Shown: one piece after another, positions 1-64,000 of the stretch
How the letters are laid out: every line of letters begins with the position of its first letter
How positions within the stretch are numbered: the first letter of the stretch is position 1
Source: Myxococcales bacterium
GTDB taxonomy: Bacteria; Myxococcota_A; Polyangia; Polyangiales; Ga0077539
Length of the DNA: 64,000 nucleotides
Assembly (NCBI GenBank): GCA_016793325.1
Contig: JAEUKI010000056.1
Coordinates: forward strand, 4,221-68,220
Direction: 5' to 3'
Notes under the pieces: generated by a model
Seen by the model: only the letters and a program-made list of their open reading frames with translations
Told to the model about the DNA's origin: nothing
Database searches by the model: none
Position numbers and translations under genes: made by a program

Positions 1-485
1 GCCCCGCAGTGCGCGGGGTCCGTCTGCGTGTCGACGCACGTGCCGCTGCAGTTCGACTGAGCGCCTGGGCAGCCGGTCCCGCACATGCGGGTTGCAGGGT
101 CGCACGCTGGCGTCGAGCCTTCGCAGCGGCTCCCACACGCACCACAATTCATCGCGGTGTCGAGGCGCGTCTCGCAGCCGTTGCTCGCGTTGCCGTCGCA
201 GTCGCCGAACCCTTGCTCGCAACGGTCGATCCCGCACGCGCCCGCCTCGCAGCGCGCGACGGCGTTGCTCGGAGCGCACGGCCGATCACACGCCCCGCAG
301 TGCGAGAGGCTCGTCGACGTCGATACGCACGCGGCGCCGCAGCGGACCTCTCCGTCGCCACAAACGCGGCTCGCGTCGGCGTCGAACGACGTCGCGCCGT
401 CGCCGCGAAGCGATGCGTGCGGCAACGAGCACCCCACTGCGCTCGCGACGAGCAACGGGAGAGCGAAAAGCGAAGACCAGCGCAC
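1..485 (-). CDS. Cys-rich secreted lipoprotein, 5' part only (runs off window start). Signal MRWSSLFALPLLVASAVGCS followed by repeated CGACG..C / C..C modules.
   Basis: Manual translation of minus strand from GTG at 485. Lipobox LVASAVGC. Periodic Cys motifs (CGACDRPC, NCGACGSRC, CSGTC) typical of myxobacterial Cys-rich repeat proteins. Not in ORF table because it has no in-window stop. Confidence 0.5.
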   Translation of the reverse strand, partial: MRWSSLFALPLLVASAVGCSLPHASLRGDGATSFDADASRVCGDGEVRCGAACVSTSTSLSHCGACDRPCAPSNAVARCEAGACGIDRCEQGFGDCDGNASNGCETRLDTAMNCGACGSRCEGSTPACDPATRMCGTGCPGAQSNCSGTCVDTQTDPAHCG

Positions 486-712
486 CCGAACAGCATACCG
501 GGCTCGATTCGCGCGCTCAATCCGCGACGCCACGCGATTCGATCGGGCGAGCGCCGGGCCAGGCCGCGCGTTCGAGCGCGCGATCGAGGAGAGCGAACGG
601 ACGATCTGTCAGAAAAATTCCAGCGCGTTCGAGTCCACTCGCGCGCCGTACGCGCCGGTCACGGTTGGTAGACGAGCTGGGCCACGGCGTGTGCTTCAAT
701 GCCGACGCCGTG

Positions 713-1546
713 ATGAATCGATGGATGACGATCGTGCTGGCGATCGCGACGAGCGGTTGCGAACGCCCCTCACCCAGCGCGAGCGCCGCGCGGAGGGACG
801 AGCCTCGCGCTCGCGGTCGAGACGAGACGACGCGCGCGAACGTGGCCGATGCGGCGCCGAGCGAGCCGCGACGGGCGCCGCCGATGCCGACAGACGAAGA
901 CGTCGTCGTGACGACCGTAGGGCCCGATCCGACGAGCGCGGGTCGCGTGACGATCGTCGCGCTGCACGGCCTCGGTGACTCGCCGGAGAACTTCAGCCTC
1001 TGGCTTCGGGCGGCGCCGATTTCGGCGCGGGTCCTCGCGATCCGCGCGCCCGAACGCTTCGGCTCGGGAAGCGCGTGGTGGCAGCCCGGCGGGAGCGACG
1101 CGTTCATCACGTCGACGATGGAGCGCTCGGCGCGGCACGTGCGCGACAAATACGAGGCTGCGACGCGAGGGCAAGCGCAGTGCGGGCAGCCCATTCTGCT
1201 TGGATTTTCACAGGGAGCGATGGTGGCGTTCGCGATGGCGGGGCGGCGCGATGTTCCCTTTCGGTTGATCGTTCCGATCAGCGGGCGGCTGACCGCGGGC
1301 TCGCTCGACGCGAGGCCCTTCGAGCGGAGCGACGTCGAGGTGCGCGCGATGCACGGCGCGCTCGACACACGAATTCCGATCGGCGGCGCTCAGTTCGCAG
1401 TGGGATTGCTTCGACAGCGCGGGCTCGACGCGACGCTGCAGACCTTCGCGAACGTCGAGCACTCGATCCCCGACGAGATGCGCGCGGCGGTGTTCGACGA
1501 GATCGCGCGCGTGGCTCGCGCGATGCGGTGCACAACGACGTCGTAG
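713..1546 (+). CDS. Phospholipase/carboxylesterase-family alpha/beta hydrolase (lipoprotein)
   Basis: Internal start M208 of ORF 92..1546 gives MNRWMTIVLAIATSGC signal/lipobox. Motifs ALHGLGDSPENF and GFSQGAMVA (nucleophile elbow GxSxG) plus downstream His fit the esterase/phospholipase family. Confidence 0.8.
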   Translation: MNRWMTIVLAIATSGCERPSPSASAARRDEPRARGRDETTRANVADAAPSEPRRAPPMPTDEDVVVTTVGPDPTSAGRVTIVALHGLGDSPENFSLWLRAAPISARVLAIRAPERFGSGSAWWQPGGSDAFITSTMERSARHVRDKYEAATRGQAQCGQPILLGFSQGAMVAFAMAGRRDVPFRLIVPISGRLTAGSLDARPFERSDVEVRAMHGALDTRIPIGGAQFAVGLLRQRGLDATLQTFANVEHSIPDEMRAAVFDEIARVARAMRCTTTS

Positions 1547-1668
1547 CTTGCGCTTCGCGCGCGGGGATTGCGCGAGACCCCACGATGATCTCGTCGCTAC
1601 GATCGAGCTTCGAAGGTCGCGCGCGGTCGACGTTTTGCAGACCCGCATCGCGACGAAAGGACGCTCGA

Positions 1669-2973
1669 ATGGGATCGATCGATACAAGCTGGCGCGCGCG
1701 CGCAGCGTCCGCGGCGGACGTCGTCGCGCTGATTCGTTCGCAGAACAACGTGTTCGTGCACGCCGCGGCGGCGACGCCGACCCCGCTCATCGAAGCGCTG
1801 TGCGCGCGCGCAGACCTCGCGCGCGTGCGGCTCTATCACTTGCATACGGCGGGAGCCGCGCCGTTCGCGGACCCCGCGGTGTGCGAGCGCATTCGATCGG
1901 TCTCGTTGTTTACGGGACCGGCGATGCGCAAGGCGGTCAACGCGGGGCTCGCGGACTTCGTTCCGGTGTTTCTGTCGGATATTCCTGGGCTGTTTCGCGA
2001 CGCGACGATTCCGCTCGACGTCGCGATGGTGCAGCTCTCGCCGCCGGACAAACACGGGCTCTGCACGCTCGGAACGTCCTGTGACGCGGCGCGCGCCGCG
2101 GTCGACTCGGCCAAGATCGTGATCGCCGAGATCAACGAGCGCATGCCGCGGACCCACGGAAACACGAGCGTTCCGCTGTCGCGCCTCGCCGCGTTCACCG
2201 TGACGAATCGGCCGCTGTACGAGTCGGAGCCCAACGCGATCGGGCCCGTCGAAGCGCGCATCGGCGAGATCATCGCGGGCCTCGTCGACGACGGGAGCAC
2301 GCTGCAGATGGGCATCGGCGCGATTCCCGACGCGGTGCTCGCCAACCTCGGAAACAAGCACGAGCTCGGCGTTCACACAGAGATGTTCTCGGATGGGCTG
2401 CTGCCGCTCATCGAGGGCGGCGTCGTCACCAACCGACGCAAAGAAGTGCACGCGGGTCGCACCACGACCGCGTTCGTGTGGGGCTCGAAGCGCCTCTACG
2501 ACTTCGTGGACGACAACTCGCTCGTCGAGTTTCACGGCTGCGATCGCACTAACGACTCGGCGCACATCCGTCGCAATCCTTCGGTCGTCGCGATCAACAG
2601 CGCGCTCCAGGTCGATCTCTCTGGGCAGGTGTGCGCGGATTCGCTCGGCTATCAGATCTATTCGGGCATCGGCGGACAGATGGATTTCATCCACGGCGCG
2701 GCGCTCTCGAAGGGAGGCAAGCCCATCATCGCGCTGCCCTCGACCGCCAAGGGAGGACAGGCGTCGAGGATCTCCGTGGCGTTGAGCGAAGGCGCGGGCG
2801 TCGTCACAACGCGCGGGCACGTGCACTGGGTCGTCACGGAGTTCGGCGCGGTGAACCTCCACGGCGCGACGCTGCGCGAGCGCGGCGAGAAGCTCGTCTC
2901 CATCGCGCACCCTGACTTTCGCGCAGAGCTCGCGAAGGCCCTGGCGAACGTCCGGCATTTCACGATGTCGTAA
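1669..2973 (+). CDS. Acetyl-CoA hydrolase/transferase family protein (4-hydroxybutyrate CoA-transferase-like)
   Basis: Internal start MGSIDTSW of ORF 1075..2973. Full-length similarity pattern to the Cat1/Cat2/ACH1 family (GIGAIPDAV, EMFSDGLL, INSALQVDLSGQV, GQMDF). Confidence 0.85.
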   Translation: MGSIDTSWRARAASAADVVALIRSQNNVFVHAAAATPTPLIEALCARADLARVRLYHLHTAGAAPFADPAVCERIRSVSLFTGPAMRKAVNAGLADFVPVFLSDIPGLFRDATIPLDVAMVQLSPPDKHGLCTLGTSCDAARAAVDSAKIVIAEINERMPRTHGNTSVPLSRLAAFTVTNRPLYESEPNAIGPVEARIGEIIAGLVDDGSTLQMGIGAIPDAVLANLGNKHELGVHTEMFSDGLLPLIEGGVVTNRRKEVHAGRTTTAFVWGSKRLYDFVDDNSLVEFHGCDRTNDSAHIRRNPSVVAINSALQVDLSGQVCADSLGYQIYSGIGGQMDFIHGAALSKGGKPIIALPSTAKGGQASRISVALSEGAGVVTTRGHVHWVVTEFGAVNLHGATLRERGEKLVSIAHPDFRAELAKALANVRHFTMS

Positions 2974-2993
2974 GTGTCGTACCGTCGGCCGCG

Positions 2994-4730
2994 ATGCTCC
3001 CTGCGCGTCCGAGAGTCTCGGTCAATCTTCGGCCCGGCGTGATCACGCCCGGAAGCGCGTTCGACGCGCTCGTTCGTCTCGATTCGCGCCGCGTGATCCC
3101 GGTGAAGCGCGTCGACTGTCGGCTCCGCGGCGAGGTGCTCGTCATGCAGGCCAACGGGATGTTCGCGACCCAGCGCATCGTCGAGCTCGCGGCGTCAGCG
3201 ACGCCGAAGACGCTGCCGGCTGGACCCTCGGAGCTGCGCGTGCGCTTCGCGATCCCGCCCAGCGCGCCGCCTTCGTATCGAGGAACGACGATTCGCGCCG
3301 CGTATACGCTCACGGTCTACGTGGATATTCCCTGGTGGATCGACCGCGAGAGCACGTTCGTGATCCCCGTCAGCGCGCCGCCAGCGTCGGTGACGGACCG
3401 GGGCGCGAAGTCGTTCGCGCGCGTTCAGGACTCGGGCCTTCGAGTCGAGTGCGCGCTCGATCGAACGGTCGTCGCGCCCGGCGGAGTCCTCGCGGGACGA
3501 CTCGCGTTCTTCGGCGTCGAAGCGGCAGGCCTCCGCGCCGTTCGGGTTCGACTTCGCTGCCTCGAGCGCTGGGGCGCCGGCACAATCGACGGTCCCAACT
3601 ACCTCGTCGAGATCCCGATCGAGCGCCAGGTCGACGGCGATGCGCACACGTTTCGCATGCGGATCCCCGAGGACGCGGTGCCCGCGTTCGATACGCCGAC
3701 GGGGTGCATGTGGTGGCAGCTCGACGTCGAGGGCGACACGAAGGGCCGAGCCACCGCGACGCTGCTCGATGTCCCGATCCAGGTCGTCGCGCCCGAGACG
3801 AGCGGGCTCGATTTTTTCTCGGAGCTCCCGCTCATCGGCGACCAGCGTCGCGCCGAGATGCTCGCGCGGATCGCGCGCCGAACGGGGCTGCGTCACGAGG
3901 TCGAGACCGATCGACTCGTTGGGCAATTCGGCGGCGTTTCGCTCTCGATCGAGCGCGTCGCCGCGACCGGTCACAACCGCGTCGAGCTGCGATGGCGCCC
4001 GCTCGGGATCGCTCTCTCCGTCGGCCCCGCGCGGTGGAACGACGCGATCTCGCGCTACGAGATCACCGTGGGGTTGCCGATGTTCGACGAGGCGTACCAG
4101 GTTCGCGGGCGAGAAGCGCGGCAGGTCCTCGCGGTCGTGACGCCGTTTGCGCACGCCGACGGGCTTCTTCACAGCCTTCGAAACTGCGCGATCCGCGACG
4201 ACGGAGCGTCATTGGTCGCTCCATCGCAGCCCGACGAAGAGTCGTTGATGCGGCTCGCGTACAGCGCAGCGAGCCTCGCGGAGCGAGTGCGCATCGGCAT
4301 CGAAGGGATGCCGCCGCCGCAGCACTTCGCGGAGCACGCGGATGCGTGGCGCTCGCTCGCGGGGCGGTTTCGTGGGCAATTTCGCCAGGGAGACTGCGCG
4401 ATGCACCGCCTCGAGCTCTTCAACGAACGGCTCGACGTCGAGCACGTGTGGGACGACGCGAGGGTGCGCGAGACCATCGTGCGAGCGCACTTCGACCCGC
4501 CGCTCGAAGCGCCGCCGGACCGATCGCGCCCCGAGTCCGTCCGCGCGGATTGGCGCGAGGCGCTCGACGCCCTCGACGCGCAGGGAGGTCGCTGGAGCGT
4601 GACGAAGACCGCGCTCGAAGTGCGAGTCGCGGCCGTGCGCGACGCGGTCGACGCCGAGCGCTGGATCGACGTCGTCGCGTCGACGGCCCGCACGCTTCAG
4701 GGCCGCCGCAACACAGGTCCATTTCGCTGA
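2994..4730 (+). CDS. Hypothetical protein (578 aa), two-domain, possibly arrestin-like/Spo0M-like
   Basis: Long ORF with a coherent, non-Arg-biased composition and no competing frame. No recognisable catalytic motif. Confidence 0.55.
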   Translation: MLPARPRVSVNLRPGVITPGSAFDALVRLDSRRVIPVKRVDCRLRGEVLVMQANGMFATQRIVELAASATPKTLPAGPSELRVRFAIPPSAPPSYRGTTIRAAYTLTVYVDIPWWIDRESTFVIPVSAPPASVTDRGAKSFARVQDSGLRVECALDRTVVAPGGVLAGRLAFFGVEAAGLRAVRVRLRCLERWGAGTIDGPNYLVEIPIERQVDGDAHTFRMRIPEDAVPAFDTPTGCMWWQLDVEGDTKGRATATLLDVPIQVVAPETSGLDFFSELPLIGDQRRAEMLARIARRTGLRHEVETDRLVGQFGGVSLSIERVAATGHNRVELRWRPLGIALSVGPARWNDAISRYEITVGLPMFDEAYQVRGREARQVLAVVTPFAHADGLLHSLRNCAIRDDGASLVAPSQPDEESLMRLAYSAASLAERVRIGIEGMPPPQHFAEHADAWRSLAGRFRGQFRQGDCAMHRLELFNERLDVEHVWDDARVRETIVRAHFDPPLEAPPDRSRPESVRADWREALDALDAQGGRWSVTKTALEVRVAAVRDAVDAERWIDVVASTARTLQGRRNTGPFR

Positions 4731-4764
4731 GCCTGCTCCGCGTGGCACACTCCGGTCTCTCGTC

Positions 4765-5346
4765 GTGAACGCTGCGGAGTACTCGATCGTTGTTGCGTCG
4801 GCGACGGATGTGCGCTCGCTCGCCGAACACTGGCAACGCGAGGTCGTGGACAACGGTCGCGACGGGCTGTGGTTTTCGCCGTACGACCCGGACGAAGACG
4901 CAAAGCCCATCACCGACGAGCGAATCGCGCAGATCTCTGCGGCGATCGAGCGCCCGTTGACCGAGCCGATGTGGCAGCGCGTGTGGACGCTGCGCCATCG
5001 AGACGCGCCCGAGCGCGTGCTCGGATCGTTGTCGCTGCACGGGGGGCGCATCGTCTCCGAGCTTCACCGATGCAGCTTGGGGATGGGCATCGAGCCCGAA
5101 CATCGAGGCCGTCGCAACGGGACCGCGCTCGTCGAGGCGGCGCTCGCGTGGGCGCGCGCGACGGCGCAGCTCTCGTGGGTCGACCTCGGTGTTTTCGCTG
5201 GAAATCACCGCGCAAAAGCGCTCTACGCGCGCGCCGGATTCGTGGTCGTGGGCGAGCGTCGAGACGCGTTTCGGGTGCGCGGCGTGAAGATCACGGACGT
5301 CACGATGACGCTCTGCCTCGACGAGGCGCGCGGGGCGACTACGTAG
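4765..5346 (+). CDS. GNAT family N-acetyltransferase
   Basis: GTG start. Motifs RRNGTALVEAALAWAR..KALYARAGF (acetyl-CoA binding motifs A/B). Confidence 0.75.
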   Translation: MNAAEYSIVVASATDVRSLAEHWQREVVDNGRDGLWFSPYDPDEDAKPITDERIAQISAAIERPLTEPMWQRVWTLRHRDAPERVLGSLSLHGGRIVSELHRCSLGMGIEPEHRGRRNGTALVEAALAWARATAQLSWVDLGVFAGNHRAKALYARAGFVVVGERRDAFRVRGVKITDVTMTLCLDEARGATT

Positions 5347-6133
5347 CGCCGTCGAGGAGCGCGCGCTCGGGCGTTCGCGCGAGCACGTGGCCGACGAAGA
5401 ACGGCCCCATCTGCGCGATGAACTCCGCTGTTTGCCGGGTCTTTCGCATCGCTTGAACGCAGTGCGAAAGAGGGTGGAGCTCGCGACCGAAGAGCCCGAC
5501 GATGAACTCGTTGTCGTTGCGGTCCATGCCGTGACACGCGAGCCGCACGTCGTGGGCGAGGTCCTTCTGACCGTAGGCCATGCCGATGGAGGCGTGCTCT
5601 CGAAGGATCGTTCCCTGTTCGAGCGACTCGAGCTTGGCGAACGCGCCCGTGCGGCGAAGCGGGTACCAGACCGCCCAATTCGCATGCGGGTCGTTCATCA
5701 CGCGCCGCGGCCGGTGCAGGAGCGAGTCCTCGAGCTGCGGCTCGTGTCCGAGCGAGTAGCTACGACCGAGCATCGAGAGCTCGTGCCGCTGAACGAGCGG
5801 CCGAAGTCGCTCATCGTGAAACAACGGACGAACACGTCGCACGAAGTGCGAAGGGTCCTCCGACCACGTCACGAGCGCGAGGCCGCGCGGGTCGTTGACG
5901 TCTTCGTACACGACGGCGCCGACGCCCGCGGTCGACAGGCGCTCGACGAGCGCGTCGGCGACAGGGCCGACCGAGCCGTCTCGGTCCACCGAAAACGCAA
6001 GGAGTTGCACAAAGAGACGACGATCGAGGGTTTGTTGGACGCCGTCGCGCTTTCCGCCGCGCTCGGCGACGTCGACGTCAGGGAGTCCGGGCGCGCGGGG
6101 CGCCGGTGCACTTGGAGGGGCTTGTTCGCTCAT
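5339..6133 (-). CDS. Chlorite dismutase family haem protein (Cld/HemQ-like)
   Basis: Internal start MSEQAPP of ORF 5339..6292. C-terminal motifs REHASIGMAYGQ (proximal His), NEFIVGLFGRE, GPFFVGHVL align with Cld/HemQ family signatures (e.g. Thermus HemQ-like GPFFVG). Confidence 0.75.
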   Translation of the reverse strand: MSEQAPPSAPAPRAPGLPDVDVAERGGKRDGVQQTLDRRLFVQLLAFSVDRDGSVGPVADALVERLSTAGVGAVVYEDVNDPRGLALVTWSEDPSHFVRRVRPLFHDERLRPLVQRHELSMLGRSYSLGHEPQLEDSLLHRPRRVMNDPHANWAVWYPLRRTGAFAKLESLEQGTILREHASIGMAYGQKDLAHDVRLACHGMDRNDNEFIVGLFGRELHPLSHCVQAMRKTRQTAEFIAQMGPFFVGHVLARTPERALLDGAT

Positions 6134-6314
6134 TCGTGGTTCGCCTCGCGATTGCTGTGGGCGCTTAGGGGTATAGGCCCAGGCTGGCCGTCGGCGGTAG
6201 CCCCGACCGTCGATCGAAGGTCGCGATCGCGCGCGTTCGCTGAAATCGTCCTTGACGACGACCGCGCCGCCGTTGCCCCATTCACACGCCATGATTCAGG
6301 GAGCCCGGGGCACG

Positions 6315-7940
6315 ATGATGATGCGAACAGCAGGCAGATTTCTCGCGTGTGCTGCGGCACTGACGGTGCTCGCCCGCGCGAACGGCGCGAGCGCGAGCGG
6401 GCTCGAGATCCCCGAAGGAGGCGCGGTCGGACTCGCCCGCGGAGGCGCGGTGGTCGCGCGTCCGTCGGACCCGATGGCGCTGTCGTACAACCCCGCGGGC
6501 ATCCTCGGCCTCGCGGGCGCGCAGCTGACGCTCGGGTCGAACCTCGGCTCGTTCGGGCAGTGTTTTCAGCGGTACGGCAACTACGCCAACGAGGACACGA
6601 CGTTCATCTCGCTCGCGGGCACGCGCTTCGAGAACAGCATGTACGCCGCGAGCGGAATGCGGACGCCGTACCCGCGCACGTGCTCGAATCCGTCGCTCGC
6701 GATCGCGCCGAACATCGGGTTCACCTATCGCATTCTGCCGAACCTCGCGTTCGGCATCAGCGCGGTTCCGCCGCACACCGTGGGTCGCGAAGGCGTTTTT
6801 CCCGACACGGTGATGACCGCGAACGGGCTCGCGCCCTCGCCCGCGCGGCACTTGTTGTTCGAGAAGCGACTGCTGTTGTTCTACCCGGCGGCCACCGTCG
6901 CGTTCGCGCCGCTCCCGTGGCTGCGACTCGGCGCGACGTTGCAAGTGGGTATCGCGAGCTTCGAGTACGCGACGATGCTCAACCCCAACGACCAGTCGAA
7001 CGGCGCGCAGTCGCCCGACGGTGACATCAAGCTCACGCTCCGCGCCGGCGGGACCTTCGTCGCGGGAAACTTCGGCGCACAAGTGCTCCTGCCCCGGTAT
7101 TTCACCATCGGAATCAAGGGCCAGTACGTCCCCGAGCTCAACCTCTCGGGGCTCGGCGCGGGCACCGCGGTCGACCAGTACTACGCGGCGGATCAGTCGC
7201 CGATGGCGGTCGCTGCGCGCACGCGCACGTTCGACATCACGGCGCTGCGCGCGCAGCCCGCGTCGCACATTCGCGCGGGCGTTCGCTTCGCGATGCCGCG
7301 CGCCGGCCGCCCCGACGCGTGGACGTCTGCTCACCAACTGGCGCGAAACAACACGCTCGCGAACGGACGAAACATCGCCGAAACCTACGACCCGATGAGG
7401 GACGACGTCTTCGACATCGAGGTGGATTTCAACTACGAGTTCACGAGCACGCTGAGCGTCACGTCGGTGGCGCTCGCCGGGTCGATCGTCGCGGCGGGCG
7501 GCATCATGGTCCCCTTCAACCCCGAGCGGCCCATCGTGATTCGCTCGGATTTCAACAACACCTACGGCGTCCGCGTCGGCAGCGATTGGAACGTGATCGC
7601 CGACCGCCTCGCGCTCCGCATGGGCTTCAGCGCTGAGAAGGGCGCGACCAGCCCGGGCCTCTCGCAGATTCACTTGCCGACGTTCGACAGCTTCTCGGCG
7701 AGCATCGGCGCCGCGCTTCGCTTCGGATGGTTCACCGCGAACATCGCGTACGCGCACATGTTCTTCGTTCCGCTCGAAGACCCGACGGGATCGCGCACGA
7801 TCATCACGACGCGCGCGCTGAATCCCGCGGTTGATCCATGCCCGGCGTCGTCCGGTCGCGACGGAGCGTGCAACGTCAACGCGGCCCGCTACGAGGCCAC
7901 GATGGACTTGTTCGGCATCAACCTGTCGGCTCGCTGGTAG
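6315..7940 (+). CDS. FadL/OMPP1/TodX-family outer-membrane transport protein
   Basis: Signal peptide MMMRTAGRFLACAAALTVLARANGASASG. N-terminal LEIPEGGAVGLARGGAVVARPSDPMALSYNPAG (FadL hatch-domain signature). C-terminal aromatic end ...LSARW typical of beta-barrel OMPs. Confidence 0.7.
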   Translation: MMMRTAGRFLACAAALTVLARANGASASGLEIPEGGAVGLARGGAVVARPSDPMALSYNPAGILGLAGAQLTLGSNLGSFGQCFQRYGNYANEDTTFISLAGTRFENSMYAASGMRTPYPRTCSNPSLAIAPNIGFTYRILPNLAFGISAVPPHTVGREGVFPDTVMTANGLAPSPARHLLFEKRLLLFYPAATVAFAPLPWLRLGATLQVGIASFEYATMLNPNDQSNGAQSPDGDIKLTLRAGGTFVAGNFGAQVLLPRYFTIGIKGQYVPELNLSGLGAGTAVDQYYAADQSPMAVAARTRTFDITALRAQPASHIRAGVRFAMPRAGRPDAWTSAHQLARNNTLANGRNIAETYDPMRDDVFDIEVDFNYEFTSTLSVTSVALAGSIVAAGGIMVPFNPERPIVIRSDFNNTYGVRVGSDWNVIADRLALRMGFSAEKGATSPGLSQIHLPTFDSFSASIGAALRFGWFTANIAYAHMFFVPLEDPTGSRTIITTRALNPAVDPCPASSGRDGACNVNAARYEATMDLFGINLSARW

Positions 7941-8799
7941 GAGTCGCTTCGGGGGCGCGCTCCTTCGCGGCTTCGCGCTGCGCGAGGATCTCCGCGAGTC
8001 GCTTCTTCGCGAAGCGCGTCATGGCTCCCACGCCGACGACGCTCGCGATCACGATTACGACCGAGCCCACCTTCGCGGCGACCGAAGGCGTCTGCTCTCC
8101 GCGCACGACGGCCGCGGCGCTCTGGATGATGCTCCCGAGGTACGCATGAAAACATGTGATCGGAAGCAAGCCGAGCCACGTCCCGAGCGCGAAGTGCCGA
8201 TAGCGCACCGGCGTCGTCGCCGCGGCGAACGAGAAGATGTTCTGCGGGATGACCGGTGTCATGCGCGCGAGCCAGACGGCGCGGAGGCCGTCGTCACGAA
8301 GCAGCTCGCCGAGGGCGTCCCACGTGGGATTTCCCTCGACGCGACGGCGAACGACGTTTTGCAGCACCGTGCGGCCGAGGCCGAACGCGACCGACGCCGC
8401 GAGCGTCCCCGCAGGCGACGCGACGAGCGCGCCGACGATGGGTCCGTACACGAAGCCCGCGAGCACATGAAACGGCGCCTTGGGCGCAGCCACCGCGCCG
8501 CCGAGGCCGTACACGAGGAGGTAGAGCGCGACGCCGCGCGCGCCGCTCGATCGCATATACTCGATCAACGCGAGCAGCGCCGCTTGCACCGCGGGCTGAC
8601 GGAGCGCGATGAACGGCGCGAGGAGAAACAGTGCGAGGCCGAGCGTCGCGAGCGGCCTTCGCGTGAGCGCGATCCACACGGGCGCGAGGGTTCGTCGGAT
8701 CCAACCGGAGTTCAAAGGTCGGCGCGAGTGTACTCGAAGCGTCTCGAGAACCGACGTACGCTCTCGTTGTCGTAGCGCCCACCGAGCGGCGAGATGCAC
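7918..8799 (-). CDS. TVP38/TMEM64 (DedA-related) family membrane protein; start codon uncertain
   Basis: Multi-TM profile with family-typical GFVYGPIVGALVASPAGTLAASVAFGLGR and ARMTPVIPQNIFSFAAATT segments. Confidence 0.65.
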   Translation of the reverse strand: MHLAARWALRQRERTSVLETLRVHSRRPLNSGWIRRTLAPVWIALTRRPLATLGLALFLLAPFIALRQPAVQAALLALIEYMRSSGARGVALYLLVYGLGGAVAAPKAPFHVLAGFVYGPIVGALVASPAGTLAASVAFGLGRTVLQNVVRRRVEGNPTWDALGELLRDDGLRAVWLARMTPVIPQNIFSFAAATTPVRYRHFALGTWLGLLPITCFHAYLGSIIQSAAAVVRGEQTPSVAAKVGSVVIVIASVVGVGAMTRFAKKRLAEILAQREAAKERAPEATPTSEPTG

Positions 8800-9777
8800 A
8801 CGATGTCCGACCTACGCAGCCGACGACGAACGCGACGCGCGATGGAGATCGCCGCGGTGATCGCAGCGTCCCTCGCGCTGCACTCGATGGGGCTCGTCGC
8901 GATCGGCGTGCGTGAGCTCCCGTCGCGAGAGCTCATGTTTCGCGGCGAAGACGGCGAAAACGGCCGACGCGGCGCGGGGAGCATCGCGGAGTTCGCCGTC
9001 GAGTCACCGCCGTTGCCCACGGTCGCGTCGCGTCCTTCGGCGCCCGCTGCGCCCGTCGTCGAGCAACAACCCGAGGCGCCCATCGTCGTGCAGCAACCGA
9101 GACCCGCTCCGCGGCGCGCTCCGCCCACGGTGGCATCGACGCCGACGCAAGCGCCGACGCCCGTCGCGACGCCCGCACCACCGCAAGAAACAACGCCCGA
9201 GCCCGCGCCAACGGCGGGGGGCCAACGAACCGGGAGCGTCGGTGAACAGCGCGGGATGCTCCCCTCGGCCGCGCGTTGTCGCGACGCCGTCGCAGGAACG
9301 TGGCGAGCGCACAAGTACAACCCCGGCAACCGCGACTGGGTGATCTTCACGCTGCGGATCAACCGCCTGCCAGACAACCGCCTTCAGGGCACGATTCGCG
9401 CGCGCAGTTGGACTGGCGACGGCACCCGCGCCCAGCCTCCCGGACGCTGTGGAAACGCCCCCGAAGATCTCGACTTTGCGGTGGTCATGCCCGGTCAAGG
9501 ATCGATCGTCGGCCGGGCGGTTTCGTTCTCCGCGATCGAGTATCGAATCGAACGCGTCTACTGCCGTCGTGCGAACATGTCGTACAGCCCCGACGCGTTC
9601 TCGGGACAGATCGACGAGGCTCGACAGGAGTTTCAATCGGTGAACGATGACGGTCATCGAGACCGTAACGCGCCGTACGTGTTTCGACGCATCGGTTGCC
9701 TCGCGGGCGACGCCCTGCCCGCGGCCAGCGCGAGCGCTGTGACGCCGGCCGCGGACGGCGGTAGCGTCGCGCGATGA
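8794..9777 (+). CDS. Hypothetical membrane-anchored protein with Pro-rich linker
   Basis: N-terminal TM (MEIAAVIAASLALHSMGLVAIG), Pro/Ala-rich spacer, conserved-looking C-terminal globular region. ATGA overlap with the next gene. Confidence 0.55.
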   Translation: MHTMSDLRSRRRTRRAMEIAAVIAASLALHSMGLVAIGVRELPSRELMFRGEDGENGRRGAGSIAEFAVESPPLPTVASRPSAPAAPVVEQQPEAPIVVQQPRPAPRRAPPTVASTPTQAPTPVATPAPPQETTPEPAPTAGGQRTGSVGEQRGMLPSAARCRDAVAGTWRAHKYNPGNRDWVIFTLRINRLPDNRLQGTIRARSWTGDGTRAQPPGRCGNAPEDLDFAVVMPGQGSIVGRAVSFSAIEYRIERVYCRRANMSYSPDAFSGQIDEARQEFQSVNDDGHRDRNAPYVFRRIGCLAGDALPAASASAVTPAADGGSVAR

Positions 9778-10658
9778 GCTCGCGCGCGACTCGCTCGCTG
9801 ACCGCGTTGGTGTTGGCCCTGACCGTCGTTTCTTCGGCGCCCGACGCGAGCGCCGGCGCGTGGCTGCCTGCGCCGGGGAACGGCTACTTGAAATTGTGGG
9901 TCAAGTATCTCCCGGGCTTCTGGTTCACCGCGGGCGACGGGCAGCGCTACGACTACGGCGCGTATCACGAGCTCTTCGTCAACGCGTACTTCGAGGTCGG
10001 GCTCGTCGACGCGCTCGCGCTGTGGGTGCACGCGCCGATGGTGCAAGCTTTCGGGCTCGAGGACACGCGCGCGAGAGCGATGCGGTGGCACGTGACGCCC
10101 GGCGATCCGACGGTGGGGCTCAGGCTGAAGGTCGCGCAGGTGGGGCGTGCGTCGTTCGCGCTCGACGCGAGCCTGCGCGGACCTGTCGCGCCGTCGCAAG
10201 AAGTGCAGCCTGTGTACTCGTCGATGGGGCCCGACTTTCGCCAGGTGGGCGCGCTGCGGATCGGCAACGGATCGACGGACGCGGCGCTCACGTTCTCGAT
10301 GGGCTACGCGGCCGAGCGCTTCTACGTGAGCGGGTCGTTCGGCGCGATGTTTCGCTCGAACGGCTATGATCCCGCGGGCACGATGACGGTCGAAGGCGGC
10401 GGGCGCATCGCGCGAGGACGCGTCGGGCTGCGCAGTCGCGTGACGGCGTTTCTCTCGCTCCCCGTGGGAACCGCCCCGCGCCACGAGAGCCCGAGCGGGA
10501 TGGGCAACGGAACGCGCTACTGGGGCTTCGCGCTCGAAGCCGACGTTCGCGTCGCTGCGCGCTGGGACGTCGGCGCCTCGTTCGAGGGCGGGATCGGACC
10601 GCTGCTTCGACAGACGGGCGGCCCGGTGATCAACGTGTTCGCCGCGACGTCGTTCTGA
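9774..10658 (+). CDS. Secreted hypothetical protein (possible beta-barrel)
   Basis: Signal peptide SLTALVLALTVVSSAPDASAGA. Alternating hydrophobic pattern. C-terminal ...FAATSF. Start overlaps the upstream stop (operon). Confidence 0.6.
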   Translation: MSSRATRSLTALVLALTVVSSAPDASAGAWLPAPGNGYLKLWVKYLPGFWFTAGDGQRYDYGAYHELFVNAYFEVGLVDALALWVHAPMVQAFGLEDTRARAMRWHVTPGDPTVGLRLKVAQVGRASFALDASLRGPVAPSQEVQPVYSSMGPDFRQVGALRIGNGSTDAALTFSMGYAAERFYVSGSFGAMFRSNGYDPAGTMTVEGGGRIARGRVGLRSRVTAFLSLPVGTAPRHESPSGMGNGTRYWGFALEADVRVAARWDVGASFEGGIGPLLRQTGGPVINVFAATSF

Positions 10659-11425
10659 TGGCTCGCTTCACCGAGACGCTCGAAGCCCCGCGGAGCATCG
10701 CGCCAATCCACGAGCCCCCGCCGTCTGCGGTCGAGCTCTCGTCGTCGCTGCTCGAGCGCGCCAAGCGCTGCGACGGAACGCGCGCGTCTCTCGACGCGGT
10801 CGCGCACGAGGCATCATTTCTGCGGTCGATCGAGATTCCTCGCGGAGATCGCGCGCGGCTCGCGTTTTGGCTCAACGTCTACAACGCCCTCACCCGGCAC
10901 GCGGTCTACGCGTACGAAGCGCGCGGGAGCCTGTTGTCGCATCGGGCGATCTTCGAGCGCGCGGCGTACACCGTCGCGGGTCACCGCTGCTCGCTCGACG
11001 ACATCGAGCACGGAATTCTCCGAAAAAACGCGCGCAAACCGCTCGCCATCGCGCGTCCGTTTTCGTCGGACGACCCGAGGATCGCGTGGGGCCCGTCGAG
11101 CCTCGACCCGAAGGTTCACTTCGCGTTGAATTGTGGTGCCAAGAGTTGCCCCCCGGTCCGCGCGTACCGCGAAGAGACCGTCGAGCGTGAGCTGCGACTC
11201 GCGTCGACGGACTACTTCGCGAGCGAGTGCGTCGTCGATCGGCGCAAGCTCCGCGTCGAGCTGCCGTTCTTGATGCTCTTGTACTGGGGCGACTTCGGCG
11301 GGCGCGACGGCCGACTTTCGCACGCGCTGGCGCACCTCGAGCGCAGCGACGCGCTGTGGCTCGCCGAACACGCAGCGCGCGTGAAGCTTCGCTACCGCGG
11401 CTACGACTGGACGATCGTGCGCTGA
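10658..11425 (+). CDS. DUF547 domain protein
   Basis: Motif LAFWLNVYNALT and FALNCGAKSCP characteristic of DUF547. TGATG overlap with the upstream gene. Confidence 0.7.
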   Translation: MARFTETLEAPRSIAPIHEPPPSAVELSSSLLERAKRCDGTRASLDAVAHEASFLRSIEIPRGDRARLAFWLNVYNALTRHAVYAYEARGSLLSHRAIFERAAYTVAGHRCSLDDIEHGILRKNARKPLAIARPFSSDDPRIAWGPSSLDPKVHFALNCGAKSCPPVRAYREETVERELRLASTDYFASECVVDRRKLRVELPFLMLLYWGDFGGRDGRLSHALAHLERSDALWLAEHAARVKLRYRGYDWTIVR

Positions 11426-12486
11426 GCGCCGGGCCTGATGAGGGCCATCGTCGTTCGGATCATCGTTGGGAGCTCTTCGGTGGCGACCGTTCGAAACCCG
11501 AGTCGCTCGTAGAAGCGCATCGCGTCCCGAGTCGCGAGCTCGACGCGCTTGGCGCCTCGGACCGCGGGGTGATCGAGCAGCGCGTTCACGAGCGCAGCGC
11601 CGACGCCGCGCGATCGAAGGTCCGCGCGCACCGCGACGTCGCCGAGGTACGCGTACTTCACGCCGTCGCTCACAGCACGGGCGGTCGCGACCACCGCGCC
11701 CGACGCGTCGCGCGCGAGCATCCACGCGCTCGAACGACGGTGCGCGTCGCGGATGGCGTCGTCGTCGAAGCGCGACTTGTTCCAATATTCGTCGCGCAAG
11801 AGCGGGAGCGCCTCGTCGAGCTCGCTCGGCTCTGCGTAGACGTGGAGCGTGACGCCGTCCGGCCCGCGAAGAAACGAAGGACGATCCACCGCTGGATTCG
11901 CACGCAACACGAGCTCGAGCGCGCGCGCGTCCCCGGGCGCTCCCCGCTCCCAGAGCTTCGCGACGATGGTCTCGATGTACTGCGCGGTGCGGTTCTGCCC
12001 GAGCTTCCACTTGCCGTCGAGCACCGCGAGCGGAAGGGCCCAGATCGCGATGCTTGCGACCGGCTTTCGATAGCGCTCGTCTGTGTGCGTGATCGGCGCG
12101 TGACCACCCTCGGGCTGAAACTTCTCCATCAACCCTTGCAGCGCGCGCGCCTTGCGCGCCGGATCCTCGACGAGCTCGAGCGTCCCGTGCGCTTGAACGC
12201 TCACGAAGAGCGACGTCGCAGGGCACGCCATCGTCGCGTCCGTCCAGTAGCTCGGGATGTCCGCGAGCAGCTGCTCGTACACGACCACGGCTTCGCGCCC
12301 GACGAGCGTCGTCTTCTCGCCCACCGGTGATCCGTGAAAACACAGCGCGTCGTCCACGACCACGCCGTGGACCGCGCGCACCACGGGAGCGCCGTCCGGC
12401 GTCGTGCTCGCGAGGTGAACGTACGGCGCGCTCATCAACAATCGCAGCGCGTCCTCGCGCGACGAACGAAGCATCTCTCTACGCAT
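11401..12486 (-). CDS. Fusion: PNPOx-like FMN-binding split-barrel domain (NimA/pyridoxamine-5'-phosphate-oxidase family) + C-terminal GNAT acetyltransferase
   Basis: Start MRREMLRSS (internal M92 of ORF 11401..12759). N-terminal half has a PNPOx-like pattern (APYVHLASTTPDGAPVVRAVHGVVVDD...CFHGS). C-terminal RSRGVGAALVNALLDH...RFYERLGF is a GNAT motif. Confidence 0.7.
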   Translation of the reverse strand: MRREMLRSSREDALRLLMSAPYVHLASTTPDGAPVVRAVHGVVVDDALCFHGSPVGEKTTLVGREAVVVYEQLLADIPSYWTDATMACPATSLFVSVQAHGTLELVEDPARKARALQGLMEKFQPEGGHAPITHTDERYRKPVASIAIWALPLAVLDGKWKLGQNRTAQYIETIVAKLWERGAPGDARALELVLRANPAVDRPSFLRGPDGVTLHVYAEPSELDEALPLLRDEYWNKSRFDDDAIRDAHRRSSAWMLARDASGAVVATARAVSDGVKYAYLGDVAVRADLRSRGVGAALVNALLDHPAVRGAKRVELATRDAMRFYERLGFRTVATEELPTMIRTTMALIRPGAQRTIVQS

Positions 12487-12546
12487 GGGTTGCTCTTCGA
12501 CCTCCAGCGCTATGGAACATGCGTCGAGACCTGGTCCATCGTCTCG

Positions 12547-12580
12547 TACCAGTTTCGCGATTTCTGATAGACCAGTACCA
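12547..12580. promoter_or_regulatory. Candidate MocR-family operator: direct repeats TACCA(G/T) spaced 29 bp, in the divergent promoter between the PNPOx-GNAT gene and the MocR gene
   Basis: cgTACCAGtttcgcgatttctgatagaccagTACCATcg. GabR/MocR regulators are known to bind ATACCA-type direct repeats with ~3 helical-turn spacing. Confidence 0.35.
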
Positions 12581-12592
12581 TCGTCGGATTCG

Positions 12593-14074
12593 ATGGCTCG
12601 ATGGACGCTCCAGGTCGCGCTCGACGACGATCCCCAGCCGCTCACCACGCGGATCGCGCAGGCGATCGTGCAGGACGTGCGGCGTGGAAGGCTTCGGCCC
12701 GGCGATGTCCTTCCCGGTTCACGAACGCTCGCGGCGTCGCTCGGGGTGCATCGCAACACGGTGCTCGCGGCGTTCGACGCGCTCCGGGCCGAGGGCTGGA
12801 TCGAAGCGGACTCCGCGCGCGAGACGCGCGTCGCGACGTCGCTGCCCGAGACCCGCGCGAAGCGGTTCAGCGGGCGAGCGTCGCCGCGCGCGTCGTTGCC
12901 CGAGCAGCCAGGGTTCGCGCTCGGACCCCAGCCCCCGTCGCGCGATCGTGAAGACTACCCAGGCACGATCGCGCTGTTCGGCGGACAGCCAGATCTCGGG
13001 CTATTTCCAGTCGAAGCGTACGCGAGGGCGCACCGCCGAGCGCTTCGTACGCAGCGAAAGACGCTGCTCGACTACGGCTCGCCCCGCGGTCACGCAGCGC
13101 TGCGCCGCGCCGTCGCGGAGATGCTCTCGTCCCTCCGCGCCGTCGCCGCGCGCGAAGAGAACGTGCTCGTCACGCGCGGCAGTCAACAAGCGCTCGACCT
13201 GATCTCTCGCGCGCTGATCGCGCCGGGCGACGTCGTCGCGGTCGAGGCGATGGGCTACAGCCCCTCGTGGCAAGCGCTTCGCGCAGCGGGCGCGAAGCTC
13301 GAGCCGATCGCGGTCGACGCGTCGGGGCTCGACGTCGACGCGCTCGCGGCGGTGTGCGAGCGCGCCCGCGTTCGCGCGGTGTACGTCACGCCGCACCATC
13401 AGTACCCGACGACGGTCACGCTGTCCGCGGGGCGACGGATGGCGCTCCTCGCGCTGGCCAAGCGCCACTCGTTCGCGATCATCGAGGACGACTACGACCA
13501 CGAGTTTCACTACGAAGGACGCCCGGTGTTGCCGCTCGCGAGCGCGGACCCGGACGGGCACGTCGTGTACATCGCGACGCTCTCGAAGATGCTCGCGCCG
13601 GGGCTTCGCGTGGGCTTCGTGGTGGCCTCGCGCGCGGTGATCGAAGCGCTCGCGCGGTGGCGAGTGTACGCGGATCGACAAGGCGACATGGTGATGGAGG
13701 CCGCGCTCGCAGAGCTCATCGAGGACGGTGAGCTCGCGCGACACGCGCGACGCGCGCGGCTCGCGTACCTCGAGCGGCGTGACGTGTTCGTCGAAGCGCT
13801 GCGGCGGGAGCTGGGAGGGGCGCTCGCGTTCGAGGTTCCCCGGGGAGGACTCGCGTTGTGGGCGCGGCTCGAAGCGCGAGGCGCGGACGGGTTCTGCGAG
13901 CGCGCGTTGTCGAACGGCGTGCTCGTGCAGAGGACCCGCACGATGGTGTTCGACGGCGGCGATCGACCGTGGGTCCGCCTCGGTTTTGCGGGCAACGACG
14001 GCGCTCGGCTCGAGGAAGCCGCGAAGCGACTGCGCGGCGCGATGCGAGACGCAAAGCCGTCGAAGGCGCGGTAG
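12593..14074 (+). CDS. MocR/GabR-family transcriptional regulator (GntR HTH + aminotransferase-like PLP domain)
   Basis: Start MARWTLQ. N-terminal wHTH (LPGSRTLAASLGVHRNTVLAAFDALRAEGW). C-terminal fold-type I aminotransferase domain with PLP-lysine region TLSKMLAPGLRVGFVV. Confidence 0.85.
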   Translation: MARWTLQVALDDDPQPLTTRIAQAIVQDVRRGRLRPGDVLPGSRTLAASLGVHRNTVLAAFDALRAEGWIEADSARETRVATSLPETRAKRFSGRASPRASLPEQPGFALGPQPPSRDREDYPGTIALFGGQPDLGLFPVEAYARAHRRALRTQRKTLLDYGSPRGHAALRRAVAEMLSSLRAVAAREENVLVTRGSQQALDLISRALIAPGDVVAVEAMGYSPSWQALRAAGAKLEPIAVDASGLDVDALAAVCERARVRAVYVTPHHQYPTTVTLSAGRRMALLALAKRHSFAIIEDDYDHEFHYEGRPVLPLASADPDGHVVYIATLSKMLAPGLRVGFVVASRAVIEALARWRVYADRQGDMVMEAALAELIEDGELARHARRARLAYLERRDVFVEALRRELGGALAFEVPRGGLALWARLEARGADGFCERALSNGVLVQRTRTMVFDGGDRPWVRLGFAGNDGARLEEAAKRLRGAMRDAKPSKAR

Positions 14075-14077
14075 CGG

Positions 14078-16387
14078 TCAGCTCTCGGCGGGCTTGGTCG
14101 CGGGCTCTTCGGGCGGGTCGCTGTCGGGCGCGCGGTCTCCCTCGTCGGAGACCTCTGCGTGCCCGAGGTCGAGCGCGTGATAGAGCTTCGCGAGCGGAGC
14201 TGGCGCCCACCAATTCAAGTCGCCGAACAGCCGCATGGTCGCGGGCACGATGAGCACGCGAACGATGGTGGCGTCGAGCGCGACCGCGAGGGCCATTCCG
14301 ACTCCGACCGCCTTGAGGATCACGACGTCTGCGAGCGCGAACGCAGAGAAGACAGCCACCATGATGGCGGCGGCGCTCGTGACGAGGCGCGCGGAGCGCT
14401 CGAGCCCCTCGGCGACGGCCTTCGTGTTGTCCTTGCTGCGCAGATACTCCTCTTGCATCCGCGTGAGCATCAGCACCTCGTAGTCCATCGAGAGGCCGAA
14501 CACCGCGCAGAACAAGATCACAGGGAGCACCGGCTCGACGGGCTGCGGCTCGAATCGAAGGATCGTTCGGAGGTGCCCGTCCTCGAAGATCCACACGAGC
14601 GCGCCGAAGCTCGCGGTGAGGCTCAAGAGGTTCATGAGGACGGCCTTGATCGGGAGGATCACGGAGCCGAGCAACACGAAGAGCACGAGGGCCGTCATGA
14701 TCATGACGAAGCCGATCGCCATCGGGCTCTTGGACAGGACGTACGCGGTTGTGTCGATGTCGAGCGCGGTGGGTCCTGCGACCCACGACTCGCCGGGCCC
14801 GGACGGGCGCATCGCGCGCGCGGCGCGAACGACGGATCGAGCCGTCTCCGAGTGTGAATCGCCGCGGGTGATCAAGCTGAAGATGATCACGCGCTCGGTC
14901 GAGACGTACTTGCGAGCCTCTTCGAGGAGCGTCGGTCGAAACATGTCGGGCAAGCCGTACACGTTGACGTAGCCGTCTGCGTCGAGCGTCGGGTCGAGGT
15001 CGACGTAGCTCTCGACCCGCGCGACGCCGGGGATCGCCGCGAGGCGCCGCGAGTACGCGAAGCTCGCGCGAACGCGGGCCTCGTCCGTGGTGCTCGCGCC
15101 CTCGGGGAGCCGCTGGACCACGGTGACGCGATTGGCGCCGATGTCTGGAAAATCACGGACGAGCGTGTCGTACCCGCGCCGCGCTTCGACGTGCGGCGGC
15201 AGGACCGTGACGCTCGCGGCCGCCATTTGCATGCGCAGAAACGGGACGCCCGCGGCGAGCGTGAGCGCGAGCGTCGGCGCGAGCACGAGCAGCGGGCGAC
15301 GCATGACCCATCGCGCGATACGGCGCCAGAAGCCTCCCGCGTCGCTCGAGTTTTCGCGGGTCTTCACGATGCGAAGCGCGTTGACCCTCGGGCCGAGCAG
15401 CGACAAGAGCGCGGGCAGCAGCGTGAGCGCGAACAGCACGGCGAGCGCGACGACGAGCGCTCCTGCGACGCCCATCGATGCGAGGAAGGTCCCTTTGTAA
15501 AACAGCAGCCCCGACATCCCGATCGCGACCGCGACGCCCGAGAACGCGACGGCGCGGCCTGCGGTGGCGAGCGTTCGACTGAGCGCTTGATCTGTTGGAT
15601 GGCCGAGCGCGAGCTCGTCTCGAAAGCGATTGACGATGAAGAGCGCGTAGTCGATCGCGACGCCGAGGCCGACGAGCGACGTCACGTTGAGGCTGTACTG
15701 CGTGACGTCCATCGAGCGGGACGTGAGAAAGACGCCTGCCATTCCTGCGACGACCGCGAGGCCGCCGACGCCCACAGGGAGCGACGCGGCGGCGATCGAG
15801 CCGAACACGAGCAAGAGCACGAGCAGCGCGAGCGGCGCAGAGACGAGCTCTCCCTTGAAGAGGTCTTTCTCGAGCGTTCGATCGAGGTCTTCTTTGTACG
15901 CGAGGTTGCCGGTCAGCGTGAGCTCGACCGCGGGATCGGGCCGCAAACGCGCGCGCATTTCGCGAAACGCGGTCTGGGCCGAGCGCATGTCTCCGCGCAC
16001 CGACGCTTGCAAGACGACCGCGCGACTGTCCCGCGAACGCAGGATCGCCGCGACCGTCGGCGCCAAGTCGAACGGGACGACGAGCTGCGCGACGCGAGGG
16101 TCGTTCTTGATGGGCGCGATCGATCGGTCGAGCGCCGAGCGAAATCCCTCGTCGTCGACGGTCCCTCGTCGGGCGCGCGCGATGACGAGAAACGACGTCG
16201 AGCCCGGCCGCCCGAGCTCGCGCTCGAGCACCGCTTGCCCACGGTCCGCTTCGGTCATCGGAAAATTCGCCGGCGCGAGCACCCCGCCCCGCGCGAGCAC
16301 GCCGATCGACAACGCCAACACCACCGCGCTCAGCGCGAAGATCAGCGTTCGATAGCGATGAATGATCAAACCCCAGCGGGCCAGCAT
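14078..16387 (-). CDS. MMPL-family (RND superfamily) membrane transporter
   Basis: 769 aa, two 6-TM bundles each followed by a periplasmic domain. Typical MMPL motifs (GVAIDYALFIVNRFRDE, GLSMDYEVLMLTRMQEE). Confidence 0.85.
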   Translation of the reverse strand: MLARWGLIIHRYRTLIFALSAVVLALSIGVLARGGVLAPANFPMTEADRGQAVLERELGRPGSTSFLVIARARRGTVDDEGFRSALDRSIAPIKNDPRVAQLVVPFDLAPTVAAILRSRDSRAVVLQASVRGDMRSAQTAFREMRARLRPDPAVELTLTGNLAYKEDLDRTLEKDLFKGELVSAPLALLVLLLVFGSIAAASLPVGVGGLAVVAGMAGVFLTSRSMDVTQYSLNVTSLVGLGVAIDYALFIVNRFRDELALGHPTDQALSRTLATAGRAVAFSGVAVAIGMSGLLFYKGTFLASMGVAGALVVALAVLFALTLLPALLSLLGPRVNALRIVKTRENSSDAGGFWRRIARWVMRRPLLVLAPTLALTLAAGVPFLRMQMAAASVTVLPPHVEARRGYDTLVRDFPDIGANRVTVVQRLPEGASTTDEARVRASFAYSRRLAAIPGVARVESYVDLDPTLDADGYVNVYGLPDMFRPTLLEEARKYVSTERVIIFSLITRGDSHSETARSVVRAARAMRPSGPGESWVAGPTALDIDTTAYVLSKSPMAIGFVMIMTALVLFVLLGSVILPIKAVLMNLLSLTASFGALVWIFEDGHLRTILRFEPQPVEPVLPVILFCAVFGLSMDYEVLMLTRMQEEYLRSKDNTKAVAEGLERSARLVTSAAAIMVAVFSAFALADVVILKAVGVGMALAVALDATIVRVLIVPATMRLFGDLNWWAPAPLAKLYHALDLGHAEVSDEGDRAPDSDPPEEPATKPAES

Positions 16388-16400
16388 CGGACTCTATTGC

Positions 16401-16898
16401 TCAGAGGGTGAACTCGGCGGCGCTGTCCCCCTCAGAAACCTTCAGCCACATCGCTGCCTGGTCTCCCTCGTACACGAGCTTGCCACCCTGCGTGAAGCGA
16501 AGTTGGTAGCGAGCGAACGTTCGCAGCGTTCCTTTTCGAAGCTGCGTGGTCCACCCCTCGAGCTCGAGGGCCTCGCCCATCCGCGCGAGGTGGTGAAATT
16601 TCGCGCCGTGGATCTTCGCGCCGTAGCCGATCCACCCGTCCGCGTGCCGCAGCCCGAGCACGTAGTACGCGTGCACGAACCCCACCATCCCCGTCATGTG
16701 CACCATGAGCCCTCCCGAGACGTGCCTCGGGTGTCGCACGGGGTGCACGCGCTGATCGCGCGTGAGCGGGAGCCCCTCGTGAGCGGGCATTCTGCAGCGG
16801 ACGTAGCTGCGATCCACGTCGACCTCGAGGACGTCGTCGATCAAGAGCGCGCCGGGGGCGTAGGGGCAGTCATCAATGAAGGCTTGTTCGAGCGCCAT
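16401..16898 (-). CDS. Hot-dog fold (FabA/FabZ-like) dehydratase, co-transcribed with the MMPL transporter
   Basis: Start MALEQAF (internal M20). Catalytic-region pattern HFxxxPVMPG-like: HEGLPLTRDQRVHPVRHPRHVSGGLMVHMTGMVG. 14-bp spacing to the MMPL start. Confidence 0.6.
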   Translation of the reverse strand: MALEQAFIDDCPYAPGALLIDDVLEVDVDRSYVRCRMPAHEGLPLTRDQRVHPVRHPRHVSGGLMVHMTGMVGFVHAYYVLGLRHADGWIGYGAKIHGAKFHHLARMGEALELEGWTTQLRKGTLRTFARYQLRFTQGGKLVYEGDQAAMWLKVSEGDSAAEFTL

Positions 16899-17046
16899 GC
16901 GATCGGCGCGGAGGGTACACGGATGGCGCACCGTCGCGAACGGGCTACAGCGCACAACGACCCAAACAATTCGCGACGGGCGCGCGTCGGTTGCTACGCT
17001 GTGCTACCTCCCGTTCGCACCACTCGCCCGGCGAGCGCATCTCGAA

Positions 17047-18132
17047 ATGAACAAGACAGACAGAGGTCCAGACACAGACGCCGCCCTCTTGCGGGCGCTC
17101 GACGAGGCGGGCGTCGGGTTTGCGCTGTTCGATCGGGACGGAGTCAGCCTCGAGTCGAGCCGTTCGTTCGACGCGCTCGCGAAGCTCCCGACCGAGGCGC
17201 AGCGCGACTTCCTCCACGATCGTGTGCTCGCGGCGGTCTCGCGCGCGCTCGCGGGCGAACGCGTGGACGATCACTGCGATCTCGGCGAGAGCGACGCGTC
17301 CGACGCGCACTGCCGTCGCGTCACGGCCGTGCCGATGGACAGCGGTGCGTCCGCGAGGGTCGTCGTGTGGCTCTCGGACGCGAGCGACGCAGCCCGTGCA
17401 AATGCTCACGCGAAAGCGCACGCCGCGCGCGCGGCGCGCGCAGAGGCGGCCAAGGATCAGTTCTTGGCGACGCTGTCGCACGAGCTTCGAACGCCGCTCG
17501 CGACGATCCTGGGATGGACGCAGCTGTTGAAGAGCCGCAGCCCCGACTCAGCGACGATCGACGGCGCGATGGCCACGATCGACCGCGCCGCGCGCGCGCA
17601 GCTTCGGCTCATCGACGACATCCTCGTGGCTGCGCGGGTGGTCGCGGGAGCGCTGCGCCTCGAGCGTCGGCGCGTGGACGTCGCGCTCGCGGTTTCGCGC
17701 GCGGCCGATGCGGTCAAAGCCACCGCCGACAGCAAAGATGTTCGGCTCGAGCTCGCGCTGGCGAACGACTGCTTCGTCGACGGCGACTCGGGCAAGCTCG
17801 AGCACGTCGCGTTTCACTTGCTGGGCAACGCGATCAAGTTCAGCGCGCGAGGCGGGGCGGTGCGCGTGCGCGTCGGGCGCGATCGGACCAGTGAGTTCGC
17901 AACGATTTCGGTGAGCGATGACGGCGTCGGGATCGTTCCAGAGCTTTTGCCGAGAGTCTTCGACCGGTTTACGCAGGGAGAGACGGGGCTCACGCGCGCG
18001 CACGGAGGACTCGGGCTCGGGCTCTCGCTCGCGCGCCACCTCGTCGAAGCGCACGGAGGAACGATCGACGTGGCTTCCGACGGGCCTGGCCGAGGAACAA
18101 CCGTCCTCGTCCGCATGCCGCTCGCGTCATGA
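17047..18132 (+). CDS. Sensor histidine kinase (soluble; HisKA + HATPase_c)
   Basis: Start MNKTDRG. H-box LATLSHELRTPLATILGW. N, G1 and G2 boxes (LLGNAIKFS, DDGVGI, GGLGLGLS). Confidence 0.8.
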   Translation: MNKTDRGPDTDAALLRALDEAGVGFALFDRDGVSLESSRSFDALAKLPTEAQRDFLHDRVLAAVSRALAGERVDDHCDLGESDASDAHCRRVTAVPMDSGASARVVVWLSDASDAARANAHAKAHAARAARAEAAKDQFLATLSHELRTPLATILGWTQLLKSRSPDSATIDGAMATIDRAARAQLRLIDDILVAARVVAGALRLERRRVDVALAVSRAADAVKATADSKDVRLELALANDCFVDGDSGKLEHVAFHLLGNAIKFSARGGAVRVRVGRDRTSEFATISVSDDGVGIVPELLPRVFDRFTQGETGLTRAHGGLGLGLSLARHLVEAHGGTIDVASDGPGRGTTVLVRMPLAS

Positions 18133-18305
18133 TTCTGCGCGGCGCGACCGACGCTCGCCGATTGCACACGACGCGCACGAAATCGCGAAAGTCCCTGGAA
18201 TCTCGCTGAGCAAGCGGTCATCGCTCATTCCGTTCTGAAAGCTCCACCGCAAGCGTGGTACGAAATCTTCGCGACGGGTACTGTCTACCCGAAGCGATCG
18301 CCGCG

Positions 18306-19850
18306 ATGCCCATCCTCACCGACGAAGAGCGACTCGGCTCGACCCTCGCGGGCAAGTACGTGATCGACGCCCTCGTCGGTCGGGGCGGGATGGGCACGGT
18401 GTTCGCCGGACACCACGCGTTGTCCGGTCGAAGCGTCGCGGTGAAGCTGCTCCACCCGCAGCACGTTCGCGACCCCGTGGCGGTGCGGCGCTTCCTCAAC
18501 GAAGCGAAGACGGCCGCGGCATTTCGGCATCCGAACGTGGTCGACGTGCTCGACGTCGACGTCATCGACGACGGCACGGTGTTCTTGGTGCTCGAGCTGC
18601 TCGAGGGAGAGACGCTCGGCGAGCGGCTCGATCGCGACAAGAAGCTCGCGCTCGAACAAACGCTCTCGATCACGATTCCTGTGCTCCGCGCGCTCGCGCA
18701 CGGGCACAAGATGCACATCGTCCACCGCGACCTGAAGCCGGACAACATCTTCCTCACCGACAGCAAGAACGGGATCGTCCCCGTGGTGCTCGACTTCGGG
18801 ATCGCGAAGATGATCGACGCTGGTGAGCAGAGCGTCGAAACGGTGACCGGCGCGATCTTGGGGACGCCGCAGTACATGGCGCCCGAACAAGCGCTCGGCT
18901 CCAACGAGAGCGCTGCGACGCTCGACGTCTACGCGATGGGCGTCGTCCTATTCGAGTGCCTCTCGGGCCAACGACCGATCGATGGACCCAACCCCGCGGC
19001 GGTGCTCGCGCGCCTCGTGACCGGACAAATTCCATCGCTGGCGACAGTCGCGCCGTCGGTGCCCCCGACGATCTCGGCGATCGTGGACAAGGCGATCAGC
19101 GTGCGACGCGAAGATCGCTACCAGACGTGCGACGCGTTCGCAGACGCGTTGATGGCCGAAGCTGAAGCGCTCGGAGTCTCTGTCGTGATCGCGGACTCGA
19201 GCGCGCGGCTCTCGACGCCCGACGGCGCGCGAAGCCAGCGCTTGAAGACGCCCACGGCCGCGGACCTCACGGCGCGGCGCGCAGCGCTGAAGGTCACGTC
19301 GAATCCGCCGATCAACGTCCCAGAGACGTTGGCCGACACGGCGAGGCCAACGACGGGCGAAGCAGGCACGAGCGCTTCTCGAAAAGCCCACACGACGTTT
19401 GCGCCGACGACGTCCGCGCGTTCGAGCTCGAGCTCGAGCGCGTCGCTCATCGGAGCGGTGCTCGCGTTCGCGATCGTCGGTGGCGCCGGAGCTCTCACCC
19501 TTCGTCGCGGTGAGCGCGTTCCGACGCCAGCGACCGCCGCTCGAAGCGCCCCGACCGTTTCGAACACGTTGGCTGGAGCACCAAGAATCAACGAAGCTCC
19601 GCCGACCGTCCGAGTCGAGCCGTCCTCCCCGCCAGCGGTCGCCGACGCCGGAGCGCAGACGGCGCAAGCCGGAACACGCCGCATCGGCCGCGGAAATCGC
19701 ACCGTGGGCGCAAGTTCGGAGGCCACCGCGCCGACCAGCGCGCCCGTCGCGGGACCCGAGCAATCGACCGGTCCACAGCCGAATCGGGCGAACACGAGCA
19801 CGCGACGACCGGGACAGCCGAGGCCTCCCGAAGTCGCCGTCGAGTGGTAG
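18306..19850 (+). CDS. Ser/Thr protein kinase (Hanks-type) with C-terminal TM segment and Pro/Ala/Thr-rich tail
   Basis: Start MPILTDEE. GRGGMGTVF (P-loop), VAVK, HRDLKPDN, DFG, APE motifs. Confidence 0.85.
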   Translation: MPILTDEERLGSTLAGKYVIDALVGRGGMGTVFAGHHALSGRSVAVKLLHPQHVRDPVAVRRFLNEAKTAAAFRHPNVVDVLDVDVIDDGTVFLVLELLEGETLGERLDRDKKLALEQTLSITIPVLRALAHGHKMHIVHRDLKPDNIFLTDSKNGIVPVVLDFGIAKMIDAGEQSVETVTGAILGTPQYMAPEQALGSNESAATLDVYAMGVVLFECLSGQRPIDGPNPAAVLARLVTGQIPSLATVAPSVPPTISAIVDKAISVRREDRYQTCDAFADALMAEAEALGVSVVIADSSARLSTPDGARSQRLKTPTAADLTARRAALKVTSNPPINVPETLADTARPTTGEAGTSASRKAHTTFAPTTSARSSSSSSASLIGAVLAFAIVGGAGALTLRRGERVPTPATAARSAPTVSNTLAGAPRINEAPPTVRVEPSSPPAVADAGAQTAQAGTRRIGRGNRTVGASSEATAPTSAPVAGPEQSTGPQPNRANTSTRRPGQPRPPEVAVEW

Positions 19851-20911
19851 AAGCGTCGCTCGTGTTCGATCGTCGGAGCCGACATCAAGACCTCGCGGCG
19901 TCTCGCGCGCTGAGCATCGTCGTTGTCTCGATCGCCGTCGTGCTCGCGGCGCGAACGACGTTTGCGCAAGCCGACGCGGGCACGCGCGGTGACGCGGCCA
20001 TTCGCGGCGATGCGGGACCTTCCGCCGACGCGAGCGCGAGCGCAGTTGCCGTCGACCCGCGCGCCGCCGAGGCTCGCGGCGCGTTCGAACGAGGCGTCGC
20101 GTTGTCGCAAGAAGAGCGGTGGGGCGAGGCGCTCGAAGAGTTCCGACGCTCGATGGAGCTCGTCGAGCGGCCGAGCACGGCGTTCAACATGGCGACGACG
20201 CTCGTTCGGTTGGGGCGTCACGTCGAAGCGATCCGCGCGTTCGAGCGGTACGTGCAGCTCGCCGACCCCGTCGCCGACGCCGCGCGCTTCGCGAGCGTGC
20301 AAGAGCAACTCGTCGCCGAGCGAGCCATCGTCGCCACGGTGCAGCTCACGGTCGAACCTGCGACTGCGGAGCTCCGGGTCGACGGTCGCTCGACGAGCGA
20401 GACGGGCGTGAGTCGAACGCTGACGCTCGACCCTGGGTCGCACACGATCGAGCTCAGCGCGCCGCGGCATCGGGCGTTTTCGACTGCGTTTCGGCTCACC
20501 AACGGCGAGCGGCGCGCGATCGACGCGAGGCTCGAAGCGGTCACCCTCGCGACGCTCGAGGTCAGCCCGAGCGACCCGTCTGCGATCGTCACGGTCGACG
20601 GCGCGCCGTTCGGGCGCGGGCCTCGGCAGGTCGCCGCAGGAGCACACGAAATCAACGTCACGGCGGTCGGCTACGACCGCTATCGTCGTCGCGTCACGCT
20701 CGAGCCCGAGAGCACGCTGCGCGTGGACGCGGCGCTGCAACGGACGGTCGTCGTGAGGCCCCTTCACGCGAACCCAGTGTTCTGGGCGGTGGTCGGCGGC
20801 GGCGTGGCCGTCGTCGCGACCGCGGTGATCCTCGGCGTCGCGCTCACGACGCAGGCGCCCGAGCTAGGCACGTCCACTGGGATCGTGATTCAGGGCTTGT
20901 CCGACCGCTGA
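19844..20911 (+). CDS. Secreted TPR-like + PEGA-domain protein with C-terminal TM anchor
   Basis: Overlaps kinase stop (operon). Signal peptide IVVVSIAVVLAARTTFAQA. PEGA-like beta-sandwich repeats (LTLDPGSHTIELSAPRHRAF; GAHEINVTAVGYDRYRRRVTLEPES). Terminal TM VFWAVVGGGVAVVATAVILGVAL. Confidence 0.6.
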   Translation: MVEASLVFDRRSRHQDLAASRALSIVVVSIAVVLAARTTFAQADAGTRGDAAIRGDAGPSADASASAVAVDPRAAEARGAFERGVALSQEERWGEALEEFRRSMELVERPSTAFNMATTLVRLGRHVEAIRAFERYVQLADPVADAARFASVQEQLVAERAIVATVQLTVEPATAELRVDGRSTSETGVSRTLTLDPGSHTIELSAPRHRAFSTAFRLTNGERRAIDARLEAVTLATLEVSPSDPSAIVTVDGAPFGRGPRQVAAGAHEINVTAVGYDRYRRRVTLEPESTLRVDAALQRTVVVRPLHANPVFWAVVGGGVAVVATAVILGVALTTQAPELGTSTGIVIQGLSDR

Positions 20912-22665
20912 GCGAGGTTGGCGCGAACGCGCGCGACTTCGCGCGTGAAGATCCGCCGCAGGATCGCCGAAGCGCAGCCGTACGTGCTCTCGACGCCGAA
21001 GTAGCTGAGCGACTTCGACAAGAGCTCTTGTCGCCGCGAGTACGGCGTATCCGACGCGTAGTGAACGACGCCGAGCTCGAACGGAACGGCGTTGGACAGG
21101 TGCACGATCGTTCCGCTCGGATGGCGATCAGGAAACGCGAGCTCGAACACCGCGCTCAGGTACGGGCCCGCCTCCATCTCGAGCACGGTGTATCCGTCGC
21201 GGTAGTAGTCCGCCATGTACGCGCGGTTCTGCAAGAACGCCGAGCGCACCGTGAGCGCCTTTTGTCCGTCGAGCACCGTGCCTCGACGCATGAACGGCTC
21301 GAGGTCCCCCGCGCTGAACGCGTTGCGAAACAAGTACCGATTGCGCGAGTGCTCGTCGAACACCGTGTCCGAGAGCATTACGTCGCCGACGCGACCGTTG
21401 AGCGTCGCAGCCTTGCCCATGACGTACACGCCAAGCATGTCGCCCGCGCCCTGAACGAGCCGCGTGAGCAAATGGTACGCGGCCATCCCGAGGGGATAGT
21501 CGATGTTGAGAACGACCGCGTCGCTCTGAGCGAGCAGCTCGATCCCGTCGACCTTCACGCGTGGATCGAGGCGGTCAGGCCGGAGCCTCGCGAGGTCGAC
21601 GAACTGCGCGCTGACGTCGACCTTTCCGGGGCTCGGAACGGTGCGAACGCCCGACTGCGCGTCGTAGTCCTGCACTTGCTGCAACAGCGCGTGCGTGTCC
21701 ACGTCGGACTCGTGGAGCCACGCGCGCAACAGGTAGTACGACAGGTTCGAGAGCGTGTCTTCGTCGTTGCTCTCGCGGGCGTTCTCGACGACCTCGGCGA
21801 GCCGCTCGGGGTTCTTTCGGCGCACGAAATCAACGATCGCGTCGCGGTGGGCGCGCGCGTAGCCACCACACAAATTCAAGAGCGAGTGCGTGTTCGACGA
21901 AACGAAGTAGAGCGGCGGTCGCTTCGGCGCCGCCTCCCGCACGTACGCGGGCTCGATCCCGCTCCACCAACGATGCGCGGCGCGCTGGTAGCCCGTGTAC
22001 GTGGTCGAGAGCACCCGCAGGCGTAGGTCGCTCTCTCGCGAGACGATGGCGCGAAGGGCGCGGTCGATTCCGTCTCCGAGGGCAGCGCGGAGGGTCGCCA
22101 CGCCCGAGGCGTCGAGGCCCAAGAGCCCCGACAGCTCCGCGTCGTCGACAAAGACCTCTTCGCCGTCCGTCGTGCGCGCGATGGCGCGGCCCAACGACGT
22201 GTTGGCGAGTCGGTCGTGGAGCTTGTTCCATTCGATCTGATACGCCGTCACGATGGGGACGAGGTCGTCGAGGTCGCTGGTGCTCGTGAGAAACACAGCG
22301 AGCGTCTTGTCTCCGTCGTAGCGGAGAGGCCGTCGTCGACCCCGCGTTCGTTCTTCGCGCCAGTCGCGCACCTCGAGGCCGATCGCCTCGAACTGTTCGT
22401 GCGATTGTCCGAGGACGATCCGCTCGATCGACGCCATGCACGCGGGCAAGCGCGCGGCGGCGTACGCAAACGCCGCGACGTCGGGGACGACGTCTTGTGC
22501 GCCGAGGTGCAGCGTCGAGTCGCTGAACGCGTGCGCCTCTTCGAACGCCCGCACGCGCACCTCGCCCGTCGAGCGCAAGAGCGAATAGTACGTTCGGATA
22601 TACAGGTCGACGCCGTCGCTCGCGCCGTCGAGCGTGGTGTGGGGGAGTCTCTTGCCGTCGGTCAT
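20890..22665 (-). CDS. Conserved hypothetical protein (591 aa). C-terminal region weakly resembles the phosphorylase (PNP/UDP) superfamily
   Basis: Long ORF with balanced composition. ...YVMGKAATLNGRVGDVMLSDTVFDEH resembles the nucleoside-phosphorylase GSxG..GDVVxS pattern. Unverified. Confidence 0.55.
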   Translation of the reverse strand: MTDGKRLPHTTLDGASDGVDLYIRTYYSLLRSTGEVRVRAFEEAHAFSDSTLHLGAQDVVPDVAAFAYAAARLPACMASIERIVLGQSHEQFEAIGLEVRDWREERTRGRRRPLRYDGDKTLAVFLTSTSDLDDLVPIVTAYQIEWNKLHDRLANTSLGRAIARTTDGEEVFVDDAELSGLLGLDASGVATLRAALGDGIDRALRAIVSRESDLRLRVLSTTYTGYQRAAHRWWSGIEPAYVREAAPKRPPLYFVSSNTHSLLNLCGGYARAHRDAIVDFVRRKNPERLAEVVENARESNDEDTLSNLSYYLLRAWLHESDVDTHALLQQVQDYDAQSGVRTVPSPGKVDVSAQFVDLARLRPDRLDPRVKVDGIELLAQSDAVVLNIDYPLGMAAYHLLTRLVQGAGDMLGVYVMGKAATLNGRVGDVMLSDTVFDEHSRNRYLFRNAFSAGDLEPFMRRGTVLDGQKALTVRSAFLQNRAYMADYYRDGYTVLEMEAGPYLSAVFELAFPDRHPSGTIVHLSNAVPFELGVVHYASDTPYSRRQELLSKSLSYFGVESTYGCASAILRRIFTREVARVRANLAQRSDKP

Positions 22666-22742
22666 CGTGGGAGTAGGTCGGCGTAGGCTCGCAGAAATAC
22701 CGCAAGAAACACAACGACTCGAAAACCGTGCGGTCCCGGTCG

Positions 22743-22758
22743 TGACAGAGAACTGTCA
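22743..22758. promoter_or_regulatory. Perfect palindrome TGACAGagaaCTGTCA (third TGACAG half-site at 22814-22819) upstream of the TM2 gene
   Basis: Seen directly in the 195-bp intergenic region. SD aaggaagaaggaag precedes ATG 22860. Confidence 0.35.
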
Positions 22759-22859
22759 GCAAGTCGGAAACTTCGGCATCGTTGTGGTAGGTGAAGGGCA
22801 AGCACGGCGGCTGTGACAGTTACAGCAGCGCACGGGCGCTCTAAGGAAGAAGGAAGACG

Positions 22860-23303
22860 ATGGGATTCGATCCAAACGGCGGGCAAGGCGGACAAGGCGG
22901 ACAAGGCGGATGGCCGGGAGCTCCCCAGCAAGGCGGAGCGTGGGGCGGCCAGCCGCAACAGCCCGGCGCGCCATTTCAACCGCAACAACCGCAAGCAGGG
23001 TTCGGCGCGCCGCAGCCGGGCTTCGGCGCTCCGCCGCAAGCCGGCATGGCGCCGTACGGCGGCGCTCCGATGATGGGCGGCGCCGCGGGCGGCGCGAAGC
23101 CGAAGCAGACGATGCTGCTCCTCGCGATCCTGCCGTTTCTCTTCGGCTTCAGCGGGATCCACAGCTTCTACGCAGGCCACACGGTCAAGGGAATCATCCA
23201 GTTCTTGACCTTCGGCGGCTGCGGAATCTGGCAGCTCATCGACATCATCGGGATCTTCAACGGCTCGTACCGCGACGCCAACGGCCAGCCGCTCGCGCCG
23301 TAA
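22860..23303 (+). CDS. TM2-domain membrane protein with Gly/Gln/Pro-rich low-complexity N-terminus
   Basis: N-terminal GGQGGQGGQGGWPGAPQQGGAWGGQPQQPG.. C-terminal TM2 domain (LLLAILPFLFGFSGIHSFYAGHTVKGIIQFLTFGGCGIWQLIDIIGIF). Confidence 0.8.
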   Translation: MGFDPNGGQGGQGGQGGWPGAPQQGGAWGGQPQQPGAPFQPQQPQAGFGAPQPGFGAPPQAGMAPYGGAPMMGGAAGGAKPKQTMLLLAILPFLFGFSGIHSFYAGHTVKGIIQFLTFGGCGIWQLIDIIGIFNGSYRDANGQPLAP

Positions 23304-23398
23304 TTCTCGCGATGCGCTCGTAGGGGCTGTGGAGTCCAGTGGTGGGGGCTGGACGAACGCGCTCGCGCGGTGTGTTCTCACGCAGTGAGCGCGGTGCG

Positions 23399-23932
23399 AT
23401 GAGCGACGACGAGCGAGACACTCGAAGCGGTCCGCGCTCGCCTCGGTGGTTCGCCGCGGGCGCGCTCGGGCTCGGGCTGCTCGTCGGCGTCGCGCTCTAC
23501 TCGGGCGTCGCCACGAGCGGCGGCGCGACGTGCCCATCGCGCTGGCTCTTCGACGCCCCCTGCGCCGGCTGTGGGATGACTCGCGCGTTCGAAGGGCTGC
23601 TTCACGGCGACCTCGGCTACGCGCTTCGCGCGAACGTCGTTTCGCCGGTGCTGTTCACGCTCGCCGCGATCGTCGCGCTCGTGTTCGGCGCGCAGCTCGC
23701 GACCGGACGCGACCTCTACCGCGCGCTCGCTGCGCGGAGGCTCGTGCGCGGCGGCGTATCAGCGCTGCTCCTCGCGCTCGTATTGATTGCGTGGGTTAGT
23801 AATCAAATGCGCCACAAGCGCGGCGAAGGTCCACTTCACCTCCGCACGTGGCATCACGAGCACGGGCGAGCCCCGCTCGTCGATCTGCCGGGGGGCGAGC
23901 GGCAGGGTCAATCGCGGCCGGTCGCGCACTGA
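23399..23932 (+). CDS. DUF2752-domain membrane protein
   Basis: Start MSDDERD. Signature CPSRWLFDAPCAGCGMTRAF (CPxxxxxxxPCPGCGxTRA of DUF2752) followed by TM helices. Confidence 0.75.
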   Translation: MSDDERDTRSGPRSPRWFAAGALGLGLLVGVALYSGVATSGGATCPSRWLFDAPCAGCGMTRAFEGLLHGDLGYALRANVVSPVLFTLAAIVALVFGAQLATGRDLYRALAARRLVRGGVSALLLALVLIAWVSNQMRHKRGEGPLHLRTWHHEHGRAPLVDLPGGERQGQSRPVAH

Positions 23933-25803
23933 CAGAGCGAGCGTCGCGCGAGCATCGCGCACTGGCCTGCGCGGAGCCGCGCGACGTCGTCCGCGGCGGG
24001 TCCGGGGCCGAGGCGAGCGACCTGTCCGACGACGGTCTGCAGCTCGTCACATCGATCGCTCGTTCGAAGGAGCACCCTCGCCCGCTGCGTGGCGTCGAGC
24101 AGCGCGATCCGCTCGCGCGCGAGGCGTCCAGCGCGGCGACGAGCGTCGCTCGTCGGGCCGAACACCGTCTCTTCAGCGAGCACGCGCGCCGCGGTGCGCG
24201 AGCCCGCGAAGGACGCAGCGTGCAACAACGTCTCTGCGGCGCTCGCGGCGCTGTCGTCGGCGAGCGCCTTCGTGAGCGCGCGCACGAGCGGCTCGTCTTC
24301 GACGAGGCTCGGGTCTCGCGAGACGGCGTCGGCGAACGTGGCGACCGCTTCGCTGTTCTTTCGATCGGCGCTGAGCAGCAGCGCGAGCTGATACGCGACG
24401 AGCCCGTCGTCGTCCGCGTGGGGTCGACGCGCGCGCCGGCCGCGGAGCATTTCGATCGCCGCCGTGGTGTCGCCACGAGCGGCGACCCTGAGGGCGCGGG
24501 CGACCTCGCTCTCGCCACGGAGCGCGCTCATTCGGCGCGCCATCGGGAGCGCGCGGCCCTTGGGCGCGTTGCTGTGCGTGAGCGAGTACACGACGCTGTA
24601 GACGCCCGAGAGCAGGACGCCGACCGTCACGAGCAGCACCGGGAGCAGCACGACGAGCGGCACGTAGCCGAAGCGCCCCAACCAATACACAGGGAGGCCA
24701 GCGATCTTCGACGGCGGAACGAACCCGGTTTGCGTCGCGCTCCGCGGTTCAGCTCGGTCTTGGACGGTCGGCGCCGTGTTGGACACCGTGGGCGGCGCGG
24801 TGAGGTCGCTCGCGGACGCGAGCACCGTGTTGTGGTGCTGCATCGCTGACGCAGGCTCGGTCGACGCGTATGCGTACGCCGATCGTGCGACGGCGTCGGC
24901 GAGCGCGACGTCGATCGCTTCCATCGCGTCGGCGACGGAGGCGTACCGCTCGATGGGGCTCTTCGCGAGGACGCGATCGAAGACGCCGTCGATCGCTGGC
25001 GGGAGCTCGGGCGCGAACGACGTCGCGCGAGGAATCGCGCCATTGACCTGCAAATCGAGCAGGTCGATGAGGTTCTTGTGGTCGAACGGCTTTCGCCCTG
25101 CGAGCAGCTCGAACGCGAGGATGCCGAACGCGTACTGATCCGCTGCGGCGTCGACGCGGCGGCCGAGCGCTTGTTCGGGGGACATGTAGTGCGGCGTTCC
25201 GAAGATCACGCCGGTCTGCGTGAGCGGCTTCTCGCTGTCGGTCGCGCTCGTCATGCGCGCGATGCCGAAGTCGATGATCTTCACGAGCTCGTCGGCGCCA
25301 GGTCGATCGACGACGAGGATGTTCTCGGGCTTGAGGTCGCGGTGAACGATCCCGAGGTTGTGCGCGCGCGTGAGGGCCGACGCGATTTGTCGCAGCAATT
25401 TCAGGGCGCGAAGCAGCGAGACTCGCTCGTCGCTCGCGGTCACTTCGCGGAGCGAGCGCCCCTCGATGTACTCCATCGCGAGGAAGAACGTCCCGTCTTG
25501 GAGCTGACCGAAGTCCGTCGCTGCGACGACGTTTTCGTGGTCGAGCTGGGCCATGGCGCGCGCTTCGCGCTCGAACCGCGCCCGCACCTCGGGGTTGGCG
25601 TGCATGTCCGCGTGCAGCGTCTTGATCGCGACCTTCTTGTGCAGCGCGACGTGCTCCGCGACGTAGACGGCGCCCATCCCGCCTTCGCCGATGCGCTCGA
25701 GCACGCGAAAGCGCCCGGCGACGACGGCGCCGACGAGCGGGTCGGGCGCGGGCGCAGCGAGCGCGTTCGAGGGACCAACGGTCTGTGCGTCGCGATCAGT
25801 CAT
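23908..25803 (-). CDS. Ser/Thr protein kinase with TM helix and C-terminal TPR-like helical domain
   Basis: Start MTDRDAQ. GEGGMGAVY, VAIK, HRDLKPEN, DFG, SPE motifs. TM LVVLLPVLLVTVGVLLSGVY. Confidence 0.85.
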   Translation of the reverse strand: MTDRDAQTVGPSNALAAPAPDPLVGAVVAGRFRVLERIGEGGMGAVYVAEHVALHKKVAIKTLHADMHANPEVRARFEREARAMAQLDHENVVAATDFGQLQDGTFFLAMEYIEGRSLREVTASDERVSLLRALKLLRQIASALTRAHNLGIVHRDLKPENILVVDRPGADELVKIIDFGIARMTSATDSEKPLTQTGVIFGTPHYMSPEQALGRRVDAAADQYAFGILAFELLAGRKPFDHKNLIDLLDLQVNGAIPRATSFAPELPPAIDGVFDRVLAKSPIERYASVADAMEAIDVALADAVARSAYAYASTEPASAMQHHNTVLASASDLTAPPTVSNTAPTVQDRAEPRSATQTGFVPPSKIAGLPVYWLGRFGYVPLVVLLPVLLVTVGVLLSGVYSVVYSLTHSNAPKGRALPMARRMSALRGESEVARALRVAARGDTTAAIEMLRGRRARRPHADDDGLVAYQLALLLSADRKNSEAVATFADAVSRDPSLVEDEPLVRALTKALADDSAASAAETLLHAASFAGSRTAARVLAEETVFGPTSDARRRAGRLARERIALLDATQRARVLLRTSDRCDELQTVVGQVARLGPGPAADDVARLRAGQCAMLARRSLCQCATGRD

Positions 25804-25861
25804 ACGGAGGCTTTGCAAGCGGGACTCGGTACCAAGGAAACGCCTGTCGGCGCTCGTTCAT

Positions 25862-26839
25862 TCAGCGAAACCAGCCCCAGCCTCGGCGGTGTCCACGACC
25901 GCGACCGCGCCGGTGGTGGTGATGATCGTCATCGTCATCGTGACCGCCGACGATGACCACGCCGGGAATCGCAGGCGCGATCACCACCGACGGCGCGACG
26001 ATCTGAGCGTGTACGCCAACGCCAACCACCGGCGTCCCGACCACCGCGCCCCGACCGCGAGCGACGACAACGGCGGACGGCAACACTGGGACGACTGCGA
26101 CGTGCGACACGACGACGCCGCGATGCCGATGCCCGCGAATTTCGACATCGGGCACGGCCACCACGACGTCTGGCGGAAGCGCGACGCCCGCGTGCGCGAC
26201 CCACACTTCGCCTTCGAGCCGCGGCTGCACGGGAACCGCGCGCCCCTCGATCTGGACGTTCACCGAAGGAACACGCACCTCCGCGGGCGGCACGGGTCGG
26301 CCATCGTGATCGTAGAAGTAGAACGCGACGTCACCGCCGCGCGCTGCGACGGTTTCGACTGCGTATTCGCCGACGACTTGCACGCGCCCGCCGTGCTGCG
26401 GCGCCGGGAGCGCCGTGGTCGCCGTCACCGCGATGGGCGGCGCGACGACCTCGACGGCCGGCGCGCTCTCGGTCGCCTTCACGCTCACTTCGACCGGATA
26501 CGTCCCCGCGGAAATTCCCGCGACGCGTCCGACGTACCGGTGTTCGCGCTCGTCGTAGGTCATCGCGACGGGCACGGGATCTTCATCGGGCCGACGAATC
26601 GACACCGTCACCGAGTGCGCTTGCAGCGGTTGGCCCTGCGCGTCGCGGACGTACGCGACGATGCGACCGTCCGCTTGAGGCGCGACCTCCGCAGAGATCG
26701 CTGCGCCCGCAGCTATGGTCCCGCCGTGTTCACCGACGGCCTCGGTGCGCGGCTCCGAGCTGACGGTCGGCTGCCGCGGTGATTCACCGCACACGCGGAG
26801 CGCGGCGGCGGCGAGCAGTGCGAGCGAGATCGTCTTCAT
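25862..26839 (-). CDS. Hypothetical secreted lipoprotein with His/Asp-rich C-terminal tail (possible metal-binding)
   Basis: Signal/lipobox MKTISLALLAAAALRVCG. C-terminus HDDDDDHHHHRRGRGRGHRRGWGWFR. Confidence 0.5.
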   Translation of the reverse strand: MKTISLALLAAAALRVCGESPRQPTVSSEPRTEAVGEHGGTIAAGAAISAEVAPQADGRIVAYVRDAQGQPLQAHSVTVSIRRPDEDPVPVAMTYDEREHRYVGRVAGISAGTYPVEVSVKATESAPAVEVVAPPIAVTATTALPAPQHGGRVQVVGEYAVETVAARGGDVAFYFYDHDGRPVPPAEVRVPSVNVQIEGRAVPVQPRLEGEVWVAHAGVALPPDVVVAVPDVEIRGHRHRGVVVSHVAVVPVLPSAVVVARGRGAVVGTPVVGVGVHAQIVAPSVVIAPAIPGVVIVGGHDDDDDHHHHRRGRGRGHRRGWGWFR

Positions 26840-26928
26840 AGGCTTCTCCGTGGCTTCGATGCGGCGGCGAACCGATCGCCGCTCACGCGCAGTCTACGCG
26901 ACTCGCTGTGACGACGCCGACGCGATCA

Positions 26929-28491
26929 CTATTCGCCAGCGCACCACGCGGCGAGTGTGAGCGCGGGTGCGCTCGTCGGTCTTCCAAATTGCCAATCGAG
27001 CGGAAGAAACGCAGCACCGCCGATGTCCAGGTGGACGTACGCGAGCCCGCTGTTCTTCAGTCCGCTCGCGACGTCGAGAAACGCGAACGGACCTTGATGT
27101 CCGCGCGCTGTGTCGACGCTCGCCAGTCGATTGCTGCTCACGAGGTCCTCGGCGTTGGAGCGCGGCGCGCAAAACGCATAGTCCTCGCGGCGAACGCGCG
27201 TCCACTCCATCGGCTCGCCCCAGCGCTCGCCGCACTCGACGAGCGTCGCGATCACGCCGCGATCGCGCGCGACTTTGTTCTCGATCGCGCCGACGTACGG
27301 GCCGAACGCGCGGATCACATGGCCCGTCAGTGTAGCGACCGATGCGATCACCGTTGTTCCGCTGTCGGACTTCGCGCGCTCGCGAAGCTCGGAGAGGAGA
27401 TCCGCGAGGACGAGCCTGCCTTCGGCGTCGGTATTTCCGATGCGAACCCTCACACCCGCATGCGACGCGATCACCTCGTCGCTCACGAACGACTCTTCGC
27501 CGATGGAGTTGCGCACCATCCCGAGCAGCGCCACCACGCGCACGCCCTTCACCTTCGCCGCTGCGCACGCGCGCACGAACGCGGCGACGGCGCCTGCCCC
27601 GCCCTTGTCGCGGGACATCCCCGCCATCGAGCCACCTGTTTTCAAGTCCGCGCCGCCCGTGTCGTACGTGAGGCCCTTTCCAGCGAGGTAGAGCGTGCGC
27701 TCGTAGCGTCCGCCCTCGGGCGTATACTCGAGCTCGATCACGCACGGCCGGTGTCGCTCGACGACGTTGGACGCGCGCGCGACCGCGGTGAGCAGCGGCC
27801 ATCGGCTCGTGTCGCGGTGGATCGCGACGCGCACGCCCGTCTCGGCAAACGCCTTCTCGCAGAGCTCTGCTGCGCGCAACGGAGCCATCCGCTCGGGCTC
27901 GGTCCCCGTGATGTCCCGCCCGAGCGCGCGTCCGACTTCGAGCCCGCGGAGGTAGTCAGCCCGCGCCTCGGTCAACCCGACGACGCCCATCGCGACGGCG
28001 CCCTCGCCCGCGCGTCCAGCTTCGCGCGCCTCGAGCGCGTGCCACTGCGTCGCGAGCGCCGCGAGCGCGGCGACGTCGACGGCTCGCGCGAACTTGGCGT
28101 CATGGGGCACCGCGATCGCGAGGAGCGGCTTCTTGGCGCCGGACGCGCACGCGCGGTTGATCGCGGCGGTGACCGTCTCGGCGACCGCGCGCACGTCGTC
28201 GATGTCGTCGGTGAGCGCGCCGCACGTGGCGAGGACGACCCGCTTTCCAGCAGCGGATTCGCAGGGAAGAACGACAGGGCCCTGCGGGCCGCGCGCCATC
28301 GCGCGGTCGCTCTCGAGGACCGATCGAACGAGCGCCGCGACGGGCGCTGGCAGCGCGAGCTCGTCGAGGTAGTTCGCGATCGGCGAGGCGCTCACGAGCA
28401 CGAGGGCGTCGAACGACGAGGGCGACGCGGACGATGCTTCGAGCGCGATGGCGTCCTTCGCGACGCCGAGCAGCAACGGGGTGACGTACAT
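26929..28491 (-). CDS. pepA: Leucyl aminopeptidase, M17 family
   Basis: M17 signature NTDAEGRLVLAD plus metal-ligand region (KGLTYDTGG, DKGGAG). Confidence 0.85.
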   Translation of the reverse strand: MYVTPLLLGVAKDAIALEASSASPSSFDALVLVSASPIANYLDELALPAPVAALVRSVLESDRAMARGPQGPVVLPCESAAGKRVVLATCGALTDDIDDVRAVAETVTAAINRACASGAKKPLLAIAVPHDAKFARAVDVAALAALATQWHALEAREAGRAGEGAVAMGVVGLTEARADYLRGLEVGRALGRDITGTEPERMAPLRAAELCEKAFAETGVRVAIHRDTSRWPLLTAVARASNVVERHRPCVIELEYTPEGGRYERTLYLAGKGLTYDTGGADLKTGGSMAGMSRDKGGAGAVAAFVRACAAAKVKGVRVVALLGMVRNSIGEESFVSDEVIASHAGVRVRIGNTDAEGRLVLADLLSELRERAKSDSGTTVIASVATLTGHVIRAFGPYVGAIENKVARDRGVIATLVECGERWGEPMEWTRVRREDYAFCAPRSNAEDLVSSNRLASVDTARGHQGPFAFLDVASGLKNSGLAYVHLDIGGAAFLPLDWQFGRPTSAPALTLAAWCAGE

Positions 28492-28506
28492 GGGGCGCGG
28501 AGACTA

Positions 28507-28619
28507 AACCGCCGCTCGTTCGATCGCCGTACTTTTCTCGATGGATTCGTGGCGGTTCGACTTGATTTCAAGCACGCCAACGCTCGTCTCATTTCGAAGA
28601 CGTTCAACGCTGGCGTGGT
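28507..28619. ncRNA. Copy A of a ~113-nt conserved intergenic element (candidate sRNA or MITE). ~83% identical to copy B at 40276..40388
   Basis: Direct alignment of the two intergenic copies. Two predicted hairpins conserved, with wobble/compensatory changes (GAUCGCCGU/GUGGCGGUUC and GCACGCC/GGCGUG). The implied peptides are not conserved, so the conservation is at nucleotide level. Confidence 0.4.
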
Positions 28620-28651
28620 TCGTCGGCGCCCGGCTCCGTCGGGGACGCGCG

Positions 28652-30568
28652 CTACTCGAGCAGGTGAGCCACGCTCATGAGCGCGATGATGACGCCGAGC
28701 AGCGACTCGCCGGCGATGATGCCGGACGCGACGGGGATCGTGTACGTCTCGGCCTTCTTCTCGTTGTAGCGAGAGAACGCGTACGCGAGCAGCGCGCCGA
28801 TGAACATGCTCACGGAGTTCCACGCGGGGATCACGAGGGCGAGGCCGACGCCCATCGCGCTCGGGAGGTACTTCTTGTGCTTGGGAAACGCGAGCTCGAG
28901 CAGCGGCAGGACGATGCCGATGATCCCGCCGATCAACATGCCCCAGCGCGCCGTGGGATGCAGCGAGTGGACGCCGTGCGAGAGCGCCTCGGCGACGCCC
29001 TTCCACACCTGCGCGGCGGGCGCTGGAAAGCGATCACCGCCGAGCGCCGCCGGCGTCGGCACGAGCACATAGAACAGCGGAACGATCACGAGCGTCCCGA
29101 CGAACGTCCCCGAGAACTGCGCGAGAAACTGCCGACGCGGGTTGGCGCCGAGCAGGTAGCCGCTCTTCAAATCCGTGAGCAAATCTGCAGCGCTTCCCGC
29201 GGCGCCCGCGGTGATGCTCGCCGTGAGCAGGTTGGTCGTGACGTTGGCCGGCGCGAGCACTCCGTACGTGAGCTGCGTGATCTTGCCCATCGCGCCGACG
29301 GGCGTCGTGTCGGTCTCTCCCGTCGCGCGGCACGCGACGATCGCGAGGACGAACGAGAGAAGCACCGCGATGATCGAGAGCCACGGCGCGATTCCGAACC
29401 CGAGCCAGCCGACGATCACGAGGCCGATCGTCGCGAAGAGCATGCCCGCGCCGAACCACGAGTTGGGCACTTCGATCGCCGCCATTTGATCCTTCTCGGT
29501 GATCTCGCTTCCTTCGCGGTACGGGGCACCCTCGCCCGCCTTCGTCTTTCGTCCGCCGAAGCCGCTGAAGGCTCGGAGGATCGTGCGCCACTGCAGCGCG
29601 AAGGTGAGCAAGCCCGAGGTGACCATCAACGCGGCGCCGGGCCACAGCGACCACGAGACGATTCCGCGGTACGAAATGCGGGTGATTCCGCCCATCGCGT
29701 GGATCTTCGGCGCGAGGTAGCCGTAGTTGAGCAGCGCCGCGGCCAGCATCGACGCGGTCGTGCGAAGGCCCATCATCGCGCCCGCCGCGACCATGATGAG
29801 CGACCCTTCGAAGCCGATCGTCCACGTGAGCGCGGGTTGTCCCGCGATCGTGAGCTTCGGAATCCCGAAGGTCGCCGGGATCTTCGAGAGCTTCGTCAAG
29901 ATCCCGAGGACGCCGGCCTTGTTGACCGCGTGCGCGTCGCGGAGCCACGCGACGACAGCGCCCACGCCCATCGCAGCGAAGAGCGCGCGAGCCTTCTTCG
30001 CGGACTCTTCACCGGCAGAATACAGAGATCGAAGCGTCTCGGCTGCGGCCGTTCCGCTCGGAAACTGAAGCTGCTCGACGTTGATCATCTGGCGCTTCAT
30101 CGGGATGGCCATCACGGTCCCGAGCACCGCGAGCAAGAACGTCCACGCTACGAGCAGCGGCCACGGCATGTGCGATCCCTTCACGAGCAGGTACGCGCAC
30201 ATGGCGGAGACCATCGTTCCACCGGTGGAATAGCCCGCAGAAGACGCGGTCGACGCCATCGCGTTGTTCTCGAGGATCGACAGGTTGCTCTTGAACAACC
30301 CGATCGCTTGCAGTCCTCGCCCGAGCGCAAACGACAAGATGCACGCGGTGATCGCGACGCCCAAGCCCCAGCCGGTCTTAAGACCAACGTACAGGTTGGA
30401 CGCCGCCATCACGACGCCGATCACCGAGCCCATCACGAAGGACCGCAGCGTGAACTGCGGCATCGTGTCGCCCTGGTAGACGGTCTTGAACCAGTGCGCC
30501 TCTGGGTCGACGCCGTCGGGAACAGTCTGTTTGCCAGCCGCAGCAGTCTCTGCGCTCTCGATGTGCAT
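28652..30568 (-). CDS. OPT-family oligopeptide transporter
   Basis: 638 aa polytopic protein with OPT signatures (NLYVGLKTGW, GYSTGG, ANPRRQFLAQ). Confidence 0.85.
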   Translation of the reverse strand: MHIESAETAAAGKQTVPDGVDPEAHWFKTVYQGDTMPQFTLRSFVMGSVIGVVMAASNLYVGLKTGWGLGVAITACILSFALGRGLQAIGLFKSNLSILENNAMASTASSAGYSTGGTMVSAMCAYLLVKGSHMPWPLLVAWTFLLAVLGTVMAIPMKRQMINVEQLQFPSGTAAAETLRSLYSAGEESAKKARALFAAMGVGAVVAWLRDAHAVNKAGVLGILTKLSKIPATFGIPKLTIAGQPALTWTIGFEGSLIMVAAGAMMGLRTTASMLAAALLNYGYLAPKIHAMGGITRISYRGIVSWSLWPGAALMVTSGLLTFALQWRTILRAFSGFGGRKTKAGEGAPYREGSEITEKDQMAAIEVPNSWFGAGMLFATIGLVIVGWLGFGIAPWLSIIAVLLSFVLAIVACRATGETDTTPVGAMGKITQLTYGVLAPANVTTNLLTASITAGAAGSAADLLTDLKSGYLLGANPRRQFLAQFSGTFVGTLVIVPLFYVLVPTPAALGGDRFPAPAAQVWKGVAEALSHGVHSLHPTARWGMLIGGIIGIVLPLLELAFPKHKKYLPSAMGVGLALVIPAWNSVSMFIGALLAYAFSRYNEKKAETYTIPVASGIIAGESLLGVIIALMSVAHLLE

Positions 30569-30736
30569 GAGGTGCGCGAGCGTACCAGAGCGCGAATCCG
30601 CCCACGCCTACGGACATCGCCGAAGAAGCGCGCTCGGAGCGGTCACGAGGGTTGACTTAGTAACATACTGCAACTAAGTCCCCGGGCGTCGCTGGGACTA
30701 TGCTCCCGCGGCCATCGAAGGAGGCGCCGAGCAGCC

Positions 30737-33265
30737 ATGAACGAGAGGGATATCAGCCGAGAGCGCGTACGAGAGAGGGATCTCGTGCTCGCCCCCAACG
30801 AGTTCGCGTTCATCTCCGACGAGACGAAGGGAAACATCAACGTCTACGTCGGCCCCCACAAAACAAGCCTCGCGAACACCGATCAGCCCGTGGTGTTCGA
30901 CTACGAGACCAAGCGCTTCAAGCGCGTCACGCTCGAGCAAGCGATCGGCGTGCTCGCGGTCGCGCCCGAGGGCTGGTATCTCGTGCTCAAGAACCCCGCG
31001 CGAGACAGCTCGCACCCGAGGACGGGCGCGCTCAACAACCTCCCCGAGCTCGACGTCGGTCGAAAAGTGAACACGCCCGGCCCGGTGTCGTACGCGCTCT
31101 GGCCGGGGCAGATGGTGAAGGTCGTTCCGGGGCACAGCCTGCGGTCCAACCAGTACTTGCTCGTGCGCGTGTACGACGAGGAGGCCGCGAAGACGAACTG
31201 GGCGAAGGCGGTGATCAAGCGCCAGACCGCGCCAGGGACGGACCCCGTCGCAGAGGGCTCCGAGCAGGGCGTCTTCGATCCGAGCAAGAACGTGCCCGAG
31301 CTCACGATGGGCAAGCACCTCGTGATCCGCGGGACGGACGTGTCGTTCTACATTCCTCCGACGGGCGTCGAGGTCGTCGCGGACGAGCAGGGCAAGTACG
31401 TCCGCGACGCGGCGACGCTCGAGCGGCTCGAGTACACGATCCTGCTCGATGAGGACGGAAACAAGCGGTTCATTCAGGGTCCCGCGGTCGTGTTTCCGAG
31501 GCCGACCGAGACGTTCATCGAGCGCAACGGGAGCCGAAAGTTTCGTGCGATCGAGCTGACCGAGATCGCCGGCGTCTACGTGAAGGTCATCGCGCCCTAC
31601 GAAGAGAACGGCCGCGCGTACAAGGTCGGCGACGAGCTGTTCATCACGGGCCGCGAGCAGATGATCTACTTCCCTCGCCCCGAGCACGCGCTCATTCGCT
31701 ACGGCGGACGCGAGATCCACTATGGCATCGCGATCCCTGCCGGCGAAGCGCGGTACGTCCTCGACCGCACCCAGGGAAACATTCGCCTCGAGCGCGGACC
31801 GACGGTGTTTCTCCCGGACCCGCGCCGCGAGGTGATCGTCCGCAAGGTGCTCGATCCCAAGACGGTCGACCTGTTGTTTCCCGGCAACAAGGACGCGCTC
31901 GAGTACAACGCGAGGCTGTCGGCGCTCAAGCGCTCGGAGGCCGGCAACGAGTTCGTGATCGACGACGAAGCGCGGCAGGTCGCGCAGCGCTCGCGCGACA
32001 TGGCCGCGCCCGAGAAGAGCAAGGCAGAGGCCGCGTTCGTCGGCGACGCCGTCACACGAAATCAAACGTTCACCCCGCCGCGGACGATCGTCCTCGACAA
32101 TCGCTTCGAGGGAGCCGTCTCGATCGACCTGTGGACGGGCTACGCGGTCCTCGTGAAATCCCGCTCGGGAAAGCGACGCGTCGAGGTCGGCCCCACGGTG
32201 TTTCTGCTCGAGTACGACGAGAACCTCCAGGCGATGGAGCTCTCGACGGGCACGCCCAAGTCCGACGACAAGGTCATGCGCACCGCGTACCTGCGCGTGA
32301 AGAACAACAAAGTGAGCGACCTCGTCGAGGCCGAGACGTCGGACCTCGTCCGAGTCCACATGCGCCTCTCGTATCGGGTCGACTTCGAGGGCGACGCGTC
32401 GCAGTGGTTCGGCGTCGAAAACTACGTCAAATTCCTCACCGATCACCTGCGGTCGCTCTTGCGTCACGCGGTCAAGCAGCACGGCGTCGAGCCGTTCTAC
32501 GGCAACGCGGTGAGCATCATCCGCGACGTGATCCTCGGCCCGCAGGGCGAAGACGGAAAGCGACCCGGCCGGCGCTTCACCGAGAACGGGATGCGCGTCT
32601 ACGACGTCGAGGTGCTCGGCGTCTCGATCGGCGACGAGGCCATCGCGAAGCTCCTCGTCGAAGCGCAGCACGCGTCCGTGCAGCAAGCGCTCGCGGTCGC
32701 GAGCGAGCGACGGCGCCTCGAGCTCACGCGAGCCCGTGAGTCCGCGCGGCAAGAGTCTGCGGCGCTCGAGTCGCAGACCAAAGTGCAGCTCCTCGAGATC
32801 GAAGGGCGCGAGGTCGAGCGCAAGCACGCCGTCGAGCTCGCGCGGATCAAGGCCGAGTCCGACACGCGCGAAAACCGCCACAAAGCCGAGGTTGCGCTTC
32901 AGTCGTTGCTCGACGCGGTGTCCGCGGCGCAGCTCGCGCGCGAGCGAGCGCGGGCGCAGTTCGACGACGAGGTCGCGCGGGCCGAGCTCGATCGAACGGT
33001 GCGCGAGCTCGACGCGCAAGTGCGCGCGACGGCGGAGAAAGCCAAGGCGTTTACGCCCGATCTCGTGGCGGCGCTGCAGGCGTTCGGCGATCGCGCGCTC
33101 GCGGCGAAGATGGCCGAGAGCATGGCCCCGCTCGCGATCCTCGGCGGAGAGAGCGTGGCGGACGTCCTGCGTCGGCTGCTCGAAGGGACGTCGGTCGCCG
33201 ATGTCCTCGCGAAGGTCACCGCGAAATCCGAGGCTCGCGCGTTGCCCGAGGGCTCGAACTCGTAG
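30737..33265 (+). CDS. Major vault protein (MVP)-like protein: N-terminal MVP repeats + shoulder (SPFH-like) + long C-terminal coiled coil
   Basis: Strong SD aaggagg before ATG. At least 5 tandem ~55-aa repeats with the MVP-repeat GP core (VYVGPHKTSL; NTPGPVSYALWPGQMV cf. MVP GPxSFxLxPGE; IQGPAVVFPRP; ERGPTVFLPDP; EVGPTVFLLEY). ~150-aa heptad-rich cap-helix-like C-terminus. Size 842 aa (MVP ~850-900 aa). Confidence 0.75.
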   Translation: MNERDISRERVRERDLVLAPNEFAFISDETKGNINVYVGPHKTSLANTDQPVVFDYETKRFKRVTLEQAIGVLAVAPEGWYLVLKNPARDSSHPRTGALNNLPELDVGRKVNTPGPVSYALWPGQMVKVVPGHSLRSNQYLLVRVYDEEAAKTNWAKAVIKRQTAPGTDPVAEGSEQGVFDPSKNVPELTMGKHLVIRGTDVSFYIPPTGVEVVADEQGKYVRDAATLERLEYTILLDEDGNKRFIQGPAVVFPRPTETFIERNGSRKFRAIELTEIAGVYVKVIAPYEENGRAYKVGDELFITGREQMIYFPRPEHALIRYGGREIHYGIAIPAGEARYVLDRTQGNIRLERGPTVFLPDPRREVIVRKVLDPKTVDLLFPGNKDALEYNARLSALKRSEAGNEFVIDDEARQVAQRSRDMAAPEKSKAEAAFVGDAVTRNQTFTPPRTIVLDNRFEGAVSIDLWTGYAVLVKSRSGKRRVEVGPTVFLLEYDENLQAMELSTGTPKSDDKVMRTAYLRVKNNKVSDLVEAETSDLVRVHMRLSYRVDFEGDASQWFGVENYVKFLTDHLRSLLRHAVKQHGVEPFYGNAVSIIRDVILGPQGEDGKRPGRRFTENGMRVYDVEVLGVSIGDEAIAKLLVEAQHASVQQALAVASERRRLELTRARESARQESAALESQTKVQLLEIEGREVERKHAVELARIKAESDTRENRHKAEVALQSLLDAVSAAQLARERARAQFDDEVARAELDRTVRELDAQVRATAEKAKAFTPDLVAALQAFGDRALAAKMAESMAPLAILGGESVADVLRRLLEGTSVADVLAKVTAKSEARALPEGSNS

Positions 33266-33361
33266 CCGCCAACCGCGGCCGACGCGCGAGAAAGGCGCGT
33301 GAATCGGGCACCGCCGCGGGCGCGACGAGGTGGGTGGCGCGCGTGCGGTGATTCTGCGACG

Positions 33362-35053
33362 ATGAACCGCGTGAGACGATGGCGTTCGCGCGCGGACAAC
33401 GCGTGGTTGGCTGCATGGGCCTTCGCGGTGGGACTCGCGACGGTGAGCGTCAACGCTCCGCGGGACGCGCTCGCGCAAGAGTGCCGACGCATGTGTCTCG
33501 TCGGCGAGGTGCGCGACGCAAACGGCTGTTGCGGACCGGCCGCGACCGCTCCGCCGACGGTGCGCTGCCCCGCGGGCACATCGTGGAACGAGTCGCAGCG
33601 CGCGTGCGTCGGCCGCCGCGTGTGTCCGTCGGGCTCGCATCCCGAGGGCAGCCGTTGCGTCGCGGACGCGGTCGCTTGCCCGCCGGGCACCGATCGACGC
33701 GATGGGCAGTGTGTCCTGCAAATTTCCTGTCCAACCGGCAGTCGACTCGAGGGCTCGCGCTGCGTGAGCGACGTCACGTGCCCCGCGGGGACGACGTTGA
33801 CCAACGGAGCGTGCGTCTCGCAAGACGTCACCTGCCCGTCGGGCACAACGCGACGCCCCGAAGGCGGCTGCGTCGCCACGCCCACGTGCCCCACCGGAAC
33901 GAACTTCGTCGAAGGCCGCGGCTGCGTCGCGCCGCTCGTCTGCCCGCCGCTCACCCACGTCGACGGCGATCACTGCGCGCCCGATCACGTGTGCGTCGAG
34001 GGCGAGCAGTGGATCGACGGCGCGTGCCGCTCGGTGTGCGCTTCGATTACGCATTCGCGTTGGGACGGCGAGCGGCGCTCGTGCGTATGCAACGAGGGCT
34101 TTCGCGCCGAGGGAGGCCAGTGCACCGCGGTCAGCGCGCGATGCCCAGAGGGATCGCACACCGAGGGCTCGCAGTGCGTCGCCGACGTCGTGTGCCCCGA
34201 TGGCTACCGCTATCAAGCGGGGCGCGGGTGCATCGATCCGCTCGCCGAGGCGCGCGCGGCTGCCGAGCGCATCGCTGGCCAGCGTGAGGATGCCGCGCGA
34301 CGCGAGCAGCTCCGCCGCGAAGAAGAAGAGCGACGCGTGACGCGATGGGGACGCGGACCGGGCGTGCAGCTGTCAGCGGGCGGCGGGTTTCAATTCGTCT
34401 ACATGCCCAACGCGTACGCGGCCGGTCAACCGACGAGCCCCACGGCTGTCGAAGCGAGATCCACAGCGCAAGCCGCGTGGTTGAACGGCGTCGTGACTGG
34501 GACCGCGTCGGTGATCGTCAACGACTTCTCGCTCTCCGTCGTATACACGTGGGGACCTGGGAGCACGTGGCAAACGCCGTCGCCGTCGGGCTTCGGAGTC
34601 GGCGACTCGAGGCCGTGCCCCAATCCGTCGCAGCCGACTTCATCTGCGCAGCGTTCGGACGGTGGTTGGTGCGTACAGACCGTTCCGATGCACGTCCTGA
34701 TGCTCGACGTCGGGCAGCAAGGCGTCGGTCCGAGGCACGCGTGGCGCATCGGGCTCGGCGCGGGGTGGGAGTTCGGAAGCGGCGCCCTCGCGTCGCAGCT
34801 CAGCTATCGCTCGACCATCAAGCTCGTGGCTGGGCTCTTTCTCGCCGTGGATGTCCGCGCGTTGTTCTTCGTCCGGCTGCTCGAGAACAACGTCACGCAG
34901 ATGAACTCGGTGATCAGCCGCGAAGTGCTTCAGACGCCCGCTGGATTCGATCGCGACGTCGAGCTCCCTGGCCTCGCGCGCGTCCAAGCGGGAACGCCTC
35001 CCGTCGGCGTCGGCGGCGCGCTGACGCTCTCGCTCGGCTACTCGATTCACTGA
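33362..35053 (+). CDS. Secreted Cys-rich repeat protein (~10 tandem CPxGT...C modules) with distinct C-terminal domain
   Basis: Signal peptide MNRVRRWRSRADNAWLAAWAFAVGLATVSVNA. Repeats RCPAGTSW..C, VCPSGSHPEGSRC, ACPPGTDRRDGQC, SCPTGSRLEGSRC, TCPAGTTLTNGAC, TCPSGTTRRPEGGC, TCPTGTNFVEGRGC. Confidence 0.6.
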   Translation: MNRVRRWRSRADNAWLAAWAFAVGLATVSVNAPRDALAQECRRMCLVGEVRDANGCCGPAATAPPTVRCPAGTSWNESQRACVGRRVCPSGSHPEGSRCVADAVACPPGTDRRDGQCVLQISCPTGSRLEGSRCVSDVTCPAGTTLTNGACVSQDVTCPSGTTRRPEGGCVATPTCPTGTNFVEGRGCVAPLVCPPLTHVDGDHCAPDHVCVEGEQWIDGACRSVCASITHSRWDGERRSCVCNEGFRAEGGQCTAVSARCPEGSHTEGSQCVADVVCPDGYRYQAGRGCIDPLAEARAAAERIAGQREDAARREQLRREEEERRVTRWGRGPGVQLSAGGGFQFVYMPNAYAAGQPTSPTAVEARSTAQAAWLNGVVTGTASVIVNDFSLSVVYTWGPGSTWQTPSPSGFGVGDSRPCPNPSQPTSSAQRSDGGWCVQTVPMHVLMLDVGQQGVGPRHAWRIGLGAGWEFGSGALASQLSYRSTIKLVAGLFLAVDVRALFFVRLLENNVTQMNSVISREVLQTPAGFDRDVELPGLARVQAGTPPVGVGGALTLSLGYSIH

Positions 35054-35056
35054 CCG

Positions 35057-37057
35057 TCAGCTGACGGTCTTGACGCAGCGGAAGCCCACGTTTTCAAGAA
35101 GCAGTCGCTCGGCCGGCGAGCACGCGGCGCTCGCGCAACCAGCGTTGCGATACAGCAGACCCGCGGGCGCCGCGGTTCCTGCTGGGAGCGTCTCGCGCAA
35201 CGGCAGGCCACGGACCGTTCGATAGGGCTGCTGCCAGTTGGGCGTGCGCCCGTCGTCGTCGCGAAAGCTCGACGAGGTCCACTCTTGTCCGTTCGTCGCG
35301 AGCCCGGCGATCTCGTCTTGAACGGTGTCTGCCGCGAACGACCCCGCCGGCAACAGTCGCCCTGCGCCGCCCGCGAACGCAGGGAGCCCCGCGGGCGCTG
35401 GGCCATCCCACGGCTCGACGCGAGGTTGCCCGCGGCGACCCGCAAATTCCCACTGTTCTTCGGTGGGAAGCGAGCCCCCGATCGCCGCGCAATACGCCGT
35501 CGCGCTCGACCACGCGACGTTCACCGCGGGAAGCGCCGCGCGCGCCTCGGGCAGCGACGGAACCCACGGTGGGATCATCAGCCTGTGCTCGTGGTTCGAC
35601 TCGCTCCACGCCTCGTACTCGCCGAACGTGACCTCGCGCTTCATGATCCGAAACGCGGGACCCGAGAACTGCACGTGCGCGCTCGGAAGAAAGCCTCCGC
35701 GCGTGTCCGTCTCTGCCGCGCGACCGAGCGTCACGGGCGCAGCGGGCGCGGCGACGAGCGCCCAGCGCGTCGGGTCTTCGGGCGGCGGAGTCCACACCGC
35801 GCGCGGGCTCGAGGCGTCCGAGCCGGCAGCGACCACGGCGCCAGCGTCGGCCGCAGCGTCGAGCGCGGCGTTGCGGCGCTTCACCCAGAGGGCGCCGACG
35901 ACGGAGCCGCCGACGGCGACGACGAGAAACACGCCCACAAAAACAAGCCACGATCGCGATCCGCCCTCTTGATCGTGGTCGTGATCATCGTCGGATTCTT
36001 CGGGCGCGTCGGACCTGCGCGCCGTCGATTTGCGAAGCTCCTCGACGGGCGTCTCGACCGTCTCGGTGTCGTTCGCCTCCGAGCCGCTTGATTGTTTGTG
36101 TCCCCACGGCCCCGCGAGGTCGGGCACGGCGACGATGGGCCTCGAGACGCCCGTCGTTCGACGCGGTCGAATGTGCTCTTCGAGCGCTTGTTCGACCGCC
36201 TCGAGCAACGCGGCGACGGTGTCGTACCGTTGGTCGCGGTGCATCGCGAAGGCCTTCTCGAACACGGGGTCGAGCGACGGCCCGAGGTCGGCGCGGAGCG
36301 CAGCGAGCTTGGGGCGCGTCGGGTCCAAGATCTTTCCGATGACCTCTTGATAGGTCGAGCCGTCGAACGCCGCGCGCTGCGCGAGCATCTCGAAGAGCAC
36401 CGCGGCCATCGCGAAGATGTCCGTGCGTCGGTCGATGCTGCGGACGTCGCCGAGCACCTGCTCGGGGGACATGTACTGAATCGAGCCGATGATCTTTCCG
36501 ACCTCGGTGCGGCCGAGCGAGTGCGAGCTGTCCTTGCCCAAGATCCTGGCGACGCCGAAGTCGAGGACCTTGACCATCACGGCGGGCGATCCGATGCCCT
36601 GCACCATGATGTTCTCGGGCTTCAAATCGCGGTGGACGATGTTCTTCTGGTGCGCCGCGAGCACGCCCGCGCACGCCTGACGAAACACCGAGAGCGCTTC
36701 GTCCGCGGACAGAAGCCTTCGCTCCTCGGAAGCACGATCGAGGACCTTGCGCAGCGGCTCGCCCTCGACGAACTCGCTGACGAGGTACGGAACGCCGTGG
36801 TCCTCGCCGAATTCTAGGAGCGCCACGACGTTGGGGTGCGAGAGAGCGGCAGTGGCCTGGCCTTCTTGCCAGAAGCGACGCACGACCTCTTCGTTCGCGA
36901 GGTGCTGCTGGAGGAGAAATTTGACGGCGACGTGCCGCCCGAACGCCTTCGCGTCGGACGCGATCCACACCTCGCCGAACGCTCCCTCGCCGAGCTGCCG
37001 CTCGAGCGTGTAGCGCGTGGCGATGACGGCGCCTGTCTTTCGGTCAGCGTCAGCCAT
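35057..37057 (-). CDS. Ser/Thr protein kinase fused via a TM helix to a C-terminal FGE-sulfatase (formylglycine-generating-enzyme-like) domain
   Basis: Start MADADRK (M81 of ORF). Kinase motifs GEGAFGEV, VAVK, HRDLKPEN, DFG. TM WLVFVGVFLVVAVGGSVVGALWV. C-terminal FGE-like motifs (REVTFGEYEAWS, NVAWSSATAYCAAIGGSLPTEEQWEFAGRRG, GFRCV). Confidence 0.85.
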   Translation of the reverse strand: MADADRKTGAVIATRYTLERQLGEGAFGEVWIASDAKAFGRHVAVKFLLQQHLANEEVVRRFWQEGQATAALSHPNVVALLEFGEDHGVPYLVSEFVEGEPLRKVLDRASEERRLLSADEALSVFRQACAGVLAAHQKNIVHRDLKPENIMVQGIGSPAVMVKVLDFGVARILGKDSSHSLGRTEVGKIIGSIQYMSPEQVLGDVRSIDRRTDIFAMAAVLFEMLAQRAAFDGSTYQEVIGKILDPTRPKLAALRADLGPSLDPVFEKAFAMHRDQRYDTVAALLEAVEQALEEHIRPRRTTGVSRPIVAVPDLAGPWGHKQSSGSEANDTETVETPVEELRKSTARRSDAPEESDDDHDHDQEGGSRSWLVFVGVFLVVAVGGSVVGALWVKRRNAALDAAADAGAVVAAGSDASSPRAVWTPPPEDPTRWALVAAPAAPVTLGRAAETDTRGGFLPSAHVQFSGPAFRIMKREVTFGEYEAWSESNHEHRLMIPPWVPSLPEARAALPAVNVAWSSATAYCAAIGGSLPTEEQWEFAGRRGQPRVEPWDGPAPAGLPAFAGGAGRLLPAGSFAADTVQDEIAGLATNGQEWTSSSFRDDDGRTPNWQQPYRTVRGLPLRETLPAGTAAPAGLLYRNAGCASAACSPAERLLLENVGFRCVKTVS

Positions 37058-38895
37058 CACTCGATGAATACACGCACACGAATATCGTTGCTCGCCCCGT
37101 CGCGCCACGCGACGGCGAAGCGCCCGGTTCCGCCGAAGGCCGCCGACGGCGTCTCGCGGTTGCCGCCCGCGGGCCCGCCCTCGTCCGCGCTCGCGTTGAG
37201 CTCGAAGTCCGCGGTGCTCGCGTTGAAGCGATTGACGGCCTGAGAGCCATCGACGCGCGCGAGTCGACCGCGGATCGTTCCGCCGGCGTTTTGCCAAGCG
37301 ACGAGGACGGTGCCGCCGGGGCTCATCGCGACGGTCGGCGCGGACTGGTCACCCTCGACCGTGGTTGGAGCGAGTCGATCGGCGCCCATCGGCGCGAGCG
37401 CTCCCGAAAACGCGCGCCAGCGCACGGCGGAGCCGCTGTTGTCCATCGGGTCCGACATGCTCGTGTCGCGCCACGCGACGGCGACGTTGGTTCCGTTGGT
37501 CGCGATCGCGACTTGATCTTGATCACCTGTGGTCTGTGTCGACGCGACGGCAGGTGCGCCCATGAGCGTTCCTGCGCTCGAGATCTTCGCGACGTACACG
37601 TCCTTCGCGCCGACGCCGCCGCTCACCCACGCGGCGGCGAAAGAACCGTCGCTCAGGCCCACGACGACGGGCGAAGACGCGGTCGTCGATCCCGGCATTC
37701 CCGCTGGGACGAGCGGCGCGTCGGCCATCGGCGCCGCGGGCATCGCCGCGAGCGTCGTGCTCGACGTTCGAAGCACACCCGCAGTCGCGTCCTCCCACAC
37801 GAACAAGACGCGCGTGCCGCCGATGGCGACCGATGGATTGATCATCCCGAGCATTCCGCTGCCGGCGGTAGTCGCATTGACCAGCATCTGTTGCGGCGTC
37901 GGCGCGTCGAAGCCCGTCTGCGCGAAGCCGTTGATGTCGAAAACCGTGTTGGTGCGCTCGACCGTCTGCCACACCGCCGCGAATCCCGCGGCCGAAGCAG
38001 CGACGCGAACGGTCTTCTGCTCCCCGCGAGCCATCGAGTCGAGCGGGAGGTCCCTCGCTAGAATAGCGGGGCTTGTAATCAAGCGCCCGTTGGGGTCGAG
38101 CATGCGCACTTGCGGGTCGTCTGTCGCTCCTGCGGGGCTGAACCCGATGACCATGTTCTGCGACGCGGCCCACGCGACGCTCGGCTGGTCCTTGCGGCCC
38201 ATGATGGAGGTCGCGACGCTGAGCTCGGGGATGCGGCAGCGCGCGTTGCAGTACTCGTTGGGCATGCCCTCGTCGCAGATTTCGTTGCTCGAGATCATCG
38301 TGTCGCCGCAGCGGCCGATGTCCGCGACCTCTTGCATCTCGACCGGAACGCTGACGGTCTGACCCGCGTTGGCCATGATCGTCGCGCAGCCCGAGCCGAG
38401 CAGGCGGCGCACGGTGCTGCCGCCGGGCCCCGGTGCGCTGCCCGAGCCTTCGATGAGCACGATGTACGTCTTGCCACCGGGGACGCGCTGCATCTGCATC
38501 GTCCCAGTTTTGGGAAAGCACGTGTCGACGGGGGTCGCTTCACCGTTCTCCATGCGGAGCTGCGCCCAACGCGTGGTGTCGCATCGCTCGTGCGGCGGAA
38601 CGCTTCGTCCCGCGACCGTCGCGTACGGATCGGTCCCCGTCAGTCGCCCCGTCATGGTGTCGCACGCGATGTCACCCGTGCGCTCGAACACGCGGAGGTG
38701 AAGCTGCTCGTCCAAGCGATCGAGCGTGATCTGCGGAACACGCACGCGCATCGCGAGCGGCGCAGGCGCGTCCGTTGCGGCAGGGGCACATCCCGCGGCG
38801 AGCGCGCTGGCGCTGGCGAGCAACGACAAGAGCGAGCGCGTTGACGCGGCGCGATGCGCCCCCGCGATCCGCGCCTCGGGGCGCGAGCGTTCCAT
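37057..38895 (-). CDS. Hypothetical secreted lipoprotein (613 aa), translationally coupled (TGATG overlap) to the STK-FGE gene
   Basis: Lipobox LLSLLASASALAAGC. Beta-rich repetitive body (A/G/T-rich with VAWRD/VAWQN repeats). Confidence 0.6.
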   Translation of the reverse strand: MERSRPEARIAGAHRAASTRSLLSLLASASALAAGCAPAATDAPAPLAMRVRVPQITLDRLDEQLHLRVFERTGDIACDTMTGRLTGTDPYATVAGRSVPPHERCDTTRWAQLRMENGEATPVDTCFPKTGTMQMQRVPGGKTYIVLIEGSGSAPGPGGSTVRRLLGSGCATIMANAGQTVSVPVEMQEVADIGRCGDTMISSNEICDEGMPNEYCNARCRIPELSVATSIMGRKDQPSVAWAASQNMVIGFSPAGATDDPQVRMLDPNGRLITSPAILARDLPLDSMARGEQKTVRVAASAAGFAAVWQTVERTNTVFDINGFAQTGFDAPTPQQMLVNATTAGSGMLGMINPSVAIGGTRVLFVWEDATAGVLRTSSTTLAAMPAAPMADAPLVPAGMPGSTTASSPVVVGLSDGSFAAAWVSGGVGAKDVYVAKISSAGTLMGAPAVASTQTTGDQDQVAIATNGTNVAVAWRDTSMSDPMDNSGSAVRWRAFSGALAPMGADRLAPTTVEGDQSAPTVAMSPGGTVLVAWQNAGGTIRGRLARVDGSQAVNRFNASTADFELNASADEGGPAGGNRETPSAAFGGTGRFAVAWRDGASNDIRVRVFIE

Positions 38896-38958
38896 GACCA
38901 TGCGCGGAGTGTACCAGCGACTCTGCGCGATACGGGAGCAACTACGTGCGCGATCAAA

Positions 38959-39657
38959 TCATCGCGCCAGGCTCGGGTCCGACGGCAGCGGAACCCAGGC
39001 AAATCGCTGCGCGGACCGGCATCGCGGCGCGTCGACCACCACCGTTCGAACGCTCTGCGGCAGCCATCGGGCCGCCGAGAGCCGCTGCCACTCGGCCGCG
39101 CTCGGCACGAACAAGTCGATGTGGTGGCCGATGATCGCACCTCCGCCGTCGACCGCGACGAAGCATCCGTCGTGCAGCGTTCCGTCGGGCAGGGGCATGC
39201 CCGCGAGCTCGGCCATCTCCACGGTGTGACCGATCGGGATGTACCTGCGATCGACCGCCAGCGAGCGATACGGAACGAGCGAGTAGCCCTGCACGCCGAT
39301 TCCGTAGGGATAACTCCCGCGATCGACCTCGACGAAGCACGCGCGAGCGCCTTCGCGACCGTCCCAGTTGAGCAAGCGATCGTCCCAGGTGAGGCCCGTT
39401 CCTTCCATCGACAAGTCCGCGACAAAGTTGGGACACGCGTAGGTGATCGGGTGCCCGCCCCGCGCGAACAGCGGCGCGGCGCGGCGGTCGCGCTCGCCTG
39501 CGCGCTCGCGCGCGATCCAGTACTCGGTGAGCTGCCAGCGGCCCGGATAGCGAATGGGGCCGTCCGCGCGCGACGCGGGATTCGCGACGAGCAGGGAGAG
39601 AAATAGAGCGAGCACGACGGAGGTGTGCTGCGCTGTGTCGTTTCGTGCGTGACGCAT
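38959..39657 (-). CDS. 3D-domain (MltA-like) lipoprotein/cell-wall binding protein
   Basis: Start MRHARND. Signal VVLALFLSLLVANPASRA. 3D-domain conserved acidic-residue pattern (RYIPIGHTVEM...LHDGCFVAVDGGGAIIGHHIDLF). Confidence 0.7.
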   Translation of the reverse strand: MRHARNDTAQHTSVVLALFLSLLVANPASRADGPIRYPGRWQLTEYWIARERAGERDRRAAPLFARGGHPITYACPNFVADLSMEGTGLTWDDRLLNWDGREGARACFVEVDRGSYPYGIGVQGYSLVPYRSLAVDRRYIPIGHTVEMAELAGMPLPDGTLHDGCFVAVDGGGAIIGHHIDLFVPSAAEWQRLSAARWLPQSVRTVVVDAPRCRSAQRFAWVPLPSDPSLAR

Positions 39658-39700
39658 CGCGCGGTGGATTCTCGCAGAAAAGTCGTTCACAACCAGTGTC

Positions 39701-40276
39701 ATGGAAGCCCGGAGGAGCGAGGCGCACGACCGTGCGCTGGTCATTGCGGCGACGCCCGTGATCGAGACCGAGCGACTCGCGCTCGTCCCGATGACGTTGT
39801 CGATCGTCGAGGCGGTCATGCTCGATCGACGCGAGGACGCGCGGCGGCTCATCGCGGCGGACATGCCGAAGCGATGGCCCGGACGAGCGCTCGTCGAGCG
39901 CGCGTTCTCCGCCTCGCTCGACCGCATTCGCGCGGCGCCCGAGCGCAGATTGTGGGGCGATCGGCTGATGATCGTGAAGGGCGAGCGCCCGAGGGTCGTC
40001 GGCAGCGTCGTGTTTCACGGGTTTCCCGAGGACGGGATCGCCGAGGTGGGCTACGGCGTGGACGAAGACGTTCAACGCATGGGGTACGCGACCGAAGCGA
40101 CGCGCGCCGCGGTCGACTGGGCGCTCGAGCAAGCTCCCATCCGCGCGGTGCGCGCGACGACGTTTCCGTGGCACCGCGCGTCGGTGCGAGTTCTCGAAAA
40201 AGTGGGGATGCGCAAGGTCGCCGTCGACGAGCACGACGTGCTCGGCGAGCAGTGGATCTTCGAGCGCGTTCGCTGA
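39701..40276 (+). CDS. GNAT family N-acetyltransferase (RimJ/RimL-like, Acetyltransf_3)
   Basis: TERLALVPMT...GYGVDEDVQRMGYATEATRAAVDWA...RASVRVLEKVGM pattern. Confidence 0.75.
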   Translation: MEARRSEAHDRALVIAATPVIETERLALVPMTLSIVEAVMLDRREDARRLIAADMPKRWPGRALVERAFSASLDRIRAAPERRLWGDRLMIVKGERPRVVGSVVFHGFPEDGIAEVGYGVDEDVQRMGYATEATRAAVDWALEQAPIRAVRATTFPWHRASVRVLEKVGMRKVAVDEHDVLGEQWIFERVR

Positions 40277-40388
40277 ACCGCCACTCATTCGATCGCCACA
40301 CTTTCGTCGATCGATTCGTGGCGGTTCGACTTGATTTCAACCACGCCGATACTCGGCTCAGTTCTACGACGTTCAATTGGGGCGTGGT
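40276..40388. ncRNA. Copy B of the ~113-nt conserved intergenic element (see 28507..28619)
   Basis: ~83% nucleotide identity to copy A in the same orientation. Lies between the GNAT gene and lipB. Confidence 0.4.
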
Positions 40389-40450
40389 GCAGCGCGCATC
40401 GCCCGTGGCGCGAGGGCGCAAAGTGCGCCATGGTCGCCCCGCGCAACGAG

Positions 40451-41164
40451 ATGACCACGCAACGAACCTTCGCGGCCCGATGGCTCGGTCGCGTCCCGTA
40501 CGAGCGCGCGACGGCGCTGCAGCTCGAGCACTTCGAGCGCCGAAAGCGCGGCGAAGGCACGGACACGCTCCTCTTGCTCGAGCACGACCCGGTCCTCACG
40601 CTCGGTCGCAGCGCAGACGGGTCGAACGTCGTGATCAGCGACGAAGAGCGCCTCGCGCGCGGCGTAGACCTCGTCTCGACGACGCGCGGCGGGGACGTGA
40701 CCTACCACGGCCCGGGGCAGCTCGTGGCGTATCCGATCTTCGATCTACGGCCGGATCGATGCGACGTTCGAAAATATGTGCGCGACCTCGTCGAGGTGAT
40801 GTCTCGGCTGTGCGCGGACTTCGGCGTCGGCGCAGGGCCGCACTCGAACATGATCGGCGCGTGGGTCGACCTCGACGCGCCCCGCGACAAGTGGCCCGGC
40901 GACGCGGCCGCGAAGCACCCTGCGAAGATCGGCGCGATCGGCGTGAAGATCTCGCGCTGGATCACGATGCACGGCTTCGCGCTCAACGTCCGGACGAAGC
41001 TCGATGACTTCGCCATGATCGTCCCGTGCGGAATCGCCGAGCACCCAGTGTGCTCGCTCGAGTCCATCGGCGTGAGTGACGCGCCGGGACTCGCCTGGTT
41101 CGCTCGGCGCGCGGTGGGACACTTCGAAGACGTCTTCTCGGCGCGCTGCGTCGATGGTCCATGA
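40451..41164 (+). CDS. lipB: Lipoyl(octanoyl) transferase
   Basis: Start MTTQRTF. LipB motifs (RWLGRVPYERA, HDPVLTLGR, GGDVTYHGPGQLVAYPI, KIGAIGVKISRWITMHGFALNV with catalytic Cys region PCGI). Confidence 0.85.
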   Translation: MTTQRTFAARWLGRVPYERATALQLEHFERRKRGEGTDTLLLLEHDPVLTLGRSADGSNVVISDEERLARGVDLVSTTRGGDVTYHGPGQLVAYPIFDLRPDRCDVRKYVRDLVEVMSRLCADFGVGAGPHSNMIGAWVDLDAPRDKWPGDAAAKHPAKIGAIGVKISRWITMHGFALNVRTKLDDFAMIVPCGIAEHPVCSLESIGVSDAPGLAWFARRAVGHFEDVFSARCVDGP

Positions 41165-42660
41165 CCGCGATCGATCGCGACGATCCTCGGGACGATCTCG
41201 ACGCGCTCGAACGACGCGCGCTCGACGACCGCGACGCGCTCGAAGCGCTGCTCGTTCGGTGCGCCGCGATCGCCCGTGAATCGCACCTGTTTTCGCCGGA
41301 CCCCGACGCCTTCGCGCGGTGCGGTCGCGCGATCGAGCTCTTCGACCTCGCCTCGCTCGACGGCGCCCCGCTCGGTGAGCGCTCGCGCGAAGCGGTCGCG
41401 CAACTCTCGAGCGCACTCGGTCGTCGCGCCCTCGCTGATGGTGCCCCCGAGCTCGCGGTGACGCAGCTCGAACGCGCTCGGAGCGCAGCGCTGCGAGCGC
41501 CGAGCGAACGCGCGGTCGTGCTCCACGATCTCGCGCAGTGCTACGAAGTCCTCAGCGACGCGGCGACCGCGGAGGCTCGTTGGCGCGAGTGCCTCGATGC
41601 GTGCGCCGAGAGCGCGCCGTCGGTCGAGCGCGATTTCTACGAGCGGACGTCCGCCGAGCGGCTCGCGTCGAGCGCTCGATCGCGAAACGATCGCCTCGAG
41701 GCGCAGCGATTCGAGCGCATCGCGGACGCGTGCGACGACCGCGAGATCGAGCGCGAGGTCGCGCAAAACGCGGAAGCCGAGCGTTTTTTCAGCGCGGCGT
41801 GGGACGGGACAACGCCGCCACAGATCGCCCACGAGGCGCGGTGGATCGAGCGCTCGCAGGGCGTGGTTCACGCGACACGACCAAGCGAAGTCACGCGCGC
41901 CGAGGACCTCGTCGCGACCGTCGAGTGTCCGATCATCTTCGGTCCCGCGCGAGACGATCGCTGCCTATGCGGCGCGGTCGAGGGACGATCGCAGCGCGGC
42001 GTTGTGTGCGATCGGTGCGGCGTCGAAGTGCAGCGCGCGGCGCGGAGGCGAGCGCGGTTCGGGCACATCGAGCTCGCCGAGCGGCGCTTCCACCCGTGCG
42101 CGCTCGTCGACGGCGCGTTCGGCTCGCTCGTGTCGCTCGCGCTCGACCTCGACCCTGCGCGGCTGGCGTTGGTGCGCTCGCGCGCTCGGTGCATTCGCTA
42201 CCTCGCGCGCTCGCCGCGCGGGGTCGACACGTTGGCGCCGGACTCCGAAGAGCTCGCGGCGTTCGACGCGGGCCGAGGAGACCCAGCGTTCAACGTCGCG
42301 ACCGGCGACGAGGCGATCATGGACGCGCTCGCGTCGCTCGATGCCCGGGGCGCGCGTGACGAGGTGCAGCTCGAGCTTCGCGCGCTTCGCGCACACAAGA
42401 CCGCCCATCGAGCGGACGTTCGTTCGCGCGTCGATTGGCTCGCGGCGCGGGGCGAAGCGCTCGCGCTGCTCGAAGCGGGCGCGTCGCTGTTGATCGAGCG
42501 CGTTCCCGTGCTGTCGCAGCCGCGGCTCGCCGAGATGGGGCGCAGCGACGCGGTGACGCCATTGTACGAGGCGCTGCTCGGGGCCCAGAGCGGCCACGAA
42601 ATCGACGTCGCGCTCGCGGCGCTGGTGCGTGCGTTTGCAGCGACGCCAACACACGCGTGA
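41161..42660 (+). CDS. Hypothetical protein containing an RNA-polymerase beta-prime N-terminal zinc-ribbon (ZBD)-like segment; start overlaps lipB stop (ATGA)
   Basis: Residues ~250-310: AEDLVATVECPIIFGPARDDRCLCGAVEGRSQRGVVCDRCGVEVQRAARRRARFGHIELA. E. coli RpoC 58-105: [57 protein letters not shown]. Identical CxC-12-CxxC spacing. The rest of the protein is helical with no RNAP similarity. Confidence 0.65.
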   Translation: MTAIDRDDPRDDLDALERRALDDRDALEALLVRCAAIARESHLFSPDPDAFARCGRAIELFDLASLDGAPLGERSREAVAQLSSALGRRALADGAPELAVTQLERARSAALRAPSERAVVLHDLAQCYEVLSDAATAEARWRECLDACAESAPSVERDFYERTSAERLASSARSRNDRLEAQRFERIADACDDREIEREVAQNAEAERFFSAAWDGTTPPQIAHEARWIERSQGVVHATRPSEVTRAEDLVATVECPIIFGPARDDRCLCGAVEGRSQRGVVCDRCGVEVQRAARRRARFGHIELAERRFHPCALVDGAFGSLVSLALDLDPARLALVRSRARCIRYLARSPRGVDTLAPDSEELAAFDAGRGDPAFNVATGDEAIMDALASLDARGARDEVQLELRALRAHKTAHRADVRSRVDWLAARGEALALLEAGASLLIERVPVLSQPRLAEMGRSDAVTPLYEALLGAQSGHEIDVALAALVRAFAATPTHA

Positions 42661-43711
42661 CGGTGGGTGTCGCCGCACCGTTGTAGTGAAGGTCCATCGC
42701 GGCCCAGCCGTTAGCGCGGTCGGGTACGGCGATGTCGTCCGCGCCGTTCGATGGACATTGGCTGGCGTCGGCGTGAAGTCGTGACCTTGCGCGACGCGAC
42801 GCGATGACTAGTCTCCGAACCCATCGGTTCTGGTCACTCATCGAGGCGGTATCGCCGACGACGGAGCAGCCAAGAAGAGGCGCGGATCGGTGATCGAAGC
42901 CACCGATTCACGCGTCCCCGAAGCACGACAACCGCCGTCGACCACGGCCACTTTGAAGAGAGCGACCATGATCAATCGAAGCACCCTGGGTCGGACGAGC
43001 GCTGCTCGCCGACCCTCGGCGGAACACATTCGCGCTCCGCCCCGTTGAAGCAAACGCTAACTCGACGCTTCGGCGACGAGTCGTTCGTCACTGAATCGAA
43101 CCAACGACGACAGAGTTGCCCGCGACGAGCGGGCGCAGAAGGATTCGAGAGTACGGAGTCTGCACGAGCTACATGGGCCACACGATCGCTGCCGAGACGA
43201 CAGAGGGACTTCGCGCCCGACGTCGCGCGACGCAGAGAGCGTAAATGGTCAAAGGAGCAGTGGTTCATCTGGCGCAGAGCCAGCCACGCTCCGTCGGGCC
43301 GCGCGAGTTCGGCGACGTCTCCGGTGGGAGCAGTCGCGCGCGGGATTCGATGCCCTCCTTCAACCACCTTTTGGGCATCTTTGAATCACAAAAGCCCTAC
43401 CCCGACGCGCCGAACAATCGATGGACCTCCAACGCGCTCATTCTTCTGAACACACAACACGAAGATCGAACTCGCGCACGGCGCCCGCCAACTCCGACAT
43501 ATGGCTCTGATCGGAGAGCGGCGCCCGCGAGGGACGACTTCGACACGACGCGCAAGCGACTCGAGACACGACGACCGAGCCTCCCCCGCTCGGACGGCGG
43601 TTCGACGCGCTTCATCCCGTCGTCTGCCCTCCGAAACCGCGCGGATGTGCGTCCCCCACGGCGCGCGGCGTCGCGCAGGACCCACGAAGGCTGCGGTATA
43701 CAGACACGCCC

Positions 43712-46700
43712 GTGCAACGCTCGACTCTCGCTCCTGTGCTCAATGACGTCGGCCTCTGGCGTGCGCTCACAGAGCGCGATCGCGTGGAGTGCACGGACGA
43801 GCAGATCGCTGCGGCGTTCGACGCTGTCGCATCGCGGTCGGTGCGGCGACGCATCGCGCTGCTCGGGCTCGCTGCGACGGCGGCGATGACCCACCCGAGC
43901 GCGCTCGTTCGCGCCTCTGCCCATCGCGCGCTCATCGGCGCTCGTGGAACGCGCGCGCACGCCGCCATCGCCCGAGGCCTCGACGACGACGACGGCGCCG
44001 TCCGCCGCGCCGCGGTCGAATCGCTGCGCGCGCTCGCGAGCGCCGAACCCGAGCGGTGGATCCACGCCGTCGTGCACAGCCGAGCGGACGTTCGTGAGAT
44101 CGCCGTCGAGCTCGGGCCACCGCCGCGCGCCGAGGTGTTCGAACTCCCGTTGCTCGCGGACGAGGCGGCGCGCCCGAAGGTCCTGCCGCGCATCGAGCGC
44201 TGGGCCAAGGCGTCGACGTCGGTTCCCGCGTTCGCGGTCCCCGCGTTGCTCGACTCGACCGTGCGCGGATGGCTGCCGTTGTCGACGGCGCGAGCGATCA
44301 TCGACCGCGTTCCGACGGATCGATTGGGCCAGTGGCTGTTCGACCAAGCCGGACGAGGGCACCTCACCGATCCCGCCGAAGTCGCAGCGACCAACGCCGA
44401 CTCGACAGACCCGCTCGACGCGCTGCTCGAGCTCGAGTGGTCCCGTGAAGCGCCCACGAAGATTCCGTCCGACGCCCTGTGGTGGAAGTTGATCGGCCCC
44501 GTCGCCGATCAGTTCGACCAACTTCGACTGCGCTTCGCCGCGTCTGCGTGGGCGCTCGCGAAGCGCAAGGGCTACTGGTCCGCCTCGGGCCTCGCGGCGT
44601 GCGTGCTCTTTGCGCCGCAGTCGCTGCGCGGCGTCGAGATCCCTCCCGATTTCGTCGAGACCATCGTCGCCGCGAGCGTTCACGCGCAGCAGGCCTCGAT
44701 TCTGCTCGCGACGCGGCCTTCGATCGAGCGCATCGACGCGATTCGCGCCAAGCGCTCGACGCTCGATCGAGACGAAGTGCTCGCGGTCGCGATCGCGGCG
44801 ACGATGCAGCCGGGCTCTCGCTTCGAGGTGGCCTTGCACGCGCTCGGTCGAGATCGCCTCGTCGACGCGGTCGTTGCGTTTCCACGAGCGGCTGCGCTGC
44901 TGTTCGTCGATCCGGCGAGCTCGCTGGGAGCGTGCATCGATGTGCTCGATCTCGCGCGAGCGCGCTCGCCCGAGGCGGTCACCGAGCTCGCAGACCGCCT
45001 GTTGACCCTCGGCGGCGTCGAGCCCTTCTCAGTCTTCGACCTCGTCGGTCCGAGCGCTTCGCACGCGGCGCTGAAAGCCCACTGCGAGCGGCTCGCGCCG
45101 ACCCATCGGTCCATCGACCCACGAATTCAACTATGCCGTTCGATCGCAGGCGAAGCGCTCCCGACGCTGCTCGACGCGATCTTGTCTCGGCCCGACGTCG
45201 ACCCGCTGTTGCTTCGCTGGCTGCTCGCGGCGCTCGAGACCGAGCCGTGCGACGCGCTCGCGGCGTACATCACGCGCCGCGCCGCGCCCAACACACGCGC
45301 GATGCGCGCGCTCCTCGCGGCGATCGAGTCCTCGCATGCGCCCGCGGTCGCGCTCGCGCGCGTCGCGCAGAGCGCGGTCGAAGAGCGCGTCGCCCGAGCC
45401 GATCCAGCCCGAGAGCGCGCCGACGAGGCGATCGAACCGCCCGCAGCGACGGTCCCGGCTGTTGTCTCGGCGCCCGATGTCGCGCCGCCGGACGGGCAAG
45501 CGCTCGACGACTTGACCTACGTCTCGGATGAAGAGCTCGAAGATTTGGTCAAGCCATTCTTGCGCTGGCCGGTCACGGGCGTCGCCGCTGCGCTCGAGCT
45601 CCGAGAGTCACCTTCGCCCAACCCGTGGCTGTGCGCTGCGCTTCTGCGCGCGCACGACGCCGCTGAGCACGTCGCTCGCGTGCTCGCGACGTTTTGGCCG
45701 ACGGACCCCGAGACGCTCGCGACGCTCGACGAGCTCGTGGCCTCCAAGCTCGGGGCCTTCGATGACCTCGGGATGCTCGCGTCCGCGTGGCTCTTTCGCT
45801 GGGAGAAACACGCGCGGCGCTTCGTCGAGCTCGCCACGCAGTCCGGGTCGCTCGCGCAGGTGCTCGCCACGGTCGATCGATGGCCCGAGCCCCTCGCGGC
45901 TCGCGCGTGGAGCGCCGCCGCGCGCGTGCTCGAGACCACGGCGGCCCGCGGCGGGTCCGACGCCGTGAGCCCCGAGCTGTGGACGCCGATCGCGCGACTT
46001 GCGATCGACGAGATGTCCGGAGACGACGTTCCGCTCGTGCGAGACGAAGCGGCGCGATTTCTCGCGGCCGCGTCTCGAGCGCCGGCGTCGCGCGCGATCA
46101 TCGAGCCGCTCCGCGCCGACGCCACCGCGCTCCGTCCGTCGCTGAGCGCAGAGCGATCCGCGCTGCTCGGCGCCTGGCTCGATCGCGTCGCGACCGAGCG
46201 CCGTCCGCTCGCGACCGAGATCCTCGCGCGTCGACAACAACTCGAGAAGCTCCGACACGGACCGAAAGAAGCTGCGGCCGAGCTCGTCGCCGAGCTCGCG
46301 ACGTCCGCCGACGGTCGAGCGCTGATCTTGTACGCGCTCGAGCAAGAGCCGCGACCGCGCGCGTTCGACGAGCTCAACGCGGAGGTCGCGCGATGGCGGG
46401 GCGCGCTCGCGGCGAAGGTCGACGAGGTCCTCGCCACGAGGCCCGTGGCGCTCGCGGTCGACGTCGAGCTCGCCCGCGCGAAAGCGGGAGATCCCGACGC
46501 GTGGGCGCGCGCCGCGAAGCGCCTCTTCGAGTGCGACGAGCTCGTCGACGCGCGAACGATTCACGCGGTAGCGAGCGACGAAGCGCAGCGCAGCGAGCTC
46601 GCGTTCGCGTGGCTCGACGCGCGCTCTGCGTCCGTGCGGCACTGGGCGATCGAGCAGGCGCTCGTGTACGGGGACGTCGCGGGCAGCGCGCTCTCGACGC

Positions 46701-48793
46701 CCGAGCGCGCGCCGCTCGTGATCGCGAAGGTCGAGGCGCTCTTGTTCGATCTCGGGCCGAGCAAGGACGAGCTGCGACGGCGCGCCGCGCGCTGGCTGTG
46801 GCTGCGAGGGATCACGACGGGCTTCGTCCTGCTCGCGCAACACCAGATCAACGCGCCTCCCGGCGCGCCCGACTGGATCGCGACGGCGACGGACACGCAG
46901 CTCGAATCGCTCGTCGACGCGGCGATGACCGCGGGAAACTCCGTGCTGCCAGAGACGTGGATCGTCGATCTCTTGCGCGCTCCATCGATCGGGTTGCTCG
47001 TCGCGGTCGACGCCTGGTCAGCGCTGTTGCAGTGGGCGAGCACCGCGCCTTCGCGGCAGGCGGCGATCAACGAGCTCAATCGCGTGCGTCTCTTTCGCGG
47101 AGCGCGCGCGGCGAAGCTCCGCGCGGTCGCGCGGGTGTTCGCGTGGGGCGTCGAGGTGGGCCTGGTGCTCACGGGCCGCGCGATGAGCGTGCAGCTCGCG
47201 CGCGATCAAGCGCTCGGGTATACGCGGCTCGACGAGGACCGAGTGTTCGTGAGCGCGCTGCCGCTGTTGCGCGGCGAGCGCTTCGGCCGCGCCGTGGTCG
47301 AAGGGCTCTTGCTCCACGAGTTTGGACACCATCGATATCACCGCGGCGACGAGCAGCGCGCCGCGTGGGATCAGGGCTTTCGCGAGGGAATCGGCCCGTT
47401 GCTCAACCTCGTCGCCGACGAGCACCTCGAGCGCAACTTGCGCGCGCTCGACACCGAGTACGGCGATCGACTGAAGCGGCTCGACTCCTATGCGTTTCAG
47501 CACATGAGTCGGCCGCTCGCCGTGGCGACGCTGTTCGAGGTGTTGCGAGGCGATTTGCTGTCAGTGCTCACGTCGACCGAGCTCCTCTTCGCGCAGGATC
47601 CCGCGAGCGTGGTGCTCGAGCACGGGCGACTCTTGCAAGCGCTCGAGCGCTCGGGATCGAGCTTCGCTCGGTGGGTGCGCGCGCTGCGGATGGGGCTCGG
47701 CGACCGGCACGGCGACGAGAAGGTGTCTCGCGCGCTGGCGCTGTTTTCGGGGACGAAGTTTCGCAAGAGCACCATGGGCGAGTTGCTCGAGATCGCGCGA
47801 AAGGTCCGGGCGATCTTCGGCGACGAGTGCCGCCTTCTCAACGTCGTCGCGTCGCACGAGGACGTCGGTCACGGCGAAGAGGGCGAGCTCGATCGCTTGG
47901 GCGAAGGGATCTCGGACGAAGAGATTCGCCGTGAAGTCGACCGCATCACCAACCCGCGCAAGAGCGACGACGACGGGCTGAGCACCATGCGGCCCGGCGG
48001 AAAGCGCTGGCTCAACGTCACCGAGGGAACGGACTTCGACCTGATCACCCAGGTCGTTCGCGTGAAGTACGAGCCGTCCAAGCACCGCGCGCTCTCCGAG
48101 CGCGTTCGACGCTCCGCAGGGACGCTTCGCTCGTACCTCGAGCGGCTGGGGCTGCACCTTCAGCCGCAGCGATTGCGACTGCGCGGCCGACGCGTGGACG
48201 CGCCGCGGACGCGCGCGCTCGTCACGCGGGGAGACCCTCGCGTGCTCATCGCGCGCGAGATCCAGATCAAGACGGACCTCTTCATCGGCGTGGTGATCGA
48301 CTGCTCGGGCTCGATGGCTGGCGGCGAGAACATGCCGCGCGCCAGGCTCTTCGGCGCGCTGATCGCCGAGGCTGCGCGCGCGATGCCCGGCGTCGACGTT
48401 CGGATCTTCGGCTTCACCGATCGCGTGATCTACGACGCAGGAGACTCGACGCACCCCGCGGTGCACGCGCTCGAAGCGGGCGGAGGCAACAACGACTCGG
48501 GCGCGCTCTGGCACGCGGCGAACGTCGCGCGTGCGTCGAATCGGCGAGCAAAATTGCTGGTGATGATCTCCGATGGGCTCCCCACCGAGTGCTCCGCAGC
48601 GTCGCTCAAGCACCTCGCCGTCGAGCTCACGCGCCGACACAAGATGTGCTGCGCGCAGATCGCAGTGCAGCCCCTGCCCGAGGTGCTCTTTCCGAACTAT
48701 GTCGAGTGCGACGGGCCGGACACGGACGTGGTGGTCAAGCGCTTCGGGCGCATCATCGAGGGGCTGGTGAAGCGGGCGATGGGCGTTCCATAG
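43712..48793 (+). CDS. Giant (1693 aa) HEAT/PBS-lyase-repeat protein with C-terminal zincin-like HExxH module and von Willebrand factor A (vWA, MIDAS-complete) domain
   Basis: GTG start. N-terminal HEAT-like repeats (DDDGAVRRAAVESLRALAS; SRADVREIAVELG). Helical solenoid body. HEFGHH motif at ~aa 1200 with downstream ADEHLE. C-terminal vWA with DCSGSMAG...ISDGLPTE (DxSxS..T..D MIDAS). Confidence 0.75.
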   Translation: MQRSTLAPVLNDVGLWRALTERDRVECTDEQIAAAFDAVASRSVRRRIALLGLAATAAMTHPSALVRASAHRALIGARGTRAHAAIARGLDDDDGAVRRAAVESLRALASAEPERWIHAVVHSRADVREIAVELGPPPRAEVFELPLLADEAARPKVLPRIERWAKASTSVPAFAVPALLDSTVRGWLPLSTARAIIDRVPTDRLGQWLFDQAGRGHLTDPAEVAATNADSTDPLDALLELEWSREAPTKIPSDALWWKLIGPVADQFDQLRLRFAASAWALAKRKGYWSASGLAACVLFAPQSLRGVEIPPDFVETIVAASVHAQQASILLATRPSIERIDAIRAKRSTLDRDEVLAVAIAATMQPGSRFEVALHALGRDRLVDAVVAFPRAAALLFVDPASSLGACIDVLDLARARSPEAVTELADRLLTLGGVEPFSVFDLVGPSASHAALKAHCERLAPTHRSIDPRIQLCRSIAGEALPTLLDAILSRPDVDPLLLRWLLAALETEPCDALAAYITRRAAPNTRAMRALLAAIESSHAPAVALARVAQSAVEERVARADPARERADEAIEPPAATVPAVVSAPDVAPPDGQALDDLTYVSDEELEDLVKPFLRWPVTGVAAALELRESPSPNPWLCAALLRAHDAAEHVARVLATFWPTDPETLATLDELVASKLGAFDDLGMLASAWLFRWEKHARRFVELATQSGSLAQVLATVDRWPEPLAARAWSAAARVLETTAARGGSDAVSPELWTPIARLAIDEMSGDDVPLVRDEAARFLAAASRAPASRAIIEPLRADATALRPSLSAERSALLGAWLDRVATERRPLATEILARRQQLEKLRHGPKEAAAELVAELATSADGRALILYALEQEPRPRAFDELNAEVARWRGALAAKVDEVLATRPVALAVDVELARAKAGDPDAWARAAKRLFECDELVDARTIHAVASDEAQRSELAFAWLDARSASVRHWAIEQALVYGDVAGSALSTPERAPLVIAKVEALLFDLGPSKDELRRRAARWLWLRGITTGFVLLAQHQINAPPGAPDWIATATDTQLESLVDAAMTAGNSVLPETWIVDLLRAPSIGLLVAVDAWSALLQWASTAPSRQAAINELNRVRLFRGARAAKLRAVARVFAWGVEVGLVLTGRAMSVQLARDQALGYTRLDEDRVFVSALPLLRGERFGRAVVEGLLLHEFGHHRYHRGDEQRAAWDQGFREGIGPLLNLVADEHLERNLRALDTEYGDRLKRLDSYAFQHMSRPLAVATLFEVLRGDLLSVLTSTELLFAQDPASVVLEHGRLLQALERSGSSFARWVRALRMGLGDRHGDEKVSRALALFSGTKFRKSTMGELLEIARKVRAIFGDECRLLNVVASHEDVGHGEEGELDRLGEGISDEEIRREVDRITNPRKSDDDGLSTMRPGGKRWLNVTEGTDFDLITQVVRVKYEPSKHRALSERVRRSAGTLRSYLERLGLHLQPQRLRLRGRRVDAPRTRALVTRGDPRVLIAREIQIKTDLFIGVVIDCSGSMAGGENMPRARLFGALIAEAARAMPGVDVRIFGFTDRVIYDAGDSTHPAVHALEAGGGNNDSGALWHAANVARASNRRAKLLVMISDGLPTECSAASLKHLAVELTRRHKMCCAQIAVQPLPEVLFPNYVECDGPDTDVVVKRFGRIIEGLVKRAMGVP

Positions 48794-48996
48794 GGGGAGG
48801 AAGCCCCATCGTGGCCGGGCGCGGACGAGGCGCGGGTTGACCGCGAAAACAGTCCGAGATACACACCCGCCCCCTCCCACGGCCGCGAAGCAGAGCGAAC
48901 GGAGAGGTCCCTGCCGAACGACAAACCGCGATGCGCGCGGAATCGGCACACGAAATCAAGGGACCCGCTGCGCGAACGGATGGGGGAGAGGTCCAC

Positions 48997-49695
48997 ATGC
49001 AGACCACGATCAAGATCGAAGGCCAGAAGCGTCCCTCCAGCGGAAAGAGCCCCGCGCGCCGCCTGCGCGCCGCCGGAAAGCTCCCCGCGGTCGTCTACGG
49101 ACCGGGCAAGACCGCCGCGTCGGTGGCGATCAACCCGAAGGACGTCAAGACGGTCCTGTCGCAGCCGCTCGGCCGCAACACGGTGTTCACGCTGTCGATC
49201 GACGGCGCCGAGCAGCTCGCGATGGTCAAGAGCTTCGACTACCACCCGGTCTCGCGCGAGCTCCTCAGCGCGGATCTCTACACGGTCAGCCTCGACCGCG
49301 CGGTGGAGATCGAAGTTCCGCTCGTGCTCACGGGCAAGAGCAAGGGCGTCGCGCTCGGCGGCATTCTTCAGCAGATCTTCCGCAAGCTTCCGGTGCGCTG
49401 CACGCCCGACAAGATCCCCGCGAAGCTCGAGCTCGACATCACCAACGTCGAAGTGAACCAGTCGGTTGCGACCAAGGCGCTCCCGCTTCCCGAGGGCGTG
49501 AAGGTCATGCTCGACGCCAACCAGACGATCGTCTCCGTCGTGACGCCCGAGAAGGAGAAGGCGGACGCCGCCGCTGCTCCCGCCGCTGGCGCCGCCGCCG
49601 CTGCTGCTCCCGCTGGCAAGGACGCCAAGGCCGCTGCTCCCGCCAAGGACGCCAAGGCCGCTGCTCCCGCCGCCGCTGCGGCCAAGAAGAAGTGA
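48997..49695 (+). CDS. rplY: 50S ribosomal protein L25 / general stress protein Ctc, with Ala/Lys-rich C-terminal tail
   Basis: Start MQTTIKIEG. L25/Ctc family pattern (RRLRAAGKLPAVVYG, beta-barrel domain). Adjacent to pth as in many bacteria. Confidence 0.9.
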   Translation: MQTTIKIEGQKRPSSGKSPARRLRAAGKLPAVVYGPGKTAASVAINPKDVKTVLSQPLGRNTVFTLSIDGAEQLAMVKSFDYHPVSRELLSADLYTVSLDRAVEIEVPLVLTGKSKGVALGGILQQIFRKLPVRCTPDKIPAKLELDITNVEVNQSVATKALPLPEGVKVMLDANQTIVSVVTPEKEKADAAAAPAAGAAAAAAPAGKDAKAAAPAKDAKAAAPAAAAAKKK

Positions 49696-49762
49696 TCGTC
49701 GCGCGCTGATCGCGGCGCGCTTCGAGGGGGACTCATCGAGCACACAACGCGGGACCATCACG

Positions 49763-49790
49763 GTGACCCGCGTTTTCGCACGCGGATCAC
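49763..49790 (+). terminator. Imperfect GC-rich hairpin in the rplY-pth spacer (possible terminator/attenuator)
   Basis: GTGACCCGCGTtttcgcACGCGGaTCAC seen in sequence. No U-tract, so the function is uncertain. Confidence 0.25.
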
Positions 49791-49905
49791 GCGAGCTTCG
49801 GCCGCGCGTGACGATCGCGTCCGCGAACTCGCCGAACGAGCGCGCGTTCTCTATTCTGGCGCGGCTCACTCCAACCTTTGGCTCGCGCGCGAGCCCGCGA
49901 ACTCG

Positions 49906-50496
49906 GTGCTCCTGAACATGCTCATCGTCGGCCTCGGAAATCCCGGTCCCTCCTACCGCTCGCACCGCCACAACGTGGGCTTCATGGTCCTCGAGCGGCT
50001 GCACTCGCTCTCGGGCGCGTCCGAGTGGCGCGAGAAGTACAGCAGCCTTCACGCGAAGGGCGTCGTCGCGGGGCAGCCCGTCACGCTCCTGCAGCCGCAA
50101 GGGTTCATGAACCTGTCGGGCACGTCGGTGCAGAAGGCGGCGACGGATCTTCGATTTCCACCTGCGAAAATCCTGGTCGTTCACGATGAGCTCGAGCTCC
50201 CGTTCGGCGAGATGCGCGCGAAGTTCGGCGGCGGGCACGCGGGGCACAACGGGCTTCGCGACATTACGGCGAAGCTCGGCGCGGACTTCGGTCGCGTTCG
50301 CGTGGGCATCGGCCGACCGACGACGGGCCCTGTCGACGCGTACGTGCTCTCGGGCTTCTCGAAGACCGAGCTGCCGGAGCTCCCCGCGGTGATCGATCGC
50401 GCGGTCGAGCTCGTCGAGCTCGCGCTTCGCGAAGGGATCGACGTCGCGGTCGAGCGCAGCAACCCCGCCGTCCGCGGCGGAAAAAAGAAGAGCTGA
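49906..50496 (+). CDS. pth: Peptidyl-tRNA hydrolase
   Basis: LIVGLGNPG, HNVGF, catalytic His region and GGHAGHNGLRD motif. Start GTG 49906 or ATG 49918. Confidence 0.9.
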   Translation: MLLNMLIVGLGNPGPSYRSHRHNVGFMVLERLHSLSGASEWREKYSSLHAKGVVAGQPVTLLQPQGFMNLSGTSVQKAATDLRFPPAKILVVHDELELPFGEMRAKFGGGHAGHNGLRDITAKLGADFGRVRVGIGRPTTGPVDAYVLSGFSKTELPELPAVIDRAVELVELALREGIDVAVERSNPAVRGGKKKS

Positions 50497-50514
50497 CCTC
50501 GCGCGACGCGTTTC

Positions 50515-52590
50515 TCAGTGCGTCGCCCGAGGCGGGGGCAAGCTCGCGCGAAGGCCCTCGCGAGGCGGCTCTGCGGCCGGGAGCGCGACGACGAACGTTG
50601 TTCCGCGGCCGCTCTGCGTGCGCAGCTCGATGCGACCTCCTGCGCCCGCGACGAGCCGCTGCGAGATCGCGAGGCCGAGTCCTGTTCCCTGCGCCTTCGT
50701 CGTGACGAACGGCGTGAACAGTTTCGGGACGAGCTTCGCGTCGATGCCGGGCCCCGAGTCGCGAACGACGATCTCCGCCATCGGAGCGCTCGCTTTCTTC
50801 TGCACGACGACGGACACGCGGCCTCGCCCGTCCATCGCCTCGACGGCGTTGCGCACGAGGTTCATCACGACCTGCCTCAGCTGCGCGGGGTCGATCCTCA
50901 CGAGCGGAACTTCTTTCTCCGCGATGAACTGAATCTCCACCGACGGAGGCAAGTCCTTCTTCACGATCTGCAGCGTCCGTTCGACGGCTTCGCGCGGGTC
51001 GACCGTCTCGAGCGTCCCCTGCCCCGGCCGCGCGTAGTCGAGGAAGTTTCGAACGACGCGATCGAGGCGATCGACCTCTTCGCCGATGATCTGGAGGTAC
51101 TCGTCTTCGGCCGTCCCCTTCGACGCTTGGGGCTGCATGAGCTGCACCGCGGCCTTGATGCTGCCGAGTGGATTTCTGATTTCGTGTGCGAGTCCTGCGG
51201 CCATCTCGCCCATGGCCGCGAGGCGATCGCGCTCCTTGATTCGCTGATGCCCGCGCGTGTTTTCGAGCACGACCGCGATCTGCGCGCCGAGCTCGCGGAG
51301 GATCTGCACCTCTTCGAAGCTGAAAGGCTCGGCGATGCGATCGTCGCCCAAGAAGAGCACCCCCGTGAGCTGCGTCTGCTCGTCGAGCACGGGGATCGCC
51401 ACGGACGCGTGCTGCCTTCGGAGCGTCGTGGTGACCTCCATGGGCTCGACCGCGTCGCGAATTTCGCCGCGGGCGCGGGCGTCGCTCGCGTCGCGCTCGA
51501 GCGGCTCGGCGACGATCGAGCCCTCTTTGTTCAAGCGCTCGATCATCGCGCGGCTCGCGGCGTACTCGAGTCGCTCGGGCGGCGCCGCGCCGAGGTGGAC
51601 GAAGAGGTCGAGGCCCTTGCGCTCGGGGTCGACGAAGTAGAGCGACGCGTTGGTGATGCGACGCGAAGCCGCGAGCCCGTCGATGAGCTCTCGCCCGAGC
51701 TCGTCGAGCTCGAGCACGTGGGCGAGCTTCGCGCGGAGCGCCGTGATCGAGGTCTCGAGGTCGAAGCGCTCGCGAAAGAAGAACCGCGCCACTTGGGTCT
51801 CGGTCTTCGCCCGCAAAGGATCGAGCGGAATCAAGATCACGAGCGACGCGACGATGGCGTTGAGCACGTACGGCGCTTGTCCGCGGGCCCAGTCGACGAG
51901 CAGGTAGTAGACGCCCGCCAGGACGAACGCGAGCGCGCTGAGCACCACAAGTCGCGCCGTGAGCTCGTAGAGGTCGACGAGGCGCGAGCGCTCCATCACC
52001 TGCGAGAGCATGAAGAGCACGATGAGGACGAGGGTCGTTCCGACCGGGCCCACGTCGACGCCGGAGAACGGCAGGAGGTCCGTGAAGAAGACGACGGTGG
52101 TCGCGAGCGAAACGCCTGCAAAATACGCGGCGCGGGCGCGCTCGACGCGCGAGTTCGCAGCGCGGGCTTTCGCGACGAACTCCCACGAGAGCGCCGCGAG
52201 CAGACCGACGACGTAGATCGACAGGACGGCGCGTGCGGCGGTGTGGGCGTGCCACGGGCTGATCGACAGGACGAGCAGGGGGATGCCCAGACCAGTGGCC
52301 CACGCGAGCAGACGGCTCGGCTTCAACGACGATTCGCTGAAGAACGCGCGAAGCGAGCGCACGCCGAACTGCGGGAGCACAACCAGCGAAATCGACGCGA
52401 GGTGCGAGAACACCGCCACGGAGGGGAAGCGATTTCGCAGAAAGAGCGCCGCGAACCAGAGGCCCACGGTGCCGCCAAACGCAGCGAACAACCAGTGCAA
52501 GCGGCGTTTTCGCTCGCGCAGGAGCACGCCCGCCACGATCGAAAAGGCAATGAAGGCGGAGATGAGCTCCGTTTGGGCGCGAAGGTTCAT
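50515..52590 (-). CDS. Membrane sensor histidine kinase (multi-TM N-terminal domain + GAF-like + HisKA + HATPase_c)
   Basis: Start MNLRAQT (verified in DNA). ~8 predicted TM helices. H-box AAGLAHEIRNPLGSIKA. N/G boxes (MNLVRNAVEAM, DSGPGI, GTGLGLAIS). Confidence 0.8.
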   Translation of the reverse strand: MNLRAQTELISAFIAFSIVAGVLLRERKRRLHWLFAAFGGTVGLWFAALFLRNRFPSVAVFSHLASISLVVLPQFGVRSLRAFFSESSLKPSRLLAWATGLGIPLLVLSISPWHAHTAARAVLSIYVVGLLAALSWEFVAKARAANSRVERARAAYFAGVSLATTVVFFTDLLPFSGVDVGPVGTTLVLIVLFMLSQVMERSRLVDLYELTARLVVLSALAFVLAGVYYLLVDWARGQAPYVLNAIVASLVILIPLDPLRAKTETQVARFFFRERFDLETSITALRAKLAHVLELDELGRELIDGLAASRRITNASLYFVDPERKGLDLFVHLGAAPPERLEYAASRAMIERLNKEGSIVAEPLERDASDARARGEIRDAVEPMEVTTTLRRQHASVAIPVLDEQTQLTGVLFLGDDRIAEPFSFEEVQILRELGAQIAVVLENTRGHQRIKERDRLAAMGEMAAGLAHEIRNPLGSIKAAVQLMQPQASKGTAEDEYLQIIGEEVDRLDRVVRNFLDYARPGQGTLETVDPREAVERTLQIVKKDLPPSVEIQFIAEKEVPLVRIDPAQLRQVVMNLVRNAVEAMDGRGRVSVVVQKKASAPMAEIVVRDSGPGIDAKLVPKLFTPFVTTKAQGTGLGLAISQRLVAGAGGRIELRTQSGRGTTFVVALPAAEPPREGLRASLPPPRATH

Positions 52591-52644
52591 GGGTGGCTCT
52601 CGAGCGGCACCGAGTCTAGAATCGATTCCGAGGCTCGATCGCGA

Positions 52645-53607
52645 ATGACGTATTGGGGTCCGGGAACTGTCCCGCCCGGCTACATGCTCGCCCCCGACGG
52701 AACGCTCGTTCCCGTCGTTCCAGGCGCACCGGTTCAGCACCATCCCGTGCCGCCCGCCGCGCCGTATGGCGCCGTGGTCGCCGTGCCCTCGCCTGTGCCG
52801 TACGGCGCGGTGCCCTACGGGTATGTGCCGCAGCCGGCGCCTGTCCCCGTGATGGTGCCGCAGCCGATGCCGCAGATGGTGGCGGTGCAGCCCGTGGTCG
52901 TCGCGACCCACGTCGTGGGCAACGTGGCCGTCGCGCAAGGGCACGCATACGCGGGCTACGTGCAGCAAACCGCGTACGTTCAAGCGCCGATCGCGCAGCC
53001 CATGCAACCGGTCCCGACGCACGCGACCGCGCCCGGAGCGCCGCAGGCGTACGCCCCAGGGTGGACGCACCCGCAGCCCGCTCAACACGGCGGATCCCAG
53101 GACAACGCCCTCGCGATCGCGCGCGAAGACAGCCTTTCGGCGCGCGATCGATACCAGGGCGAAGCTGGCTCCGTGGGAGCGCTCTCGCTCGCCACGAGCG
53201 GATTGATCCTCGCGACGGCGCTCGCGACGGTGACGTTCTTCGTCGTTCCCGTGGGCGCCGTGCTCGCGTCCGCGGCGGTCGCGAGCGGCGTGACGGGGGG
53301 GCTCGGATTGTGGCTTCTTCGTCAGCGAAAGAAGCTCCGCGGCAAGGTCGACCTCGACCCAGAGATTCAAGTGCGGCTCCTCGACCTCGCGACGAAGAAG
53401 CGCGGACGATTGACGGTCACCACGACGGCACAAGGTCTCGGGCTCACCCTCGATGAAGCAGAACGCGCCCTCCAGGCGATGGCGGCATCGCACTACGTCG
53501 ACGTCGAGCTCGACCCAGACGTGGGCGTGGTGACGTACGTGTTTCGTGAGCTCGTCCCCACCCCGCCGCAGCTGCCCGCATCTACCACCGAGGCTCCCAC
53601 TCGATGA
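52645..53607 (+). CDS. Pro-rich membrane protein (N-terminal PxP/Y-rich region, TM, C-terminal globular domain)
   Basis: Start MTYWGPG. Low-complexity VP/PY-rich N-terminus. TM LILATALATVTFFVVPVGAVLASAAVASGV. ATGA-coupled to the downstream TM2 gene. Confidence 0.55.
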   Translation: MTYWGPGTVPPGYMLAPDGTLVPVVPGAPVQHHPVPPAAPYGAVVAVPSPVPYGAVPYGYVPQPAPVPVMVPQPMPQMVAVQPVVVATHVVGNVAVAQGHAYAGYVQQTAYVQAPIAQPMQPVPTHATAPGAPQAYAPGWTHPQPAQHGGSQDNALAIAREDSLSARDRYQGEAGSVGALSLATSGLILATALATVTFFVVPVGAVLASAAVASGVTGGLGLWLLRQRKKLRGKVDLDPEIQVRLLDLATKKRGRLTVTTTAQGLGLTLDEAERALQAMAASHYVDVELDPDVGVVTYVFRELVPTPPQLPASTTEAPTR

Positions 53608-54554
53608 ACAACGACGACCACAGCACCGGGACGTCGAACACCATGACTGCTGAAGCGAGCGATCCGCTGGCGGACGCGCTTCGCAACGACAAGCCGCCGC
53701 CCGCTGCCGCGCACTCGACCCCGCCGCCGAGCGAGCGCTCTTCGCCGCCCGCGCCGCTCGCGCCCGTGGGCGCGTGGCCGCCGCCGAACCCGACCGCCGC
53801 CAACGCGCCAGTGTATGCGCAGCCGAACGCGCACGACGCGCCCCGCGCGCCGCAGCCGACGCCCGTGTACGCACACCCCGCGTACGGCGCTCCGGCCGCT
53901 GCGTTTCCGCAAGCGCCGGCGCCCGATCCCTACAAACCACCGCAGTACCAGCAGCCGTATCCACCGCCGCCCGCGCAGCACGCGCCGAGCCCGTACGGCC
54001 ACTACCAACAGCCTCAGTACCAGCACCCACAATATCAACAGCCGCAGTACCCACCGCAGCCGCAGTATCCGCAGCCTCAGTACGCACCGCAGCCTCCGTA
54101 CGCGCAGCCATACGCGCAGCCATACGCGCAGCCGCAACCAGCGCCGGTCGCGCCGCAGTTGCTGCCGTACGCGCCCGCGCCGATGCCTGCGGCGTACACA
54201 GCGCCCGCGCAGACGTACGCGATCGTTCCGGCGCCGCAGATGATGCCAATGGTCGTGCAGCAGCCGATGATGATGGTCGCGCCGGCGCCGCAGATGGTTC
54301 AGTACGGGCAGGTCGCGCAGACGGGCATCGTCCGCGTCGGAAACGCCAACCGCCTCGTGTTCGCGGTGCTCGCGTTTCTTCTGGGATTCATCGGCTTGCA
54401 CAAGTTTTATCAGGGCAAGCCTGTGTGGGGATTGATCTACCTGCTCACGTCGTGGACGGGCGTTCCTGCGATCGTGTCGGTGATCGAAGGGCTCGTGGCG
54501 CTGTTCCAGACGGACGCTGCGTTCGACGCGGACAACAACTTGCGCGCGATCTGA
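53604..54554 (+). CDS. TM2-domain membrane protein with long Pro/Gln/Tyr-rich (PQY repeat) N-terminus
   Basis: ~200 aa of QPQYQ/PYAQPYAQ repeats, then TM2 domain (RLVFAVLAFLLGFIGLHKFYQGKPVWGLIYLLTSWTGVPAIVSVIEGLVALF). Confidence 0.75.
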   Translation: MNNDDHSTGTSNTMTAEASDPLADALRNDKPPPAAAHSTPPPSERSSPPAPLAPVGAWPPPNPTAANAPVYAQPNAHDAPRAPQPTPVYAHPAYGAPAAAFPQAPAPDPYKPPQYQQPYPPPPAQHAPSPYGHYQQPQYQHPQYQQPQYPPQPQYPQPQYAPQPPYAQPYAQPYAQPQPAPVAPQLLPYAPAPMPAAYTAPAQTYAIVPAPQMMPMVVQQPMMMVAPAPQMVQYGQVAQTGIVRVGNANRLVFAVLAFLLGFIGLHKFYQGKPVWGLIYLLTSWTGVPAIVSVIEGLVALFQTDAAFDADNNLRAI

Positions 54555-54627
54555 TCCGCGGATTTCACGCGCGCATCGCGGCAGGAATTCGTCCCGCTCG
54601 CTCGGCCGCGCTACGATCGCGATCGCT

Positions 54628-55479
54628 ATGCGACCCGCTTCGTTACTGCGTTGCGCGCGAACGATCGCGCCGCTCGTCTTCGTTCACTGCGGACCCATGG
54701 GCGAGCCTCCGCCTCCGCCGTGTCCGATGGAGCCGTGCAGCAACGGAACGCCACGGTTCAACCCCAATCCCAGCCCTACGACGGGCGATGGCTCCGTGCC
54801 GACCGACAGCGCCGTTGGCGAAGCAGGCGTGTCCGACGCGTCGCGCTCCGATGGTGGTCCGACGGTGAGCGTTCGAGGCACGGTCGGAGAAGCGATCGCG
54901 ATGCCGCGCACGCGCATGATGGACACGCGCGTCGCGTCGGGTTGGACCGTGCAATCGCTGCTCGATCCCGCGCGCACCACCACGAGCTCGGCGACGGGCA
55001 CGTTCGCGCTCGACGTCGTCTACGACAGCGCTGGCGTCGCGCCCATTCGCGCAGAGACGCTCACGCCGCCGCGGCAGTGCGCGATCGGCCACGGGCGTTC
55101 GGGCAGCGCCGACGTGGCTGTGGTCGCGTTCGAGCAATCGCGGCTCCAGGAGCTCCTCGCGCCGTCCGGCGTCGGGATCGACATCGGAAAAGCGCAGCTC
55201 ATCGTCGAAGTCGAAGACAGCCTCCGCGCGCGCGTGAGCAACGTGAGCGTCACGATCACGCCCGCGACGGTCGAGGGCGTCGCCTACGACATCGAGAACA
55301 CGCGATTCGCGCTCGGAATGGCGACGAGCACGCAAGGGACAGCGCTGGTCACCAACATTGATTTCGTGGGTCCCTCCGCGAAGGTGGACCTCGTGCTCCG
55401 GCGCGACGGTCGGACGCGCGCGATCCCGATCTACTTCGCCCGCGGCTGCACGACGTTCGTCACGGCGCTCGCGCCGTAG
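54628..55479 (+). CDS. Hypothetical secreted protein
   Basis: Signal-like N-terminus ARTIAPLVFVHCG, Pro-rich linker, beta-rich body. Convergent 3' overlap with the phnC-like gene, so one of the two ends may be mis-set. Confidence 0.45.
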   Translation: MRPASLLRCARTIAPLVFVHCGPMGEPPPPPCPMEPCSNGTPRFNPNPSPTTGDGSVPTDSAVGEAGVSDASRSDGGPTVSVRGTVGEAIAMPRTRMMDTRVASGWTVQSLLDPARTTTSSATGTFALDVVYDSAGVAPIRAETLTPPRQCAIGHGRSGSADVAVVAFEQSRLQELLAPSGVGIDIGKAQLIVEVEDSLRARVSNVSVTITPATVEGVAYDIENTRFALGMATSTQGTALVTNIDFVGPSAKVDLVLRRDGRTRAIPIYFARGCTTFVTALAP

Positions 55480-56228
55480 ATCTTCTCGAGCACCGCCTCG
55501 GCGTCGCCCGCGAGCGACGAGCTCGGCCCGTCGAACACGAGCTTTCCCTCGCGCAATCCGAGGATCCTCGTCGCGAACCGCCGCGCGTGATCGACGGTGT
55601 GCACGTTGACGAGCACGGGCACGCGGTGTTCGCGTCCGTACGCGCGCAGAAGGTCGAGCACGACGTCCGCGAGGCGCGGGTCGAGCGACGCGGTGGGCTC
55701 GTCCGCGAGGAGCAACCTCGGCTCTTGCGCGAACGCGCGCGCGACGGCCACGCGTTGCTGCTGACCGCCCGACAGCTCTCGCGCCGGCGCGTCGAGCTTG
55801 TCCGCGAGGCCCACCTGCTCGAGAGAGCGCGCGGCGATCGCTCGGTCTTCATCGGAGAATCGCCCGAGAATTCCCTGCCAATATGTGCGTCGCGGCACGC
55901 GCGCGAGCAGCACGTTCTCGAGCGCGGTGTACCTCGGGACCAAGTTGAACTGCTGGAACACGAAGCCCACGCGCGCGCGCGCTTCGCTGAGCGCGCGGCC
56001 CGTCGCGGCGCTCATGTCCGTCCCGTCGAGCAACACTTGTCCGCTCGTCGGCTCGACGAGGCGCGCGATGCAGCGCAAGAGCGTGCTCTTTCCCGCGCCG
56101 GAGCCGCCGAGGATCGCGACGAACTCGGGGTCGTCACCGCCCGCGACGTCGAGGCTCACCGGTTCGAGCGCGCGCGTTCCGTTGGGCCAGACCTTGGTGA
56201 GCGCGCGGAGAGAGAGCGACGGTGCCAT
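55431..56228 (-). CDS. phnC: Phosphonate-type ABC transporter ATP-binding protein (PhnC-like)
   Basis: Walker A GGSGAGKST, Q-loop, signature LSGGQQQRVAVARA, Walker B LLLADEPT, H-loop. No adjacent permease or binding-protein genes seen. Confidence 0.75.
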   Translation of the reverse strand: MAPSLSLRALTKVWPNGTRALEPVSLDVAGGDDPEFVAILGGSGAGKSTLLRCIARLVEPTSGQVLLDGTDMSAATGRALSEARARVGFVFQQFNLVPRYTALENVLLARVPRRTYWQGILGRFSDEDRAIAARSLEQVGLADKLDAPARELSGGQQQRVAVARAFAQEPRLLLADEPTASLDPRLADVVLDLLRAYGREHRVPVLVNVHTVDHARRFATRILGLREGKLVFDGPSSSLAGDAEAVLEKIYGASAVTNVVQPRAK

Positions 56229-56270
56229 GCGTTGCCCCATCCGTTCGAAGCGTGAAGACCGGGGACGCGC

Positions 56271-56978
56271 TCAGTGCACGAAGTGGGGAACGACGTGGCA
56301 ACCCGCGTCGAGCGGCGGCGCTCCGGGGGCCTTCTGCGTGTCGAGCAGGACCGTAAACGCCTCGGGCCAGCGACGACGAAAGAGATTGCAGTTGCCCGGC
56401 TCGTTGTCGAACGACGCGACGACCTTGCCGAGCTCGTCGAACTCCGCGAGCAAGCGCTGCTTGAAATCGAGGTCGGGCTCTTCGAACGTGGGCTTCATCA
56501 CGAGCTCGACCCTGGGAACGCCCATCGGAAACCCGTCGTCGCGCAGCGTGCGCGCGGTTCCGAGCAGCATCCCAGGCGTGTCGCGCCCGGTGAGGTACAC
56601 GAGCGTCGCGCCCGCGTCCCAGCACTCGCGCGCGAACGTCACGGAGCCAGGGACAGGCACATCGTCCGCGCACGCGGCGTCCGTGAAGAACCGAACGCGC
56701 CACGCTTCGCGAGCCAACGCGATCATCGCGTCGCTGACTCCGATCGGCGCGAGCGTCTCTTCGAGCCGATAGCGAACGTCGTTGGCCGAGAGCGCGCGGA
56801 TCTTTCGTGCGATCTCCGCGTGCTCGCGCGGGAGCTGCGCCGCGAACGCGTGCAGGATCCTGAGCGTGCGGGGGCGGTTGTCGTAGAGCGTCCCGTCGAG
56901 GTCGAAGATCACGACGGGGCGGCCGCCGCGCAGCGCGTGGACGCTCTGGAGGATGGTGGCGAGTACGGATTGACCCAT
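56271..56978 (-). CDS. HAD-superfamily hydrolase
   Basis: Motif I FDLDGTLYD, motif II-like LVYLTGRD, downstream Asp-containing motif (FDNEPGN). Confidence 0.75.
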   Translation of the reverse strand: MGQSVLATILQSVHALRGGRPVVIFDLDGTLYDNRPRTLRILHAFAAQLPREHAEIARKIRALSANDVRYRLEETLAPIGVSDAMIALAREAWRVRFFTDAACADDVPVPGSVTFARECWDAGATLVYLTGRDTPGMLLGTARTLRDDGFPMGVPRVELVMKPTFEEPDLDFKQRLLAEFDELGKVVASFDNEPGNCNLFRRRWPEAFTVLLDTQKAPGAPPLDAGCHVVPHFVH

Positions 56979-57045
56979 GGGCGTATGCGAGTGAAGCGAT
57001 CGACGGGCGTCGAACGGGCGCGGAAGCTAACATACGAACCCCGCG

Positions 57046-57222
57046 ATGACTGCAACCGACTCGCTCACGGACGGATCGCTCCAGACGCTGGAAGAGCTCG
57101 TAATGCGCTGCGTCGCGAGCGGCGGCAAGACGTCGCTCGTTCGCGTCGTCGTGCAGGACGAGTACACGCACGACGTCGTCGTTCGCGACGGCGATCGATG
57201 GCTCGTCTACGACTCGACCTGA
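57046..57222 (+). CDS. Small hypothetical ORF (58 aa)
   Basis: Manual translation MTATDSLTDGSLQTLEELVMRCVASGGKTSLVRVVVQDEYTHDVVVRDGDRWLVYDST in an otherwise empty 510-bp gap. A second ~54-codon frame follows immediately (possible frameshift or second small gene). Confidence 0.25.
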   Translation: MTATDSLTDGSLQTLEELVMRCVASGGKTSLVRVVVQDEYTHDVVVRDGDRWLVYDST

Positions 57223-57488
57223 CTGGGCGGACTGACGGCGGTCGCCGTCTGGAACGAAGAACCCACTGAACAATCGCTGCTCGCGGCGCGCGTAGCGCGA
57301 GGCTGGGCGCCGACGCCTACCTGGATGGTGGACGGCCCGAAAGTGCTCGGCTACGCCGCGTGCCTCAACAACGCCGCACGATGAACGACGTCGAAACCAG
57401 ACGTGCGTCGGCGTGGTAGAGCTCGAGTCGAACCGCCACGAACCCAGCGATCGACGGGCGTCGAACGAACGAGCGGCGGTGTAGCGCG

Positions 57489-58073
57489 ATGACAGAGCTC
57501 TTTTTGGTGCGGCACGGCGAGGTTCACAACCCGAGTCGACTTCGGTACGGACGGCTCGCGGGCTACGCGCTGTCCGAGCAGGGACGACGCGACGTCGAAT
57601 CGTGCGCGCGCTGGATTTCTTCACGAGGAGCACGCGTTCGCGCCATCGTCTCGAGCCCGCTCGAGCGCGCGGTCGAGACGGCGGACATCCTGCGCGCCGA
57701 GCTCTCGTTGCAGTGCGAAGTGCGAGCCGACCCGCGCTTGATCGAGGCCGAATCGCGCTTCGACGGCCTTCGGTACCGCGCGGATTTCTGGGGTCACGCG
57801 AAGCGCTGGCTCGAGCGCGGACACGCGGACGAAGCGCCGGCGCTCGTCGCTTCGCGCATGCGAGAGGCGCTGCGGTCGATCGCGGACGGGACCCGCGACG
57901 CGGCGATCGTCGTGTCGCACCAGCTGCCGATTCAGTATCTGCAGGTGTCGCTGCGTGGGGTCGCGACGGTTCGATCGTGGCACCGTCGTCCGCGCTGCGA
58001 GACGGCGTCGGTCACGGTGCTCGCTGCGGACGGAGCGACGCTGCGCGTGCGCGAGTACTGGCAACGAGCGTAG
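57489..58073 (+). CDS. Histidine phosphatase family protein (phosphoglycerate-mutase-like)
   Basis: LFLVRHGE catalytic RHG motif. Second His motif IVVSHQLP. Confidence 0.8.
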   Translation: MTELFLVRHGEVHNPSRLRYGRLAGYALSEQGRRDVESCARWISSRGARVRAIVSSPLERAVETADILRAELSLQCEVRADPRLIEAESRFDGLRYRADFWGHAKRWLERGHADEAPALVASRMREALRSIADGTRDAAIVVSHQLPIQYLQVSLRGVATVRSWHRRPRCETASVTVLAADGATLRVREYWQRA

Positions 58074-58079
58074 GCGCCG

Positions 58080-59453
58080 TCACAGCGCGCGACGACGGCG
58101 CGTGACGAGGGCGGTGGCGACCGCGGCGAGCGCGGCGAGCGCGGTCGTGTTCGTGGGGCTCGAGCCGGGTGTCGTGCAGCCGCACGAGCTCTTGTTGTTT
58201 TGCGGCGTGCTCGCGCGCGGGCGCTCGGCGGGGATGTTCCAGTTGGGGATCGGGGCGTTTGGATCGATGCGCGGGCGTTGCGGCTCGTTGGCGGGCTCTT
58301 CGCCCGGCGAGCTCGATGGTCCACCGTCGCCGGGCGCTCCGCCGTCGCCGCGGGCCGTGGCCGCGCCGGGCGGTGCAGTGCTGCCTGTGACTTGCGAGCC
58401 GTCGAGCTTCACGTTTGCGATCACGGCGTCGAGCAACGAGCGGACGGCGGCGGGCGACGATGCGTTGGCGACGGTGACGACGAGCTCCGCGTGTCCGCCG
58501 TTGTCGAGCGGGACGACGGCCACCATGCGATCGATCCGCATCGATTGAGCGGGACCTTCGGGCGACTCGGGGATCGACACTTGCGCGTGGACGGCGCCCA
58601 CGAATCCAGCGGCGCCCTGCACGGTGATGGGGCTCGGCTCGTCCATCGTGACGCGCCCGCCGAGCCGCGAGAACTGCCGGTCCATCGCTTGTCGATAGAA
58701 GTCCACCGCGGCGCGCGCTTCGACCACGGTTCGCGCGGGCAAGCGCGACTCGAGGACCTCCGCGGACTTTCCTTCGCTCTCGACGAGGCACGTTCCGGCG
58801 AGGCGCAGTCCGTTGGGCGTCGAGCCTTGGACGTCGCCTCGCGTGAGCGGTCGAGGGCACGCGGTGATGCCGACGCGCCACTGCGGCGCGGCGCCGTCGA
58901 TCCCAACGATCGCGGGGACGATCAGTCGTAGCGCCGCGAGCGCGGTGCTTCGCGCGTTGGTCGACACGGCGCGCAGCACCACGGTGCTGTTGCCGACTGG
59001 GATGATCGCGACTGCCCCGGTGACACGCGTGGTCGTGCCGCCCGGACCTTCGCCTTGCGCTTCGCGCTCGAGGACGCGGCCGCGGACCGTTCCAAACGTC
59101 TCGTCGCGGAGCGACGGCATCGCGTCGGGCGGGGGAAACTGCGCTTGCATCAAGAGCTGAATCGCGAGCCGCGCTTCGTCCGAGCCCGGTCCGATCGGCA
59201 CTTCGATTTGCAGCCCGCCGACGGTCATCGGGTCCTTGCGGCACGTCACGAGCGGCCGCTGCCCCTGCGCGCCCGGAACGATCGGCGGCGCGGTGCTCCA
59301 TCCTTGCGGACAACGGAGCTCCACCTGCGCGTGCGCATCGGAGGCCGCGAGCGAGAGACCCGCAGCGGCCGCGAGCGCGAGGGAGATTGCGACGCCTCGC
59401 GCCCGCGAAGGACGCGCGAGGCGAGCGAACGGAACTGCACGAACGGGCACCAT
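58080..59453 (-). CDS. Secreted hypothetical protein with MYXO-CTERM sorting signal
   Basis: Start MVPVRAV. Signal GVAISLALAAAAGLSLAASDAHA. C-terminus SCGCTTPGSSPTNTTALAALAAVATALVTRRRRAL = Cys motif + hydrophobic helix + Arg cluster (MYXO-CTERM pattern). Confidence 0.65.
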   Translation of the reverse strand: MVPVRAVPFARLARPSRARGVAISLALAAAAGLSLAASDAHAQVELRCPQGWSTAPPIVPGAQGQRPLVTCRKDPMTVGGLQIEVPIGPGSDEARLAIQLLMQAQFPPPDAMPSLRDETFGTVRGRVLEREAQGEGPGGTTTRVTGAVAIIPVGNSTVVLRAVSTNARSTALAALRLIVPAIVGIDGAAPQWRVGITACPRPLTRGDVQGSTPNGLRLAGTCLVESEGKSAEVLESRLPARTVVEARAAVDFYRQAMDRQFSRLGGRVTMDEPSPITVQGAAGFVGAVHAQVSIPESPEGPAQSMRIDRMVAVVPLDNGGHAELVVTVANASSPAAVRSLLDAVIANVKLDGSQVTGSTAPPGAATARGDGGAPGDGGPSSSPGEEPANEPQRPRIDPNAPIPNWNIPAERPRASTPQNNKSSCGCTTPGSSPTNTTALAALAAVATALVTRRRRAL

Positions 59454-59564
59454 CGTTTTCGCGCGCGAACGTAGCAGAACTCGCCGCGCATGCGACAAGC
59501 GCACGCACAAGCGACTCCCCCGTAGCTTTCCCCAATCGAGCGAGCGCGAACGCCCGCGGAGCGC

Positions 59565-60026
59565 TCAGCCTTCGGTCGAGGCGGTGACCGTGACCTTGAA
59601 GGTCGCGTTCACGTCGGGCGCGATGTGCGCGACGACTTCGTACGTACCGACGGCGCGGATGTTGTCGACCTTGAGCTTCTTCTTCTCGATGTCGAAGCCC
59701 TTGGCCTTGAGCGCGGTCTCGATGTCCTTCGAGGTGATCGAGCCGTAGAGCTTGCCTTCGCTGCCAGCGCGAGCCGTGAGCGCGATCTCGACGGACGAGA
59801 CCTTCTCGGCGACCGTCTTGGCCTCGGCGCGAGCCTTGGCGGCGCGCTCCGCTGCGACGCGCTTGATGTGCTCGAAGCGCGCGACGTTTCCGTCCGAAGC
59901 CGGCAGCGCCAGCCCCTTGGGAACGAGGTAGTTGCGGGCAAATCCCGGCGAAACCTTCACGACGTCGCCGCCCTTGCCGAGCTTCTCGACGTCCTTTTGC
60001 AGAACCACGTTAACCGAACGAGCCAT
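59565..60026 (-). CDS. rplI: 50S ribosomal protein L9
   Basis: Typical L9 N-terminus MARSVNVVLQKDVEKLGKGGDVVKVSPGFARNYLVPKGLA. Confidence 0.9.
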   Translation of the reverse strand: MARSVNVVLQKDVEKLGKGGDVVKVSPGFARNYLVPKGLALPASDGNVARFEHIKRVAAERAAKARAEAKTVAEKVSSVEIALTARAGSEGKLYGSITSKDIETALKAKGFDIEKKKLKVDNIRAVGTYEVVAHIAPDVNATFKVTVTASTEG

Positions 60027-60046
60027 GATTCATCTCCTCCGGGGTG

Positions 60047-60352
60047 TCACTGCGCGACAGTGAACGGCAAGAGCGCGATCATGCGACCGCGCTTGATCGC
60101 CTCGTTCACCATGCGCTGGTGGAACGCGCAGTTGCCCGAGATACGGCGCGGGACAACCTTGCCGCGCTCGGTGAGAAACGAGCGCAGCAAGAGCGAGTCT
60201 TTGTAGTCCACAGACGTCGCCTTGTCCGCGCAGAACTTGCAAACCTTCTTGCGTCCACCGCGGCGGCGGTCAGCGATATTGAGTCCTGCGACTTCCGCTT
60301 CGCCCGCCTCGGTGAAGTCATCACGATCCAGGTTTCGATCACGCATCGTCAT
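60047..60352 (-). CDS. rpsR: 30S ribosomal protein S18 (with ~25-aa N-terminal extension; start uncertain)
   Basis: Core [59 protein letters not shown] matches S18. Confidence 0.85.
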
Positions 60353-60367
60353 GAGAGCCTCCGTTGA

Positions 60368-60928
60368 TCACTGCGCGGGCTTGTCGCCGTCGGACTTGGT
60401 TTCGGCCTTGGGCTCGATCTCGGCCGCGGTGGGCTCGGGAGCGGGCACGTCTGCGTAGCGATCACCACGCGGAGCTTGGTTGATCCGGTCGTCCGAGAGA
60501 CCCAACGAAGACTCGATGTTCTCTTCCTTGTCCTCGTCGCCCTCGACGATCTCGATGCGGCGCACCTTCACGTCCTCGGGGTCGACGGTGAGGGCCTTGG
60601 GGTCGACGTTCTTGCGGAGCGCGACGGTGAGGTGACGGAGCACCGTGTCGAGCATGCGCAGGTTGCGCTCGACCTCCGCGACGACGCCGCGGTAGCCGAG
60701 GTAGCGAACGTAGACGTAGAAGCCCTTGCGCTGCTTGCCGATCGCGTACGCGAGGCGGCGCTTGCCCCAGCTCTCGACCTTCAAGAGCTTGCCTTGTCCT
60801 GCTTCGATCGCCGCGAGAACGCGGGCGATCGCCTTCTCCGACGCGTCCGAGTCGATGTCGGCGCGGAGGATGAAGATGGTCTCGTAGTCTGTGGCTCGAG
60901 ACCGGTCGATCGTTGCTTCGATGGTCAT
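60368..60928 (-). CDS. rpsF: 30S ribosomal protein S6 with acidic C-terminal extension
   Basis: YETIFILRADIDSDASEKAIARV...WGKRRLAYAI matches S6. rpsF-rpsR-rplI gene order conserved. Confidence 0.9.
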   Translation of the reverse strand: MTIEATIDRSRATDYETIFILRADIDSDASEKAIARVLAAIEAGQGKLLKVESWGKRRLAYAIGKQRKGFYVYVRYLGYRGVVAEVERNLRMLDTVLRHLTVALRKNVDPKALTVDPEDVKVRRIEIVEGDEDKEENIESSLGLSDDRINQAPRGDRYADVPAPEPTAAEIEPKAETKSDGDKPAQ

Positions 60929-61101
60929 TGCGGCACGTGCCTCCTGGACTGAACGGGCCCGCGGTGTGCCAGTGCGTCCGCGAGCGAGGGTGGTTTGTGA
61001 AACCGATGATTCCCCGTAAAAGGGGCGCGCTCTCTAGCACGGTGCGTTTCGGCTGTCACCAGGGGGCGCGGAAGCGGGGCGCACTTTTTCGTCGCGCGCG
61101 C

Positions 61102-62079
61102 TCACGCTCGCCGGGGAGCCACGCCGGTTCGCCGGCGAAATGCCCGCGCAAACGCGCTCGAATCCGCGAAACCTACGCTGCGCGCGACCTCGCCCACCGA
61201 GCGCGCGCGATCACCGAGCAGCTCGCTGGCCCGCTCGGCGCGAAGCTCGTCGCGCAGCGCGCGGAGGGACGTGCGCTCGGCCTCGAGTCGGCGTCGGAGC
61301 GTTCGCTCGCTCATGTGCAGCCTCGACGCGACGTCGTTCGTGCTCCAACGTTGGTCGAGAGACGAGCCGATCACCTCGCGAACGCGCTGCGCGAAGGATC
61401 GAACCGCGCCGAGCGTGGCGAGCTCTGCGTCGAGGTGCGCCGCGAGCAACCGCGTCATCGCGGCGTTTTCGAGCGGCGGCCGCGCGGCGAGGCCGTCTCG
61501 ATCGAGCACGAGCTCTGTGCGGCGAGCGTCCCATTCGAGCGCGCAGTCGAGCCGCGCCGCGAGGTCGTTCGCGTATCTCGGGCGCGCGTGCGCGAATCGA
61601 ACGCGCGTGGGTCCGACGCCGACCACGCGTCGCAAGCCGACGCACACGTGCGCGAGCATCGCTTCGATCGACGCGCACTCGCCGAACGTCGAGGGGTCGG
61701 GGCCCGAGTACCGAACGATCGCGTGCTCCCGCTCGTGCGCGAGCGACCACCGCGCGGCCTCGTTGATGATGGGGTACGCGCGGATTGCAGAGGCGAGCGA
61801 GTGCGCGCCGGTGGGCGCGGTGAGCACGGCGAAGCCGTAGGGACCCAGCGACTCGAGCGCGAGCGCTTCGGCGACGGCGACGGGCCACGCGGAGGCTTGC
61901 CGCGCAGCGAGCGACCACACGCGGTGAAGCACAGGAACCGGGACGCGCTCGAGACGCGCGAGCTCGTTCCACTCGACGCGGGCGCGACGTGCGAAGCGCG
62001 CGGGCGCTTCACCGACACGCGTGGCGCACGTCGTGACGATGTGTCGAATGGCGTCGGTTCGAGCGGTGGGAGCGTTCAT
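61102..62079 (-). CDS. AraC-family transcriptional regulator
   Basis: Start MNAPTART (verified). C-terminal AraC HTH (WSTNDVASRLHMSERTLRRRL...VGEVARSVGFADSSAFARAFRRRTGVAPR). Confidence 0.75.
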   Translation of the reverse strand: MNAPTARTDAIRHIVTTCATRVGEAPARFARRARVEWNELARLERVPVPVLHRVWSLAARQASAWPVAVAEALALESLGPYGFAVLTAPTGAHSLASAIRAYPIINEAARWSLAHEREHAIVRYSGPDPSTFGECASIEAMLAHVCVGLRRVVGVGPTRVRFAHARPRYANDLAARLDCALEWDARRTELVLDRDGLAARPPLENAAMTRLLAAHLDAELATLGAVRSFAQRVREVIGSSLDQRWSTNDVASRLHMSERTLRRRLEAERTSLRALRDELRAERASELLGDRARSVGEVARSVGFADSSAFARAFRRRTGVAPRRA

Positions 62080-62220
62080 CGCGGCGGCTGCACTTCGAGC
62101 GTCGGGGCGGACGCGAGCGTGGTCGTAGCACGTGGCCGTTCGCGCACGAAACGTTGGCCGGTCGAGCACGGTCGCCGAACGGCGCCGGGCGTACGCATCG
62201 CACCGGAGGTTCATTCATCC

Positions 62221-62820
62221 ATGCGATTCGCTCTCTTTCTTGGGCTCGTTCTCGTTTCGTCCCCGTGCTTCGCGCAGTCGACACCGCCGCCGCCGCCAGC
62301 GTCGACCGAGCCGCGCGCGGGCTCGTGGAACGACTATCGCCGCGCGGTCGCCCTCGAGTTCAACGTGATGTGGCCCATCTTTCCCGGCGGAATCTACGAC
62401 CTGCGCGTGCAGATCCCGGTCGTTCGCGCGGACCGCGGGCACTTTCGCGGAGAGCTCGTGCTCGGCGTTCACACGGACTTCGCGTGGCGAAGCGTGCGTG
62501 ATCCGAACGCCGGGCGCGTGGCCTTTCTCGGAGGAAAAGTCGGTTGGCGACAGTTCTTCGGCTACGGGATCCACCTCGAGGTCGTCCTGCACGCGGGCTG
62601 GCGTCACGAAGAGCAAAACCCATGGGACGGGATGCCGATCCACTCGTTTCAGGGGCGGCTGTGGTCGTGGCTCGGTTACCAGCACGAGTTTACGACGCGG
62701 TTCTACGCAAACGTCCGCGGCGGCTTGGGGGTTCACACGTTTCGCACGGATCGCTTCGCCGATCGCGAGCGGCTGATCGCAGGTGGAGGCGACATCAACC
62801 TCGGGTTTCGCTTTCAATAG
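62221..62820 (+). CDS. Secreted hypothetical protein (possible small OM beta-barrel), divergent from the AraC regulator
   Basis: Signal MRFALFLGLVLVSSPCFAQS. Aromatic-rich beta pattern. C-terminal ...INLGFRFQ. Confidence 0.55.
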   Translation: MRFALFLGLVLVSSPCFAQSTPPPPPASTEPRAGSWNDYRRAVALEFNVMWPIFPGGIYDLRVQIPVVRADRGHFRGELVLGVHTDFAWRSVRDPNAGRVAFLGGKVGWRQFFGYGIHLEVVLHAGWRHEEQNPWDGMPIHSFQGRLWSWLGYQHEFTTRFYANVRGGLGVHTFRTDRFADRERLIAGGGDINLGFRFQ

Positions 62821-62887
62821 CCGCGGGTCGGGGAAACACACGGGTTGGCGCGGCGGGCGAATGCGCGGACACTGCCCTGCATCAAGC

Positions 62888-64000
62888 ATGGTCCGCACGG
62901 TTCGCGGGAAGCTCCTGTTGTTGCTCGGCGCAACGATGTTGTCGGCGCTCGTGTCGTTGGCGCTCGTCGCGTGGCTCTTGCAGAAGCAAGTCACCGACGT
63001 CGTGGCCGACCGTGTTCCTGTCGCGGTTTCGGGGCTCGAGGTCGAGCTCGAAGACGAGGTTCGCAACGTCTCGCTCGTCTCGGGCGTGCTCGAGCAGTCC
63101 CCGCACCTCGCGCGGCTCGTCCGCGAAAACACGCCCGATCGCGCGCTTCGCCCGTTGCAGCGAATGCGCACGGCGTTTCCAAACGCAGACCTCGCGCTCT
63201 ACCGCGCGGACGGGACGCTCTTCGCGCAGATCGGCATCGCGCGTCCGTCGACCAACCTCGCGACGAGCGCCCCCGAAGCGATCGCCGCGGCGCGCGGACG
63301 GTCGCGCTGGCAAGGAGTCGTGTCCGGCGGATGCGAGCTCGATCGCCGCGCGGACGTGTTCGCGTTCGTGCAGGTCGCGCCGCTCGAAGACGCCGGGTTT
63401 GTTTTCGTGTGTCTGCCCATCGACCGAACGCTCGTGCTGCACGCGGCGAAGAACGTCGGCGTCGAGGTCGCGGTCGCCGTCGATCGAACGCGCGCCGTCG
63501 TCGCCGCGACCGATCGATTTCCGAGGGCGCTCGGGGCGCACGCGGCGCGCGCGCGGCAGATCGAGACGGACTCGGACGGGCGACGCTGGGCGTTTGCGCT
63601 CGCAGAACACAGCAGGCTCTTCGGGCAGGGCACGCGAGACTCGCCGCTCGACTTCGTCGTGGCGCTCGACGTGAGCGCGGTGTCTTCGCGCGTACGCCAA
63701 GACCTCCTCGGCGCGGCGGCGGCCCTCGTCGCGATCACGCTGCTCGCGCTCTGGGCTGGTTCGAAGATCGCCAGCCAAATGAGCGACGGAATCACGCGGC
63801 TCGGCGACGCGATGAAGAAGCTCGAGTCCTCGCAGTACGGCCACGTCGACGGCGTGAAGACCGGCGACGAGATCGAGGACCTCGCCGTGGGCTTCAATCA
63901 CATGGTCGACGGGCTCAAGGACCGAGACCACCTGCGAGCGACGTTCGGCAAGTACATGACCCAGTCCGTCATGGAGCACCTGCTGTCGGGAAAGGTTCAG
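62888..64000 (+). CDS. Membrane sensor with periplasmic domain + HAMP, followed by the start of a class III adenylate/guanylate cyclase domain (3' truncated by window end)
   Basis: Manual ORF with no in-window stop. TM1 LLLLLGATMLSALVSLALVAWLL. TM2 AAAALVAITLLALWAGS. HAMP (IASQMSDGITRLGDAMKKL...DEIEDLAVGFNHMVDGL). Then RATFGKYMTQSVMEHLLSGKV, the typical lead-in to a cyclase domain. Confidence 0.6.
   Translation, partial: MVRTVRGKLLLLLGATMLSALVSLALVAWLLQKQVTDVVADRVPVAVSGLEVELEDEVRNVSLVSGVLEQSPHLARLVRENTPDRALRPLQRMRTAFPNADLALYRADGTLFAQIGIARPSTNLATSAPEAIAAARGRSRWQGVVSGGCELDRRADVFAFVQVAPLEDAGFVFVCLPIDRTLVLHAAKNVGVEVAVAVDRTRAVVAATDRFPRALGAHAARARQIETDSDGRRWAFALAEHSRLFGQGTRDSPLDFVVALDVSAVSSRVRQDLLGAAAALVAITLLALWAGSKIASQMSDGITRLGDAMKKLESSQYGHVDGVKTGDEIEDLAVGFNHMVDGLKDRDHLRATFGKYMTQSVMEHLLSGKVQ

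Follow-up and report, generated by a model that had tools for sequence, protein, structure and literature searches.

A gene for a MocR/GabR-type regulator and a divergent gene, in which a split β-barrel domain is fused to a GNAT acetyltransferase, share a spacer that carries a predicted operator of three boxes. The operator is conserved across the Myxococcota and into the Acidobacteriota, and so are the AT-rich spacers and the fixed geometry. It is probable that the locus is best explained as a MocR cassette, with the three-box operator and a bifunctional protein of split barrel and GNAT domain as the target, all taken together. The window, which is the whole 64-kb stretch of DNA analysed here, was compared with orthologous loci.

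Locus and gene calls

The fusion gene lies on the minus strand at 11401..12486, as an ORF of 361 aa from the ATG at 12486, and mocR on the plus strand at 12593..14074, as an ORF of 493 aa. The latter is the same as the public MBL8681926.1, which bears the product name 'PLP-dependent aminotransferase family protein'. The public call for the fusion gene, MBL8681925.1, starts at the ATG at 12474 and has 357 aa; the MRRE start of the 361-aa version is common to the homologues. The divergent pair is real and both starts are those given in the initial annotation, and its domain content, Pyridox_ox_2 and Acetyltransf_1 in one gene and GntR and Aminotran_1_2 in the other, was also found. The spacer between the genes, 12487..12592, measures 106 bp and not 107 bp. 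The 452 aa that had been taken for an upstream extension of the minus-strand ORF are the length of the entire ORF, the extension being 91 aa, and the mis-annotation expected from automatic callers did not occur, since the public calls of 357 and 493 aa are not over-extended.

A mocR orthologue is immediately divergent from the fusion gene in 69 of 80 loci, and across the 80 the only conserved neighbours are these two genes. No pdx gene, for synthesis or salvage of PLP, is conserved nearby in the 80 loci compared.

The predicted three-box operator

The predicted operator spans 45 bp at 12531..12575 (plus strand) and reads CTGGTC-N10-TACCAG-N17-GACCAG, of which this is the sole match in the window. 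Box 1, CTGGTC (12531..12536, plus strand), is inverted relative to the other two and lies 16 bp from box 2, TACCAG (12547..12552, plus strand), for which the family consensus is KWCCAG with AAAG before it. Box 3, GACCAG within TAGACCAGT (12570..12575, plus strand), repeats box 2 in direct orientation at a distance of 23 bp and has the mocR ATG 17 nt downstream. The distance from box 1 to the fusion ATG is 44 nt here and 19–24 nt in 67 of 76 loci.

A multi-box operator upstream of mocR is a trait of the MocR/GabR subfamily, and the three-box site was found in every one of the 69 divergent orthologous spacers. On a score with a maximum of 18, all 69 reached at least 12 and 61 reached at least 15, as compared to 7 of 1380 shuffled spacers with at least 15. 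The box spacing is 16/23 in 54 of the divergent spacers and 15/24 in 12, and in 66 of the 69 the outer boxes, 1 and 3, lie 39 bp apart. When 54 spacers were aligned, the CC and the G of box 2 and the CCA of box 3 were invariant. The two operator spacers are AT-rich, with a GC content of 46% and 36% where the loci overall have 69%.

The site overlaps with the stretch in which the two promoters have to lie, and the A in operator spacer 2 and the G preceding box 2 are also invariant in the aligned spacers; this would fit a conserved RNA leader element or a core promoter instead of an operator. We regard this as extremely improbable. There was no match in Rfam, nothing unusual was seen in the folding energy (z = 0.35), and the gap between box 1 and the ATG is only about 20 nt. 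Furthermore, the helix-turn-helix has invariant reading residues, and the repeats have a symmetry with a half-site of the GntR type.

Ten loci, in which mocR is relocated or not within the flanks of about 4 kb (L018, L024, L025, L057, L033, L061, L077, L079, L035 and L062), have kept the operator upstream of the fusion gene, with box 1 in the same position, some 20 nt before the ATG of the fusion.

The initial annotation had proposed another form of shared repeat operator, made of TACCAG and TACCAT, 29 bp apart. Both repeats are present at that distance, TACCAG at 12547–12552 and TACCAT at 12576–12581 (plus strand). TACCA is scarce, with 16 copies on the plus strand of the 64 kb, and its only other cluster is in the coding sequence of a QYQ repeat, so the pair is unlikely to be due to chance. 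When the conservation of the direct repeats was checked, TACCAG was conserved and TACCAT was not: it was found at +29 in one of 54 aligned spacers, which is that of the window itself, and the closest relative, L001, has TATGGT in its place. TACCAT lies outside the conserved operator, in which TACCAG is partnered by GACCAG (direct) and CTGGTC (inverted). The pair was thus rejected as the operator; the idea of repeated boxes holds, as three boxes with 16/23-bp spacing instead of two at 29 bp.

The regulator

Judged by its domains and motifs, the regulator is a MocR/GabR-type protein, as had been claimed. A GntR-type winged helix-turn-helix is encoded at 12644..12832 (plus strand; residues 18–80; PF00392, 52.6 bits against a Pfam cut-off of 27), and an aminotransferase-like effector domain of fold-type I at 12992..14032 (plus strand; residues 134–480; PF00155, 116.5 bits in Pfam). 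In the winged helix, R44 and R54-N55-T56 are invariant in all 66 orthologues spanning those positions, while residue 53 is H in 54 of them and N in 12. The PLP lysine, a residue whose absence would have spoken against this class, is K332 (codon 13586–13588, plus strand), which aligns with K312 of GabR; together with the EDDYDxE motif it is invariant in 67 of 67 orthologues. GabR (4N0B) and PdxR (7PQ9) were both full-length matches.

The protein scores 352.1 bits with the NCBIfam PdxR equivalog model NF052282, above the cut-off of 320, which raises the alternative that it is a true PdxR with remote targets, pdxST or pdxK, and that the fusion gene is a mere neighbour. This seems very unlikely to us, as the operator follows the fusion gene and not mocR where the genes are separated, box 1 keeps its short distance from the fusion ATG, and pdx genes are not conserved nearby.

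The fusion protein

The N-terminal domain is a split β-barrel of the PaiB/KtzT/Nim type (residues 1–200; 11887..12486, minus strand). It matches Pyridox_ox_2 (PF12900, COG3467) over residues 9–156 with 71.3 bits against a Pfam gathering score of 27, and passes marginally with FMN_bind_2 (PF04299, COG2808; 25.3 bits against 22.4). The PaiB/KtzT fold is present, including the C-terminal helices. Three invariant residues stand out, all on the minus strand: the heme-ligand candidate His51 (codon 12334–12336), Thr91 (codon 12214–12216) and Lys161 (codon 12004–12006). The HMM alignment places H51 on the His of LYLHSGPEGGK in 2FG9, which is His50 of BtNimB, and H51 does not vary among the fusions or the unfused relatives. 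His50 of BtNimB corresponds to His55 of CdNimB, a heme ligand required for nitro-reduction (PMC10338468). The PaiB and LnzB alignments begin past this region, and H51 may lie near the place of His72, the heme ligand of LnzB, as judged by offset only. K161 falls on Lys184 of LnzB, and T91/S92 on Thr113, in the HMM alignment; the roles of the Thr113/Lys184 pair in LnzB have been described (PMC12603108). T91 and K161 are invariant among the fusions, while in the unfused relatives K159 is invariant and K161 is not. Taken together, these alignments suggest that the N-terminal domain probably binds heme through His51, possibly together with flavin. The labels of Pfam and JGI for the domain are FMN-binding. 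Anf3 and MSMEG_4975, both of which gave good scores, bind flavin and heme.

The initial annotation read the domain as a PNPOx-like FMN enzyme of vitamin B6 salvage (PNP/PMP to PLP), joined to a GNAT and subject to feedback by PLP through MocR. Such a role is unlikely. It is in agreement with the regulator clearing the PdxR cut-off, with a fold that lies within the PNPOx split-barrel superfamily, and with the naming of COG3467 and COG2808 members as pdxO and pdxO2, 'putative PNP oxidases' (Suvorova and Rodionov, PMC5320631). Against it, PNPOx_N (PF01243) remains at 19.6 bits, under the Pfam gathering score of 28.1, the PNPOx C-terminal dimerisation domain had no Pfam match in the fusion, the conserved residues are ones with an assigned role in the heme chemistry of Nim, PaiB and KtzT proteins, and the conserved neighbours do not include any pdx gene. 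The closest structural neighbours of the barrel domain are not PdxH enzymes. The term PNPOx-like is valid at the level of the superfamily only, and the barrel domain is probably not a genuine PNP oxidase.

The C-terminal domain (residues ~215–351; 11434..11844, minus strand) has the GNAT fold and matches Acetyltransf_1 over residues 233–331 with 55.9 bits in Pfam. The acetyl-CoA pyrophosphate loop (R/Q-x-x-G-x-G/A) is found as R291-S-R-G294-V-G296-A, with R291, G294 and G296 conserved to at least 90%. From these signatures, the domain is predicted to be a RimI-like acetyl-CoA-dependent N-acetyltransferase. The fusion had been called unusual, and it is not rare: one search gave at least 407 matches with the same architecture, and a search with the N-domain profile no fewer than 873 clusters at 90% identity.

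It is conceivable that the split barrel is a heme or redox sensor that gates the attached GNAT, and not a catalyst, which we find quite unlikely. PaiB was originally described as a regulator. It binds heme, yet showed no KtzT-type activity (PMC12603108), and a sensor would also agree with the full-length model of the fusion, where the two domains have a confident fixed arrangement (pTM 0.87), and with the GNAT being attached in nearly all of the 120 matches listed of the 873. However, unfused homologues of about 200 aa retain the same invariant residues, and at least three of those examined (L081, L083 and L084) have a divergent MocR beside them. The 202-aa homologue of L081 has the site CTGGCA-N10-TCACAG-N17-GACCAG, and L083 a similar pair of boxes 2 and 3; no GNAT gene was seen in these unfused loci. 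This implies that the barrel domain has a function of its own, and the Thr/Lys 'catalytic pair' is kept as well.

Proposed mechanism

We propose a self-contained cassette of two genes, conserved in soil myxobacteria, in which 12531–12575 is most likely the site where the presumably PLP-binding MocR regulates both itself and the divergent fusion gene. No promoter of the sigma-70 type was detected in the 106-bp spacer, and the regulation may be activation or repression. PLP could itself act as the effector, or else an amino compound could do so by forming an external aldimine in the way of GABA in GabR. By analogy with PdxR (PMC10450172), a head-to-tail dimer may hold the direct pair, boxes 2 and 3, which are 23 bp apart, or alternatively grip the two outer boxes, 1 and 3, which form an inverted pair at 39 bp. 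The bendable AT-rich DNA would in the second mode be wrapped over the aminotransferase-like core. The state of the ligand in the PLP site would then select the mode and thereby the firing of two overlapping promoters, again if PdxR is a guide.

The likeliest chemistry would be a redox reaction of a small nitrogen-containing molecule, after which the amine so formed would be N-acetylated. A more specific version, a bifunctional heme enzyme with N-O or N-N redox activity (e.g. nitro or N-hydroxy to amine), acetylation by the GNAT and induction by an amine-sensing MocR, is possible though doubtful.

We read the locus as a further MocR regulon with split-barrel and RimI functions of the type predicted in 2016, with the targets fused. 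For a phylum in which no MocR group has been studied, it supplies a precise operator that can be tested, down to the boxes, their spacing and their coordinates. The fusion also serves as 'Rosetta-stone' evidence for a common pathway of the split-barrel and RimI-type proteins, which recur together in MocR regulons. The likeness in residues and structure suggests that the annotated 'putative PNP oxidases' of such regulons are nearer to the heme-binding PaiB, KtzT and Nim proteins, and a heme-type identity would, if confirmed, alter the reading of a sizeable class of predicted vitamin B6 regulons. Should the heme-redox reading be true, 'pdxO' and 'pdxO2' of many MocR regulons would be heme enzymes and not PNP oxidases, and with acetylation included, the locus would represent a module for detoxification or resistance that is widespread among predatory soil bacteria. 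Apart from these points, it is an ordinary, well-behaved MocR cassette.

Comparison with known systems

The Nim proteins (NimA; NimB of C. difficile; PDB 2FG9, 1W3O) are of the Pyridox_ox_2 family, as is the fusion with its 71 bits, and the His of its FHGxxxGxK motif aligns with His50 of BtNimB. They differ in having neither the PaiB-type C-terminal helices nor a GNAT domain, and no MocR regulator has been reported for them. PaiB and KtzT/LnzB (PDB 2OL5, 9VYC, 9JN4, 9KEA) have the lysine of GKxKLxQN and the threonine of ACPAT in common with the fusion, but the identity to the barrel is 17–19%, and the N-terminal half scores higher with the Pyridox_ox_2/Nim models. In Bacillus, paiB adjoins the GNAT gene paiA; here the GNAT is fused to the barrel. 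Piperazate-type N-N chemistry is unlikely, because an N-hydroxylase partner is absent.

GabR of Bacillus subtilis (PDB 4N0B) has the same domain architecture as the MocR described here, its IIEDDYDSEF aligning with IIEDDYDHEF and its K312 with K332. It controls gabTD and responds to GABA and PLP, and has a longer repeat spacing and other partner genes. Direct repeats with an ACCA core were reportedly described for GabR by Belitsky in 2004.

PdxR of B. clausii (PDB 7PQ9), a full-length homologue of MocR (E 1.3e-36), is likewise divergent from its target, which is the PLP synthase pdxST instead of a split-barrel::GNAT gene. Both proteins have the PLP lysine, and in the recognition helix Arg43 and Gln53-Asn54-Thr55 of PdxR compare with R44 and H53-R54-N55-T56. 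The PdxR operator consists of three motifs, two direct and one inverted, over about 48 bp whose centre is AT-rich and bendable (Freda et al. 2023, PMC10450172); with 45 bp here, the likeness is in the number, orientation and extent of the motifs. The ligand-dependent switch between motif pairs has been demonstrated for PdxR only (PMC10450172).

A pair of direct boxes with a single inverted box is the commonest type of MocR operator, found in 32% of regulons, and the PdxW, PdxW2 and PdxQ regulons predicted in 2016 combine a MocR with COG3467 (pdxO) or COG2808/PaiB (pdxO2) and RimI/RimL (PMC5320631). The locus resembles them in having a MocR beside a split-barrel gene and a RimI function, and in its multi-box operator. 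The Myxococcota, and some Acidobacteriota, are outside the 2016 study, and the likeness is drawn from gene content and box layout. While pdxO and pdxO2 were called putative PNP oxidases, the barrel here is read as PaiB/KtzT/Nim-like and probably heme-binding, and it forms a single polypeptide with the RimI-like part.

Predicted operator in the divergent spacer

The analysis points to a conserved three-box operator between the fusion gene, which encodes a split barrel joined to a GNAT acetyltransferase (11401..12486, minus strand), and the divergent MocR/GabR-type regulator gene, here called mocR (12593..14074, plus strand). Regulator orthologues were located by tblastn, locus by locus, in the loci of the best 80 relatives of the fusion gene, and the 69 spacers where mocR is immediately divergent from the fusion gene formed the operator set. 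All 69 contain three boxes, with the consensus CTGGTCC-atcn-AaAAG-gtCCAGTT-tcGAnAttTCtGc-TAGACCAG-t. The window site, a predicted operator of 45 bp, consists of CTGGTC (box 1, 12531..12536), TACCAG (box 2, 12547..12552) and GACCAG (box 3, 12570..12575), an exact match and the sole one in 64 kb. A three-box score of at least 15 out of 18 was reached by 61 of the 69 spacers, as compared to 7 of 1380 shuffled ones, and the two inter-box spacers have 46% and 36% GC as compared to 69% for the loci overall.

Of the 69 spacers, 54 have distances of 16/23 bp (box 1 to box 2, then box 2 to box 3) and 12 have 15/24 bp, and the distance from box 1 to box 3 is 39 bp in 66/69. The 15/24 spacing, with box 2 displaced by one base, is seen in Sorangium and other loci (e.g. 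L009, L010, L012, L013 and L036). Since box 2 moves by one base and the distance between boxes 1 and 3 stays at 39 bp, the sequences suggest that it is the outer inverted pair that sets the geometric constraint.

The initial annotation had pointed to TACCAG/TACCAT direct repeats in the spacer. TACCAG is indeed the conserved box 2, but among 54 aligned spacers only that of the window has TACCAT (12576) at this offset. The literal pair is thus not conserved, whereas a direct repeat together with an inverted box is. A scan of 12350-12750 found no sigma-70 promoter and no terminator. The spacer had no match to an Rfam family and an ordinary RNA fold, with no sign of an RNA element. The only other TACCA cluster in the window, at about 53.9-54.0 kb, was rejected as an operator because it is coding sequence: the region 53,900-54,150 or so (ORFs 53604..54554 and 53774..54868, plus strand) encodes a proline/glutamine/tyrosine-rich repeat, where CAG TAC CAG reads QYQ.

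Gene starts and neighbours

The window has a GC content of 68.5%, and a cluster look-up, from which public protein lengths and start sites were taken, showed both proteins to be identical to entries from a Myxococcales metagenome-assembled genome. The minus-strand ORF runs through 11401..12759 and is 452 aa in total, but the alignment with homologues begins only at the ATG at 12486, giving a product of 361 aa whose MRRE start is common to many relatives. The 452 aa earlier taken for an upstream extension are therefore the whole ORF, and the extension is 91 aa. Nor did the expected automatic mis-annotation occur, as the public protein MBL8681925.1 is not the extended ORF; it starts at 12474, four codons inside the ATG, and is 357 aa long. 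On the plus strand mocR starts at 12593 and encodes 493 aa, identical to MBL8681926.1, which leaves an intergenic spacer of 106 bp between the 12486 and 12593 starts.

When all ORFs of the 80 loci were clustered, conservation was confined to two genes, the fusion gene in 80 loci and mocR in 73, and no further conserved neighbour was found, DUF547 and MMPL genes included. The DUF547 gene (10658..11425, plus strand) is convergent with the fusion gene, their 3' ends overlapping by 25 bp (11401-11425). Among the 80 related loci only L008 was found to have it, some 3.3 kb downstream of that gene. The MMPL-family transporter gene (14078..16387, minus strand) is convergent with mocR, ends 3 bp past its stop codon, and adjoins mocR in the closest relatives only (L002, L004 and L008).

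At ten loci without an adjacent mocR the operator is still found at the fusion gene, its box 1 some 20 nt 5' of the ATG. Four of these are from Archangium (L033, L061, L077 and L079) and have mocR on the fusion gene's own strand and downstream of it, two (L035 and L062) have it more than 2 kb upstream, and the remaining four (L018, L024, L025 and L057) have no mocR in flanks of about 4 kb on each side. Box 1 and the fusion ATG are 19-24 nt apart in 67/76 loci (44 nt in the window), and box 3 is 0-6 nt from the mocR start in most loci (17 nt in the window, 12576..12592), the starts across loci being estimates from tblastn alignments only. With the boxes this close to both starts, it would seem from the sequence that both promoters must overlap the site. 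Box 3 abuts the mocR start and leaves scant space for a leader or Shine-Dalgarno sequence, so the mocR mRNA may be leaderless.

The regulator

Pfam assigns residues 18-80 of the regulator to a GntR winged helix-turn-helix and residues 134-480 to Aminotran_1_2, and GabR (4N0B) and the PdxR of B. clausii (7PQ9) match the protein across almost its full length. K332 (TLSKMLAPGLRVG) aligns to GabR K312 and IIEDDYDHEF to GabR IIEDDYDSEF, and K332 and the EDDYDxE motif are invariant in all 67 orthologues that cover them. The PLP lysine, whose loss would have contradicted the initial annotation, is thus kept. In the recognition helix R54-N55-T56, as well as R44, are invariant in 66/66 orthologues covering the HTH, and residue 53 is H or N. 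Together, the comparisons demonstrate the tie between operator and target gene, the conserved geometry and the intact PLP site, and the regulatory picture is solid.

The protein scores 352 bits against the NCBIfam PdxR equivalog model (cut-off 320) and stays under the respective cut-offs of the rhizopine MocR, GabR and PtsJ models. The PdxR cut-off is passed with neither pdxST nor pdxK close to mocR, and the model may assign its name too widely within this group of MocR regulators. Two Sorangium loci, L016 (5310-6488) and L026 (5059-6426), have a second MocR paralogue, of about 37% identity, on the strand opposite the fusion gene and immediately downstream of it.

The fusion protein

The fusion protein matches Pyridox_ox_2 (71 bits) and Acetyltransf_1 in Pfam, and FMN_bind_2, the PaiB family, with 25.3 bits (cut-off 22.4); PNPOx_N gives 19.6 bits, under its cut-off of 28.1. 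The fusion had been called unusual, but the architecture is common. One search gave at least 407 homologue matches, where all 120 listed are 332-490 aa with both domains, and a profile of the N-terminal domain (residues 1-200) gave at least 873, of which nearly all that are listed are fusions some 350 aa long. There are 193 clusters (50% identity) at E 1e-30 or better, and 284 relatives in a species-level genome collection, the best 80 of which come almost entirely from Myxococcota, plus a few from Acidobacteriota. Searches of the literature on MocR in myxobacteria, and on PaiA/PaiB together with heme and acetyltransferase, yielded no paper on the fusion.

AlphaFold models were confident, with a pLDDT of 91.9 for the whole protein and of 90.6 for the isolated N-terminal domain. 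Structure comparison gave 17.0 for PaiB (2OL5), 16.5 for KtzT with heme (9JN4), 14.8 for Anf3 with FAD plus heme (6RK0), 14.7 for a Nim-type protein (2FG9) and 14.5 for MSMEG_4975 with FAD plus heme (4YBN), and 9.7 and 7.7 for E. coli PdxH (1G76) and human PNPO (8QYT). Profile alignments pair K161 (GKxKLGQN) with the lysine of LnzB, T91/S92 (ACPAT) with its threonine, and H51 (FHGxPxGEK) with the 2FG9 histidine, the last equivalence being by alignment to the Nim-type structure only. Heme is bound by LnzB, KtzT and PaiB, where the iron ligand is His72 and T113/K184 form a catalytic pair (PMC12603108), and the Nim histidine is a heme ligand required for nitro-reduction (BtNimB H50, CdNimB H55, DrNimA H71; PMC10338468). 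The closest relatives of the barrel domain are heme or heme plus flavin proteins, and it resembles a heme protein more than it does a PNP oxidase. Because these relatives and the conserved residues are of the heme type, the earlier description of a PNPOx-like, FMN-binding domain is good only at the superfamily level. A role as a KtzT-type piperazate synthase was rejected, since the cassette comes with neither an N-hydroxylase nor a biosynthetic cluster.

Unfused homologues of about 200 aa retain H51, the ACPAT cysteine, QPEGG and K159 in the alignment, and at least three have a divergent MocR beside them (L081, L083 and L084). The L081 site, CTGGCA-N10-TCACAG-N17-GACCAG, has the same 16/23-bp three-box geometry. 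L083 (CP048286.1, a 7.05-Mb genome, 2373-4639) has AGAAG-ATCCAA-N18-GACCAC, a related box 2/box 3 pair with a low-GC spacer, between the barrel homologue and its divergent MocR. Given these homologues and their related sites, the module of MocR, operator and barrel is older than the GNAT fusion.

Proposed mechanism and comparison with known regulons

The three motifs of B. clausii PdxR, two of them direct and the third inverted, are contained in 48 bp; the apo form prefers the direct pair and activates transcription, and the PLP-bound form closes on the inverted pair, bending the AT-rich centre over the aminotransferase-like ridge (PMC10450172, PMC5320631). By analogy, the MocR described here would switch between box pairs in the same way, and the fixed outer distance of 39 bp, the one-base freedom of box 2 and the AT-rich spacers fit such a model. 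Candidate effectors are PLP itself and amines that would form an external aldimine. As to the chemistry, we favour a course in which heme or flavin would serve a redox reaction on a nitrogen compound and N-acetylation would come next.

The initial annotation is confirmed in part and its interpretation supported in part: a MocR regulator most likely acts on its divergent neighbour, and the literal repeat pair and the rarity of the fusion are among the points that do not hold. A pair of direct boxes with a single inverted box is the most frequent type of MocR operator, found in 32% of regulons (PMC5320631). Suvorova and Rodionov (2016) predicted the regulons PdxW, PdxW2 and PdxQ, where the MocR targets are COG3467 (pdxO) or COG2808/PaiB (pdxO2) and RimI or RimL acetyltransferases; deltaproteobacterial PdxQ groups were included, and myxobacteria were not (PMC5320631). 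As in those regulons, a MocR is found beside a split-barrel and RimI-type target, but here both usual targets are fused in one protein. The locus extends this kind of regulon to a new phylum.

What the first reader, a model, noticed from the sequence alone, without database searches (positions are those of the whole stretch)
22860..23932. TM2-domain protein with prion-like Gly/Gln-rich N-terminus paired with a DUF2752 membrane protein
The TM2 protein has an N-terminal GGQGGQGGQGG / PQQPQ low-complexity region that resembles yeast-prion or FG-like segments. The DUF2752 protein has the CPxxxxxxxPCPGCGxTRA signature. TM2 domains are best known from eukaryotic amyloid-beta-binding proteins; their bacterial function is unknown. 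Such gene pairs may form a small membrane-embedded system. A perfect palindrome TGACAGagaaCTGTCA plus a third half-site in the promoter suggests dedicated regulation.
Basis: partly seen in the sequence, partly recalled or inferred. Interest (0 to 1): 0.55.

Follow-up and report, generated by a model that had tools for sequence, protein, structure and literature searches.

The report
Conserved TM2–DUF2752 membrane gene pair
Two small membrane-protein genes of unknown function lie side by side here, and this pairing recurs across many bacterial phyla, so they almost certainly work together, although what they do is still unknown.

Summary
Window 22860-23303 encodes a 147-aa TM2-domain protein with an 82-residue Gly/Pro/Gln/Ala tail. 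Window 23399-23932 encodes a 177-aa DUF2752 protein carrying C-x9-C-x2-C-G-M-T-R. The source is a Myxococcales MAG.

The proposed gene linkage holds strongly. Of 80 metagenome loci picked only by the TM2 motif, 65 of the 72 that could be judged have DUF2752 adjacent. It is usually directly downstream, and the estimated median gap is -4 nt. Of 80 genome loci picked only by DUF2752, 21 have TM2 next door and 52 have TM2, DUF4234 or DUF4190. All of these partners are small membrane proteins with a conserved cysteine in a membrane helix.

DUF2752 models confidently as a three-helix membrane protein with no solved relative. It is nearly absent from phages and plasmids.

The "prion-like" tail is predicted to be disordered. 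Its composition is conserved but its sequence is not, and it is too proline-rich to argue for amyloid.

The 16-bp palindrome is unique in the window. It sits in a ~60-nt block that is more conserved than synonymous sites, but only in the close clade, and the promoter region is shared with a divergent DUF6909 gene.

The most likely reading is a co-translated membrane complex. The mechanism is inferred, not shown.

The parts
22743..22758 (.). Perfect 16-bp palindrome TGACAG-AGAA-CTGTCA, a candidate operator for a dimeric DNA-binding protein
   Evidence: Occurs once in the window against 0.01 expected. Conserved in L166, L005 and L001, with the last base varying. Found only in the close clade among 176 loci, apart from one chance-level hit.
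22743..22800 (.). Nearly invariant non-coding block (palindrome plus GCAAGTCGGAAACTnCGGCATCGTTGTGGTAGGTGAAG) within the 194-bp divergent intergenic region 22666-22859
   Evidence: In the four-way alignment almost every column is identical. Whole-intergenic identity to L001 is 0.75 and to L005 0.83, against 0.51-0.71 at third codon positions of the flanking genes. The substitutions do not look like coding changes (read). There is no Rfam family and no excess folding energy, z = 0.13.
22811..22819 (.). CTGTGACAG, holding the third TGACAG half-site (22814-22819); it is itself a small inverted repeat
   Evidence: Conserved in L166 and L005, with one mismatch in L001.
22843..22856 (+). Purine-rich ribosome-binding region AAGGAAGAAGGAAG, ending 3 nt before the TM2 start codon
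   Evidence: Sequence. Invariant core GGAAGAAGG in four relatives.
22860..23303 (+). TM2-domain protein gene, 147 aa; NCBI names the identical protein 'NINE protein'
   Evidence: Pfam TM2 E=4e-14. 100% match to P0156. 99% amino-acid identity to L166 and 91% to L001.
22860..23105 (+). Codons 1-82: low-complexity Gly/Pro/Gln/Ala tail containing two GFGAPQP repeats, predicted disordered
   Evidence: 82% of residues are G, Q, P or A; sequence entropy is 2.73 bits. AlphaFold2 pLDDT is below 50 for residues 7-78 with no secondary structure. The repeat number varies: 2 here, 4 in P0157.
23106..23249 (+). TM2 domain (residues 83-130): two-helix hairpin with an HSFYAG loop, the GGCGIW motif (Cys121) and a membrane-embedded Asp128
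   Evidence: Invariant or near-invariant columns G99, F103, G106, T117, G119, G120, G122, W124 and D128. Helices 82-95/100-104 and 108-118/122-133.
23304..23398 (+). 95-nt spacer. Relatives L001, L002, L005 and L086 carry an extra 200-216-aa gene with two TM2 domains at this position.
   Evidence: The closest relative L166 also lacks the extra gene. No terminator-like site lies in the spacer.
23399..23932 (+). DUF2752 protein gene, 177 aa, modelled with three membrane helices
   Evidence: Pfam DUF2752 E=3.7e-14. Identical to NCBI protein P0001. AlphaFold2 pLDDT 86.7 with helices 15-35, 82-102 and 114-140.
23531..23587 (+). Codons 45-63: CPSRWLFDAPCAGCGMTRA, the family signature with invariant C45, C55, C58, G59 and R62
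   Evidence: Invariant columns across 61 diverse homologues. Motif census. The loop is predicted to lie outside the cytoplasm by the positive-inside count in about 80% of 130 proteins.
20890..22665 (-). Divergent neighbour, DUF6909 protein of 591 aa. It shares the conserved promoter region but is not part of the general module.
   Evidence: Pfam E=1e-203. Found next to the pair only in the close clade.
23908..25818 (-). Convergent neighbour, Ser/Thr protein kinase. Its 3' end overlaps the DUF2752 3' end by 25 nt.
   Evidence: The same arrangement occurs in L001 and L005.

Best explanation
The two genes form a conserved, co-transcribed and usually translationally coupled operon. It encodes two inner-membrane proteins that act together, most likely as a physical complex.

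The TM2 protein is a two-helix hairpin. Both ends and the disordered Gly/Pro/Gln tail are probably in the cytoplasm, and the short H(S/R)FY-G loop faces outward.

DUF2752 is a two- or three-helix protein with its N-terminus inside. Its invariant Cys-x9-Cys-x2-Cys-Gly knuckle, followed by Thr-Arg and usually His, lies on the outer face of the membrane.

DUF2752 is not specific to TM2. It is a shared partner of several families of small hairpin membrane proteins (TM2, DUF4234, DUF4190/DUF4870), each of which carries a conserved cysteine inside a membrane helix. I therefore propose that DUF2752 is a dedicated assembly, stabilising or maturation subunit for such proteins. It would act through its cysteine knuckle, either by binding a metal or by thiol chemistry with the partner's cysteine, in a chromosomal housekeeping role at the membrane.

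Shown: the linkage, its breadth, the conserved residues, the fold class and the disorder of the tail. Inferred: the physical contact, the topology and the thiol or metal step.
For: Anchoring on TM2: of 80 metagenome loci, 65 have DUF2752 adjacent. In 61 it is on the same strand directly downstream, with an estimated median gap of about -4 nt and 85% of gaps at most 30 nt. Only 7 of the 72 loci that could be judged lack it.

Anchoring on DUF2752: in 80 genome loci from Acidobacteriota, Bacillota, Bacteroidota, Actinomycetota, Planctomycetota, Myxococcota and others, TM2 is adjacent in 21, DUF4234 in about 20 and DUF4190 in 11, giving 52 of 80. Every TM2 hit in those 10-kb loci lies next to a DUF2752.

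Pfam confirmed representative partners. An independent precomputed annotation shows GYF_2+TM2 overlapping DUF2752 in L170.

One DUF2752 gene is flanked by DUF4234 and TM2 in L072, and cassettes carry 2-3 TM2 domains per DUF2752 in L010, L001 and L005.

Conserved cysteines are present in all partner families, and there are three invariant cysteines in DUF2752.

The DUF2752 model is confident, at pLDDT 86.7. The positive-inside count favours N-in with the Cys loop outside in about 80% of 130 proteins.

The module is not mobile. There is 1 marginal hit in 50,697 phage records, 1 in 72,556 plasmids, 1 in 2.9 million viral contigs, and no PADLOC hit. Neighbouring genes are housekeeping and vary between lineages.
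Against: There is no direct evidence of contact.

About 35% of DUF2752 loci have none of the three partner families beside them. One clade sits after LptE and a TP_methylase gene with no small partner. About 10% of the TM2 loci that could be judged have no adjacent DUF2752.

The topology rests on a simple charge count. The geometry of the cysteines in the model could not be inspected. Most partner assignments rest on HMMs that I built and iterated on the same loci; only representatives were checked against Pfam.

In this window the gene that sits directly upstream of DUF2752 in relatives (the double-TM2 gene) is missing. The remaining TM2 protein has HSF instead of the usual (D/H)RF loop, so this particular copy may be a reduced version of the module.
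Confidence: 0.6

Rival explanations
1. DUF2752 is an enzyme rather than a structural partner. It would be a membrane thiol-disulfide oxidoreductase or a cysteine-modifying enzyme (for example an S-acyl transferase) whose substrates are the conserved intramembrane cysteines of TM2, DUF4234 and DUF4190 proteins.
For: DUF2752 has a C-x2-C placed at the start of a helix (residues 55-58, helix 60-68) plus a third invariant Cys and an invariant Arg. The loop is probably extracytoplasmic. Every partner family has a conserved Cys in a membrane helix. One DUF2752 can sit beside two different partner families (L072), as an enzyme with several substrates would.
Confidence: 0.2
2. The pair is a membrane-damaging effector with its antidote (holin/antiholin-like, or a toxin with an immunity protein), used in phage lysis, abortive infection or competition.
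For: TM2 is a small hydrophobic hairpin with a membrane-embedded Asp. TM2 matches four PHROG phage families of unknown function. The two-gene layout with overlapping reading frames resembles toxin-antitoxin pairs.
Against: DUF2752 is almost absent from phage, plasmid and viral collections. There are no PADLOC hits. Neighbours are housekeeping genes (ATP synthase, TruB, riboflavin synthesis, the dnaA-dnaN region). Synteny is stable within the Myxococcales clade and the TM2 protein is very strongly conserved there, at 91-99% identity.
Confidence: 0.08
3. The low-complexity tail is the functional centre: a prion-like, amyloid-forming or phase-separating domain that clusters the protein, with DUF2752 incidental.
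For: Tail composition is conserved across the subfamily. GFGAPQP repeats vary in number. The tail is predicted disordered. Actinobacterial homologues carry a GYF_2 domain in the same position, and GYF domains bind proline-rich peptides (GYF specificity is established knowledge).
Against: At 18% Pro and 32% Gly, with almost no Asn, Ser or Tyr, the tail is a poor amyloid former by general knowledge. Many DUF2752-linked TM2 proteins have no such tail, or have a zinc ribbon instead. The tail also occurs on an unpaired TM2 protein in this window. Linkage to DUF2752 tracks the TM2 domain, not the tail.
Confidence: 0.07
4. The adjacency is an accident of local gene order with no functional link.
For: Only that about 10% of TM2 loci and about 35% of DUF2752 loci lack the partner.
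Against: Adjacency on the same strand recurs in at least seven phyla with otherwise unrelated neighbours. With a few copies of each family per genome, chance adjacency would be on the order of 0.1% (inference).
Confidence: 0.02

Closest known systems
Bacterial TM2-domain proteins (Pfam PF05154; COG2314 'YozV'; NCBI 'NINE protein')
   Same: The domain matches above the Pfam cut-off. It is a two-helix hairpin with the conserved G-x-H-x-F-Y-x-G loop, T-x-GG-C-G-I-W and a membrane Asp. A variable N-terminal tail, zinc ribbon or GYF_2 domain precedes it.
   Different: This copy has HSF where most members have (D/H)RF. No member has a known function in the searchable literature.
Animal TM2D1/2/3 (beta-amyloid-binding protein; Drosophila almondex, amaretto, biscotti)
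   Same: They share the TM2 domain. Three paralogues act together in flies, which recalls the 2-3 TM2 domains per bacterial cassette (PMC8714088).
   Different: The animal proteins have a signal peptide, an extracellular N-domain and a cytosolic DRF loop, and they act on Notch/gamma-secretase. The bacterial protein has no signal peptide and probably the opposite orientation. I searched no eukaryotic sequences for DUF2752.
DUF2752 (Pfam PF10825)
   Same: Matches above the cut-off with all invariant residues present.
   Different: This clade has Ala in place of the first Pro of CPGCG, and a 35-residue basic C-terminal tail absent from most members. Many metagenomic members have only two helices.
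Membrane thiol-disulfide proteins DsbB, VKOR and CcdA/DsbD
   Same: Small helical membrane proteins with a C-x2-C in or near an extracytoplasmic loop (established knowledge).
   Different: There is no detectable fold or sequence relation. DUF2752 has three rather than two or four conserved cysteines. No quinone or thioredoxin partner is evident.
Rubredoxin / zinc-ribbon CPxCG knuckle
   Same: The CPGCG motif followed by a helix, with a further Cys and a frequent His as possible third and fourth ligands. A non-significant profile match to the zinc ribbon of ribosomal protein eL37, E=0.21.
   Different: There is only one knuckle, it is set between membrane helices, and it is probably outside the cytoplasm. 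Metal binding is untested.
Yeast prion domains and FG-nucleoporin repeats
   Same: Low complexity, Gln/Gly richness, short FG-containing repeats and predicted disorder.
   Different: The tail is very Pro- and Ala-rich, with almost no Asn, Ser or Tyr and only 2 GFG units. It is attached to a membrane anchor, and its sequence is not conserved.

Membership tests
TM2 domain (PF05154) | Profile match above Pfam's gathering score | tested here: met
   53 bits against a cut-off of 27.9, residues 83-130
TM2 domain (PF05154) | Two membrane helices joined by a short loop | tested here: met
   AlphaFold2 helices 82-104 and 108-133 at moderate confidence, pLDDT 60-71
TM2 domain (PF05154) | DRF (or HRF) motif in the loop | tested here: not met
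   The window protein and its clade have HSFYAG; most relatives have (D/H)RFY
DUF2752 (PF10825) | Profile match above the gathering score | tested here: met
   53 bits against a cut-off of 27, residues 45-92
DUF2752 (PF10825) | Invariant C-x9-C-x2-C-G-x-T-R between the first two membrane helices | tested here: met
   C45, C55, C58, G59 and R62 are invariant in 61 homologues, and T61 is present in at least 90%; the motif lies between helices 15-35 and 82-102
TM2-DUF2752 operon (proposed here) | DUF2752 directly downstream of a TM2 gene on the same strand | tested here: met
   The gap is 95 nt with no terminator-like site. The same order occurs in 61 of 72 TM2 loci that could be judged.
TM2-DUF2752 operon (proposed here) | Physical interaction of the two proteins | not testable with these tools
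Prion-like domain | Gln/Asn-rich, low in Pro and charged residues, able to form amyloid | tested here: inconclusive
   Gln 17%, Asn 1%, Pro 18%, only 3 charged residues, predicted disordered. No prion-prediction program or amyloid assay was available.
FG-repeat domain | Many FG motifs separated by hydrophilic spacers | tested here: not met
   Only two GFG units here and four in P0157
Thiol-disulfide oxidoreductase of the DsbB/VKOR type | Homology or shared fold with DsbB or VKOR | tested here: not met
Known anti-phage defence systems | Match to a PADLOC model | tested here: not met
   No hits for TM2, DUF2752 or DUF6909
Known RNA family in the conserved upstream block | Rfam match at the gathering score | tested here: not met
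   The best hit is osmY RNA at 20.6 bits against 46.9 required, E=0.074; the fold z-score is 0.13

The most novel reading that the evidence does not exclude
DUF2752 is the common, dedicated partner of a whole class of small cysteine-bearing hairpin membrane proteins: TM2, DUF4234, DUF4190/DUF4870 and some unclassified ones. Its extracytoplasmic Cys3 knuckle completes a shared metal site with, or chemically modifies, the partner's intramembrane cysteine. This would define a widespread and so far undescribed bacterial membrane system, and would give the first biochemical handle on the TM2 domain that is also found in the Alzheimer-linked animal TM2D proteins.
Probability: 0.3. Interest if true: 0.7.

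Novelty: new member of a known kind. Interest (0 to 1): 0.48.

Why it matters
TM2 and DUF2752 are both catalogued families with no known function. I found no paper in the searchable library that mentions DUF2752 at all.

Three results together turn two anonymous families into a testable pair:
- The two genes are coupled in about 90% of TM2 loci of this subtype.
- DUF2752 also pairs with other small hairpin proteins that carry an intramembrane cysteine.
- DUF2752 has no solved structural relative.

Obvious experiments follow: pull-downs, cysteine mutants, metal analysis and topology mapping.

Because the TM2 domain is shared with animal TM2D proteins involved in Notch signalling and Alzheimer risk, any biochemical activity found in bacteria could guide work there.

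For this window itself the locus is an ordinary, slightly reduced instance of a widespread module.

Tried and rejected
- **Upstream RNA element.** An Rfam scan of 22400-24100 at a permissive threshold gave only sub-threshold hits; osmY RNA scored 20.6 bits against 46.9 required. Folding of the intergenic RNA gave z = 0.13. I rejected a riboswitch or sRNA reading.
- **Promoter.** The sigma-70 consensus scan found no promoter. Reading by eye for sigma-54 or ECF-type elements gave only poor matches, so the promoter was not assigned.
- **Small ORF in the conserved block.** The substitutions between relatives fall on second codon positions and are non-synonymous (read). Rejected.
- **Family libraries.** NCBIfam gave no model for either protein, and PADLOC gave none.
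- **Domain fusions.** All listed DUF2752 hits are single-domain. The Planctomycete ORFs with long N-termini show no extra Pfam domain and may simply be over-extended ORFs.
- **Other look-ups.** The look-up of P0161 failed because it is not on record.
- **Literature.** 'DUF2752' and 'PF10825' returned 0 papers. A mixed-term search was swamped by the phrase 'nine protein'.
- **DUF6909 as part of the module.** It is adjacent only in the close clade. Rejected.
Full report
**What is there.** The window is about 68-72% G+C around the site. The DUF2752 protein is identical to one from a Myxococcales metagenome-assembled genome.

- Gene 1 (22860-23303, +) encodes 147 aa. Residues 83-130 match Pfam TM2 at E=4e-14.
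- Gene 2 encodes DUF2752 (E=3.7e-14). The mechanical ORF starts at GTG 23339, but the ATG at 23399 gives the 177-aa protein that NCBI and all relatives use.
- The genes are 95 nt apart with no terminator-like site between them.
- Upstream, a DUF6909 gene (20890-22665, -) is transcribed divergently. Downstream, a Ser/Thr kinase gene (23908-25818, -) converges and overlaps the DUF2752 gene's end by 25 nt.
The only correction is that the protein has PCAGCG where the family consensus is PCPGCG.

**Close relatives.** Four related contigs keep the order DUF6909 / TM2 / DUF2752 / kinase. Their DUF2752 identity to the window is 85% (L166), 71% (L005) and 66% (L001, L002). L001, L002, L005 and L086 carry an additional 200-216-aa gene with two TM2 domains between the single-TM2 gene and DUF2752. 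The window and L166 lack it. The TM2 protein is much better conserved than DUF2752: 99% against 85% to L166, and 91% against 67% to L001.

**Is the linkage conserved? Anchoring on DUF2752.** A scan of one genome per species with the motif PC[PA]GCGMT confirmed 277 relatives among the first 599 pattern matches, and I analysed the best 80. They come from Acidobacteriota, Bacillota, Bacteroidota, Actinomycetota, Planctomycetota, Myxococcota, Armatimonadota, Verrucomicrobiota and others.

I translated all ORFs and searched them with HMMs that I built and iterated locally.
- A TM2 gene lies beside DUF2752 in 21 loci. No TM2 hit in these 10-kb loci lies anywhere other than next to a DUF2752.
- Clustering of the neighbours revealed a second recurrent partner, DUF4234 (about 20 loci), and a third, DUF4190, often preceded by DUF4870 (11 loci).
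- Pfam confirmed representatives of each family.
- In total 52 of 80 loci have one of these three families adjacent.
- Several of the remaining 28 have unclassified small membrane ORFs next door: L018, L077, L035 and L037.
- Precomputed Pfam annotation of further contigs agrees. In L170, GYF_2+TM2 overlaps DUF2752. In L175 a zinc-ribbon membrane protein follows DUF2752. One clade (L171-L174) has DUF2752 after LptE and a methylase with no small partner.

**Is the linkage conserved? Anchoring on TM2.** A metagenome scan with the TM2 motif [LF][LI]TxGG[CL]G[IV]W returned 80 loci.
- DUF2752 is adjacent in 65: on the same strand directly downstream in 61, and on the opposite strand in 4.
- Eight loci end too close to the TM2 gene to judge.
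- Seven have more than 1.1 kb of downstream sequence and no DUF2752.
- That gives 65 of 72, or 90%.
- With start codons chosen heuristically, the median gap is -4 nt and 85% of gaps are at most 30 nt. This is the pattern of translational coupling.

**The DUF2752 protein.**
- Across 61 diverse homologues the invariant residues are C45, C55, C58, G59 and R62. T61 is nearly invariant and H69 is frequent.
- AlphaFold2 gives a confident model (pLDDT 86.7, pTM 0.76). It has membrane helices at 15-35, 82-102 and 114-140, and short helices in the cysteine loop. C55-x2-C58 sits just before helix 60-68.
- Many metagenomic members are only about 100 aa with two helices, so the core is helix - Cys loop - helix.
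- Counting Lys+Arg in 130 proteins, the N-terminal flank plus the segment after helix 2 outweigh the Cys loop plus the C-terminus in about 80% of cases. By the positive-inside rule the N-terminus is cytoplasmic and the cysteine loop faces outward. This is an inference, not a measurement.

**The TM2 protein.**
- The domain has invariant or near-invariant G99, F103, G106, T117, G119, G120, G122, W124 and D128.
- The clade containing the window has HSFYAG where most relatives have (D/H)RFY-G.
- Because homologues often start with a zinc ribbon or a GYF_2 domain and none has a signal peptide, the N-terminus is probably cytoplasmic. The short conserved loop would then face outward, the reverse of what is annotated for animal TM2D proteins.
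- Every DUF2752-linked TM2 protein has at least one Cys in the T-[C]-G-G-[C]-G stretch of helix 2 (73 of 73). DUF4234 partners have TCGIY, DUF4190 partners have CC or CCC in helix 1, and DUF4870 partners have a GC in their membrane region.
- A conserved intramembrane cysteine is thus the common feature of otherwise different partners.

**The low-complexity tail.**
- Residues 1-82 contain 26 Gly, 15 Pro, 14 Gln and 12 Ala (82% together), with 1 Asn, 0 Ser, 1 Tyr and 3 charged residues.
- AlphaFold2 predicts no structure there; pLDDT is below 50 for residues 7-78.
- Relatives have tails of 60-180 residues with the same bias but unalignable sequence, and the GFGAPQP unit varies from 2 to 4 copies.
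- DUF4190 partners in other Myxococcota have GYGPPGG-type tails.
- A second TM2 protein in this same window (53604-54554) has a 245-residue Pro/Gln/Tyr tail, lacks the Cys motif and has no DUF2752 neighbour.
- The tail is therefore a lineage-typical disordered cytoplasmic extension.

**Regulation.**
- The palindrome is unique in the window. It lies 102 nt upstream of the TM2 start and 78 nt upstream of the DUF6909 start.
- The four-way alignment shows a nearly invariant block from the palindrome to about 22800. A conserved CTGTGACAG and a conserved purine-rich ribosome-binding site follow.
- Intergenic identity to L001 (0.75) and L005 (0.83) exceeds third-codon-position identity of the flanking genes, which is 0.51-0.71. 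The block is therefore under selection.
- It does not behave as coding sequence or as a structured RNA.
- The palindrome is absent from all distant loci except one chance-level match.
- I conclude that it is a clade-specific operator. Which of the two divergent transcription units it controls cannot be decided from sequence.

**What kind of system.** DUF2752 is almost absent from mobile elements: 1 marginal tblastn hit in 50,697 phage records, 1 in 72,556 plasmids and 1 confirmed locus in 2.9 million viral contigs. There are no PADLOC hits. TM2 alone matches four PHROGs of unknown function. Genes flanking the pair differ between lineages and are housekeeping: ATP synthase epsilon, TruB, riboflavin synthesis, dnaN/recF and YidD. 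This fits a chromosomal membrane function rather than defence or lysis.

**Mechanism.** The best-supported reading is a complex of roughly equal amounts of a TM2 hairpin (often several TM2 domains per cassette) with DUF2752. DUF2752 serves as a shared partner for small cysteine-bearing hairpin proteins. L072, where one DUF2752 is flanked by a DUF4234 gene and a TM2 gene, argues for a generic role.

The invariant CPxCG-type knuckle plus a third Cys, kept even in strict anaerobes, suggests metal binding or thiol chemistry on the outer face, near the partner's cysteine. Whether DUF2752 is a structural subunit, an assembly factor or an enzyme is open. I give the complex reading 0.6 and the enzyme reading 0.2.

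**Novelty and verdict.** Both families are catalogued, and the locus is one more member. It is somewhat reduced, with the double-TM2 gene lost and HSF in the loop. The strength and breadth of the pairing, and the wider pattern of partners, are not described in any paper I could search. Interest is moderate. The finding does not overturn anything, but it makes two long-standing unknown families experimentally approachable.

Noticed in passing
window 23304-23398, compared with L005 3259-3861 and L001 5235-5885: Relatives carry an extra gene here encoding a 200-216-aa protein with two TM2 domains. Like the first TM2 gene, it starts with MGFDPN. The window and its closest relative L166 have only a 95-98-nt spacer, which suggests a deletion in this sub-lineage.
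   Followed up: partly
window 53604-54554 (+), with an upstream overlapping ORF ending at 53607: There is a second TM2-domain protein (316 aa, Pfam E=7e-14) with a 245-residue Pro/Gln/Tyr-rich tail. It has no Cys in the helix-2 motif and no DUF2752 neighbour. A Pro-rich membrane protein ORF precedes it, and that ORF's stop overlaps its start.
   Followed up: partly
window 23908-23932: The 3' ends of the DUF2752 gene and the convergent Ser/Thr kinase gene overlap by 25 nt. The same overlap is present in L005 and L001.
   Followed up: no
window 20890-22665 (-): The DUF6909 protein (591 aa) is extremely conserved in the clade, at 96% and 90% amino-acid identity to L005 and L001. It shares the conserved divergent promoter region, and its function is unknown.
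   Followed up: partly
window 25862-26839 (-): A 325-aa ORF ends in an Asp/His/Arg-rich tail (HDDDDDHHHHRRGRGRGHRRGWGW). It has only a weak, sub-threshold YtkA-like match and may be a metal-binding envelope protein.
   Followed up: no
window 23153-23170 (TM2 residues 99-104): The loop motif is HSFYAG in this clade, whereas nearly all other TM2 proteins, animal ones included, have an Arg (DRF or HRF).
   Followed up: partly
L010 4177-5288 and 8257-9396 (Segatella hominis): Two TM2-TM2-DUF2752 cassettes lie within 5 kb of each other.
   Followed up: no
L072 4463-5717 (Clostridia MAG): A single DUF2752 gene is flanked by a DUF4234 gene upstream and a TM2 gene downstream, all on one strand.
   Followed up: no
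L009, L024, L031, L046, L051, L060 (Thermoanaerobaculia / Acidobacteriota); L013 and L045 for the first three genes: A DUF4870 - DUF4190 - DUF2752 array recurs in eight loci. In six of them a YidD gene follows directly downstream. YidD is the putative membrane-protein insertion efficiency factor, which hints at a link to membrane protein biogenesis.
   Followed up: partly
L171-L174: In this clade DUF2752 follows LptE and a TP_methylase gene, with no small hairpin partner beside it.
   Followed up: no
window 22810-22862 (+): There is a sub-threshold Rfam match to the osmY RNA motif (20.6 bits against 46.9 required, E=0.074). It covers the third half-site and the ribosome-binding site and is probably chance.
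   Followed up: no
L037 4873-4887: TGACAG-N4-CTGTC also occurs just upstream of a DUF2752 gene in an Akkermansiaceae MAG. About 0.5 such matches are expected by chance across the loci fetched.
   Followed up: no

Follow-up and report, generated by a model that had tools for sequence, protein, structure and literature searches.

The 64-kb stretch of Myxococcales DNA analysed here (the window) carries chromosomal genes throughout, with no integrase, phage or plasmid genes in the neighbourhood, and a short repeat was found in several of its intergenic spacers. Copy A (28506-28621, + strand) lies between the gene of an OPT-family transporter (28652-30568, - strand), whose stop at 28652 bounds the spacer on one side, and pepA, coding for an M17 aminopeptidase (26929-28491, - strand), whose start at 28491 bounds it on the other. 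The copy is antisense to both genes, and its 5' end is 14 nt from the pepA start codon. Copy B (40275-40390, + strand) is found in the spacer between a GNAT acetyltransferase gene (39701-40276, + strand), whose stop at 40276 borders it, and lipB (about 40430-41164, + strand, start at 40430), and has the same sense as these two genes. Both copies are 116 nt long; the limits of B are exact, since they are given by an empty site in a closely related strain (L034, see below), and those of A follow from homology to B. An earlier note on this DNA had placed two copies of ~113 nt here, between genes and in the same orientation, on the pepA and lipB sides, and these positions proved right to within at most 1-2 nt. 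The identity of ~83% given there was also reproduced, with A and B matching at 95 of 116 positions (81.9%) in an ungapped alignment. The GC content of the two copies is 54-55%, as compared to 68.5% for the whole window.

Among the genes around these spacers, one at 30737-33265 (+ strand) codes for an 842-residue protein with major vault protein shoulder and repeat domains (PF11978, PF17795), and this vault-like gene stands beside the OPT-pepA pair in all the relatives fetched. Genes for TM2-domain and DUF2752 proteins and for several Ser/Thr kinases recur as well (window 22860-23932 and 53604-54554, and in relatives).

The most conserved part of the repeat is a 26-nt core, TTCGTGGCGGTTCGACTTGATTTCAA, composed of the 3' arm of the first of two hairpins and the linker that follows it. 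This core is identical in copy A (28546-28571, + strand) and copy B (40315-40340, + strand) and has no other occurrence in the window at up to 3 mismatches, and shuffled sequence yielded 0 matches. A profile of the family scores A and B each at E ~1e-36. Searching the window and all of the fetched relatives' DNA with such a profile retrieved four members beyond A and B. One of these lies in the window itself, so that the description of the element as "present twice" was correct as to the reality of both copies but missed a third, more divergent one. This copy C (118 nt, 57365-57482, - strand; its 3' limit is uncertain by 1 nt) is 70-77% identical to A and B, and was detected by nhmmer with E = 4e-18, or E = 4e-31 when a five-copy profile was used. 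Copy C lies upstream of a histidine-phosphatase gene encoded on the opposite strand, with its 5' end 6 nt from the start codon (57489).

Three of the six known members lie outside the window, in two other Myxococcota assemblies. Two of them, L001a (L001 3426-3551, - strand) and L001b (L001 3251-3362, + strand), are found on a contig of a Deltaproteobacteria metagenome-assembled genome, where they stand tail to tail as an inverted pair, 63 nt apart. Both carry in hairpin 2 a 10-nt insertion that is absent from the window copies and is a genome-specific subfamily marker, and in L001b hairpin 1 has in addition lost 14 nt. Neither between the two copies nor beside them was a gene recognised by Pfam. 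The stretch L001 3251-3551 is the same sequence as L017 6425-6725, and lies in a gene-poor stretch of roughly 850 nt. The sixth and divergent member, L035c, was found at positions 13853-13965 of L035 (GCA_013298625.1), a relative of the source organism. It falls within L035 13075-14114, the counterpart of a gene-free stretch of ~1 kb in the window (42661-43711) that is located upstream of a 1693-residue ORF (43712-48793); the two stretches show no sequence conservation, and the L035 counterpart of the ORF gave only a weak HEAT_2 match.

Altogether, the six members come from three Myxococcota genomes and are found in either orientation, in intergenic regions unrelated to one another. Their length ranges from 112 to 126 nt. 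Pairwise identity among the copies is 70-82% and none are near-identical, which gives no indication of a recent burst among those known. In about 117 kb of DNA from relatives a single divergent member was found, as compared to three members in the 64-kb window. An exact scan for a 20-mer of the core in 185,579 genomes retrieved one true locus (L001) and one chance match (L002), and an exact 18-mer scan of the JGI metagenomes retrieved 27 loci, of which all but one (26) matched by chance; the exception, L017, was the L001 sequence. Two degenerate patterns gave 0 matches in viral contigs, and BLASTN found no match in plasmids and phages. Either the family is rare, or its core is too variable for exact-word scans. 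In the literature that we searched, the core sequence appears in no paper and there is no description of a myxobacterial MITE or REP of this kind; for the phylum Myxococcota, no such miniature element was found described.

Comparison with relatives revealed that each of the three window copies occupies a site that is empty elsewhere. At site A, the OPT-pepA spacer measures 160 nt in the window versus 45, 50 and 43 nt in L003, L004 and L005, respectively. These three relatives (PepA identity 88%, 88% and 76%) keep the OPT gene beside pepA, and in the alignment one single block is missing from all of them. At site C, exactly the element is lacking in both L038 and L039, whose phosphatases are 90% and 70% identical to that of the window. 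Site B could be compared with L034, which has a LipB 99% identical to that of the window and DNA 95.6-96.5% identical over 18.8 kb. The sole large difference between the two sequences is the absence of 40275-40390 from L034, with identical flanks, and the single BLAST break is at L034 8359/8360, equivalent to window 40274/40391. The empty site reads ...GTTCGCT|AGCGCGC... (CGCTAGCG) and the filled site ...GTTCGCT[GAACC...GGTGC]AGCGCGC..., with an insert of exactly 116 nt, no target-site duplication and no base lost in this empty/filled pair. The element is also missing at site B from L035. A further relative, L036, has a GNAT-lipB gap called at 158 nt (L036 9843-10000), as compared to 37-59 nt in L034 and L035; part of this gap may be lipB sequence, since lipB is called shorter there (217 aa), and as the extra sequence has no match to the element profile, it points to a different insertion or rearrangement in the same spacer.

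The insertion of B (window 40274-40276, L034 8359-8361) splits the TAG stop codon of the GNAT gene between T and AG. The first two bases of the element, GA, rebuild this stop as TGA, and the GNAT protein has 191 residues in both strains. We considered whether the start of the element, T(A/G)A, regularly serves as the stop codon of the upstream gene, but this is true for B only; the rule was dropped because the two ORFs in L001 that would have supported it show neither the GC pattern over codon positions that is typical of genes nor any Pfam match.

These three independent and precise presence/absence differences indicate that the unit is mobile DNA, which either inserted here or was exactly excised in the relatives. 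Since several relatives are empty at each site, parsimony favours insertion; insertion in the source lineage and precise excision in the relatives are not formally separable, and either implies mobility. We conclude that the repeat is probably a small non-coding, non-autonomous mobile DNA element of ~116 nt. From the two copies visible to the earlier note, both upstream of genes, one could have imagined a chance local duplication, or a conserved regulatory leader, with no mobility involved. This explanation has a negligible probability in light of the further members now found (a total of six from three genomes, with both orientations represented and no relation between their gene contexts), and it is refuted by the precise empty sites at three loci. 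Orientation relative to the downstream gene differs among the window copies, with A and C being antisense to the gene that they precede and B being sense, and a leader or riboswitch was rejected on this ground.

Examination of the junctions revealed the dinucleotide CT immediately 5' of all six members, in all three genomes (GACT|A, CGCT|G, CGCT|A, GCCT|G, AGCT|A and CGCT|C, with the bar marking the start of the element). The frequency of CT in the window is 0.048, so that its occurrence before six of six members is far from chance. The CT preceding copy B (40273-40274, + strand) is also present in the empty site of L034, and is therefore part of the target rather than of the element; the corresponding dinucleotides are at 28504-28505 (+ strand) for copy A and at 57483-57484 for copy C, where it is seen as AG on the + strand. 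Upstream of the CT the bases vary among the members, and the shared flank motif is just 2 nt long. On the other side, AG directly follows B and L035c, and also C if its right end is taken as one base shorter. The preferred target may thus be CT|AG, as judged from three sites with some boundary uncertainty.

An insertion that leaves no scar, with CT at its left junction, could also be the work of another recombinase that makes no duplication, such as an IS110-type enzyme with a bridge RNA, an IS607-type serine recombinase, or an IS91/rolling-circle enzyme. The IS110-family element IS621 uses a CT core. For the IS110 and serine-recombinase types, however, a core dinucleotide shared by both junctions is expected, and the junctions of copy B, CT|GA on the left and GC|AG on the right (...GGTGC|AGCG), have no such shared core, with no CT, TA or AG repeated at the right one. 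As for IS91, its target, GTTC/CTTG, is not found at the flanks of the element. To our knowledge, gene-less derivatives of 116 nt are not known for the IS110, IS607 or IS91 types, and we regard this explanation as unlikely.

The earlier note had described two stem-loops, and both hairpins were indeed found in A and in B. In copy A, hairpin 1 (28507-28557, + strand) has the arms AACCGCCGC and GTGGCGGTT around a smaller palindrome, and hairpin 2 (28571-28619, + strand) has the arms AGCACGCC and GGCGTGGT. In copy B, the arms of hairpin 1 (40275-40327, + strand), GAACCGCCAC and GTGGCGGTTC, form a perfect helix of 10 bp, inside which TCGATCG (40289-40295) and CGATCGA (40308-40314) form the inner palindrome on the + strand; those of hairpin 2 (40340-40388, + strand), ACCACGCC and GGCGTGGT, pair perfectly over 8 bp. 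In general form, the 5' arm of hairpin 1, (G/A)AACCGCC(A/G)C, starts at base 1-2 of the element and pairs with GTGGCGGTT(C) located 33-37 nt downstream, the loop holding the small palindrome TCGATCG...CGATCGA. This hairpin is followed by the conserved linker CGACTTGATTTCAA and then by hairpin 2, in which CCACGCC pairs with GGCGTGG and which ends 2-3 nt from the 3' end of the element. The hairpin loops are 25-37 nt long, and the sequence GGTTCGACT is invariant in all six members.

Folding of the copies largely agreed with this arrangement. The minimum-energy folds of A, B and both L001 copies consist of two separate hairpins, and the fold of copy C has a z-score of 0. Across the family, 81-83% of the helix cells are paired, versus 27-54% when the partners are slid, and the helix of hairpin 1 is 88% paired. 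The substitutions within the helices had been read as compensatory, a claim that did not hold: A and B differ by one change of A-U to a G-U wobble, which is not a two-sided change; at the foot of hairpin 2, the G/C difference amounts to one pair gained or lost. Among five copies no pair is altered on both sides, and adding L035c brings in one double change, of G-C to A-T. When covariation was assessed, both among the five copies and with L035c included, no measure exceeded the shuffles. The single changes that keep a pair are G-T/G-U wobbles when the top strand is read, and would be A-C mismatches on the bottom strand. As these wobbles are valid on the top strand only, they are a hint that it is the top strand that folds, whether as RNA or as single-stranded DNA.

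We next consider the possibility that the repeat is a gene family of small RNAs, trans-acting or structural, which was duplicated around the genome and is under selection for RNA structure. The two stem-loops with a strongly conserved single-stranded linker between them fit such a family, as do the pair-keeping changes, being wobbles valid on the + strand only plus the one double change in L035c. The sequence is also non-coding, in line with the earlier statement that the implied peptides are not conserved. In the single long open frame, the variable columns are distributed 15/13/20 over the three codon positions. The indels among the members measure 14, 10 and 1-2 nt, which are not multiples of 3. 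A coding peptide was rejected, as there is no codon periodicity or excess of third-position changes, and L001b and L035c carry frameshifts. The frame that begins at base 2 of the element is open throughout A, B and L001a, and would there encode a similar 38-residue peptide, NR[RH]SFDR...FVAVRLDF....

Against such a family, the Rfam scan suggested earlier yielded no family at the gathering threshold in the whole window, and a relaxed threshold applied to the three window copies gave noise only (E >= 0.2). There is no promoter-like or terminator-like consensus site at any copy, and for this reason a promoter or terminator module was rejected as well. The 5' end of the element abuts or overlaps gene ends, and in the case of B the start of the element falls within a stop codon, which leaves no room for an upstream promoter. 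Conservation of the loci does not extend even to L034, at 96% DNA identity, the copies are not consistently oriented with respect to the genes beside them, covariation remains within the shuffles, and copy C folds with a z-score of 0. The small-RNA reading, one of the two offered in the earlier note, was therefore not upheld, and we consider it improbable. Under such a reading, the element could be transcribed within the neighbouring mRNAs as well.

The alternative put forward in the same note, a MITE, was right in pointing to a mobile element, as seen from the clean insertions versus empty sites of all three window copies, but the element is not a classical MITE, namely a deletion derivative of an insertion sequence with a DDE transposase, having terminal inverted repeats and producing a target-site duplication. 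Its size, non-coding nature, intergenic location and multiple copies would all fit such a derivative. Some copies share the ends GAACC...GGTTC, and the ends of copy C contain a 13-nt pair that is 85% complementary, a marginal likeness. Against this, site B provides an exact empty/filled pair without duplication, and the ends of the element are not significant inverted repeats, its two halves being unrelated in either orientation. When the halves of A, B and L001a were compared for inverted likeness, 146-261 of 300 shuffles scored as well as the real sequence; an organization as a REP doublet or with terminal inverted repeats was rejected on the basis of this result. We thus find a classical MITE very unlikely.

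The explanation that best accounts for the results as a whole is a non-autonomous mobile element moved in trans, to which we assign a probability of roughly three in four. According to this model, a transposase encoded elsewhere in the genome would mobilize the element. The most probable candidate would be an HUH/Y1 enzyme acting on single strands, either of the TnpA type known from IS200/IS605 or of the RAYT type. It would recognise the hairpins of the top strand and cleave on the 3' side of a short target motif, CT in this case, inserting and excising the element scarlessly by cut-and-paste. Hairpins at both ends and scarless insertion after a short motif are together the signature of single-strand Y1 HUH "peel-and-paste" transposition. 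Scarless excision would also explain how copies that are 18-30% apart in sequence can still be polymorphic between strains that are 4% apart. The specific assignment to an HUH/Y1 mechanism, which we infer from the lack of a scar at the junction, the hairpins at the ends and CT as the target, is tentative, and we put it at somewhat less than an even chance. The 64-kb window contains only ordinary chromosomal genes, with no transposase of any kind among them, and none was seen in the examined parts of L001/L017, so that the partner enzyme is hypothetical. The orientations of the window copies are +, + and - within a 30-kb stretch of flat GC skew, and no strand bias is visible among these three.

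As no partner enzyme was found, and as the architecture fits neither the IS200/IS605 nor the REP rules, one may also imagine that the element is the two-hairpin, 116-nt unit of a transposition system not yet described, which would insert without a scar at CT|AG-like sites at gene boundaries, such as the stop codon that copy B splits and repairs and the positions 6 and 14 nt from start codons. Such a system might employ a non-canonical enzyme, or the element might double as a mobile module of structured RNA that rewires the translation starts and stops of housekeeping genes. We give this reading a low probability.

Whichever enzyme would move it, a non-autonomous element at these positions may have consequences for its host. 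Copies A, B and C would probably be transcribed within the neighbouring mRNAs, judging from where they lie. Small repeats have been described as altering translation initiation or mRNA stability (PMC3733652), and by analogy the three copies could change either property in their neighbours; the insertions into a stop codon and at 6-14 nt from two start codons, in particular, could alter expression. They therefore provide natural test cases for the tolerance of such elements beside housekeeping genes. The three insertions are also useful as strain-level markers in an uncultured Myxococcota lineage, and for the purpose of genome annotation the sequence should be marked as a mobile repeat rather than as an sRNA candidate. 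From a mechanistic standpoint, the clean empty/filled pairs give the exact junctions, and the lack of duplication and the CT flank point to a single-strand, HUH-type pathway.

How does the element compare with mobile repeats that are already known? Classical MITEs such as Correia/NEMIS, ERIC and RUP (PMC3733652) resemble it in being about 100-150 nt long and non-coding, in their potential to form stable hairpins, in being inserted beside coding sequences and co-transcribed with them, and in their presence or absence at orthologous sites. Unlike these MITEs, the element has no terminal inverted repeats of 15-30 bp and is not accompanied by a target-site duplication.

Elements of the REP/BIME/REPIN type share more with it. 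The element, like them, is an extragenic hairpin-forming repeat found close to gene ends, and it has an inverted pair in L001. RAYTs cleave at CT dinucleotides beside a REP hairpin (PMC3479197, PMC8266576), and CT likewise stands at the junction of every member of the family. REP palindromes, however, need a GTAG (or CGTC) tetranucleotide at their foot (PMC8266576, PMC3733652), whereas in the six-member alignment neither tetranucleotide adjoins either of the hairpins. The element is also a composite of two hairpins spanning 116 nt, as opposed to the 20-40-nt palindrome of a REP, and it differs from a REPIN in that its halves are not inverted copies of one unit and do not form a single long hairpin. 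In the DNA available, its copies are moreover few and divergent, unlike those of REPs and REPINs.

Members of the IS200/IS605 family insert downstream of a short motif with no duplication and are excised without a scar, and their gene-less derivatives, known as PATEs, are mobilised in trans by TnpA, a Y1 HUH transposase (PMC10055086). The element agrees with PATEs in being short, non-coding and structured at each end, in inserting 3' of a short flank motif without duplication, and in its scarless empty sites and its polymorphism between close strains. It departs from them in having the dinucleotide CT as its flank motif, where that of PATEs is 4-5 nt long, in the terminal bases of its right end, which are not conserved (TC, GC, GA and others), and in that no TnpA partner, no Rfam match resembling an omega RNA and no strand bias were seen for it. 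With hairpin 1 placed flush with the 5' end, a guide tetranucleotide would not fit between the cleavage site and this hairpin, and this feature, along with the long loops of 25-37 nt, sets the element apart from IS200/IS605 and PATEs alike. In its behaviour, it is nevertheless most like the PATEs derived from IS200/IS605 or the REP-type elements, with membership in either being putative. The repeat thus represents a family not described before among the small non-autonomous elements of bacteria, and since elements of this kind are well known, the finding is an incremental one.
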